Shown: positions 1 to 33,074 of the stretch, one piece after another | How the letters are laid out: each line of letters starts with the position of its first letter | Numbering within the stretch: position 1 is the stretch's first letter | Source: Leptolyngbyales cyanobacterium | GTDB taxonomy: Bacteria > Cyanobacteriota > Cyanobacteriia > Leptolyngbyales > Leptolyngbyaceae | Length of the DNA: 33,074 nucleotides | Assembly (NCBI GenBank): GCA_038250345.1 | Contig: JBBSCL010000001.1 | Span: 1 to 33,074 of the forward strand | Reading direction: 5' to 3' | The notes under the pieces: generated by a model | Databases searched by the model: none | What the model saw: the letters and a program-made list of their open reading frames with translations, nothing else | Told to the model about the DNA's origin: nothing | Program-made: the position numbers and the translations under genes

Positions 1-1
1 G

Positions 2-1741
2 ATTGAGACCCGTAATCTAACGTTGCAAAATCTATCCATCGTTGCATCAAGCACGCTTGGGATTGGATCTGCTGGCAATGTCACAGTCCGTGCGGCAGAT
101 ACGGTGTTAGTAGAGGGAAGTTCTTCCCTCGGATCAAATGCAATTGGGTCTTCTGTTACGACTGGCAATCTCTTAGTTGAAACCGGAACTCTCACCATCC
201 AGAAGGCTGGGGGAGTTTCCACGGCGTTGATTGGGCAGGGGCGCGGCGGAGATATCAGTGTTAAAGCCAGCAATCTGATTGTTCAGGATTCCGGCTTCAT
301 TTCAACCAGTGTTGTCGGTCAAGGTCAAGGCGGCAACTTGGCGATCGAAGTTGATAACTCTGTTAGTTTAAATAATCGCGGCGTTGTGTCTACTTCCACC
401 TTTGGGGCAGGTTCAGGCGGAAGTCTCTCAGTCTCGGCTAAAAGACTGGATGTTCTGAATCAATCTTCAATCAATACGGTGAGCTTCGATCGCATTGATA
501 ATCCAGCCAGAACGGACATTTTCGGCGATCTTCAGTTGGGTGCGATTCAATCTTCGCCTTTCCTCTCCGGCGTTTTCAACCTTGTTAACACCAGTGCTTC
601 AAACGCGGCTGCTACTGCGGTTCAGGGGAATGCAGGCGAACTCACTGTGCAAGTTGCAGACACGATCACCCTGGCAAATCGGGGATCACTGGCGACGGTT
701 GGAGCGGGGACAACCAATGGCGCAAAGCTATCCGTGCGGACTGGTGAGCTAAACCTGCTGGAGGAAGGTGGCTTGCGATCGGACATCGTTGGACAGGGGC
801 GCGGCGGAGATATTGATATCCAAGCTAATAATCTGCGATCGCAAAATGGAGTGATTTCCAGCCGAGGAGCTGAATTTGGCACAGCCGCCAACATCACGGT
901 TTCCCTCAACGGCACCTTGAACAGTAGCGGGGGGCAAATTCTGGCGAGTTCTACGCGATCGGGCGGTGGCAATATTGATATCGCGGCTGGAGATATTCGT
1001 CTACGAGATGGCAGTTTGATCAGCACCAGCGTCTTCGACAGCACGGGCGGCGGCGGCAACATCAACATCCGCTCAAATATATTTCTAGCCTTGGAAGACA
1101 GCGACATTCTGGCAAATGCTGAATTGGGCGCAGGCGGCAATATTTTGATCAATTCGCCTGTGTTTCTGGCGGCACTGTTTAGCAGCAGCAGGGCAACTCC
1201 AGTCGGGCGGAATCCCGGTAGCTTTGCTCGATTTCGGGGCAATGGACGGGTGGATATTTCGGCAGAATCGCGATCGGGCAGCAGCGGCACCGTCATCTAT
1301 CCCACGTTTGATCCCAGTCGCGGATTGGCGCAACTGCCTGTTGATCTGGTTGACCCGACTCAGCTAATTTCCCAAGCCTGCGTTCCCCGTGGAGTGCAGC
1401 GAGTCAGTTCTCTCACCGTGACCGGGCGGGGCGGAATTGCACCCAGTCCAACTGATCCATTGCAGAGTGATGAGGGGTTTGTGAAGTGGGTGGAAGTGAA
1501 GGATGAAGATCGTCAGAGAAATGGAGAGACGGGGCGAACCGGAGATAGGCAGACCGCAATCACTGCATCTACGCCCTTACCTATCACGGAGGCACAGGGC
1601 TTGATCACCGAAAAGGATGGCTCTGTCTGGTTAGTAGCAGGCACAACAACGGGAATACCGCAGCAGTGGGGTTTGCTGCCATTGAACTGTCACGGTGAGG
1701 GCGATCGCAGCCTTGACTCAAGGATGTTAAGCAACCCATAA
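2..1741 (+). CDS. Filamentous haemagglutinin-family (TpsA/S-layer-like) beta-helical exoprotein, 3' part; the gene starts left of the window
   Basis: Frame is open from base 2. Repeated GxGGxIxI beta-helix units, with the typical cyanobacterial C-terminus (SDILANA..GGNI, ISQAC, TGRGG, ITEAQG). Confidence 0.85.
   Translation: METRNLTLQNLSIVASSTLGIGSAGNVTVRAADTVLVEGSSSLGSNAIGSSVTTGNLLVETGTLTIQKAGGVSTALIGQGRGGDISVKASNLIVQDSGFISTSVVGQGQGGNLAIEVDNSVSLNNRGVVSTSTFGAGSGGSLSVSAKRLDVLNQSSINTVSFDRIDNPARTDIFGDLQLGAIQSSPFLSGVFNLVNTSASNAAATAVQGNAGELTVQVADTITLANRGSLATVGAGTTNGAKLSVRTGELNLLEEGGLRSDIVGQGRGGDIDIQANNLRSQNGVISSRGAEFGTAANITVSLNGTLNSSGGQILASSTRSGGGNIDIAAGDIRLRDGSLISTSVFDSTGGGGNINIRSNIFLALEDSDILANAELGAGGNILINSPVFLAALFSSSRATPVGRNPGSFARFRGNGRVDISAESRSGSSGTVIYPTFDPSRGLAQLPVDLVDPTQLISQACVPRGVQRVSSLTVTGRGGIAPSPTDPLQSDEGFVKWVEVKDEDRQRNGETGRTGDRQTAITASTPLPITEAQGLITEKDGSVWLVAGTTTGIPQQWGLLPLNCHGEGDRSLDSRMLSNP
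1701..1708. repeat. HIP1 octamer (one example of many in the window)
   Basis: GCGATCGC, also at 2497 and 27109 among many others. It is a cyanobacterial signature. Confidence 0.95.
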
Positions 1742-1800
1742 AAGCCCAGACTGGCTCTAAATAATCGAACAAACTGAAGATGGATCTGTAAGATAGGTAA

Positions 1801-2559
1801 ATGACAGAAGCAATCAGCATTGAGCAAAGTGTGGTAGACAAGCTGGATACGGCAACAGTGGATATCGTTGCTGAGTCAGCCATCTATCTGAGTTTGGGTG
1901 CGGGAGAGACTTCGGTCGATGCCACCTATCTGGCAGCAGAAGTCCCACGGCTCACAATGTTACCCGTGACGCAGTTGACCGATTTTTTGGAGCACCCAAG
2001 CGCTGGATGTGCAGTCTATCTTGAACTGGGGTTTCAGATTGACTTGACCTCCCTGATTTTGCCTGACACGATGGCAGATTGCCGTCGTGTTGCCGTGTTG
2101 CCGCCGGGACTTCGACACACGGAATGGCATGGGTGGGCGGATTTGGTCGTGACGGGGGCTGAGACTAACATCACGTTGCAACAACCTCACCTCTGGCGTT
2201 CGATTTTGACTGGACAGGTGCTTGATGCTGCCAGTCTCAACACCTTCTGGTATGAACTTATCAATGGAGCCTATGGCAATGTTCAACGTGCCAAAGGCAT
2301 TTTTGATGTCGCCGATGGGCGGGCACTTTATTTTGACTTTGCTAAAGGACTCACTGAAAGCGGCTACGTTGAACTGAATCTGCCCCGTTCGTTGAATGGC
2401 AGACCCGATCGCTTTAGTGGCATTGAAATCGTGGGTGAAGCACTGAATCAAGAAACAATGGCTCAAACACTGGAAGACTGTTGCTTGGATGATCAAGCGA
2501 TCGCTTACTATCACCAACAAATCAAGGACCTATTAGAAACAGGAGATGAAGCGGAATGA
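1801..2559 (+). CDS. CobW C-terminal-domain protein (atypical G3E/COG0523 relative); N-terminus possibly damaged
   Basis: FWYELINGAYGNVQRAKGIF resembles CobW_C RxKG, with LEDCCL near the end. No in-frame P-loop. Overlaps the next gene by ATGA. Confidence 0.65.
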   Translation: MTEAISIEQSVVDKLDTATVDIVAESAIYLSLGAGETSVDATYLAAEVPRLTMLPVTQLTDFLEHPSAGCAVYLELGFQIDLTSLILPDTMADCRRVAVLPPGLRHTEWHGWADLVVTGAETNITLQQPHLWRSILTGQVLDAASLNTFWYELINGAYGNVQRAKGIFDVADGRALYFDFAKGLTESGYVELNLPRSLNGRPDRFSGIEIVGEALNQETMAQTLEDCCLDDQAIAYYHQQIKDLLETGDEAE

Positions 2560-3368
2560 AAATTGCGGTCATGTCTTGCATTCACGGAAATTACGAAGCC
2601 TTGAATGCGGTGCTATCTGACATCGACAATCAAAATGCAGACAAGGTTTATTGTCTTGGTGATTTAGTGGGCTATGGACCTCATCCCAACGCTGTAGTGG
2701 AAATGATTCGTGCGCTGGATATTCCCACCTGTCAAGGATGTTGGGATGAAGACATTGTAGAAGGATTGAATTCGTGTGAATGTAGTTATCCCTCAGTGCT
2801 GGCAGAAAAGCGTGGCAAGCTAGCCCATGAATGGACAAATCAAGTCATTCATCCAGAAGTCCGAGAGTTTTTGGCGCACTTACCGCTGAGTTTGCGCGAT
2901 GACAATCTGTGTTTTGTGCATGGCAGCCCCCATAATCAGCACGAATATCTGCTGCCAGAAGTGGATGCATTTGTGGCGATGGAACGAGTGTTATCTACAG
3001 GTGCTGATATTTTGTTTTGTGGTCATACTCATGTGCCTTATGTGCGATCGCTCGATGCGGGTCAACTCCAGATTCGTGTCAAATCGACGGACAAATCTGA
3101 AAGTGATATGAGTTTTTCTGCACCCCTAAAACGAATTGTGAATGCTGGATCAGTGGGTGAACCGCGTCATGGCAGACCGAATGCAACTTATGTTATCTAC
3201 AACACTGAGACAGATCAAATCACGCTGCGCGAAGTGGAATACGACTATCAAAAAACCTGTGCTGCCATCATTGAAAATGGTTTGCCTCCGATCTTCGCAT
3301 GGCGTTTAGCTAGGGGACTGGAGTTTGCCGAACGCGCCGATGATCCAACCCATGTATGTGAACGATAG
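2556..3368 (+). CDS. Metallophosphoesterase (calcineurin-like, YfcE-type) with Cys-substituted motifs
   Basis: Motifs SCIHGN, LGDLVGYGP, QGCWD, VHGSP, CGHTHVP and NAGSVGEPR. Confidence 0.9.
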   Translation: MKIAVMSCIHGNYEALNAVLSDIDNQNADKVYCLGDLVGYGPHPNAVVEMIRALDIPTCQGCWDEDIVEGLNSCECSYPSVLAEKRGKLAHEWTNQVIHPEVREFLAHLPLSLRDDNLCFVHGSPHNQHEYLLPEVDAFVAMERVLSTGADILFCGHTHVPYVRSLDAGQLQIRVKSTDKSESDMSFSAPLKRIVNAGSVGEPRHGRPNATYVIYNTETDQITLREVEYDYQKTCAAIIENGLPPIFAWRLARGLEFAERADDPTHVCER

Positions 3369-3370
3369 CC

Positions 3371-4075
3371 ATAACTAACGGTAATTCGTTCGATTTCGAT
3401 AAAAATTCCGCTTTGCCAACGACTGATTACGACATCGCAGTTCGTCAGAGTATTCCGGGTTATGATGCCCTACTCATGATGCTGACGGCTTTGTGCCAAA
3501 TCTACTTGACTGATAATGCGCATATTCTCGTCGTTGGAGCGGGTGGTGGCAACGAAATTAATGTATTGGGACAAGCCCAGTCAACCTGGCGCTTTACGGG
3601 TGTTGATCCATCTGAAAAAATGCTGGCAGTGGCTCAAGCAAAAATTGAATCACTCGGATTAGAAGAGCGCGTCACTCTTCACAACGGAGTCATACAAGAA
3701 CTTCCGTTACATCCGTTTAACGCCGCTACTAGCTTATTAGTCATGCATTTTCTACCAGATGATGGTGCCAAGTTGGACTATTTAAAGGCGATCGCGACTC
3801 GTCTCCAACCGGGTAGCCCGTTTGTGTTGGTAGATTTTCAAGGAGATAAACAATCTGAGGTGTTTAAGCGCTTAGTTGATGGGTGGCAGAAACGAGCGCA
3901 ATTAGCAGGAATGGAATCACAACGTCTCACTGAACTGGTCGAGACGATGTGGCAGCATCTCCAATTCATCTCAGAAGAGCGAACGCTGGAATTACTGAAC
4001 CAAGCTGGTTTTAGAAGACTAACTCGTTTCTATACTGCGTTTGTTTTCACAGGCTGGTTGGCATTTTCAGAGTAG
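3371..4075 (+). CDS. Class I SAM-dependent methyltransferase (CmoA-like); start uncertain (ATA at 3371 or TTG at 3413)
   Basis: ILVVGAGGG motif I, GVDPSEKML and LLVMHFL. The frame is open from ATA 3371 (ITNGNSFDFDKN...). Confidence 0.85.
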   Translation: MTNGNSFDFDKNSALPTTDYDIAVRQSIPGYDALLMMLTALCQIYLTDNAHILVVGAGGGNEINVLGQAQSTWRFTGVDPSEKMLAVAQAKIESLGLEERVTLHNGVIQELPLHPFNAATSLLVMHFLPDDGAKLDYLKAIATRLQPGSPFVLVDFQGDKQSEVFKRLVDGWQKRAQLAGMESQRLTELVETMWQHLQFISEERTLELLNQAGFRRLTRFYTAFVFTGWLAFSE

Positions 4076-4114
4076 TTGCGGTTATCTAAAATCACGAAAA
4101 TTTGTAGTACAAAA

Positions 4115-4855
4115 ATGATCTGGGCAGTTTTGAGCGGAATTGAAGGCAATTTAGCCGCGTATGAAGCGGTGTTAGCAGACATCAAACGTCAGCGGCAACT
4201 TGTAGAAGAACTCTATATTTTGGGTGATGTGATTGCACCCATCTCGGAAAGTGAAAAGGTGATTCAGCGAGTGCGATCGCCTCAACCATATGAACCTAAG
4301 CCACAAGTTTGTCAAGGTTGGTGGGAAGAACAGTTGCTGATTTTGCATGGATTGGGACGAACGGGAGAACCGACCGAACTCATCGAACGCTATGGCATGA
4401 CAATGGTGAAAACCTTGTGGGATGCGATTTCACGCGAGATGGTTGAGTGGGTGCGATCGCTCGACTTCGGTTTATTTGAACTCGATTGCCTGTTGATTCA
4501 TGGAAGTAGTGTCAGCGTTAGTGATGAGTTAACGCCAGATACGCCCCCGATTCAAATGCTCGATCGCCTCGTGCGAATGGATGCAAACACACTTTTTTGT
4601 GGTCGTTCGGGTTTGACGTTTCAATACGAAATTCAGCAGGGCGCGGTTACATCCAGTGTCACCACCTTAGATCAGGTAGCCCCACCACAAGCGATCGCGG
4701 CTAAACCGCGACAGGTGATTGGCGTGGGTAATGTGGGGCGGATTCCTGGACAGGCAACTTATACGCTCTACAACCCTAACTCCAATCAGGTCGAATTTAG
4801 AACCGTGCGGTATGGCTCAGGAAAGGGCTTTCAGCACACTAGCCAAAATAAGTAA
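4115..4855 (+). CDS. Degenerate metallophosphoesterase-fold protein
   Basis: Collinear with 2556-3368, but metal motifs are altered: SGIEGN, LGDVI, QGWWE, IHGSS, CGRSG, GVGNVG. ATG at 4115 preferred over TTG 4076. Confidence 0.8.
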   Translation: MIWAVLSGIEGNLAAYEAVLADIKRQRQLVEELYILGDVIAPISESEKVIQRVRSPQPYEPKPQVCQGWWEEQLLILHGLGRTGEPTELIERYGMTMVKTLWDAISREMVEWVRSLDFGLFELDCLLIHGSSVSVSDELTPDTPPIQMLDRLVRMDANTLFCGRSGLTFQYEIQQGAVTSSVTTLDQVAPPQAIAAKPRQVIGVGNVGRIPGQATYTLYNPNSNQVEFRTVRYGSGKGFQHTSQNK

Positions 4856-4858
4856 GGT

Positions 4859-5281
4859 TCACTTCGGCTGATGCGTACAGGGTTCGCACAATCCGAAAAA
4901 CTCTAGGGTATGATAGTAAATTTTGAACGGAACTGAGGGGTGCAAGTGCGCTTCTAAATCACGGACAGGGCACTGCTCCAATGGAAAAGATTGACCACAC
5001 TGCAAACAGGTTAAATAATGCTGATCTTGCTCGATCGGGCTGTAGAGCAATTCTCCATTAGCACTGGCTCGACTCTGAACTAACCCGTGTAGCTTTAAGG
5101 CTTCCAACGCGCGATACACCGTTGCTAACCCGATCGCCTGATGCTCCCGCACCACACCACACAACTCTTGAGCCGAGAGGGGGTAGGGTTGCTGGTTCAG
5201 GGCATCTAGCACTGCTTGCTGGTTGCGGGGCAGACGATGATGCTGAGAGTTGCTGTTCGGAGAAAGTGAATTACTTTTCAC
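4859..5281 (-). CDS. zur: Fur-family zinc uptake regulator Zur
   Basis: LATVYRAL helix, DQHYLTCLQCG, EQCPV and YHTLEFFGLCEPC, as in cyanobacterial Zur. Confidence 0.88.
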   Translation of the reverse strand: MKSNSLSPNSNSQHHRLPRNQQAVLDALNQQPYPLSAQELCGVVREHQAIGLATVYRALEALKLHGLVQSRASANGELLYSPIEQDQHYLTCLQCGQSFPLEQCPVRDLEAHLHPSVPFKIYYHTLEFFGLCEPCTHQPK

Positions 5282-5306
5282 ATCGTATTACTATAAAATA
5301 GGCGAA

Positions 5307-6377
<1,071 letters not shown>

Positions 6378-6400
6378 CGGAGGTGTGATAAACCGCCAGA

Positions 6401-7279
6401 TTAATTTCGCCGCAGTTGTTTGACTAAGCGCTGTGCAGAGGGATTGGCTGCCTTGGGTCGCGTCAAAATCCCTTGAGAAGGACTAAACAGTAGTGCAACT
6501 AAAAACAACAGACAAACGAGCAAGACGATCGCTGCTCCTGATGGAATATTCCAGTAGTAGCTCACATACATGCCGCTGACGCTGGAAACTACACCGAACA
6601 CTGCGCCCAAAAGCATCATCCGATAGAGTTCTTTGACCAACAAATAAGCCGTGATAGCAGGTCCAATCAGCAGCGCCACCACCAACACTACACCAACGGC
6701 TTGCATACTGGCGATGATGGTTAAGGTGATTGCCGCATTTAACCCAATTTGAATCCAGGTGACGGGCAATCCCATTGCCTGCGCTGCTAGCGGATCAAAC
6801 GTGTAGAACAGGAGTTCACGATAAAAGATAAACACGGCAAACAACACCACGATCGCGATCGCCAATGTCCTCACCACATCTGCACCCGTGACTGATAAGA
6901 TATCGCCGAACAGAAAGCTATGCAGATCAAGCTTACTTTTGAGAATGGTGATTAAGGCAATGCCCAACGCCAGAAACCCGGAAAAGACCAGCGCCATGGC
7001 GACATCGACCTTAATCCGCGATTGTGTTTGAATCCAGGCGATAACAAAGGTGCTAATGGTTCCAGAAATAAACGCTCCTATAAAGATATCAACTCCCAAG
7101 AAAAAGGCGATCGCCAATCCCGGCAGCACCGCATGAGCAATCACATCACCCAGCAATCCCATATGCTGCACAATCAAGTAACAGCCCACCACGGCACAGA
7201 GAACGCCCATCGTCACCGCAATGGCGATCGCATTTCGCATAAACTCGAAGCCTAACGGTTCCAATAATCCATTTAGCAT
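6401..7279 (-). CDS. znuB: Zn/Mn ABC transporter permease (ZnuB-like)
   Basis: GDVIAHAVLPG, LFGDIL and multiple TM segments. Overlaps the ATPase gene. Confidence 0.9.
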   Translation of the reverse strand: MLNGLLEPLGFEFMRNAIAIAVTMGVLCAVVGCYLIVQHMGLLGDVIAHAVLPGLAIAFFLGVDIFIGAFISGTISTFVIAWIQTQSRIKVDVAMALVFSGFLALGIALITILKSKLDLHSFLFGDILSVTGADVVRTLAIAIVVLFAVFIFYRELLFYTFDPLAAQAMGLPVTWIQIGLNAAITLTIIASMQAVGVVLVVALLIGPAITAYLLVKELYRMMLLGAVFGVVSSVSGMYVSYYWNIPSGAAIVLLVCLLFLVALLFSPSQGILTRPKAANPSAQRLVKQLRRN

Positions 7280-8010
7280 CGCTCTTCCTCGCTGCGTTCT
7301 AAGAGAATCACGTTCTCGCCATAGGCTTCTCGCAGATTTGCCGCTGTGATGACTTCATCCCGCGACCCTTCGGCAATCAATTGCTTGTTCAGCAGCAAAA
7401 AGTGGTCATACACCCGCGTCGTAGTTCCCAAATCGTGACTAATCACCAACAGCGTCTTGCCCGCAGACTTAAGTTCGCCAAACACTTCAAAAATCACGGC
7501 TTCAGTTTTCTTGTCTACGCCGACAAACGGCTCATCGAAGAAAAATAGCTCCGCCTGCTGTGCCAGTGCCCGTGCTAGAAACACCCGCTGCTGTTGCCCA
7601 CCTGATAGTTCACCAATCTGGCGATCGCGCAGTTCCCATATCCCCACCCGCTGCAATGCGGCTTGTACCAACTCTTTCGACTGCCGACTGGGGAATCGCG
7701 ACCAGCCCAAGTGCAGCGTCCGCGCCATCATCACCACATTCCAGACGGTGACAGGATAGTCCCAGTCAATTTGCGATCGCTGGGGCACATAGGCAACGGT
7801 GCCCAACTGGTGCTTCAGCGGACGCGAGTTAAACGTTACTACCCCATGCTCAGCCGGAACCAAGCCCAGAATCGCTTTGATCAGGGTACTTTTACCCGCC
7901 CCATTGGGACCAATAATCCCAATCAGTTGCCCAGATTCCAGAGAGAAACTGACATCCTCGACAGCACTGATTCCCCGGTAGTTGACAGCCAACTCACGAA
8001 CCTCTAGCAT
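7273..8010 (-). CDS. znuC: Zn/Mn ABC transporter ATPase (ZnuC-like)
   Basis: GPNGAGKST, YVPQ, LSGGQQQR, FFFDEP and SHDL. Confidence 0.92.
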   Translation of the reverse strand: MLEVRELAVNYRGISAVEDVSFSLESGQLIGIIGPNGAGKSTLIKAILGLVPAEHGVVTFNSRPLKHQLGTVAYVPQRSQIDWDYPVTVWNVVMMARTLHLGWSRFPSRQSKELVQAALQRVGIWELRDRQIGELSGGQQQRVFLARALAQQAELFFFDEPFVGVDKKTEAVIFEVFGELKSAGKTLLVISHDLGTTTRVYDHFLLLNKQLIAEGSRDEVITAANLREAYGENVILLERSEEERC

Positions 8011-8020
8011 AACGAAAAAA

Positions 8021-8035
8021 TGAAAATGATTCTCA
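8021..8035. promoter_or_regulatory. Zur box (znuC / znuA divergent promoter)
   Basis: TGAAAATGATTCTCA within AATGAAAATGATTCTCATT. Confidence 0.85.
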
Positions 8036-8082
8036 TTATTGTAGTACCCTTAGAACAGTAATCCTACCAAGAGTGTTTCGGA

Positions 8083-9153
8083 ATGACGAGTTTTAGTACG
8101 GCTTTGCATGGTTCCTGGAAGCGAGTGGCGACCCTAACCTTAGTCGCTGGCTTGGCGGGCTGTGGCTCTGCACCTCAATCAACAGCACCCAGTCCAGCGG
8201 CAACCTCCAGCCCGACCGATGCCGCTGATGAGAAGCCATTGGTGGTCGTCACCAACACAGTTCTGTGCGACCTGACGAAACAAATTGCTGCCCAAACCAT
8301 TGACCTGAAATGTCTGGTCGCGCCCGGTGCCGATCCTCACGTCTATGAACCCACTCCAGATGATAAAAAGGCGATCGAAACCGCAAACCTTGTCCTCTAT
8401 GGCGGCTTCAACTTTGAACCCACGTTGGTTAAGTTGATTCAAGCCACGTCTAACTCGGCTCCCAAGGTGGCAGTTCACGAAGTGGCGGTGTCCAAACCAC
8501 TCACCTTTGAAGAAGATGGCAAAACTGAAACAGACCCTCACGTTTGGCACAATGCTCAGAACGGTATCGCGATCGCCAAAGTGATTAGTGAGAATTTGAG
8601 CAAATTAGAGCCAGCTAATGCGCAACTCTACGCTGCGAATACCCAGAAGATTACAGCGGAAGTTGGGCAGATTGATACCTGGGTCAAGTCTCAAATTGCT
8701 ACTATTCCCATAGTATCTCGCAAGCTAGTCACAACCCATGATGCGTTGGGCTATTACTCAGAAGCCTATAGTATTCCAGTGCTGGGAGCATTGCAGGGCA
8801 TTAGCACGGAGGAAGCCCCAACTCCGACACGAGTGAAAGAATTGGTAGAGGAAATCAAAGCGGCGAATGTACCAACGATTTTTGCCGAACTTAGTTCTAA
8901 CCCCAAATTGATTGCAGCGGTTGCCAAAGAAGCCAACGTCAAACTTTCAGAGCAAGAACTGTATGCCGATGGACTGGGGGAGCCGGGGTCATCGGGTGAG
9001 ACCTATCAGAAGATGCTGCTTGCGAACACGGAGGCGATCGCCAAAGGGCTAAAAGGTCAGTTTGTGCCGTTTCAGCCCAAAACCTCTCGCTTGATCAATC
9101 CAACTCCGCCTCAAGCCACGATCAAAGTTAAATCGATTCATCAGGCTGCTTAA
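8083..9153 (+). CDS. znuA: Cluster A-I metal-binding lipoprotein (ZnuA/TroA-like)
   Basis: Lipobox LAGC. Ligand motifs DPHVYEP, DPHVWH, THDALGY and YADGL (His3-Asp). Confidence 0.9.
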   Translation: MTSFSTALHGSWKRVATLTLVAGLAGCGSAPQSTAPSPAATSSPTDAADEKPLVVVTNTVLCDLTKQIAAQTIDLKCLVAPGADPHVYEPTPDDKKAIETANLVLYGGFNFEPTLVKLIQATSNSAPKVAVHEVAVSKPLTFEEDGKTETDPHVWHNAQNGIAIAKVISENLSKLEPANAQLYAANTQKITAEVGQIDTWVKSQIATIPIVSRKLVTTHDALGYYSEAYSIPVLGALQGISTEEAPTPTRVKELVEEIKAANVPTIFAELSSNPKLIAAVAKEANVKLSEQELYADGLGEPGSSGETYQKMLLANTEAIAKGLKGQFVPFQPKTSRLINPTPPQATIKVKSIHQAA

Positions 9154-9169
9154 CGGGTTTGATTCCAGT

Positions 9170-9207
9170 GAAAGACTGCCCATCCCGATCGCAACTGGGC
9201 AACTTTC
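9170..9207. terminator. Imperfect hairpin between the convergent znuA genes
   Basis: GAAAGACTGCCCA-N13-TGGGCAACTTTC inverted repeat. Confidence 0.4.
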
Positions 9208-10191
9208 ATTGCAGGGGCGTGTACTTTCCACCTAAGCCTTCGACGATCGCCCTGGTATTGGCAATCAACATTTTGGGATAGGTGCTGGCTTCGCTGCCTG
9301 CTGTGCCAATGCCGTCAGCGTAAAGCTTGCGTGGGCTGACCTTCACCTTTGCTTCTTTTGCCACAGTCGTGATCAACTTCGGATTCACACTTGCCTCAGC
9401 AAAAATGGTGGACACTCCCAATGTTTTGATTTCTCTCACCAAGGTTGCAACCCGAAACGCTGTTGGTCGTTCCTCTGTGCTAATGCCTTGCAGCGTCGGC
9501 GCTAATCCTAAATTATAAGTGCGCGCGCGTAGTATTCAAAGGCATCATGGGTACTGATAATCCAACGCTGTTTGAAGGGAATAGTTTGAATCTGCGATCG
9601 AATCCAGGTATGAATTTGGGTCAGTTCATTAGTGAGTTTTTTGGCGTTGGCTTGATAGCGACTGGCTTGAGTCGGTTGTAGCTTTGTTAACTGTTGACTG
9701 ACGACTTGCACTAACTTTGCACCATTCTCAGCACTGTGAAATACGTGAGGATCTGGGGTTCCGCCACTATGACTATGTCCGCCATCGCCGTGGCTATGGG
9801 AATGTCCACCCATAATTGGGTTGGGTACTGCTACCTCGTAAACTGCTACCTTTGGTGATCGATTGGATGTGGACTGAATCAGCTTAATGAGGTCAGGTTC
9901 AAAATCGTAACCGCCATAAAGAATCAGTGCTGCGGTTTCAATCGCTTTGCGATCGCCCGGTTTAGGGGCGTAGGTGTGCGGGTCATTACCAGGGTTGAGT
10001 AAGCATTTGAGCGCGATCGTGTTTTGAGCAATGCGTTGGGTGATGTCACACAGAATACTGGTCGTGGCAACAACCGTTGGCTTGCTCTGTGCCTCTGTTT
10101 GAGGAGCCAGATAGCTGAACCATCCTGCGGTTAGCAATGGAGCGGCAATATACCAAATGCGATGTGGTTTTCTAAACCAGCGATTGAGCAT
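9206..10191 (-). pseudogene. Second ZnuA-like binding protein with His-rich loop, frameshifted at the (GC)4 tract 9521-9528
   Basis: DPHTYAP, GGHSHSHGDGGHSHSGG, DPHVFH and THDAFEYY. Removing one GC restores ARTYNLGLAPTLQGISTEERP...VREIK, joining ORF 9206-9442. Confidence 0.88.
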
Positions 10192-10218
10192 GACAAGATT
10201 CCTCAGATTAGGATAATA

Positions 10219-10233
10219 TGAGAATGATTATCA
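10219..10233. promoter_or_regulatory. Zur box (znuA2 / thrS divergent promoter)
   Basis: TGAGAATGATTATCA, 12 bp before the thrS ATG. Confidence 0.9.
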
Positions 10234-10245
10234 TTATATTGATTT

Positions 10246-12108
10246 ATGATCAACACCCTGATTCAGGCTCCTTTAAATCAAAGCAGCACTGCAACACTGT
10301 TGAGGATTCGTCACACCTGCGCTCATGTGCTGGCAATGGCAGTGCAAACGCTGTTTCCAGAAACCAAAGTGACGATCGGTCCTTGGACAGAAACGGGGTT
10401 CTACTATGACTTCGATCGCCAAGCACCCTTTACCCTAGAAAACTTGACCCAGATTGAAGCGGAGATGCGGCGAATTATTCAAGCTAATCTGCCCATTGTT
10501 CAGGAAGTGGGCGATCGAGAGCAAATTCGGACAGAAATTGAGCAACTCAACGAACCCTACAAACTGGAAATCCTCGACAGCATTCCCGTAGGTGAACCAA
10601 TTACCCGTTACTTCATCGGTTGCTTCGATACCCTGCAAGGCGTGTCAGAGCCTTCGTTGTTTCGCGTTTCTGCTGATGCTTTAGCGCAAAAAAATATTGG
10701 TAAAGATTGCTGGTGGGATTTGTGTGCGGGACCGCACCTCAATTACACGGGTGAGATCAATCCCGCTGCCTTTGCCCTGGAAAATGTTGCCGGAGCCTAC
10801 TGGCGCGGAGATGAAACCAAGCCGCAACTTCAACGCATTTACGGAACAGCCTGGGAAACTCCAGAACAATTGCAGGCTTACCTGATTCACAAAGAAGAAG
10901 CTAAGCGGCGCGATCATCGCAGGTTAGGACAAGCTCTGGACCTCTTCAGCATTCAAGACGATGCTGGAGGAGGGCTAGTCTTTTGGCATCCCAAAGGGGC
11001 GCGAATGCGCCTGCTGATTGAGGACTACTGGCGTAAAGCGCATCTAGATGCAGGTTACGAACTACTCTACACGCCCCACATTGCCAATCTCGATCTCTGG
11101 AAAACGTCGGGTCATTTCGACTTCTACCGCGACAATATGTTTGACCAGATGGAGATTGAGGCGCAGCAGTATCAGCTAAAGCCGGTGAACTGCCCGTTTC
11201 ATGTGCTGACGTATCAGAGTCATTTGCATTCCTATCGGGAGTTGCCGATTCGCTGGGCAGAGTTAGGCACCGTGTATCGCTATGAGAGATCGGGGGTGTT
11301 GCATGGTTTGATGCGGGTGCGTGGCTTCACCCAGGATGATGCTCACATTTTTTGTTTACCAAACCAGGTTGCGGATGAGATTTTGGGCGTATTGAACTTG
11401 ACGGAAACCATTCTGTCAGACTTTGGCTTTACTGAATACGAAGTGTATCTTTCAACCCGTCCGAGTAAATCTGTGGGCACGGATGACATTTGGGATTTAG
11501 CGACGATCGCATTAGTGCAAGCCTTGGATACGAAAGGCTGGGATTATGTGACTGATGAAGGTGGGGGGGCGTTTTATGGTCCCAAGATTGACATCAAAAT
11601 CAAGGATGCGATCGGTCGCTTATGGCAATGCTCCACGATTCAAGTCGATTTTAACTTGCCCGAACGATTTGACATGGAATATGTGGCAGCGGATGGTTCT
11701 CGTCAGCGCCCCATCATGATTCACCGTGCCATCTTCGGGTCATTAGAGCGATTTTTTGGCATCTTGATTGAAAACTATGCGGGGGATTTTCCGCTGTGGC
11801 TGGCTCCGGTGCAGGTGCGTCTGTTACCGGTGAGTGATGCCCATCGAGGCTATGCAGAAGCGATCGCCCAACAATTGAAACACCTAGGCTATCGGGTTGC
11901 GGTAGATGTGAGTGGCGATCGCCTGGGCAAACAAATTCGCACCGCCGAACTCGAAAAAATTCCCGTCGTTGCTGTCATCGGTAAACGCGAAGTGGAAAAC
12001 CAAACCTTGAGTGTGCGAACCCGTCAGGGAGGAGAACTCGGAGCGTTAACGCTAGCTGCACTGCACGAAAAAATGCAGCAGGTAATTGTCAACAAACAGC
12101 AGATTTAG
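10246..12108 (+). CDS. thrS: Threonyl-tRNA synthetase, probable Zur-regulated second copy (ThrRS-T2-like)
   Basis: RHTCAH and DLCAGPH editing motifs, RDHRRLG, KPVNCPFH, RVRGFTQDDAH, AFYGPKID and IHRAIFGS. Confidence 0.96.
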   Translation: MINTLIQAPLNQSSTATLLRIRHTCAHVLAMAVQTLFPETKVTIGPWTETGFYYDFDRQAPFTLENLTQIEAEMRRIIQANLPIVQEVGDREQIRTEIEQLNEPYKLEILDSIPVGEPITRYFIGCFDTLQGVSEPSLFRVSADALAQKNIGKDCWWDLCAGPHLNYTGEINPAAFALENVAGAYWRGDETKPQLQRIYGTAWETPEQLQAYLIHKEEAKRRDHRRLGQALDLFSIQDDAGGGLVFWHPKGARMRLLIEDYWRKAHLDAGYELLYTPHIANLDLWKTSGHFDFYRDNMFDQMEIEAQQYQLKPVNCPFHVLTYQSHLHSYRELPIRWAELGTVYRYERSGVLHGLMRVRGFTQDDAHIFCLPNQVADEILGVLNLTETILSDFGFTEYEVYLSTRPSKSVGTDDIWDLATIALVQALDTKGWDYVTDEGGGAFYGPKIDIKIKDAIGRLWQCSTIQVDFNLPERFDMEYVAADGSRQRPIMIHRAIFGSLERFFGILIENYAGDFPLWLAPVQVRLLPVSDAHRGYAEAIAQQLKHLGYRVAVDVSGDRLGKQIRTAELEKIPVVAVIGKREVENQTLSVRTRQGGELGALTLAALHEKMQQVIVNKQQI

Positions 12109-12120
12109 GTCAGGAGAACC

Positions 12121-12486
12121 ATGAAAGTTGCTTACGTTTTTAGTACATCTGGACATACCGCAGACTACAAGCTGGGGCAAATGATCTTGCCGCAGTTAAA
12201 AGAAAATAATCATGGTGCAGAAGTCGTCGGGATGTTTTTCTTTGACGACAACACTTACTGTCTGCATCAGGGAAGCCCGATTGGCGAACGACTCGCCACG
12301 GTTGCCAGGGAAAAGAACATTTTGTTGATGATGTGCGATCGCTGTGCGCTGTCACGCGGATTGGCAAAAGGTGAACCCGGTAACTGCACCCCAACGGGCA
12401 CCGTTGAAGGCGTTCAGGTCGGCTGTTTTCCAGACCTGTATGCTGCTTTGGCTGGCAATCCGCTCGATCACATCATCACCATTTAG
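12121..12486 (+). CDS. DsrE-related (SaoD-like) small protein
   Basis: EVVGMFFFDDN, CDRCALSRG and GCFPDLY. GGAG RBS 12 bp after the thrS stop. Confidence 0.7.
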   Translation: MKVAYVFSTSGHTADYKLGQMILPQLKENNHGAEVVGMFFFDDNTYCLHQGSPIGERLATVAREKNILLMMCDRCALSRGLAKGEPGNCTPTGTVEGVQVGCFPDLYAALAGNPLDHIITI

Positions 12487-12536
12487 CCGTTATGATAAAC
12501 GACGATCTCAGATGTTACTAGGGAGACAGGAGGAAC

Positions 12537-13109
12537 GTGAACAATACAACTCACCATGCTTTGGTTGCAGACCAACCCCTCTGGACAACTCAATGGCAGG
12601 CGATCGCCCATAGCAGAATCTGGTTCATGTCCTTTCTCGCGATCGGTGCCTTCAGCAGTGTGATTTATCCCCATCCGCCGCTCGTAGCATTTGGAGCGAT
12701 CGCCGGAACCACACTCAAACCCAAGCCAGCTATTTTGGTTGCCATGCTGATCTGGTTGCTGAATCAAGTTTATGGTTACACACTGCGACAGTATCCCTGG
12801 ACAGCAGGTTCTTTGCTTTGGGGACTGATGATGGGGTTGGGGATACTCGTTGTCACGTTATTGGCATCGCTCCGTCCTCCGTTTAGTCAAAAGACGGTGA
12901 AAGGTCACTGCCTGTGGTTTGGAGCAGTTGCCCTAATTGGCTTTACGGCATTTGAAAGTTTGATTCTGGCACTCGATTGGTTGCTAACGGGCAGCCACAT
13001 ATTGGCCTGGGCGATCACTCGCAGCCTATTAATCAAAGAGGGCGTTTGGGCGATCGGACTCATGCTCATGCACCTTTCCTTAACCCGTTTCACCCGTCCA
13101 GTCCATTAA
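12537..13109 (+). CDS. Hypothetical integral membrane protein (about 5-6 TM)
   Basis: AGGAGG RBS before GTG. Hydrophobic segments with YPHPP and WLLNQVYGY. Confidence 0.75.
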   Translation: MNNTTHHALVADQPLWTTQWQAIAHSRIWFMSFLAIGAFSSVIYPHPPLVAFGAIAGTTLKPKPAILVAMLIWLLNQVYGYTLRQYPWTAGSLLWGLMMGLGILVVTLLASLRPPFSQKTVKGHCLWFGAVALIGFTAFESLILALDWLLTGSHILAWAITRSLLIKEGVWAIGLMLMHLSLTRFTRPVH

Positions 13110-13163
13110 CTCCCAATCACCCTCCCCCCTTCACTTCCCCATTTCTTCACCCCTTCACCTCTT
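13110..13163. repeat. Pyrimidine-rich short tandem repeats (STRR-like)
   Basis: Degenerate CCCCTTCAC-type units between genes. Confidence 0.45.
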
Positions 13164-13412
13164 ATGAATCTATTCTCCCAGAACAAACCAAAAGCTGACC
13201 CAGAGCAGGTTCAGCAGATCAAAAGCTGGGTCTACCGCATTCTAGAAGTGGATGCTGGAATTCCGATTTCCATTAGTCAACTTGCCTGTAAAGAACCGGG
13301 TTGTCCTCCAATTGAAACCGTGATTGCTGTGATGACTCATCCAGTGCAGCAATACAAAATTCACAAAGCTGTAAACGAGATTGACGAAATAGATATTTGT
13401 CGATTGACTTGA
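13164..13412 (+). CDS. Small putative metal-binding protein (CxEPGCPPxET motif)
   Basis: LACKEPGCPPIETVI. Sits in operon position. Confidence 0.72.
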   Translation: MNLFSQNKPKADPEQVQQIKSWVYRILEVDAGIPISISQLACKEPGCPPIETVIAVMTHPVQQYKIHKAVNEIDEIDICRLT

Positions 13413-13461
13413 GTGTTCTAGTTGATGTGTGGAGATCGTAAGTAATTCTGTGAATTAAATC

Positions 13462-13851
13462 ATGGCTCAATATGTTTTATTTGTGTGCAAGTCCTGTGCG
13501 TTTTCATCGACGCAACGAGACTATATGGGACAACGGGGTGGCTATCACTTACTGCAAAGCTTATTACGTCTGCAACAACAGTGGACACTCCAAACTGAGT
13601 ACAAAATTGAGGCAGTCGATTGTTTGAGTGGCTGTAATCGGGCTTGTGCGATCGCCCTCGCTGCACCTCAGAAAACCACTCTAATGTTTGGTGATTTGCC
13701 TCCTCTGCAAAGTGCCTCAGCGATTTTGCAACTGGCAGAACAATACCATGCTATTCCAGATGGCATGGTTCCCCGCCAAGAACGTCCTGATGCCCTCAAG
13801 AAGGGAGTTTTAGCGAGAATTCCGCCTTTACAAAATTTCAGTAGTTCTTGA
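13462..13851 (+). CDS. DUF1636-family Cys-rich thioredoxin-like metal-binding protein
   Basis: LFVCKSC, VDCLSGCNRACAIA, FGDL, DGMVP..ERP and LARIPP. Confidence 0.85.
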   Translation: MAQYVLFVCKSCAFSSTQRDYMGQRGGYHLLQSLLRLQQQWTLQTEYKIEAVDCLSGCNRACAIALAAPQKTTLMFGDLPPLQSASAILQLAEQYHAIPDGMVPRQERPDALKKGVLARIPPLQNFSSS

Positions 13852-13852
13852 C

Positions 13853-13875
13853 TTATTGAGAAAGATTAGCAATAA
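13853..13875. promoter_or_regulatory. Fur(iron)-type box upstream of the feoA-like gene
   Basis: TTATTGAGAAAGATTAGCAATAA (TTATTG/CAATAA arms). It shares TTGAGAAAGATT with the box upstream of the receptor gene at 28211-28230. Confidence 0.55.
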
Positions 13876-14016
13876 TTAGACGTAGATAATCTCAGAGAGG
13901 GGTTAGCTCACTCCAGCCGAATACAAGTCATCCATGATTGATCTTGCTTCAGCGAGCAGTCTAAATTTTCTTGACAATCTTTGCATTAACTCTGAACTCA
14001 AGCGGGACATCGACTT

Positions 14017-14424
14017 ATGAGCGGTAGTTGGCAGAACTATGAGGGCTGGGGCTTTACATTTATTGGTGGCAGGTTAGAGCGAGAAGCCTTTCCCAGCCCT
14101 GAGTTTGAGGTCGATCAGAATCCCAACTGGATTCAGCCGTCTTCTCAATCTTCGATTGAAGATAACCTGTTCCCAATCTCTAGAGCATCTGTGGGCGATC
14201 GCCTGTTGATTCAAAGACTACAGAGAACATCAAGTCAGATGTGTTCTCTCACGAAAATGGGATGCAACTGTGGTGTGGAAGTTCAGGTCATGAGTCGGAA
14301 TCCCAGCGGGTCTGTTGTTATCCAGATCGGTTCTGCCCAACTTGGCATCGGAGCCGAACTAACGGACAGAATTCTAGTTAGTGTCTGTGGGTATCAGGCT
14401 GGCGATGATGTCCTGAATCGCTGA
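14017..14424 (+). CDS. feoA: FeoA-domain protein with N-terminal extension
   Basis: FPISRASVGDRLLI...LTKMG..GVEVQV..PSGSVVIQIG..LGIG....RILV SH3-like pattern. Confidence 0.75.
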   Translation: MSGSWQNYEGWGFTFIGGRLEREAFPSPEFEVDQNPNWIQPSSQSSIEDNLFPISRASVGDRLLIQRLQRTSSQMCSLTKMGCNCGVEVQVMSRNPSGSVVIQIGSAQLGIGAELTDRILVSVCGYQAGDDVLNR

Positions 14425-14522
14425 TTGCCCACAGGTTCACCCTTTTTGAAGCTTTATTAATTGCGGGTCAATAGAGAGGACAACACTGGAATCGCTATCA
14501 ACGTCAACCTTTTGGAGTCCCT

Positions 14523-14759
14523 ATGGCTACCTGTCCTTGCTGTACCGATACGCTCCTCCGCCATGCTCGAGGCGCTGGCATTTACTGGTTTTGCCCTCAC
14601 TGCCACCAGGAAATGCCGAATTTTAGTTCGGCAACTCGGCTGTCACAGCCTACACTCCATCACGCCTCCACTCTAAGATCTTGCCTTCCTCCACACTCGC
14701 TTGGGTGGCTTGCTACTAAAAGTCTTCACTCCATTAACGAAGATAGTATCGTTCACTAA
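14523..14759 (+). CDS. Small cyanobacterial zinc-ribbon-like protein
   Basis: CPCCTDTLLRH..YWFCPHCHQEMP, with GGAG upstream. Confidence 0.7.
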   Translation: MATCPCCTDTLLRHARGAGIYWFCPHCHQEMPNFSSATRLSQPTLHHASTLRSCLPPHSLGWLATKSLHSINEDSIVH

Positions 14760-15059
14760 TTCCTTTGCCATCATCGGAATCAGTCGCTTCAGATTAATGC
14801 TGTAGTTACTTTGCCAGAACTCTGACAATTTCGCCTTGGCAGATTCATTCACAAACACCGTTTTATCAGGCATGATCAGCACCATTGCCACATGCCCTGA
14901 ATTTTCTGTCACTGCAAAGACAAACTCATCCTGGTCGGCTTTTAGCCCCTCGTACCAGCAATCAATATGCTCCTCTAGCTCAAATTCATAGAGGGAATAT
15001 TCCATCTTGTCGTCTTGCAGCAAGGCTTTGTGGAGAAGCGTTGCGATCTCTTTGCTCAT
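14673..15059 (-). CDS. Hypothetical protein (start probably 15059)
   Basis: 128-aa globular-looking ORF from ATG 15059. No family recognised. Confidence 0.55.
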   Translation of the reverse strand: MSKEIATLLHKALLQDDKMEYSLYEFELEEHIDCWYEGLKADQDEFVFAVTENSGHVAMVLIMPDKTVFVNESAKAKLSEFWQSNYSINLKRLIPMMAKELVNDTIFVNGVKTFSSKPPKRVWRKARS

Positions 15060-15170
15060 AATTTGACTCTTGCACATAGAGTTTTGCTGATTGTATCGAA
15101 TGCTGCTGTGAGGCGAAGGGCTAAATATTAGTTGCAAAGCGCTTCAGTTTCCCATCATAATCCTGTATCA

Positions 15171-15185
15171 TGAGAATGATTATCA
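15171..15185. promoter_or_regulatory. Zur box upstream of the sufE-COG0523-folE-hisI operon
   Basis: TGAGAATGATTATCA, identical to 10219-10233. Confidence 0.9.
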
Positions 15186-15216
15186 TTTCAATGTCTGCGG
15201 TTCATCTCTCTAGACA

Positions 15217-15666
15217 ATGCCTAATCCCTCAGCCACCATTCCTCTTACCTTAGAACGGCTGGTGCAACGCTTTCAGCAGGTATCTGACCCCAAGCGAAAG
15301 TACGAGCATCTGCTCTGTCTTACCAAACGGTTGCCAGAATTTCCAGCATCCGCAAAAGTGGCAGCCAACAAAGTTATGGGCTGTGTGTCGCAAGTCTACA
15401 TCACTGCCAGATTAGAAGATGGCAAGGTTGCGTTTCAGGGCGACTCGGATGCCCAGATCACAAAAGGACTGGTGGCACTGCTGATTGAGGGACTGAACGG
15501 ATCGGCTCCGCTAGAAATCCAGCAACTCACGCCCGACTTCATCAAGATAACCGGATTTGATATCAGCCTCACGCCCTCTCGCAGTAACGGGTTTTACAAC
15601 ATTTTCCAATTTATGCAGCGCAAAGCTACGGCATGTCAGTTTGCTGATGTACCTTCATTGCATTAG
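15217..15666 (+). CDS. sufE: SufE-family sulfur acceptor
   Basis: KVMGCVSQVY, GDSDAQITKGL and LTPSRSNGF. Confidence 0.92.
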   Translation: MPNPSATIPLTLERLVQRFQQVSDPKRKYEHLLCLTKRLPEFPASAKVAANKVMGCVSQVYITARLEDGKVAFQGDSDAQITKGLVALLIEGLNGSAPLEIQQLTPDFIKITGFDISLTPSRSNGFYNIFQFMQRKATACQFADVPSLH

Positions 15667-15779
15667 GAGTAGTGGTGTATCAAACAATAGTTGATGAGTA
15701 AGGTTTTCGCGAAATGCTTTCTAAGTAACGCTTTTAGAGATATAAGCCCCATCATCTAATCATTGGAAGACCAGTAGTT

Positions 15780-16826
15780 ATGACCGATACCATTGTCCAG
15801 GTTCGTCCAGCATCCGTTACGCTTCCCAGACGAGGAATACCTGTCACAATTATCACAGGCTTTTTGGGCAGTGGTAAAACGACCCTGCTCAATCACATTT
15901 TGAGTAATCGTCAAGGCTTAAAGGTGGCGGTGATTGTGAATGAGTTTGGCGACCTTCACATCGACTCCCAATTATTAGTATCGATCGATGAAAATATGGT
16001 GCAACTGGGCAATGGCTGTATTTGCTGCACCATCAATCAGAGCTTAGTCGATACGGTATACGAATTGGTCGATCGCGATGATGCAGTGGACTACATCGTG
16101 ATTGAAACTACAGGAATTGCTGATCCATTGCCGATCATGCTGAGTTTTATTAGCACCGATCTGCAATCAGTCACGCATATTGACTCGATTCTGACGGTGA
16201 TTGATGCAGAATCCTTCACGCCGAATCACTACGACAGCGAAGCTGCACTGAACCAGTTGATTTATGGTGACATTATCTTACTGAACAAAATCGATCTGGT
16301 CACACCCGATCGCGTTGACGAATTAGAAACCTATATTCGCTCCATCAAGCCGGGTGCCAGGGTGATTCAGACCCAGCATGGACAAGTACCATTGCCGTTG
16401 ATTTTAGATGTCGGATTTAATGACTCTAATTCCTATCTCAATCTCTCTCAAGCCGACCATCCAAGCCATCATGAGCATCATTCTCACCATTTACAGAATG
16501 ATGGATTTATGACAGTTTCCTTTGAGAGCGATTCGCTTCCAGAGAGGCTTCGCCAACGCCCCTTTGACTTGCCCAAATTTCAAACCTTCCTCGACAATCT
16601 ACCCTCGAATATTTACCGTGCGAAGGGAATTCTCTGGTTTCAGGGCAGCCAATTACGTCATGTGTTTCAACTGAGTGGCAAGCGGTGTGATTTAAAGGGC
16701 GTTCATGCAATGTCTCTGCAAGCGAATCGTTCACAACCACCAGATTGTAACCAACTCGTGTTTATTGGACGAAACTTGAATGCCCTCGAAATTGAGCAGC
16801 AATTAACTAACTGTATTGCGATTTAG
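15780..16826 (+). CDS. COG0523 (CobW/ZigA-type) G3E GTPase no. 1
   Basis: [26 protein letters not shown], a short His tract and RAKG. Confidence 0.95.
   Translation: MTDTIVQVRPASVTLPRRGIPVTIITGFLGSGKTTLLNHILSNRQGLKVAVIVNEFGDLHIDSQLLVSIDENMVQLGNGCICCTINQSLVDTVYELVDRDDAVDYIVIETTGIADPLPIMLSFISTDLQSVTHIDSILTVIDAESFTPNHYDSEAALNQLIYGDIILLNKIDLVTPDRVDELETYIRSIKPGARVIQTQHGQVPLPLILDVGFNDSNSYLNLSQADHPSHHEHHSHHLQNDGFMTVSFESDSLPERLRQRPFDLPKFQTFLDNLPSNIYRAKGILWFQGSQLRHVFQLSGKRCDLKGVHAMSLQANRSQPPDCNQLVFIGRNLNALEIEQQLTNCIAI
16533..16556. mobile_element. 24-nt small dispersed repeat inserted in a HIP1 site
   Basis: GCGAT[TCGCTTCCAGAGAGGCTTCGCCAA]CGC. Both paralogues have an intact GCGATCGC (SDRP) here. Confidence 0.8.
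16695..16718. repeat. Second 24-nt in-frame insertion, degenerate REP-like palindrome
   Basis: AAGGGCGTTCATGCAATGTCTCTG adds 8 aa (KGVHAMSL) relative to both paralogues. Confidence 0.5.
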
Positions 16827-16854
16827 CATCAACATTTTTAACTGAGGAATCAAT

Positions 16855-17934
16855 ATGACGAGCACCTTGACTGAAACTACTACCGCCTCTCTAGAAATTC
16901 CTAAACGAGGAATGCCTGTCACCATCATCACGGGCTTTTTGGGTAGTGGTAAAACGACATTGCTGAATCACATTTTGAGCGATCGTCAAAATCTAAAAGT
17001 TGCGGTCTTAGTCAATGAGTTTGGTGACATTAATATCGACAGTCAGTTACTCGTGTCGATGGATGAAGATATGGTAGAACTCAGCAATGGCTGCATTTGC
17101 TGCACCATTAATGATGGGTTGGTGGATGCCGTTTATCGAGTGCTGGAACGAGATGATCAGGTCGATTACATGGTGATTGAAACGACCGGAGTGGCTGATC
17201 CGCTGCCGATTATTCTGACGTTTTTAGGAACGGAACTGCGGGATATGACTCGGTTGGATTCGATCGTCACGATGGTCGATTCTGAAACTTTCACCCCCGA
17301 TCACTTCGATAGCGAAGCGGCGTTCAAACAAATTGCCTACGCCGATGTCACTATTTTGAATAAGACCGATCTAGCAGATCCAGATCAGGTTAAGAACTTA
17401 GAAGCCTATATTGGCACAGTCAAGGAAGGTGCCAGAATCCTCCATAGTCAACATGGTCAGGTGCCGTTGCCGCTAATTTTGGATGTAGGCTACAACAATC
17501 CAGAAGCCTATGCCGATTTAGTCCAGGAAGAGATTGAGCAATCTCAGCAGGATCATCCGCATACAGAACATCACCACGAGCATGATGATCACCATCATCA
17601 CGATGATCATCATGCTCACGAACATCACCACCATCACTCTGATCATCTGGACAATGATGGGTTTGTGTCGATCTCCTTTGAGAGCGATCGCCCCTTTAAT
17701 GTGAAAAAGTTTGAGACCTTCTTACAAGAACATTTGCCCAAGGAAGTCTTCCGGGCAAAAGGCATTCTCTGGTTTAGCGAAAGTGACCTACGCAACGTCT
17801 TTCAACTCAGCGGTCCTCGTTTTGACTTGCAAGGAGAAGAATGGCGAACTTCTCCTAAGAACCAGCTTGTCTTTATCGGGCGTAACCTGAATGCTGATGA
17901 ACTGCGGCAGCATCTAGCAAATTGTCTCGCCTGA
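16855..17934 (+). CDS. COG0523 G3E GTPase no. 2 with long His-rich linker
   Basis: [18 protein letters not shown] and the linker DHPHTEHHHEHDDHHHHDDHHAHEHHHHHSDH. Confidence 0.96.
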   Translation: MTSTLTETTTASLEIPKRGMPVTIITGFLGSGKTTLLNHILSDRQNLKVAVLVNEFGDINIDSQLLVSMDEDMVELSNGCICCTINDGLVDAVYRVLERDDQVDYMVIETTGVADPLPIILTFLGTELRDMTRLDSIVTMVDSETFTPDHFDSEAAFKQIAYADVTILNKTDLADPDQVKNLEAYIGTVKEGARILHSQHGQVPLPLILDVGYNNPEAYADLVQEEIEQSQQDHPHTEHHHEHDDHHHHDDHHAHEHHHHHSDHLDNDGFVSISFESDRPFNVKKFETFLQEHLPKEVFRAKGILWFSESDLRNVFQLSGPRFDLQGEEWRTSPKNQLVFIGRNLNADELRQHLANCLA

Positions 17935-18030
17935 TCCATCGTCTTACAGCAGTTCAGTCGTCTGTTGAAAGGAGGGACATACCGCGTGCCCTATTTCTAC
18001 GGCTGATGATCACTTAACCCAAATTCACTC

Positions 18031-18669
18031 ATGACTCTATCAATCTCACCCGACGATATCCGCAAGCAACTGATCAGCACTGAAGCTAAATCCCCCGTTT
18101 CTGAAGCAGAAATGCAGCAAGCCGTTCGCACCTTGCTGCTCGGCATGGGTGAAGACCCCGATCGCGAAGGACTACGCGATACGCCCAAACGGGTGGTCAA
18201 AGCCCTCAAATTCCTCACCTCTGGCTATCAGCAATCGCTGGATGAATTGCTCAACGGAGCCGTATTCCATGAAGATGCCAGCGAAATGGTGCTAGTGCGC
18301 GACATTGATCTGTTCAGCTCCTGCGAACACCATATTCTTCCCATCATTGGACGTGCCCATGTTGCCTATATTCCAAACGGCAAGGTGATCGGCTTATCCA
18401 AAATTGCCCGGATTTGTGAGATGTATGCCCGTCGCTTGCAGGTGCAGGAACGGTTGACTCATCAAATTGCTGAAGCCCTGCAAGGCTTGCTCAAACCTCA
18501 AGGTGTGGCGGTGGTGATTGAAGCCACTCACATGTGTATGGTCATGCGCGGTGTTCAGAAACCCGGTTCTTGGACGGTGACGAGTTCGATGAAAGGGGCA
18601 TTTGCCGATGATGCTCGTACTCGCCAAGAGTTTATGAGCCTAATTCGCCACACACCAGCGTTTCATTAA
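18031..18669 (+). CDS. folE: GTP cyclohydrolase IA
   Basis: [31 protein letters not shown] and HMCMVMRGV. Confidence 0.96.
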
Positions 18670-18670
18670 G

Positions 18671-18772
18671 GAGTAGATGGGTGGAGGGTAGATGGGTCAC
18701 TCATCCAATCATCCGCACTTCACTCCTCTGCTCATCCACACTTCCACCCATCCACTTCCCTACTCTCTCCCC
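18671..18772. repeat. Purine/pyrimidine mirror short tandem repeats (STRR-like hairpin)
   Basis: GTAGATGGGT occurs twice, followed by complementary CATCCA/CACTTC units. Confidence 0.55.
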
Positions 18773-18778
18773 TGATTC

Positions 18779-19741
18779 ATGTTTGATCTCTTAAGTTCTG
18801 ACACTAAACTTCCTGTAACAATCATTACGGGCTTTTTAGGCAGCGGTAAAACCACGCTGTTGAACCACATTCTGCAAAACTTTGAGCACTACAAAGTAGC
18901 TGTTTTAGTCAATGAGTTTGGCGATATTAACATTGACAGTCAGTTCTTGATTGCCGTTGAGGAAGACATGATTGAACTGACGAATGGCTGCATCTGCTGC
19001 ACCATCAATGATAATTTAGCGGATGCTATCTATCGAGTGTTGGAGCGTCAAGACCGGATTGATTATCTGATCGTTGAAACAACAGGGGTTGCCGATCCGT
19101 TACCCATTGCCTTAACGTTTTTAGGCACAGAGTTGCGAAATTTAACTCATTTGGATGCGATTTTGACGGTGGTTGATGTTGAGACGTTCACTCCAGCACA
19201 CTATTTTAGTAGTGCTGCCATGAGCCAGATTACCTATAGCGATATTATCCTATTCAATAAAACAGATTTGGTTCCTGATGTGGAAGTAGCCGCATTGGAA
19301 AATAATATCCGCTCGATTAAAGAAAACGCCAGAATTTTGCGCTCTGAATATGGCAGGGTGCCGCTCTCGTTGATTCTAGATGTCAATCTTGCTGAATTAG
19401 GTTCTGCCGTGGAAACGCTAACAGCACCCGCACCCAATGCCAAACATCTCAATCATGATGGGTTTATGTCGGTATCATTCCAGAGCGATCGCCCCCTAGC
19501 CATCAAAAAATTTCAACAGTTCCTCGATCATCGGCTTCCCGACACTGTGTTTCGGGCAAAGGGCATTCTCTGGTTTGTCGAAAGTCCTAAACGCCATTTA
19601 TTTCAACTCAGCGGTAAGCGCTTCACCCTTGACGATAGTGAGTGGACGACTGCTCCCAAAAATCAGATAGTATTGATTGGGCGCAAATTAGATTCACTCT
19701 TTCTCATTCAAAGTTTGAATAATTGTCTTACCCGGTCATGA
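18779..19741 (+). CDS. COG0523 G3E GTPase no. 3, lacking a His tract
   Basis: [18 protein letters not shown] and FRAKG. Confidence 0.95.
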
Positions 19742-20091
19742 CGATGAACCAGAATCTACTTTGGATCGAACAATTGAGATTTAATAAGATGGGATTGATT
19801 CCAGCTATCGCTCAAGACCATCAAGACAATGCCGTGCTGATGATGGCATGGATGAACCGCGAAGCAATTCAGAGAACATTAGAAACAGGTGAGGCACACT
19901 ACTGGAGCCGATCGCGCGCTGAACTTTGGCACAAAGGTGAAACGTCTGGACACATTCAAAAAGTTAAAGCGTTTTACTACGACTGTGATGCGGATACGCT
20001 TCTGTTGAAGATTGAGCAAGTGGGTCATATTGCCTGTCACACTGGAGTCAGAAGTTGTTTTTTCAATACTGTTCAACTCGCTAAAGCGTGA
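19738..20091 (+). CDS. hisI: Phosphoribosyl-AMP cyclohydrolase (stand-alone)
   Basis: [20 protein letters not shown] and ACHTG..SCF. ATGA overlap with the upstream stop. Confidence 0.95.
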
Positions 20092-20143
20092 AGCGGTAAA
20101 GCGGTGATGAGGTAATGGAAATGATACAACTCCTTCAACTCCT

Positions 20144-21097
20144 TCATCTTTCCTTCAAATGTTTGATAACCATCTCACTGCCGCGCTGTCGCGTTTTAGG
20201 ATTAATGCCGAACAAGCGGATATATTGATCAGGCTGTTCATGCAGACAATCTTCAATAACAGCGATCGCCTCCGCCTCGCGAGTTGTTTTAATTAATCCA
20301 CAATCAGACCAGGAATTTGCTCGAAATCGCCTGGCATCCGCCTGTTCTACTCCAATGTGGTATCCCTGGTTTAGCAGTCTGCGAATCCAGGCTAACGCTT
20401 CAGGGTTTAAAGGCAAAGAGGATCGATGACCGTTGCTAGATCCATTACTTTGCGAACGATCAGAGTGTCCATTTGATTCATCTCGGATTGCGGCAATACA
20501 CACATTATCATCAGCGCACAGGTATCCCTGCCGAAGTTTTTGATTAACGCTGATCACATGACGGGCAAACGTTGAATCTATTTCTTGAACATCGGGTAAG
20601 CGATCGGCTTGTTGCTGATAGGTAATCACTGATCCGGAAGCCACGTATTTACCTGCCGGAATTTCGACATTCTCAATCAAGGCATGGGACATGACAATAC
20701 AGCCATCCCCAACACTGGCGTTGAATACCGTGGAGCGGAAGCCAATAAAGCAGCCGTTCCCCACATAAGCCGGCCCATGAATGAGCGCCATGTGTGTAAT
20801 GGAGGCATTGTCACTAATCCAAACAGAGTAAGGTTCACCATCATTTCCAGTGACTCGCCCCTGCTCCAAGCCATGAATCACCGCACCATCCTGAATATTC
20901 ACATTTGACCCAATGTAGAATGGCATCCCCTCATCTGCCCGAATCGAGACCCCCGGCGCGATGTGAACCTGCGCCCCAATTCGCACATCGCCAATCACGT
21001 TGGTCAGCGAGTGAATGTAGACGCTTGCATCGATCGCTGGCTCAATAAGCTGTTGTGACCAGGGTGTTGGCGGAGCAGGAATACTGTGGCTGTCCAT
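20144..21097 (-). CDS. CcmM-like gamma-carbonic anhydrase with one RbcS-like domain
   Basis: N-terminus [41 protein letters not shown] and CADDNVC. One C-terminal repeat ([22 protein letters not shown]...YIRLFGI). ATG 21097 chosen. Confidence 0.88.
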
Positions 21098-21104
21098 GCT
21101 AAAA

Positions 21105-21125
21105 TGAGAATGATAATCATTCTGC
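21105..21125. promoter_or_regulatory. Overlapping Zur boxes (carbonic anhydrase / cysS divergent promoter)
   Basis: TGAGAATGATAATCA (21105-21119) overlaps TGATAATCATTCT (from 21111). Confidence 0.85.
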
Positions 21126-21172
21126 ATGATAGCTGCAAACGTTACCCGAAAACTAACAGCCTTAATTTTGCT

Positions 21173-22630
21173 ATGAGCCTCGCCGTCTACAACACCCTAA
21201 ATCGCTGCAAAGAGCCGTTTGCGACCCTTGAATCAGGTAAGGTCACGATGTATTGCTGTGGCGTAACGGTCTACGACGACTGCCATTTGGGTCATGCCCG
21301 CTCTTACATTGGCTGGGATGTAGTGCAGCGATATTTGCAATGGCGTGGCTACCAAGTTCGCTATGTGCAAAACTTTACGGATATTGATGACAAGATCTTG
21401 AATCGGGCAAAGGCGGAAGGCAGTTCGATGCAAGCCATTTCCGATCGCTATATTGCGGCTTACTTTCGAGATGTTCGACAGTTAAATATTCTGGATGCAG
21501 ATGAATATCCCCGTGTCACGGAGCATATTCCAGCGATTCATCAATTGATTCAAGCATTAGAAGAGAAAGGCTATGCTTATGCCGTCAATGGCGATGTCTA
21601 CTATAGCGTGCGGCAGTTTGCGGAGTATGGCAAACTTTCTGGACGACAGCTAGAGCAGATGCAGTCCGGGGCGGGTGGACGAGTTGACCCCGATGATCCG
21701 GCGCAGAAAAAGCAAGATTCTTGTGACTTTGCCCTGTGGAAAGCGGCAAAACCCGGTGAACCTGCCTGGGATTCGCCTTGGGGCAAGGGACGACCGGGCT
21801 GGCAGATCGAATGTTCTGCCATGATCCGGGCACGGCTGGGAGAAACGATCGATATTCATGGGGGCGGTGGCGATCTGGTGTTTCCGCACCATGAAAATGA
21901 AATCGCTCAGTCGGAAGTGCTGACGGGTAAACCTTTAGCCCGTTACTGGTTGCACAACGGCATGGTGACGGTGAATGGCGAGAAGATGTCTAAGTCTCTC
22001 GGTAACTTCACCACGATTCAAGATTTGCTGGATGGCAAATGGTCAGAGTATCCGCAGCCAGTTGACCCAATGGTGATTCGGCTATTTGTGCTGCAAGCCC
22101 ACTACCGGAAGCCATTGGATTTTACGAAGGTGGCAATTACCGCCGCCGAGAATGGTTGGCAAACGCTCCAAGACTCGCTGGCATTGGATTTGCCGCAATT
22201 GAATCGATCACCTCAGATGCCAATCCCTAGTGAACTCAATGCAGCATCAGTCAACCGTTTCCAAACCGCAATGGATGATGACTTCAACACAGCGGCTGGA
22301 TTGGCAGTGCTGTTTGAGCTAGCCAAATCGATCAAACGAGAGTTTAATCTGCGCCAATATCAATCGGAAAAAGAACTCTCTGACATACAGCTACAAACTT
22401 CATTGCAGACTCTCACCCGACTGGCTCAAGTATTCGGCTTGGAAGCCAGTAGAGAAACGTCTTCTGCACCGGAGCCTGATGCTGTTTGGATTGCATCACT
22501 ACTCCATCAACGGCAACAGGCACGGCAGGAAAAACGCTATGCAGAAAGCGATCGCATCCGCAACGAACTGCAAGCCGCAGGAATTATCCTCGTTGACCAA
22601 CCCAATGGACAAACCCAGTGGCATCGATAA
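21173..22630 (+). CDS. cysS: Cysteinyl-tRNA synthetase, probable Zur-regulated second copy
   Basis: [50 protein letters not shown] and MDDDFNT. Confidence 0.96.
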
Positions 22631-22656
22631 ATCAACGAAACTAACAGGCACCAAGC

Positions 22657-23721
22657 ATGAACCTAAAATCCATCCTGGAGTTGAGCGCTAAAGAAGTCTT
22701 GTCAGATTATGTGACAGCGATCGCCTGGTCACCGATTGGCAATACCTTAGCGGCTGCCTCTGGTGCGGGGGAAGTGTATTTGCTGAGCAAGGGTGTCGGT
22801 GCGTCTCTGTGTGAGCCAACCGGACAATCCATTGATGCTTTAGCCTTTTCGTTTGACGGCAAGTGGCTGGCAACGGGTGGGCAAGCTGGCAACATTACGC
22901 TGTGGCAGATGGATGGAGATATCCCCAAAGTTGCTGATTACCTTGAATGTGGCTCCTGGGTCGATCGCCTAGTCTGGAATCCGACCTGCAATCATCTGGC
23001 GTTTAGTCAGGGGAAAACGGTGCAAATTTGGGACGCGGAGCAGTCTGAAAGAGTAACCAGCCTGGCAGGGATTGCCAGTTCTCAGGATATTCGCTGGTCA
23101 CCGGATGGAAAGCACTTGGCGATCGCCCTTAAAAGCAATATCCACATTTGGAATGCTCATAATTGGAGTGAGCGACTGTATCAGTGGGAAGTGACCTCTC
23201 CAGCCAGTACGATCGCCTGGTCTCCCGATGGTTCCTATCTCGCCTGCGCGGTTCATGACCACAGCATCGGTGTACTGGACTGGTCAAAGGCGCAACACCT
23301 CCAGCGTGAACCGACCGACGAGAATGACCTCCCAACTTTGATGCGCGGATTTCCTGGAAAAATCCGACAGTTAGCATGGGCAGATCTGCCACCCTCGGCT
23401 GACTTGCCTCCCATTCTGGCAGCCGCCACTCGTGAACTGGTGACGATGTGGACGCAAACCCCAGCAGGCTGGGATAGCTGGGTGCTGGATCTCCACAGCG
23501 GCAATGTTCTGGATGTGGCATTTCAACCCAAGAGTGGGCTTCTTGCCTCGCTTTCGGACGACGGCTGGATCATCTTATGGCAAGCAGCACGGTCAGCGGT
23601 GCAGGTGCTTGAAGGCGCAGAGGAAGGCTTTTCTTGTCTCGCATGGCACCTTAATGGACGACACTTAGCAGCCGGAGGGCAGCGAGGCGAATTGTTTGTC
23701 TGGTCGTCCTGTTCAAGTTAA
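22657..23721 (+). CDS. WD40-repeat beta-propeller protein
   Basis: Repeated AWSPDG..LA / I.LW units. Confidence 0.9.
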   Translation: MNLKSILELSAKEVLSDYVTAIAWSPIGNTLAAASGAGEVYLLSKGVGASLCEPTGQSIDALAFSFDGKWLATGGQAGNITLWQMDGDIPKVADYLECGSWVDRLVWNPTCNHLAFSQGKTVQIWDAEQSERVTSLAGIASSQDIRWSPDGKHLAIALKSNIHIWNAHNWSERLYQWEVTSPASTIAWSPDGSYLACAVHDHSIGVLDWSKAQHLQREPTDENDLPTLMRGFPGKIRQLAWADLPPSADLPPILAAATRELVTMWTQTPAGWDSWVLDLHSGNVLDVAFQPKSGLLASLSDDGWIILWQAARSAVQVLEGAEEGFSCLAWHLNGRHLAAGGQRGELFVWSSCSS

Positions 23722-23737
23722 AGGAAAAAATATAGAA

Positions 23738-23752
23738 TGATTATCATTATCA
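23738..23752. promoter_or_regulatory. Zur box upstream of the flavoprotein / FeoB-like pair
   Basis: TGATTATCATTATCA (1 mismatch), overlapping AGAATGATTATCA. Confidence 0.87.
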
Positions 23753-23775
23753 ATTAAGTTTACTCACTGCTCCTC

Positions 23776-24894
23776 ATGAAAAAGCCGGAAGCGTTTGATG
23801 TCATTGTCGTCGGTGCCGGTGCGGCGGGGATTGGAGTTGGAGTTGTGTTGCAAGACTTGGGTCTGGAAAATTTTGCCATCTTGGAACGGCATCAGATCGG
23901 CGAGTCCTTCCGACGCTGGCCCCAGGAGATGCACTTTATCACCCCATCCTTTCCCAGCCACGGCTTTGGGCATCTCGACTTGAATGCGATCGCCCGTAAA
24001 ACCTCCCCTGCGATCAGCTTCCGACGAGAACACCTGAGTGGTACGCAATACGCCCAGTATCTAGAAACCGTTGCCGACTACTTCAAACTGCCCGTCTACA
24101 CAGGCGTTGCAGTCCAGAACGTTGAACCCTTACCCCAGCATCAAGGGTTTCTGCTTCACGTCCCCGATGGCATTCTCAAAACCCGGTTTTTAATTTGGGC
24201 AGCGGGTGAGTTTCAGTATCCTAACCTGACTCCTTTTCCGGGTGCAGATTTATGTCTGCATAACTCCCAAGTGTCTTCCTGGACAGAACTTCAAGGAGAT
24301 GAATTTGTCGTGATTGGCGGGTATGAAAGTGGTATGGATGCAGCAGCGAATCTAGTGGCGCTGGGGAAAAAAGTTAAGGTGTTAGACCGGGCTGGAACCT
24401 GGGCAAACCCAGATTCTGACCCCAGTATTTCTCTGTCTCCTTACACGCAGCAACGAATCGAGTTGTGTTATTCCACTGGGCGATTAGAACTGATTGGGAA
24501 TGTGGCGATCGAAAATGTGCAGGTAGTTCCGGGCGGTTACGCTGTTTACAGCGAATACAACAAGTGGGTGACATCCACTCAACCTATCCTCTGCACTGGG
24601 TTTGAGGGCAGCTTGAAGCAAATCGCCCCGCTGTTTAATTGGTCTGAAGGCTATGCCAGACTAACTGATGAAGATGAATCCACCTTGACCTCTGGATTGT
24701 TTGTTGTGGGTTCTTCGGTGCGTCATGACAATGTGATCTTTTGTTTTATCTACAAGTTTCGTCAACGCTTTGCAGTGGTGGCAAATGCGATCGCCCATCG
24801 TCTTGGCATCGATACGACACCTCTAGAAATCTATCGTCAGGAGGGCATGTTTCTCGACGACCTTTCCTGCTGCGAGAACGACTGCATCTGCTGA
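23776..24894 (+). CDS. NAD(P)/FAD-dependent oxidoreductase (CzcO/FMO-like) with Cys-rich tail
   Basis: VVGAGAAG, WAAGEF, IGGYESGMD and CTGF, ending in DDLSCCENDCIC. Confidence 0.88.
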   Translation: MKKPEAFDVIVVGAGAAGIGVGVVLQDLGLENFAILERHQIGESFRRWPQEMHFITPSFPSHGFGHLDLNAIARKTSPAISFRREHLSGTQYAQYLETVADYFKLPVYTGVAVQNVEPLPQHQGFLLHVPDGILKTRFLIWAAGEFQYPNLTPFPGADLCLHNSQVSSWTELQGDEFVVIGGYESGMDAAANLVALGKKVKVLDRAGTWANPDSDPSISLSPYTQQRIELCYSTGRLELIGNVAIENVQVVPGGYAVYSEYNKWVTSTQPILCTGFEGSLKQIAPLFNWSEGYARLTDEDESTLTSGLFVVGSSVRHDNVIFCFIYKFRQRFAVVANAIAHRLGIDTTPLEIYRQEGMFLDDLSCCENDCIC

Positions 24895-24898
24895 AGCA

Positions 24899-24922
24899 AT
24901 TTTAGATTTTAGATTTTGGATT
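24899..24922. repeat. Heptamer STRR (ATTTTRG)
   Basis: TTTTAGA TTTTAGA TTTTGGA. Confidence 0.6.
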
Positions 24923-24930
24923 AATCCCCC

Positions 24931-26580
24931 ATGCCCCTCCTTAGCCCTTCTACCCAACGCTCGATCGTCCTGATCGGCAAAGAAAGCACCGGTAAGTCTC
25001 AACTGATTGCCTCCCTGACTGGACATTCTCCCTACAGCACCAACTTTCGCGGCTCAACCGTTGACTGCGAAACCTATGCCGGAGATGGGGTTACTTTTGT
25101 GGATACTCCCGGCATCTTGTATCGTTCTGACACTGCCACAACACGAGTCGCACTGGAACAATTGCAGGCATATGACACGGTGTTGCTGGTGGTCAAAGCC
25201 ACTCATGTCGATGAAGACCTAGCGGATTTGTTGCCTTTAGTGGTGGGTAAGCGGGGCATCGTTGTCATCCCGTTTTGGGACAAAGTTGCACCCTCAGATT
25301 TTACATGTCAGGTGATCCGACGCTGGGAACAGACCTCCAATCTAGCGTTTGTTCCAGTCGATGCGAGACATCTGACCGCCGCGCAGCGTGACGAAATTTT
25401 AGCGGCAATGCATGAGCCGTCAGTTTTTCCCAGTCAATGGCAACCCACGCCTGCGGGTTGGATCATTGAACCCCGTCCCACATTGTTGGAGCATCCCCAC
25501 GTTGGCTGGCTGTTGGCGATCGCCCTACTGCTGCTCCCTGCCATCCTGGCTGTCTGGTCTGCCAATAGCTTTGCGGCGTTTGCCGATCCGCTGGTTCAGG
25601 GATTGGTCAAACCAACCCTAGAAGCCCTCTCTGGCTTGCCGCCCTTACTCAAAGAGATCCTGATTGGACGCTATGGATTGGTGACGATGGGACCGCTGCT
25701 GTTTGTCTGGGCAGTGCCGACAGTCATTCTCTACGCTCTGTTTCTAGGGGCTTACAAAGCCAGCGGTTTAGTCGAACGAATTACGATCGCCCTGCATCCG
25801 CTGTTGCGTCCGTTTGGCTTATCGGGGCGCGATTTGGTGCGTGTGATCATGGGTTTTGGCTGTAATGTGCCAGCCGTGATTAGTACCCGTGCTTGCTCCA
25901 GTTGTTCTCGTAAGACTTGCATTTCGGCGATTGCCTTTGGCTCAGCTTGTTCTTATCAATTGGGTGCCACGCTGGGAGTATTTAGCGCGGCAAATCTACC
26001 CTATCTGGTGATTCCCTATTTGCTTTACCTGGTCATCACAACGTTAATTTACACGGGTCTGGTTGCACCAAAAGCGGCTCGTTCTCCACAAAATACGCTG
26101 GTGATCGAACGTCGCGCCTTTCTGGAAGTTCCCCAGTGGTCAGCGATCTGGCGCGAGGCGAAGGGGACACTCAATCAGTTCTTCACCAATGCCATCCCCA
26201 TTTTCCTGATCATCACATTGATTGCTTCTATCTTCGACTGGCTGGGTGTTTTGAATGCCTTGAGCGGATTGATCAATCCGGCAATGCGGTTATTTGACCT
26301 ACCACCGGATGCAGCATTGCCTGTAATTTTGGCATCCATTCGCAAAGATGGCTTGCTGCTGTTTGCTGAACCGAACGCAGCCAGTGGATTGTCTCCGCTG
26401 CAAATCCTCACAGGCGTTTATTTAGCAGGTGTGTTGTTGCCTTGTTTAGTCACGGCGCTAACGATTGCCCGTGAACAGTCGCTCAAGTTTGCGCTGGGGT
26501 TGATGGCACGACAGGCGATCGCCGCAATCGTCTTCACCTTAGTCCTGGCTTGGGGAGGTCGTTTGCTCTGGGCAACTTGA
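24931..26580 (+). CDS. Compact FeoB-like GTPase fused to a gate-domain permease
   Basis: G1 GKESTGKS, G2 NFRGSTV and G3 DTPG. Membrane part has GFGCNVPAVISTR, CSSC, SACSY and LPCLVT. Confidence 0.85.
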   Translation: MPLLSPSTQRSIVLIGKESTGKSQLIASLTGHSPYSTNFRGSTVDCETYAGDGVTFVDTPGILYRSDTATTRVALEQLQAYDTVLLVVKATHVDEDLADLLPLVVGKRGIVVIPFWDKVAPSDFTCQVIRRWEQTSNLAFVPVDARHLTAAQRDEILAAMHEPSVFPSQWQPTPAGWIIEPRPTLLEHPHVGWLLAIALLLLPAILAVWSANSFAAFADPLVQGLVKPTLEALSGLPPLLKEILIGRYGLVTMGPLLFVWAVPTVILYALFLGAYKASGLVERITIALHPLLRPFGLSGRDLVRVIMGFGCNVPAVISTRACSSCSRKTCISAIAFGSACSYQLGATLGVFSAANLPYLVIPYLLYLVITTLIYTGLVAPKAARSPQNTLVIERRAFLEVPQWSAIWREAKGTLNQFFTNAIPIFLIITLIASIFDWLGVLNALSGLINPAMRLFDLPPDAALPVILASIRKDGLLLFAEPNAASGLSPLQILTGVYLAGVLLPCLVTALTIAREQSLKFALGLMARQAIAAIVFTLVLAWGGRLLWAT

Positions 26581-26592
26581 TTGAAGCGCAGC

Positions 26593-27116
26593 TTAATTAC
26601 AGCGAGTCACTTGGGCAGTTTGCAGCACAATCTGATCAATGGCTTGCGTCATCACTTGAGCGGATTGACCAGGCGGATTGACCACAATGCTAAAGGCGAT
26701 CGTGCCATGGTCAGCATTCTCCAGATAGCCAGACAATGCCTTCACCCCTTGTAAGGTTCCGGTTTTGGCATAAACTCTACCTTGAACGGGGGGATCGCGG
26801 AAGCGATTTCGTAAGGTTCCATTCACCCCGGCTACTGATAAAGAGTGATAAAACAGCCCACTTTCATCATGGGTATACATTTCTCTCAGCAGCGTCACAA
26901 AGGTCGATGGCTTCGCCCGATTGTGTCGAGATAATCCTGATCCATCTACCTGCTCATAACTGTTTGAGTTTACCCCCAATAAAGCGAGGGCAGATCTAAC
27001 CGCACGTTGACCGCCGATGCGGCGAAGCAGGGCATCCGCCAGGTCATTATCACTATCTCGGTTGATCACGGTCACCCAATTCTCAAAAGATAATCGGTTC
27101 TGAGGAACGCGATCGC
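26593..27116 (-). pseudogene. dacB: C-terminal fragment of D-Ala-D-Ala carboxypeptidase (peptidase S13)
   Basis: SDN, DGSGLSR, AGVNGTL and AKTGTL..V.ALSGY are present. The N-terminal SxxK is absent and the 5' side runs into receptor sequence. 5' boundary approximate. Confidence 0.8.
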
Positions 27117-28195
27117 GCCTGACAACTCTGCCGCTCCCCGTTCTCGAAGATCTCAGTACTCCGATAACCAGCATTGAAGCGGTAGAGAGCAGTTTTAGAA
27201 TCATTTAACGGTCCAGAGAGATCGATTGTCCCTTGATAGTCATTAAAACTACCAATAGTCGTGCTGATTTCGTAAAACGGATCGCGCAGTGGCTGTTTCG
27301 TCACAAAGTTGACAGTGCCGCCAATGCCACTGAATCCAGTGTCGCCATACAAAACGGAGGCAGGTCCCTTTAACACTTCTAACCGTTCTACATTGACAAA
27401 GCTACCATCTGAAGAAATTTGTGGATCGGGAAGTCCGTTTACCAGAGAGTTAGAATATACCTCGAAGCCTCGAATCGTAAAGTAGTCTCTACTTCCATCT
27501 GTGGTAGAAACTGAGGTTACGCCGCTGACGTTTTCCAATCCATCTGTGATGCTTCTTGCTTGACGATCTTGCAACACCTGTCGCGGCACCACCTGAATCG
27601 ACTGGGGAATATCTCGTAAGGGCGTGTCGGTTCTCGTTCCCACTGAGCTATTCGGCACACGATAGCCCTGCTGTCCTTCGCCCGTCACCACAATTTCTTC
27701 ATCGGGTTCGTCCGCTTCCGGGTTGAGGCTATAGGCAAGTCCTGCGGCTTTCAGCGTCACGTCTTGTTTGGGCAGTGCGGTTTTTCCGGTTACGCTCACC
27801 CGAATGCTGTTAGCATCCACTTGCACCACGCGGATGTTAGCAATTTCCTCAGTGGGGTTCTCAACATTGAAGGGTTGAGTAGTTGGCAATGCCAGCACCG
27901 CATTGGGAATATCTGCAACCAGGCTATTGCCTTCGGCTCTAAATTTGCTGGCATCCACTTGTAGGGAGCGGTTGTCCTGGGTTTCCAGAATGATTTCCAG
28001 CCCCGCAGCAGTTGGGTTGACTTTCACGGCAGTAACTTGAGCATTGGCGGCTTCTACCTGTGCTATCCATTCCGTCACACTTTTTGCCGGACGAGCCAGA
28101 TCGCGAATTCGAGTCGTTGGCTCTGCCCACGCCGATCGCATTCCCATAACTGAAAACACACCTGCTAAAAAGAGCAATCGCAATTCGTGTCTCAT
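27083..28195 (-). pseudogene. Truncated AMIN-domain TonB-dependent siderophore receptor no. 1
   Basis: Signal peptide, AMIN, EEIVVTG and plug (DIPQSIQVV, ERLEVLKGPASVLYG). Breaks off near 27150 at the start of the barrel. Confidence 0.88.
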
Positions 28196-28210
28196 CACCA
28201 CACACCCACT

Positions 28211-28230
28211 TAATACAAATCTTTCTCAAG
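28211..28230. promoter_or_regulatory. Fur-type box upstream of receptor no. 1
   Basis: Minus strand CTTGAGAAAGATTTGTATTA. Confidence 0.5.
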
Positions 28231-28268
28231 TAGCTTACGGTCAAGTGGTGAGGTATAGGCGATCGCTA

Positions 28269-28309
28269 GTTTGCTCAAACGGAATTTCTTGTTTGCTCAA
28301 ACGGAATTT
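28269..28309. repeat. 19-bp perfect direct repeat with 22-bp period; putative AraC operator
   Basis: GTTTGCTCAAACGGAATTT at 28269 and 28291. Confidence 0.8.
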
Positions 28310-28324
28310 TTTGCCAAACCGTCC

Positions 28325-28420
28325 CTAGGACAGCAGGGGCTGTAGCAACGCAATTAATTCAGGAATATCCTGACGAACGGCATTTCATATATCTTGAATG
28401 GACTGCTGATCACGCGACAT
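28325..28420 (-). pseudogene. HEPN (HepT/DUF86) toxin remnant with internal deletion
   Basis: Reads MSRDQQSIQDI*NAVRQDIPELIALLQPLLS* and overlaps the MNT stop. Both termini are DUF86-like and the core is missing. Confidence 0.72.
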
Positions 28421-28724
28421 AGAGCACTTGAGCCGATTGCAAAATGGTGGAGCGCCGATCGAGGTTATGGCTTTGCTCAATCGATTTCTTGGTTAAAAGA
28501 TCCACATTTCGCTCCAGCAAATCCTCTAATTCGTGCTTGATCCGAGCCAGAGTCAGCAAGCCCTTTCGAGCATTGGGCGCAAACGTGATTAATACATCAA
28601 TGTCGCTGGTGGGTTGAAAGTCCTCTCGTAGGACTGATCCAAACAGCGCGAATTCGACAATCTGCCAGCGATCGCACAGTTCTTTAATATGAACCATCGG
28701 TAAGTCGAGATTTTGAATGACCAT
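28410..28724 (-). CDS. Minimal nucleotidyltransferase (MntA-type antitoxin)
   Basis: LFGSVLREDF..SDIDVL and LLERNVDL. Confidence 0.9.
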   Translation of the reverse strand: MVIQNLDLPMVHIKELCDRWQIVEFALFGSVLREDFQPTSDIDVLITFAPNARKGLLTLARIKHELEDLLERNVDLLTKKSIEQSHNLDRRSTILQSAQVLYVA

Positions 28725-28877
28725 CGTGCTAAACCCCAATGTTCCGGTTGTTGATCAAACACTTTCGATCACAGCATAACCGCGATCTCTTCGAGTTACC
28801 CGCAAGGAGTCGCCGCCTTTCCCGATCACTCCTCCACAGCCCTGCACACGATTCCCACTCTGGTCAAACGGAATTTT

Positions 28878-29876
28878 TTAGTGACAATCCCGTGGGTTGA
28901 TATCAAATCGTTTGCTAAAGGCGCGACTAAACGCCGGAAGATTGGTATAACCCACCATGTGGGCAACTTCTCCCACCGTCCAATCGCCTATTTGCAATGC
29001 TTCTCGCGCCTGATTCATGCGATAGTCATGCAAATAACCAAACACCGTTGTCCTAAACACCTGGCGAAATTCCCGCTTCAGGGTGCATTCATTCAAGCCA
29101 ATCAGCCGTGCCAGTTCCCCCAAACTAGGAGGGTTGTCCAACTGTTGCCGCAAAATATCTCTGGCATGGTGAATGCGATCGAGCGCATCGGGTTGCACCC
29201 TGCGGCGCGCTGTGCCGATACCGTCAGGGTCGCCCTCCTGCCGTGCCATCTCTGCTGCTGCCGCCAGCCCCAGAAGTTCTAGCGATTTGCCCTCCAAAAA
29301 CATCCGCTTCGGCATCCCTTGAAACTCACACCGCAACATTTGCCGTGCAACCGATTGCATTGCCGGAGTTTCCGTCCCAAACTGTTTATAGCGCGGTTGC
29401 TCCAGTGGTCGCACCCAAGGCTGTAAGGCAGTGGGCAGTTCCCCTTCTGAGTCGCCAATAAGCGATCGCAGCACGTCCCTTCGCATGAAAACCAGCACTT
29501 CTAGAAAAGGCTGCTGATCCAATAACTCAAAGGTCGCTTTGGGCATCACTCCACTACCATATAGACAGTATTGCTTCGCCCCCAGCAGGTCGCCATCATT
29601 CTCATGGCTTCCCGCCAAATGCAGGTGGAACTCTAGATACTCTTCTGGCGCTTATGGCTGGGCAGACTGGACGCGATCGCGCAGTTGGAGATGACCCAGC
29701 GTCAGTGCCAGCCCCTCTCGCAACTGGATCGTGCGCCAATAGCCTTGACCCATGATGGGCGGAAATTTACCCATAAAGTCCTGATCATCGGCTGGATCTG
29801 GATGATACGTCGGCTCGACGCTCTCCATTTCATCAAACAACTCATCGTAGGCAGGTTGGGAAATGCTGACAGTCAT
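28878..29876 (-). pseudogene. AraC/PchR-type regulator no. 1 with in-frame TAA at 29652-29654
   Basis: GQGYWRTIQLREGL...SAQP*APEEYLEFHLHLAG is one continuous frame. The C-terminal PPSL.ELAR..GLNECTLKREF double HTH is present. Confidence 0.88.
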
Positions 29877-29938
29877 AGGGCAATGTCAGGTCAACTGAGA
29901 AACAGAGAACTCTTAACAAGAAAGTATCGCATTAATTT

Positions 29939-30562
29939 CTAGCCCCCACCAGTGAGCAGGCAACCAGGCTTTAAACCTCGCTGAACTGTAGCGCAACGTG
30001 ACAGCACGGTGACACATTGTTTGCAGTAGCGGTTTTGTTCTCCCGTGACCACAATCTCCTCATCGGGTTCTTCTGCTTCCGGGTTAAGGCTGTACGCGAG
30101 TCCTGCGGCTTTCAGCGTCACCTCTTGTTTGGGCAGGGCATTGGTTCCGGTAACGCGCACCCGAATGCTATTGACATCCTGCTGCACCACCTGCACACTG
30201 GCAATTTCCTGAGTTGGATTCTCAGCAGTAAATGCCTGGACCTCGGTTAACGCCAGCACTGCATTGGGAATATCAGCAACTAGGCTGTTACCCTCCGTGC
30301 GAAATTTGGTCGCATCCACCTGTAAGGGTTTGCCTTCTGCGGTTTCTAGGGTGATTTCCAGTCCCGTATCGGTGCGATTTAGCTTCACACCTGTCACCTG
30401 CACGGTTGCTGCTTCCACTTGTGCCAGCCAGTCTTTCACCGTTGTTGCCGGATGGCTCAGATCACGAACACGAGAGACATTGATTGTCTCTGCTTGTGCA
30501 GATGGAGAGAGCAACACTAAAGCAGCGCTAACCAACACACTCAACCGAAATGGAAATGCCAT
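29939..30562 (-). pseudogene. Truncated TonB-dependent receptor no. 2 (signal peptide and AMIN only)
   Basis: Paralogous to the N-terminus of receptor no. 1. Similarity stops after EEIVVTGEQNRY (about 30027). Confidence 0.85.
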
Positions 30563-30591
30563 ACCACTCACACTCACACACGCAACAGTTA

Positions 30592-30609
30592 TCAAGAATA
30601 TATCTCAAG
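30592..30609. promoter_or_regulatory. Fur-type box upstream of receptor no. 2
   Basis: Minus strand CTTGAGATATATTCTTGA. Confidence 0.5.
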
Positions 30610-30645
30610 AAGATCACTGTGAAGTAGAGCAGGATGGTAGCCAGG

Positions 30646-30687
30646 TTTGATCCTTAGCCGGAATTTTTTGATCCCTAGCCGGAATTT
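30646..30687. repeat. 21-bp tandem direct repeat; putative AraC operator
   Basis: TTTGATCCTTAGCCGGAATTT / TTTGATCCCTAGCCGGAATTT, next to the AraC stop. Confidence 0.8.
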
Positions 30688-30688
30688 T

Positions 30689-31696
30689 TTAGATCAGTTG
30701 GCTTTTTTTATGAGCGATCGCGTAAGCTTTGGGCGTAATTCCAAACTTTTCTTTGAAGGCAGATGAAAAGTGTCCTCGGTGAGTAAAGCCAATTTCCCGC
30801 GCCACTTCTGCCACACTCATCTCCCCAGTTACCAACAGCCAACTTGCTTGCGTTAAGCGGTAGTCATGCAGATAGTCAAACACACTCTTGCCAAATACCT
30901 GGCGAAACCCTCGCTTAAGGGTGCAATCGTTTAGCTCCACCTGACGAGCCAAATCCATTAATGAGGGCGGATGATCTAACCGTTGCAGCAAGATAGTCTT
31001 TGCTTGATAAATTCGATCCAGATCATCCAGGTTCAACGCAGGGGGATGGGTTTTCCCCAGCCGCAGCTCAATTTCCTGCTCCACCATCAGCGCCAGCAGT
31101 TCCAATACTTTGCTTTCAAGATAGATACGTTTCGCCGTTCCTTGATAGCATCGGCGCAGCAGTTGTTGTACCGCAATCTGCATCTCTGTCGTGATCGTGC
31201 CATAACGATAGTAGTATTTCTGATTAGGTTGCTTGAGTAAATGCAGCGATTCCAGATCAATGTCTCTGCCAGGTTTGGCAAGAAATGAGCGAAACAGGGT
31301 AGCGGAAATATGAACATTGATTTGGAGCATCGACTGTTGGGCAGATTCTTCATATAATCCGCCCGGCGCTAAACCACTGCCACAGAATCAGTAGTGTCCT
31401 GGAGTCACGACTTCCTCTTTGTTCTTAATCTGGAAATTGCTTGCCAGCAGAAAGCCACACTGGATTGGGTGCTCGTGCTCGTCAAATTTCCGCCTCAAGC
31501 CGTTGTGGAGTTGATAATCCATCACCTGCAATTCCAACCCCTCGCGTAACTCAATCTCGCGCACAAATCCCTTTCCTAGCGTAGGGGGAAAGCTCCAACT
31601 GACATCCAATTGATCTAAGGGGTCAATGTGTTGGGGTGCGGCGTTGGCTTCGTCCCAAAGATTTGAGTAAGCTTGTGATGAAATGACGATCGCCAT
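30689..31696 (-). pseudogene. AraC/PchR-type regulator no. 2 with in-frame TGA at 31388-31390
   Basis: PGHY*FCGSGLAP...SMLQINVH is one continuous frame. The HTH PPSLMDLARQVELNDCTLKRGF is present. Confidence 0.88.
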
Positions 31697-31716
31697 AATT
31701 TACCCCCAATCAACAT

Positions 31717-31740
31717 TTTATTGAGAAATAATCTCATAAA
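31717..31740. promoter_or_regulatory. Fur-type box upstream of AraC no. 2
   Basis: TTTATTGAGAAATAATCTCATAAA, with a TGAGA-N5-TCTCA palindrome. Confidence 0.65.
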
Positions 31741-31805
31741 ATATCGTTTAAAACATCGTTGATTCAAAAGAGAAATGGCGCTTATCTTTCTCCCATGAGG
31801 TAACC

Positions 31806-32912
31806 TTACGGCTGACTCAAGTAGCAGTGGCAATCGGGTTTAGCAATCAGCGATTCTGCCAAAGCATTGAGCGCGGTGGCTGCCAATAATCCACCGCCAA
31901 TCGTTCCCTCAATGGTAATGAAGGGAACTCCAGAGCGCATCAACTGACGCTTGGCGATCGGCGCATGGCTAAACCCGATCGGCATTCCTATTACTAATGC
32001 AGGCTGAATCTGCTGTTGCGAGATCGCTTTACAAACAGTCAGCAAGACCGATGGCGCATAGCCAATAACGAGAATACAGCCAGATTTACAGGCTTGCAAG
32101 CGTTCTTGCCAAAGTTGCTGCTGCCAAAATGCCTGCTCTGCCTCGTCAGCATTGGTAATATGCGGATCATCGATCAGTGTGGCAATGTCGCAGCCCAGAT
32201 GGCGCAGACGCGGTTGATCGAGCGCGCTGGTGACGGCGGGAACATCCGCCACAATTTGGCAGCCTGCTTTCAAAACCTCTCGACTGACCGCGATCGCATC
32301 CCGGCTCAACCGGACAAAAGATACCAGGCTGACATCGCCACACGCCAACACTAAGCGAGACAACAAATCGACTTCAATTTCAGAACGATCGCTTAAGTCG
32401 GGCAACAGCCAGTGCAGCGATTCCTGGAAGACTTCGGGATGCTGATGCACTTCTGTATCCATTTCATTCCACAGATGCTCAAAGCTATCCAGACTGGTTT
32501 GAGTCTCGGCTTCTAACTGTTTCAATCGGGAGATCGCTTCTGCCTGCGTTGCCTGACAGTGGCGATCGCGCCCCAACAGCCGTTCGAGTGCCGTTGCCGT
32601 ATGGCGTAACTGGGTGATCTGCTGCATCACTGTTTGGTATTGCCGATATAACTGAGTCAACAGAATTTCAGGCGTTTCGCTGGCTAAATCGGCTTCCAGC
32701 AATTTCTGAATATGCGTCAGTTGAAATCCCTGTTTCTTCAACGCCATGATGCGCTTGAGCCGTTGCACATCCTGTTGAGTGTAAAGGCGGTAATTTCCGG
32801 GCGATCGTTCTGGCTGAGGCATCAACCCCAACTGATGATAATGCCGCACCATCCGGGGAGTAATGCCTGTTCCGATCGCATCGGTTAATTCTTTAATCGT
32901 GAGAGGACTCAT
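31806..32912 (-). CDS. coaR: CoaR/CorR-like cobalt sensor: MerR HTH fused to a precorrin-8X methylmutase-like domain
   Basis: TPRMVRHYHQLGL...GNYRLY, VIGYAPS, LVIGMPIGF and a C-terminal CHC motif. Confidence 0.8.
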   Translation of the reverse strand: MSPLTIKELTDAIGTGITPRMVRHYHQLGLMPQPERSPGNYRLYTQQDVQRLKRIMALKKQGFQLTHIQKLLEADLASETPEILLTQLYRQYQTVMQQITQLRHTATALERLLGRDRHCQATQAEAISRLKQLEAETQTSLDSFEHLWNEMDTEVHQHPEVFQESLHWLLPDLSDRSEIEVDLLSRLVLACGDVSLVSFVRLSRDAIAVSREVLKAGCQIVADVPAVTSALDQPRLRHLGCDIATLIDDPHITNADEAEQAFWQQQLWQERLQACKSGCILVIGYAPSVLLTVCKAISQQQIQPALVIGMPIGFSHAPIAKRQLMRSGVPFITIEGTIGGGLLAATALNALAESLIAKPDCHCYLSQP

Positions 32913-32917
32913 GTTAC

Positions 32918-33074
32918 CTATAGGTCTGGTTCAATTCCAGCGGCTCGTAATTGAGCGGCTAGGCGTTCTATCTGTTCTGTGCCCCACAGGAGTAAATTCC
33001 CCTGCTCATCCCACCAGCGCAGCCAGTAGCCTTGGCGGTTTTCACGGGTTCCCTGCCAGACTCCCAAAAAAAGC
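32918..33074 (-). CDS. Uma2 (DUF820) family protein, C-terminal end; the gene starts right of the window
   Basis: Own translation: LFLGVWQGTRENRQGYWLRWWDEQGNLLLWGTEQIERLAAQLRAAGIEPDL*. Confidence 0.75.
   Translation of the reverse strand, partial: LFLGVWQGTRENRQGYWLRWWDEQGNLLLWGTEQIERLAAQLRAAGIEPDL

What the first reader, a model, noticed from the sequence alone, without database searches (positions are those of the whole stretch)
15780..20091. Three COG0523 GTPases with graded His linkers interleaved with candidate clients
Seen: the order is sufE, G1 (short His), G2 (long His), folE, G3 (no His), hisI, with G3 and hisI coupled by ATGA. All three have GCICC. FolE and HisI retain their Zn-binding Cys/His. 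Known: COG0523 proteins deliver Zn to clients (ZagA-FolE, ZNG1-MetAP1). Inference: dedicated chaperone-client pairs (G2-FolE, G3-HisI) or a heteromeric chaperone.
Basis: partly seen in the sequence, partly recalled or inferred. Interest (0 to 1): 0.7.

Follow-up and report, generated by a model that had tools for sequence, protein, structure and literature searches.

The report
Zinc chaperones flanking folate enzyme FolE
A cyanobacterium packs three zinc-chaperone-type GTPases among spare copies of zinc enzymes behind a predicted zinc-repressor site; in relatives two of them often stay on either side of the folate enzyme FolE, their likely shared client, while the proposed pairing with HisI is poorly conserved.

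Summary
The order is sufE, three intact COG0523 GTPases (His-linkers 7/19/2), folE and hisI. The six genes lie behind one Zur-type box (15171-15185) in an island with six such boxes and spare copies of zinc enzymes. This is a known kind of regulon (Anabaena all4722/thrS2/folE2; Haas 2009), and this scan found dense versions before on other DNA.

One chaperone per client is only half supported. G2-folE is conserved. G3 follows folE in 23 of 29 loci but precedes hisI in only 13 of 29. The same HisI type sits directly after folE, with no G3 found, in four genomes. The ATGA overlap occurs in 4 of 15 junctions.

The better-supported unit is His-rich GTPase, folE, His-poor GTPase: 13 of 14 doubly flanked loci have one of each. 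FolE is therefore the likely shared client; this is inferred from gene order only.

New here: the G2-folE spacer (17936-18014) holds a covarying, pseudoknot-like RNA element with no Rfam match, found only at this spacer or its deletion remnants.

Verdict: new variant of a known kind.

The parts
15171..15185 (+). Zur-type box TGAGAATGATTATCA, 31 nt before the sufE start; likely the operator of the six-gene unit
   Evidence: 8 matches at 6 sites in the window, 0.06 expected; a box lies upstream of sufE in 21 of 31 related cases, G1 0/13, G3 1/56, hisI 2/28 (labels by best BLAST hit)
15217..15666 (+). sufE, second copy (housekeeping copy on contig C255, 66% identical)
15670..15777 (.). 108-bp repeated insert between sufE and G1 (relatives have gaps of about -4 to 9 nt where the start is clear)
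   Evidence: 99% copy on C112; high depth and loose ends in four runs; gaps
15780..16826 (+). G1: COG0523 GTPase with a short His linker (7 His); its own clade, in sufE-G1-G2 order in all 9 relatives
16855..17934 (+). G2: COG0523 GTPase with a long His linker (19 His); sister to thrS-COG0523-folE loci whose order matches Anabaena all4722
   Evidence: for all4722 being next to thrS2
17936..18014 (+). Candidate structured RNA in the G2-folE spacer. Stem 17944-17952/17962-17970; its loop 17955-17961 pairs with 17999-18005 (pseudoknot or switch); variable hairpin 17973-17992
   Evidence: covariation; no Rfam match; model hits only at this spacer or its remnants
18031..18669 (+). folE, zinc-dependent type IA GTP cyclohydrolase I, second copy (housekeeping copy on C160, 74% identical, no COG0523 neighbour, no Zur box)
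18779..19741 (+). G3: COG0523 GTPase without a His tract; clade of 32 relatives, all without a tract
19738..20091 (+). hisI, monofunctional second copy (the housekeeping gene on C454 is the HisIE fusion); the start shared with relatives is at 19744
21105..21119 (+). Zur-type box between the divergent gamma-carbonic-anhydrase (CcmM-like) gene and cysS copy; further boxes at 5307, 8021, 10219 and 23738 mark the rest of the island

Best explanation
The six genes are likely one Zur-repressed zinc-starvation operon whose conserved core is a His-rich and a His-poor COG0523 GTPase on either side of a spare zinc-dependent FolE, and the two GTPases likely serve FolE rather than one neighbour each. Shown: the gene order, intact motifs, the boxes, second copies of folE/hisI/sufE elsewhere in the genome, and the conservation pattern. 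From established knowledge: Zur releases such operons when zinc falls; COG0523 proteins bind Zn at CxCC and hydrolyse GTP with the RxKG finger of their own C-terminal domain. Inferred: G2 would hold spare zinc on its His tract, as Cupriavidus CobW2 is proposed to, and G2 and/or G3 would load zinc into newly made FolE before it assembles. G1 would be a later duplicate on the G2 side that travels with sufE. HisI and SufE would be co-induced back-ups, not dedicated clients. The spacer RNA likely tunes G2 versus folE expression, by mRNA processing or stability or by translation control.
For: Six Zur-type sites lie in the window against 0.06 expected matches, and 6 of 24 genome-wide hits at up to 2 mismatches lie on this 33-kb contig. 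In related loci the box sits before sufE (21/31) and almost never before G1 (0/13), G3 (1/56) or hisI (2/28). In a folE-anchored sample of 300 other genomes, 74 of 75 other-genome matches were mapped: COG0523 directly upstream in 41, downstream in 23, either side in 50, both in 14. No other gene label exceeds 12 on either side. In 13 of the 14 double cases one copy has 12 or more His per 45 aa and the other 8 or fewer, including three loci where the tract is on the downstream copy. A linker-free tree places those three loci's copies with their positional lineages, as if the tract was lost on the other side. In the G3-anchored sample folE is upstream in 23 of 29 informative rows. Housekeeping folE has no COG0523 gene on its contig. 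Precedents: ZagA-FolE two-hybrid signal with the Zn-dependent FolE (passages); CobW2 as a His-rich zinc store among three Zur-regulated COG0523 (passages).
Against: 24 of 74 island-type folE loci have no adjacent COG0523, so this FolE does not need a neighbouring chaperone. The loci are related and the island looks mobile and patchy (no match to the spacer model in 6 of 6 same-genus genomes), so counts overstate independence. COG0523 genes are multi-copy in these islands, which raises their chance of being a neighbour. The AU test does not reject a simple swap of gene order in the reversed loci (p 0.118). Only 4 conservative positions separate the G2 and G3 alignments at 85% conservation. Adjacency has misled before: ZagA binds the housekeeping FolE, not the neighbouring FolEB, and attempts to show All4722 binding its neighbour ThrRS2 failed. 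[quoted passage not shown]
Confidence: 0.5

Rival explanations
1. Co-regulation only: the GTPases are generalist zinc buffers or allocators, or act on other proteins such as housekeeping enzymes or the ribosome; their neighbours reflect operon history under one Zur box.
For: The Zur boxes and paralogue content explain the clustering without contacts. 24 of 74 folE loci lack an adjacent COG0523. Few clade-specific residues separate G2 and G3. Published neighbour pairs that did not interact. The same spare enzymes cluster with COG0523 across phyla (Haas 2009).
Against: G2-folE survives with at least eight different upstream neighbours and seven different genes after folE. The His-rich plus His-poor combination recurs in 13 of 14 double loci.
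Confidence: 0.35
2. One reading: dedicated pairs, G2 loads FolE and G3 loads HisI (and G1 serves SufE-linked chemistry).
For: G3-hisI spacing is tight in all 15 junctions. G3 is the upstream neighbour of 15 of 28 distinct island hisI genes. G1 follows sufE in 9 of 9 relatives. Six genomes with a His-poor copy after folE do carry an intact, divergent (47-49%) second hisI (G078, G154, G163, G284, G298, G277).
Against: hisI follows G3 in only 13 of 29 informative loci. Intact same-type HisI follows folE with no G3-type gene found in G216, G184, G278 and G070. Seven genomes with a His-poor copy after folE have only the housekeeping HisIE (G120, G282, G215, G304, G183, G269, G029). ATGA is found in 4 of 15 junctions. 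SufE is not a known zinc enzyme (recalled).
Confidence: 0.09
3. Heteromeric chaperone: G2 and G3 (or G1) form a complex or activate each other in trans through the RxKG C-terminal domain.
For: The His-rich plus His-poor combination recurs. The C-terminal domain can act in trans in ZigA and MigC (abstract). The paralogues are 56-65% identical.
Against: Trans rescue needed the cognate domain, and the authors argue that domain diversity prevents cross-talk. COG0523 proteins may work as monomers. 36 of the 50 flanked folE loci have only one adjacent copy.
Confidence: 0.06

Closest known systems
Anabaena/Nostoc PCC 7120 Zur regulon: hemB2, thrS2, COG0523 all4722, folE2 (PMC6103462 and PMC4787780, passages read; Napolitano 2012 not held)
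   Same: Zur-type boxes; spare hemB, thrS and folE; a COG0523 gene co-transcribed with them. Loci with thrS-COG0523-folE order are the sister group of G2.
   Different: Three paralogues in one unit here, a His-poor copy after folE, plus sufE and hisI. I did not have the All4722 sequence, so orthology rests on gene order and the tree.
Zur-regulated COG0523 clusters with paralogues of HisI, Cam, HemB, CysRS, ThrRS and FolE (Haas et al. 2009, PMC2770081; passages and Additional File 5 read)
   Same: Same gene content. Lists folE2-yciC in Cyanothece PCC 8801/8802 and hisI2-yciC on a Klebsiella plasmid. Proposes that His-stretch versus no stretch splits metallochaperone from insertase roles.
   Different: In the parts read it does not describe folE flanked by a His-rich and a His-poor copy. 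Its proteobacterial folE2 is the zinc-independent isozyme, whereas this FolE is type IA with intact ligands.
Cupriavidus metallidurans CobW1/CobW2/CobW3 (PMC11340326, passages)
   Same: Three Zur-regulated COG0523 that differ in His-rich regions; the internal His-rich one is proposed as a zinc store; one sits in an operon with spare zinc enzymes and a FolE.
   Different: The CobWs lie at separate loci, CobW3 lacks the metal motif and GTPase activity, and the operon FolE is the metal-promiscuous type IB. Here all three have intact motifs and are in one unit.
Bacillus subtilis ZagA-FolE (bioRxiv 10.1101/594382, passages)
   Same: A Zur-regulated COG0523 linked to Zn-dependent FolE.
   Different: The ZagA partner is the housekeeping FolE, not the neighbour. 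G1-G3 score far below the cut-off of the ZigA model (192-208 versus 600 bits), so they may work like ZagA but are not shown to be its subfamily.
THF-II (folE motif) and ZTP riboswitches (search listing only; ZTP recalled)
   Same: A structured RNA in front of folE.
   Different: No Rfam family matched the spacer at E up to 1. The predicted fold here is a loop-tail pseudoknot with an inserted hairpin, whereas the folE motif is described as a simple architecture.

Membership tests
COG0523 G3E GTPases (G1, G2, G3) | G-domain motifs G1-G4 and CxCC | tested here: met
   [22 protein letters not shown] and NKxD in all three; PF02492 at 189-193 bits versus cut-off 20.7
COG0523 G3E GTPases (G1, G2, G3) | C-terminal CobW_C domain with RxKG | tested here: met
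   PF07683 at 69-86 bits versus cut-off 22; RAKG in all three; the only solved relatives found were YjiA chains (G3 alignment)
COG0523 G3E GTPases (G1, G2, G3) | Zn binding and Zn-stimulated GTPase activity | not testable with these tools
   needs purified protein
ZigA/ZagA (YciC) equivalog | NCBIfam NF038288 cut-off of 600 bits | tested here: not met
   192.5, 208 and 203.5 bits
CobW (cobalamin) equivalog | TIGR02475 cut-off of 332 bits | tested here: not met
   188, 184 and 180 bits; a more distant GCLCC paralogue, the likely CobW, lies on C192
Cyanobacterial Zur regulon | 7-1-7 Zur-type box upstream of the unit | tested here: met
   15171-15185; resembles the cyanobacterial sites in Haas Additional File 5; conserved before sufE in 21 of 31 cases
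Cyanobacterial Zur regulon | Members are second copies of housekeeping zinc enzymes | tested here: met
   second folE, hisI(E), sufE, cysS, thrS and ccmM elsewhere in the genome; no second hemB found in this 79% complete assembly
Cyanobacterial Zur regulon | Zur binding and induction at low zinc | not testable with these tools
   RNA runs are held only as contigs
FolE type IA (zinc-dependent) | PF01227/TIGR00063 fold with Cys-His-Cys ligands | tested here: met
Dedicated chaperone-client pair G3-HisI | Conserved adjacency and co-occurrence | tested here: not met
   13 of 29 adjacent; each partner found without the other
Dedicated chaperone-client pair G2-FolE (or G2/G3-FolE) | Conserved adjacency through reshuffling | tested here: met
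   41 of 74 upstream, 50 of 74 either side; 25 of 27 and 10 of 11 by clade, partly from folE-anchored loci
Dedicated chaperone-client pair G2-FolE (or G2/G3-FolE) | Nucleotide-dependent contact and zinc transfer | not testable with these tools
   needs pull-down and transfer assays
Known riboswitch families (THF-I, THF-II, ZTP) | Match to the Rfam covariance model | tested here: not met
   no match over the spacer at E up to 1; that these families are in Rfam 15 is recalled

The most novel reading that the evidence does not exclude
A self-contained FolE-metallation module: a His-rich COG0523 stores zinc and a His-poor one inserts it into newly made FolE. A new pseudoknot riboswitch in the G2-folE spacer senses a folate-pathway signal (for example ZTP or a pterin) and adds a second layer of control under Zur. 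This would give a bacterial Zur-regulated COG0523 a defined client, show division of labour between paralogues, and add a riboswitch class.
Probability: 0.1. Interest if true: 0.8.

Novelty: new variant of a known kind. Interest (0 to 1): 0.42.

Why it matters
[quoted passage not shown] This operon narrows the question to one testable candidate, a Zn-dependent FolE between a His-rich and a His-poor paralogue. It supplies natural controls: relatives with only one copy, and relatives with the His tract on the other copy. It would also test the 2009 idea that the His stretch separates storage from insertion. The spacer RNA is a separate, cheap test. The island itself is an ordinary kind of low-zinc regulon.

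Tried and rejected
Complex prediction: one job with G2, G3 and FolE alignments, FolE as the scored partner, returned 'no answer' (score 0.00, mark 0.32, controls not folded). It is no evidence either way. G3-HisI was not modelled.

FolE fused in frame to the G3 C-terminal domain in genome G198 looked like a gene-fusion clue. No second case appeared among the 120 listed of 8000 near-length hits or the 120 listed of 1022 longer hits, and other copies of the island show similar deletions. It is read as a one-off deletion.

Stop-codon readthrough from G2 into folE stimulated by the pseudoknot was rejected: the window has TGA TGA in frame, and spacer lengths fall in all three frames.

A three-way junction closed by the 5' AGTC is 87.5% paired but shows no two-sided change, so it has no support. 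Single-strand folding of the window's spacer is not more stable than shuffles (z 0.06 and -0.29); the program cannot form pseudoknots.

A metagenome pattern scan for the RNA gave 97 loci. 95 were rescored with the model, and 5 weak hits (21-29 bits) appeared, as expected from the pattern itself; they were not followed.

The promoter/terminator scan was at chance level (13 versus 10.2; 3 versus 5.0). RNA runs are patchy contigs and say nothing about operon structure.

Careful trees did not finish; quick or FastTree trees were used. Rows without a P-loop, under 240 aa, or identical were left out, including the frameshifted G2 of L023 and the split or truncated G3 of L069 and L071.

Napolitano 2012 was not held.
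Full report
Observation. The window is a whole 33-kb contig of a 4.1-Mb, 79% complete cyanobacterial assembly. Gene order and coordinates are as reported. G1, G2 and G3 carry all COG0523 motifs, including GCICC and the C-terminal RAKG, and pass both Pfam cut-offs. They fall short of the ZigA and CobW equivalog cut-offs. Linker His counts are 7, 19 and 2. FolE is type IA with C98/H101/C169 invariant in 61 sequences. HisI is a monofunctional copy with its three cysteines (ligand roles recalled). dN/dS is 0.03-0.22 in the 23 of 30 comparisons that could be computed. The DNA is present in other public runs. ATGA is real, but it occurs in only 4 of 15 distinct junctions; 12 of 15 have an ATG 2 or 5 nt after the stop, as the window also does.

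Six Zur-type boxes lie in the window (8 matches against 0.06 expected). They are 6 of 24 genome-wide hits at up to 2 mismatches. One lies 31 nt before sufE. In related loci a box precedes sufE in 21 of 31 cases, G2 in 10 of 62, folE in 17 of 94, G1 in 0 of 13, G3 in 1 of 56 and hisI in 2 of 28 (labels by best hit). The island also holds a Fur-family regulator, znuABC-like genes, hemB, thrS, cysS and a CcmM-like carbonic anhydrase. Second copies of folE, hisI(E), sufE, cysS, thrS and ccmM lie elsewhere. The folE, hisIE and sufE contigs carry no box and no COG0523 gene. The genome has seven full COG0523 genes plus one divergent relative. This is the low-zinc regulon described by Haas 2009 (passages; Additional File 5; one scanned supplement could not be searched). 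It is also known from Anabaena (passages) and Synechococcus PCC 7002 (passages).

Test of the pairings, anchored on G3. 32 loci came from the species collection and 19 regions from relatives. G1, G2 and G3 form separate supported clades (quick trees). In the G3 clade (31 rows with the window), folE is upstream in 23, another gene in 6, and a contig end in 2. hisI is downstream in 13, another gene in 16, and an end in 2. All 32 G3 relatives lack a His tract, G2 relatives have 8-34 linker His and G1 relatives 5-7. The grading is therefore a stable property of three lineages.

Test of the pairings, anchored on folE. 67 of 300 other genomes hold an island-type folE. I mapped 74 of the 75 other-genome matches; the one left out, G029, had been fetched earlier and reads sufE-COG0523-folE-COG0523. 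A COG0523 gene is directly upstream in 41, downstream in 23, on either side in 50, on both in 14 and on neither in 24. Other neighbours vary widely. In 13 of the 14 double cases one copy is His-rich and one His-poor; three related genomes have the tract on the downstream copy. A tree without the linker puts those copies with their positional lineages, but the AU test does not exclude a swap of order (p 0.118). For HisI, G3 is the upstream gene for 15 of 28 distinct island copies and folE for 6. Four genomes have an intact same-type HisI right after folE, with no G3-type gene found. Seven have a His-poor copy after folE and only HisIE. Against this reading, six others with a His-poor copy do carry a divergent second hisI. 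These genomes are kin and the island looks mobile, so the counts are descriptive, not statistical.

Mechanism. The most likely reading is one Zur-repressed unit whose core is His-rich GTPase, folE, His-poor GTPase, with FolE as the shared client (confidence 0.5). Regulation rests on boxes and precedent; zinc delivery is inferred from gene order alone. Precedents cut both ways. ZagA gave a two-hybrid signal with Zn-dependent FolE but not with its neighbour FolEB (passages). All4722 could not be shown to bind its neighbour ThrRS2 (passage). CobW2 is proposed to store zinc on an internal His-rich region (passages). The RxKG domain acts in trans only on its cognate protein (abstract and Discussion). 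A 2024 review knows no client for a bacterial Zur-regulated COG0523 (passages). Only four conservative positions separate the G2 and G3 alignments. Co-regulation without a dedicated client remains a strong rival (0.35); strict one-to-one pairs (0.09) and a heteromer (0.06) are weaker.

A new element. The 96-nt G2-folE spacer is conserved in a clade of these islands. A 9-bp stem has a loop that pairs with a segment about 40 nt downstream, with a variable hairpin in between, which is the layout of an H-type pseudoknot. In 22 sequences 93% of cells pair. Five of 7 loop-tail pairs show two-sided changes, 0 of 500 shuffles reach the observed cell count, and slid controls give 31-62%. I drew the structure by eye from these sequences, and they are related, so this overstates significance. 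In held-out but closely related copies the loop-tail helix forms 6-7 of 7 pairs in 7 of the 8 that the script located among 9 tried. The inner hairpin varies on both sides at all 8 pairs in a model-fitted alignment. There is no Rfam match over the spacer. A covariance model hit 9 of 151 class genomes, 9 of 90 order genomes and 4 of 17 genomes of another order (overlapping sets that include the training genomes). Every hit lay directly before folE, before a deleted remnant of it, or after G2 where folE is gone. It persists when either neighbour is lost, so I cannot say which gene it serves. An mRNA processing or stability element is more likely than a riboswitch.

Novelty. The island is a known kind, and earlier notes of this scan describe a denser one on other DNA with the same caution. 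I found no description of folE flanked by a His-rich and a His-poor COG0523, or of the spacer RNA, in searches or in the passages read; for Barnett 2012 these were passages and the first part of its COG0523 section. Napolitano 2012 could not be read, the 2021 family-wide neighbourhood survey of COG0523 (recalled) was not read, and supplements other than those of Haas 2009 were not seen; any of them may already show this gene order. Verdict: new variant of a known kind, interest 0.42.

Noticed in passing
window 17936-18014: Covarying pseudoknot-like RNA candidate in the G2-folE spacer, with no Rfam match; found only at this spacer or its deletion remnants.
   Followed up: yes
window 1801-2559 (+), with 2556-3368 and 4115-4855: CxCC-less COG0523-like protein with an RxKG C-terminal domain, followed by two metallophosphoesterase-like genes. 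All 30 homologues have a Walker A motif, but the window's copy has lost it through a degenerate 5' end, which is the same in four DNA runs. It directly follows folE in 12 of 74 loci. Earlier notes of this scan describe the module.
   Followed up: partly
L153:10022-10930 (G198:C348): FolE fused in frame to the C-terminal domain of G3 at the domain boundary; no second case found, probably a deletion.
   Followed up: yes
window 15670-15777: 108-bp repeated element inserted between sufE and G1, with a 99% copy on C112 and high depth in DNA and RNA runs.
   Followed up: partly
L036 (G000:C435:51-3033): The housekeeping cysS is divergently paired with a His-rich COG0523 of the same subfamily and no Zur box; the same pairing appears in several other genomes.
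   Followed up: partly
window 20144-21127 (-): Short CcmM-like gamma-carbonic anhydrase with a single RbcS-like domain, behind a Zur-type box shared with cysS; the full ccmM is on C342. hisI lies next to this gene in 11 of 28 distinct cases, in either orientation.
   Followed up: no
L053, L054, L086, L115: A second, divergent lineage of island HisI (45-50% identical, longer C-terminus) replaces the window's type in some islands.
   Followed up: no
window 9203-10191 (-): A second znuA-like gene is split over two frames.
   Followed up: no
window 23776-26580 (+): Flavin oxidoreductase and FeoB-like GTPase-permease behind a Zur-type box at 23738, matching the TrxB-FeoB-COG0523 context of Haas subgroup 14.
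   Followed up: no
window 31806-32912 (-): MerR-family regulator fused to a precorrin-8X methylmutase (CbiC)-like domain.
   Followed up: no
L270, L271, L276, L279: Several copies of the island are decaying by deletion around folE, and none of six same-genus genomes has the spacer element, which suggests a mobile, often lost island.
   Followed up: partly

Follow-up and report, generated by a model that had tools for sequence, protein, structure and literature searches.

The closest described system is a gene cluster labelled 'TrxB-FeoB-COG0523', drawn by Haas et al. (2009; PMC2770081, Additional file 3, Fig. S13) for COG0523 subgroup 14 in S. aureus N315, S. epidermidis RP62A (with ZnuA), Crocosphaera watsonii and Cyanothece ATCC 51142. 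It was presented there as a neighbourhood note with generic labels; no function was proposed, Feo is absent from the main text, and no Zur site is listed for the cluster. The flavoprotein-permease pair analysed here is the pair of that cluster, and loci L116 and L054 show the arrangements drawn in 2009, whereas in our window (the whole 33,074-nt stretch of cyanobacterial DNA) COG0523 does not adjoin the pair. The pair is already in print, in this supplement, without a function, and we found no functional study of it in the literature covered, which left most subscription papers and bioRxiv supplements outside.

The permease resembles FeoB (TIGR00437, PRK09554; E. coli) in its N-terminal TRAFAC GTPase and two Gate motifs, and the E. 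coli FeoB C403, C432, C677 and E687 positions are kept, with E582 as Asp; the gate cysteines of P. aeruginosa FeoB are C429 and C675 (PMC4847171). It differs from FeoB in its G1 (GxE(S/N)xGK) and G4 (TxxD) motifs, an added CxxC-x4-C, the lack of a GDI domain, and its context, a Zur-type operator and a flavoprotein partner instead of feoA/feoC. The flavoprotein shares TPSF, CxIYKFR and the CC-x3-CxC tail with the solved S. aureus Mu50 protein 3D1C (NP_373108.1, 'SAFMO'). SAFMO (Hwang et al. 2018) has been classed as a Baeyer-Villiger monooxygenase and linked to antibiotics by a docking-based hypothesis, and the SAFMO passage of the review that reports this (PMC10604202) makes no link to zinc. 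YpdA/Bdr (TIGR04018) and CzcO (COG2072) have a similar thioredoxin-reductase-like FAD/NAD(P) fold without CxxC; unlike these, the window protein has its own C-terminal Cys tail and is predicted to be induced by lack of zinc, not excess. One of its homologues is labelled CzcO by JGI; in B. subtilis the gene of this flavoprotein shares a transcript with that of the Zn/Cd exporter CzcD.

The first-pass annotation had described a two-gene unit, an FAD/NAD(P) oxidoreductase ending in CCENDCIC followed by a 549-aa FeoB-like protein, and open reading frames and domain matches agree with it. The features of the locus are as follows.

1801-23721: zinc-starvation island with hemB, znuABC, thrS, three COG0523 genes, folE, hisI, a ccmM-like gene, cysS and a WD40 gene, and five further Zur-type boxes
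14017-14424, + strand: orphan FeoA-domain ORF in the same island, 9.4 kb upstream of the pair
23732-23752 (best register): Zur-type operator ATAG-AATGATTATCATT-ATCA, 23 bp 5′ of the flavoprotein start, one mismatch to the cyanobacterial motif TNANAATGATNATCATTNTNA
23776-24894, + strand: flavoprotein ORF, 372 aa, Pyr_redox_3 match (E 2.7e-96)
24742-24768, + strand: flavoprotein motif C323-x-IYKFR-x-R, invariant in 10/10 cross-phylum and 55/55 cyanobacterial sequences
24859-24891, + strand: C-terminal CC-x3-CxC tail (CCENDCIC) of the flavoprotein, kept in 55/55 (alignment A2)
24931-26580, + strand: FeoB-family permease ORF, 549 aa, of a distinct short clade, with GTPase and two Gate domains
24976-25368, + strand: G domain motifs G1 GKESTGKS, G2 NFRGST, G3 DTPG, G4 PFWD and G5 VDAR
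25861-25950, + strand: Gate-1 cysteines C311 and C340, flanking C322-xx-C325-x4-C330 (CxxC-x4-C at 25894-25920)
26341-26445, + strand: Gate-2 RKD473 and LPC505, at the E. coli E582 and C677 positions

The two genes are spaced by 36 bp, the next gene is convergent, and the pair sits at the end of the roughly 25-kb zinc-starvation island. The statement that no feoA is adjacent was literally correct, yet the orphan feoA lies upstream in the same island, as the sole FeoA-domain ORF of the assembly (4.1 Mb, 79% complete). It is probably not part of the flavoprotein-permease module; with one query, feoA was found within 6 kb in 0/80 related loci. The window also carries DUF1636 and a CoaR-like gene. 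Box and permease recur nearly identically in an independent metagenome (run X9), whose contigs show no difference from the window over 23367-23991 and one over 24626-27298. A single study supplied two poly(A) RNA libraries with short, low-depth contigs on both genes; DNA carry-over is possible there, and none of the contigs spans the flavoprotein/permease junction by 31 bases. No sigma-70 promoter or terminator passed in a scan of the + strand.

The operator contains a perfect Zur core, AATGATNATCATT, at 23736-23748, and its single mismatch to the cyanobacterial motif (from RegPrecise, as quoted in PMC9337993) agrees with the Zur box annotated before the unit. That box had been called 'dedicated', which needs qualifying: the WD40 gene stops 10 bp before it, and transcripts of the Zur-boxed cysS-WD40 unit could read through. 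Six Zur-type boxes were observed in the window vs. 0.08 expected, and five of the seven perfect cores in the 4.1-Mb assembly lie inside it. Across homologues, a cyanobacterial box with up to 2 mismatches precedes the flavoprotein in 59/68 upstream regions (0.0 in shuffles), and none was found upstream of 18 other FeoB-family loci. The cyanobacterial site also matches, with 2 mismatches, a Fur-like pattern; this pattern did not discriminate, and a Fur vs. Zur call from the cyanobacterial motif alone was dropped. With the lineage-specific box types of PMC2770081 (Additional file 5), lineage-appropriate Zur boxes were seen before the gene or operon in S. epidermidis, S. arlettae and Paenibacillus (Bacilli type) and in Pantoea and Klebsiella (gamma type). 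In S. aureus, calprotectin raises NWMN_2481-2483, the probable operon of the module, 43-, 83- and 152-fold, and sulfide raises it 2.4- to 5.5-fold; sulfide switched on the Zur regulon, while an iron-limitation response was not measurable (PMC5480029). Boxes in three lineages and this induction support the annotated control by zinc (Zur) and not iron. Zinc control of the pair is well supported, with Zur repression predicted from the operators, and such regulation does not determine the cargo.

In an unrooted tree with groups set by search score, the permease clade splits from other FeoBs with support of 100/99 (Cys loop columns removed), in keeping with the proposed distance from canonical FeoB. 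The flavoprotein lies upstream on the same strand in 73/80 loci, and both genes occurred, adjacent, in the same 4 of 300 other genomes of the phylum (one sample), indicating that the pair is the conserved unit it had been taken for. The two keep their order and adjacency in four phyla and in archaea, although every other gene of the island shuffles. The neighbours in every lineage examined are zinc-sparing genes (zigA, folE2, dksA, hisI, cysS, rpsN, rpmG and Zn-ABC binding proteins). We considered a dedicated COG0523 partner and rejected it; the neighbouring COG0523s fall in several clades and not in one, so no dedicated chaperone is seen. The pair appears as a widespread, tightly coupled arm of the low-zinc response.

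The permease consists of a G domain, a short linker and a CNT-like membrane domain (model pLDDT 91.3). It scores 109.6 bits against the FeoB equivalog TIGR00437, far under the cut-off of 315.65, and has no FeoB_C or FeoB_Cyto match. Its G domain superposes on S. thermophilus NFeoB (Z 19.4, rmsd 2.5 over 158 residues), and no full-length FeoB is among the fold matches listed. The helical GDI domain is absent: the linker has 49 residues vs. 136 in E. coli and is coil in the model, and the distance from G5 to the membrane domain is 44-60 aa in the clade (77 in one member) vs. 77-154 in other FeoBs. The G4 region had been called non-canonical (FWDK), and indeed the clade carries T-x-x-D vs. N-x-x-D in other FeoBs. 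PFWDK of the window protein is the rarer form, seen in 6/120 close homologues against TFWDK in 114/120; P114 is unlikely to be an assembly error, since six homologues share it and the independent contig agrees. Loss of the K+-binding Asn was discarded as a clade trait (45/120 close homologues retain N in G1). A fused form was likewise discarded: the 923-aa candidate carries no second domain and resembles a product of artefactual read-through. Staphylococcal clade members have no G domain, so the 'GTP-gated' transport proposed at first does not hold as a universal trait.

Among the cysteines that had been annotated as extra, only those of CSSCSRKTC are clade-specific: C322 is found in 59/61 clade rows vs. 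0/26 other FeoB-family rows, with C325 in 54/61 and C330 in 51/61. SAC (C340) and LPC (C505) are ordinary FeoB gate cysteines, aligned with E. coli C432 and C677 and Cys in 26/26 other rows. C311 is kept in 61/61 clade and 26/26 other rows, C340 in 60/61 clade rows, and the D473 state also occurs in 13/26 others, so that the four aligned candidate metal ligands (C311/C340/C505/D473) are those of FeoB. A candidate fourth ligand, the switch-I cysteine C46, is present in 37/61 clade rows and 61/120 close homologues. From alignment, secondary structure and charge, the CxxC-x4-C loop is probably on the cytoplasmic side.

The flavoprotein belongs to the YpdA/CzcO-like family (PF13738) of FAD/NAD(P) oxidoreductases, and 3D1C is a full-length, orthologue-level match (E 1.6e-75) and its closest structure (Z 24.0, followed by YpdA/Bdr at 18.6). 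It opens directly with the Rossmann motif, which points to a cytoplasmic protein. It has no thioredoxin reductase redox CxxC and stays far below the cut-offs of TIGR01292 (TrxB; 20.6 bits vs. 343) and TIGR04018 (YpdA/Bdr; 66.1 vs. 339.9). C323 is, by its conservation, a candidate catalytic or metal-binding cysteine. Across phyla, tail cysteines C366 and C370 are kept in 10/10 sequences, C372 in 9/10 and C365 in 8/10; low pLDDT suggests that the tail is probably mobile.

The reading we favour, tentatively and at somewhat less than an even chance, is that of a conserved zinc-starvation module in which the permease provides auxiliary Zn(II) uptake beside ZnuABC and the flavoprotein services metal-receiving thiols. 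When zinc falls, Zur would leave the box before the first gene. The membrane domain (CNT/Gate fold) would bind a soft divalent ion at the FeoB site, and the G domain, linked directly to it and dispensable in staphylococci, would time the cycle. The permease loop and the flavoprotein tail may form a thiol relay, kept reduced and zinc-competent by NAD(P)H/FAD, from which the tail would pass the ion to COG0523 chaperones and back-up enzymes of the island. Zur operators, zinc-sparing neighbours, the coupling of the two genes, S. aureus induction, the separate branch and the canonical FeoB kept in two of the four genomes speak for this reading, as do the conserved extra cysteines of both partners. 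Against Zn(II) stands the ligand alignment, which indicates no first-shell change pointing to zinc; C311, C340 and C505 are invariant in other FeoBs too. ZnuA-family proteins were present in 5/5 genomes tested. Loss of AdcA and CntA severely impairs S. aureus in zinc-poor medium (PMC5666155); the module of this species, which lacks the G domain, therefore does not replace a high-affinity importer. The first-pass suggestion of a reductase that frees metal from thiol or chelate complexes is unlikely for zinc, since Zn(II) is a redox-inert ion that thiolates release when they are oxidized and not when they are reduced, and a cytoplasmic flavoprotein cannot reach chelates outside the cell. More speculatively, and we think unlikely as a whole, the clade could be a branch of the FeoB superfamily that imports zinc and has a redox relay built in: the four-cysteine tail of the flavoenzyme would dock on the cytoplasmic loop, unload Zn(II) and hand it to chaperones. 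Zinc uptake would then have a third class, spread from haloarchaea and cyanobacteria to S. aureus and the Klebsiella virulence plasmid.

The main rival, which we regard as unlikely though serious, is that the Zur-controlled permease imports a substitute metal (Co(II), Fe(II) or Mn(II)) for zinc-independent or cambialistic back-up enzymes, with the flavoprotein keeping the ion or its ligands reduced. The unchanged FeoB ligand set would suit this, an NAD(P)H flavoprotein is chemically better suited to Fe or Co than to redox-inert Zn, and folE2, gamma-carbonic anhydrase, hemB, thrS and cysS paralogues accompany the module. Non-rescue of the S. aureus adcA cntA strain would be expected, DUF1636 and the CoaR-like gene fit, and P. 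gingivalis FeoB2 is reportedly a FeoB paralogue with a non-iron cargo, Mn. Yet the added Cys-rich motifs suit Zn, feoA travels with the module at none of the 80 loci, and importers are usually controlled by their own metal, as argued in PMC5666155. More doubtful is a role of the pair in the synthesis or turnover of a small organic zinc ligand. The flavoprotein would then act on a thiol or amine, as a monooxygenase or as a thiol oxidoreductase (for chelator synthesis or oxidative zinc release from thiolates), and the CNT-fold permease would move the ligand or its metal complex. Here belong the structural neighbours bacillithiol disulfide reductase YpdA/Bdr (Z 18.6) and siderophore N-hydroxylases (Z 17.9), the match of the membrane domain to concentrative nucleoside transporters (Z 16.2 and 15.8), clade-specific polar residues aligned near the site (D301, Y342, Q343, T508, Q528) and the deposition of 3D1C as a putative monooxygenase. 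However, all FeoBs share the Gate fold, the flavoprotein model is of moderate quality (pLDDT 72, rmsd about 7), and conserved biosynthetic partner genes were not found beside the pair. Class B flavin monooxygenases (FMO/BVMO) carry the fingerprint FxGxxxHxxx(Y/F/W); the flavoprotein reads FPGADLCLHNSQV (FPGADLCLH), with five residues between G and H, and departs from this spacing.

The genes could also be two independent members of the Zur regulon that share a promoter, the flavoprotein having its own job in zinc-poor cells without touching the permease. It does occur alone in Paracoccus, Enterococcus and Acaryochloris pREB2, and so does not need the permease, and the two genes are separated by rpsN in haloarchaea and by a COG0523 gene in a Chloroflexia locus. 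Still, the conserved order and adjacency, and a permease without a nearby flavoprotein in only 1 of 75 loci with enough upstream DNA, make this improbable. Least probable by far is that the permease is an ordinary FeoB for Fe(II) under Fur control, with the orphan FeoA as partner, and replaces a missing canonical FeoB. No canonical FeoB was found in the 79%-complete assembly, a FeoB over the cut-off is missing from two of the four genomes with the pair (the other two also keep a canonical one), and automatic names read 'ferrous iron transport protein B'; the separate branch far under the TIGR00437 cut-off, the Zur-type boxes in three lineages and S. aureus induction with no iron response all argue against it.

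If zinc is transported, FeoB-fold proteins would gain a new cargo, and the clade, with its unchanged core ligands, would be a natural experiment on FeoB selectivity. A substitute metal as cargo would instead show how cells supply the back-up enzymes switched on in zinc shortage. The analysis also gives a context to an orphan flavoprotein of S. aureus with a solved structure, for which host calprotectin strongly induces the probable operon, and to a gene carried on about 499 Klebsiella plasmid records.

The open reading frames confirmed the two-gene unit of the first-pass annotation, a reductase ending in CCENDCIC followed by a 549-aa FeoB-like protein. The pair forms the end of an island whose other members are zinc-sparing genes, namely hemB, znuABC, thrS, three COG0523 GTPases, folE, hisI, ccmM-like, cysS and one for a WD40 protein.

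1801-23721: zinc-starvation island; holds another five Zur-type boxes (core positions 5305, 8025, 10223, 15175 and 21109)
14017-14424, + strand: FeoA-domain ORF resembling the feoA that adjoins canonical cyanobacterial feoB
23776-24894, + strand: flavoprotein, 372 aa, Pyr_redox_3, C-terminus CCENDCIC
24931-26580, + strand: permease, 549 aa, GTPase and two Gate domains

Flavoprotein and permease ORFs share one orientation with a 36-bp gap, and the next gene is convergent. The five further boxes precede hemB, znuA/znuC, thrS, a sufE-COG0523-folE-hisI run and cysS/ccmM-like. Homologues are cyanobacterial, and the operator and permease were reproduced in the contig set of an independent metagenome; the assembly is 79% complete.

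A scan of the window with the Zur-type pattern TGATAATNATTATCA gave six sites vs. 0.08 expected. In a better register, the site at 23732-23752 shows a perfect core and one mismatch to the RegPrecise cyanobacterial Zur motif NTNANAATGATNATCATTNTNAN, quoted in the methods of PMC9337993, and this predicted operator bears out the Zur box claimed ahead of the unit. Five of the seven perfect Zur cores in the assembly fall within the window. Among 80 related loci, 69 had an N-terminal flavoprotein match on the + strand and 68 were surveyed, one being short of upstream DNA. A Zur-motif site with ≤2 mismatches was present in 59/68 and a perfect core in 42/68 (dinucleotide shuffles, 0.0), and at ≤2 mismatches in 0/18 other FeoB-family loci of 4–6.5 kb each. 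A cyanobacterial Fur-like pattern also matches 23732-23752, with two mismatches, so that the cyanobacterial motif alone is compatible with Fur too. Boxes predicted in other lineages are a stronger test of Zur vs. Fur, and here the homologues favored Zur: the flavoprotein gene of S. epidermidis and of S. arlettae, and in Paenibacillus its operon, has a Bacilli-type box (TAAATCGTAATnATTACGATTTA type) in front, whereas in Pantoea and, by a looser match, Klebsiella the box in front of the gene is of the gamma type (ATGTTATAnnATAACAT type); both types are tabulated in PMC2770081, Additional file 5. Control of the pair by zinc starvation is well supported.

Coupling of the two genes is likewise well supported. 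The flavoprotein was found in 74/80 related loci. In 73 it lies upstream and co-oriented, with a distance of ≤1 kb in 72; of the seven others, five end ≤266 bp upstream, one has the flavoprotein downstream and one lacks it within 6 kb. The co-occurrence held when 300 other genomes were sampled once from the phylum: orthologous permease and flavoprotein occur, adjacent, in the same four; canonical FeoB is present in two of these as well and ZnuA-family proteins in all four. Plasmid records matching the permease number 547, weak canonical FeoB matches included, and 499 are from Klebsiella. Annotated neighbors, in examples from Klebsiella, Pantoea, Paenibacillus, Halocatena, Haloarcula, Staphylococcus and Acaryochloris, are zigA, folE2, dksA, hisI, cysS, rpsN, rpmG and Zn-binding proteins. 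The link is asymmetric, as the flavoprotein of Paracoccus, Enterococcus and Acaryochloris pREB2 has no permease with it. Two Acaryochloris plasmids (loci L118 and L119) carry the same island with the permease in one only, a natural deletion pair.

The permease scored 109.6 bits on TIGR00437 (cut-off, 315.65) and had no match to FeoB_C or FeoB_Cyto. It is short because the GDI domain is gone, the G5-to-membrane linker being 49 residues vs. 136 in E. coli FeoB. We aligned 61 family rows (including one staphylococcal row and the intermediate P0320) with 26 other FeoB-family rows and E. coli FeoB. Of the extra cysteines noted earlier, C322 (59/61), C325 (54/61) and C330 (51/61) are indeed family-specific, but those of SAC (C340) and LPC (C505), like C311, are Cys in 26/26 other rows and correspond to E. 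coli C432, C677 and C403; in P. aeruginosa, the counterparts among these gate cysteines are C429 and C675 (PMC4847171). D473 aligns with E. coli E582 (Asp in 13/26 other rows) and E515 with E687. The non-canonical G4 was upheld, a threonine in the family's G4 being family-specific (54/61), as are D301, Y342, Q528 and the G1 glutamate (58/61). In the high-confidence structure model (pLDDT 91.3) the G domain resembles NFeoB (Z 19.4), and for the membrane part the resemblance is to concentrative nucleoside transporters (Z 16.2, rmsd 4.8, 297 residues).

Membrane-domain trees, both unrooted, with groups set by search score and the L111 fragment and protein P0265 left out, set the family apart from the other FeoBs, on its own side of one branch (SH-aLRT 99, 30 and 26 rows; 100/99 with 20 and 21 rows, a mixture model and Cys-loop columns removed). 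Closest to it among the other sequences come short FeoBs that carry RRD and IPCSAQ motifs. P0320 combines canonical FeoB G motifs with a short linker and part of the Cys loop, and in either tree it branches basally to the family. The P-loop is absent from staphylococcal members; at 6001-8234 of the S. epidermidis locus L116, the permease, which has no G domain, shares an overlap with a highly divergent COG0523 GTPase that might provide the GTPase in trans. Other cyanobacteria (L107 and L108) encode 488-aa FeoB-family membrane proteins without G domain.

The flavoprotein has a single close structure, 3D1C (NP_373108.1 of S. aureus Mu50; E 1.6e-75 including the tail; fold match Z 24.0), followed by YpdA/Bdr and then siderophore N-hydroxylases. 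It falls far under the YpdA, ArsO and TrxB profile cut-offs, contains no CxxC, and is cytoplasmic, since the Rossmann motif begins at residue 13. C323, C366 and C370 do not vary among ten sequences (cyanobacteria, Bacillota, Proteobacteria and one archaeon). As a mobile, metal-carrying arm, the C-terminal Cys tail would recall mercuric reductase.

The pair was noted as a neighborhood in 2009; the literature searched yielded no functional study of it. Additional file 3 of PMC2770081 draws 'TrxB FeoB COG0523' (COG0523 subgroup 14) for S. aureus, S. epidermidis, Crocosphaera and Cyanothece, giving no function there. In data reported in PMC5480029, calprotectin induced NWMN_2481 (COG0523), NWMN_2482 (hypothetical) and NWMN_2483 (FAD oxidoreductase) 43.2-, 83.1- and 152-fold, and sulfide 2.4-, 4.0- and 5.5-fold; under sulfide the Zur regulon responded and iron limitation was not measurable. 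By gene order in L116 and the 2009 figure, these genes would be the flavoprotein-permease module. According to PMC10604202, the 3D1C paper describes the protein as a Baeyer-Villiger monooxygenase and puts forward a hypothesis from docking. Term searches of PMC11672702 (first half), PMC3323870, PMC8000910, PMC11920956 and PMC12094164 returned nothing further on the pair.

We tentatively place first, at somewhat under even chances, auxiliary Zn(II) import by the permease, its working mode likened to that of a FeoB-type permease, with a cytoplasmic thiol relay. Loss of AdcA and CntA severely impairs S. aureus in medium poor in zinc (PMC5666155), which argues against the staphylococcal form as a high-affinity zinc importer. 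Import of a substitute metal is a possible second reading, and an organic-ligand route, ranked third, is rather unlikely. Mere sharing of a promoter is improbable. An ordinary iron FeoB comes last and is very improbable. By its score, its missing GDI domain, its place in the trees and its gene context, the permease lies outside the FeoB equivalog.

No feoA adjoins the pair, as claimed, and the FeoA-domain ORF as query matched 0/80 related loci, but that ORF itself is an orphan feoA within the window. Ahead of it (13855-14424, +), position 13855 has an imperfect palindrome that does not resemble the Zur core. No canonical feoB was found in the 79%-complete assembly.

Within the island, the cysS paralogue (21086-22630, +) has GWQIEC in place of GWHIEC, whose His is a zinc ligand in the usual enzyme; its true start is probably near 21173, because the Zur-type box sits within the called ORF. 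That box is common to cysS and a short ccmM-like protein (20144-21127, −; gamma-carbonic-anhydrase domain and one RbcS-like domain), with relatives in 29/80 related loci, mostly behind hisI. A second znuA-family gene (9236-10191, −) is apparently split over two frames (profile 1-176 and 173-263). Following thrS, the segment 12121-13851 (+) encodes a SaoD/DsrE-family protein (its score exceeds the NF040913 cut-off), a membrane protein of 190 aa, a CxxPGCPP protein of 82 aa and DUF1636, the last three recurring in 2/80, 6/80 and 3/80 related loci. The segment 27083-32912 (−) holds truncated TonB-receptor pieces (AMIN, Plug), AraC fragments, a nucleotidyltransferase and a MerR-precorrin-isomerase fusion (CoaR-like).
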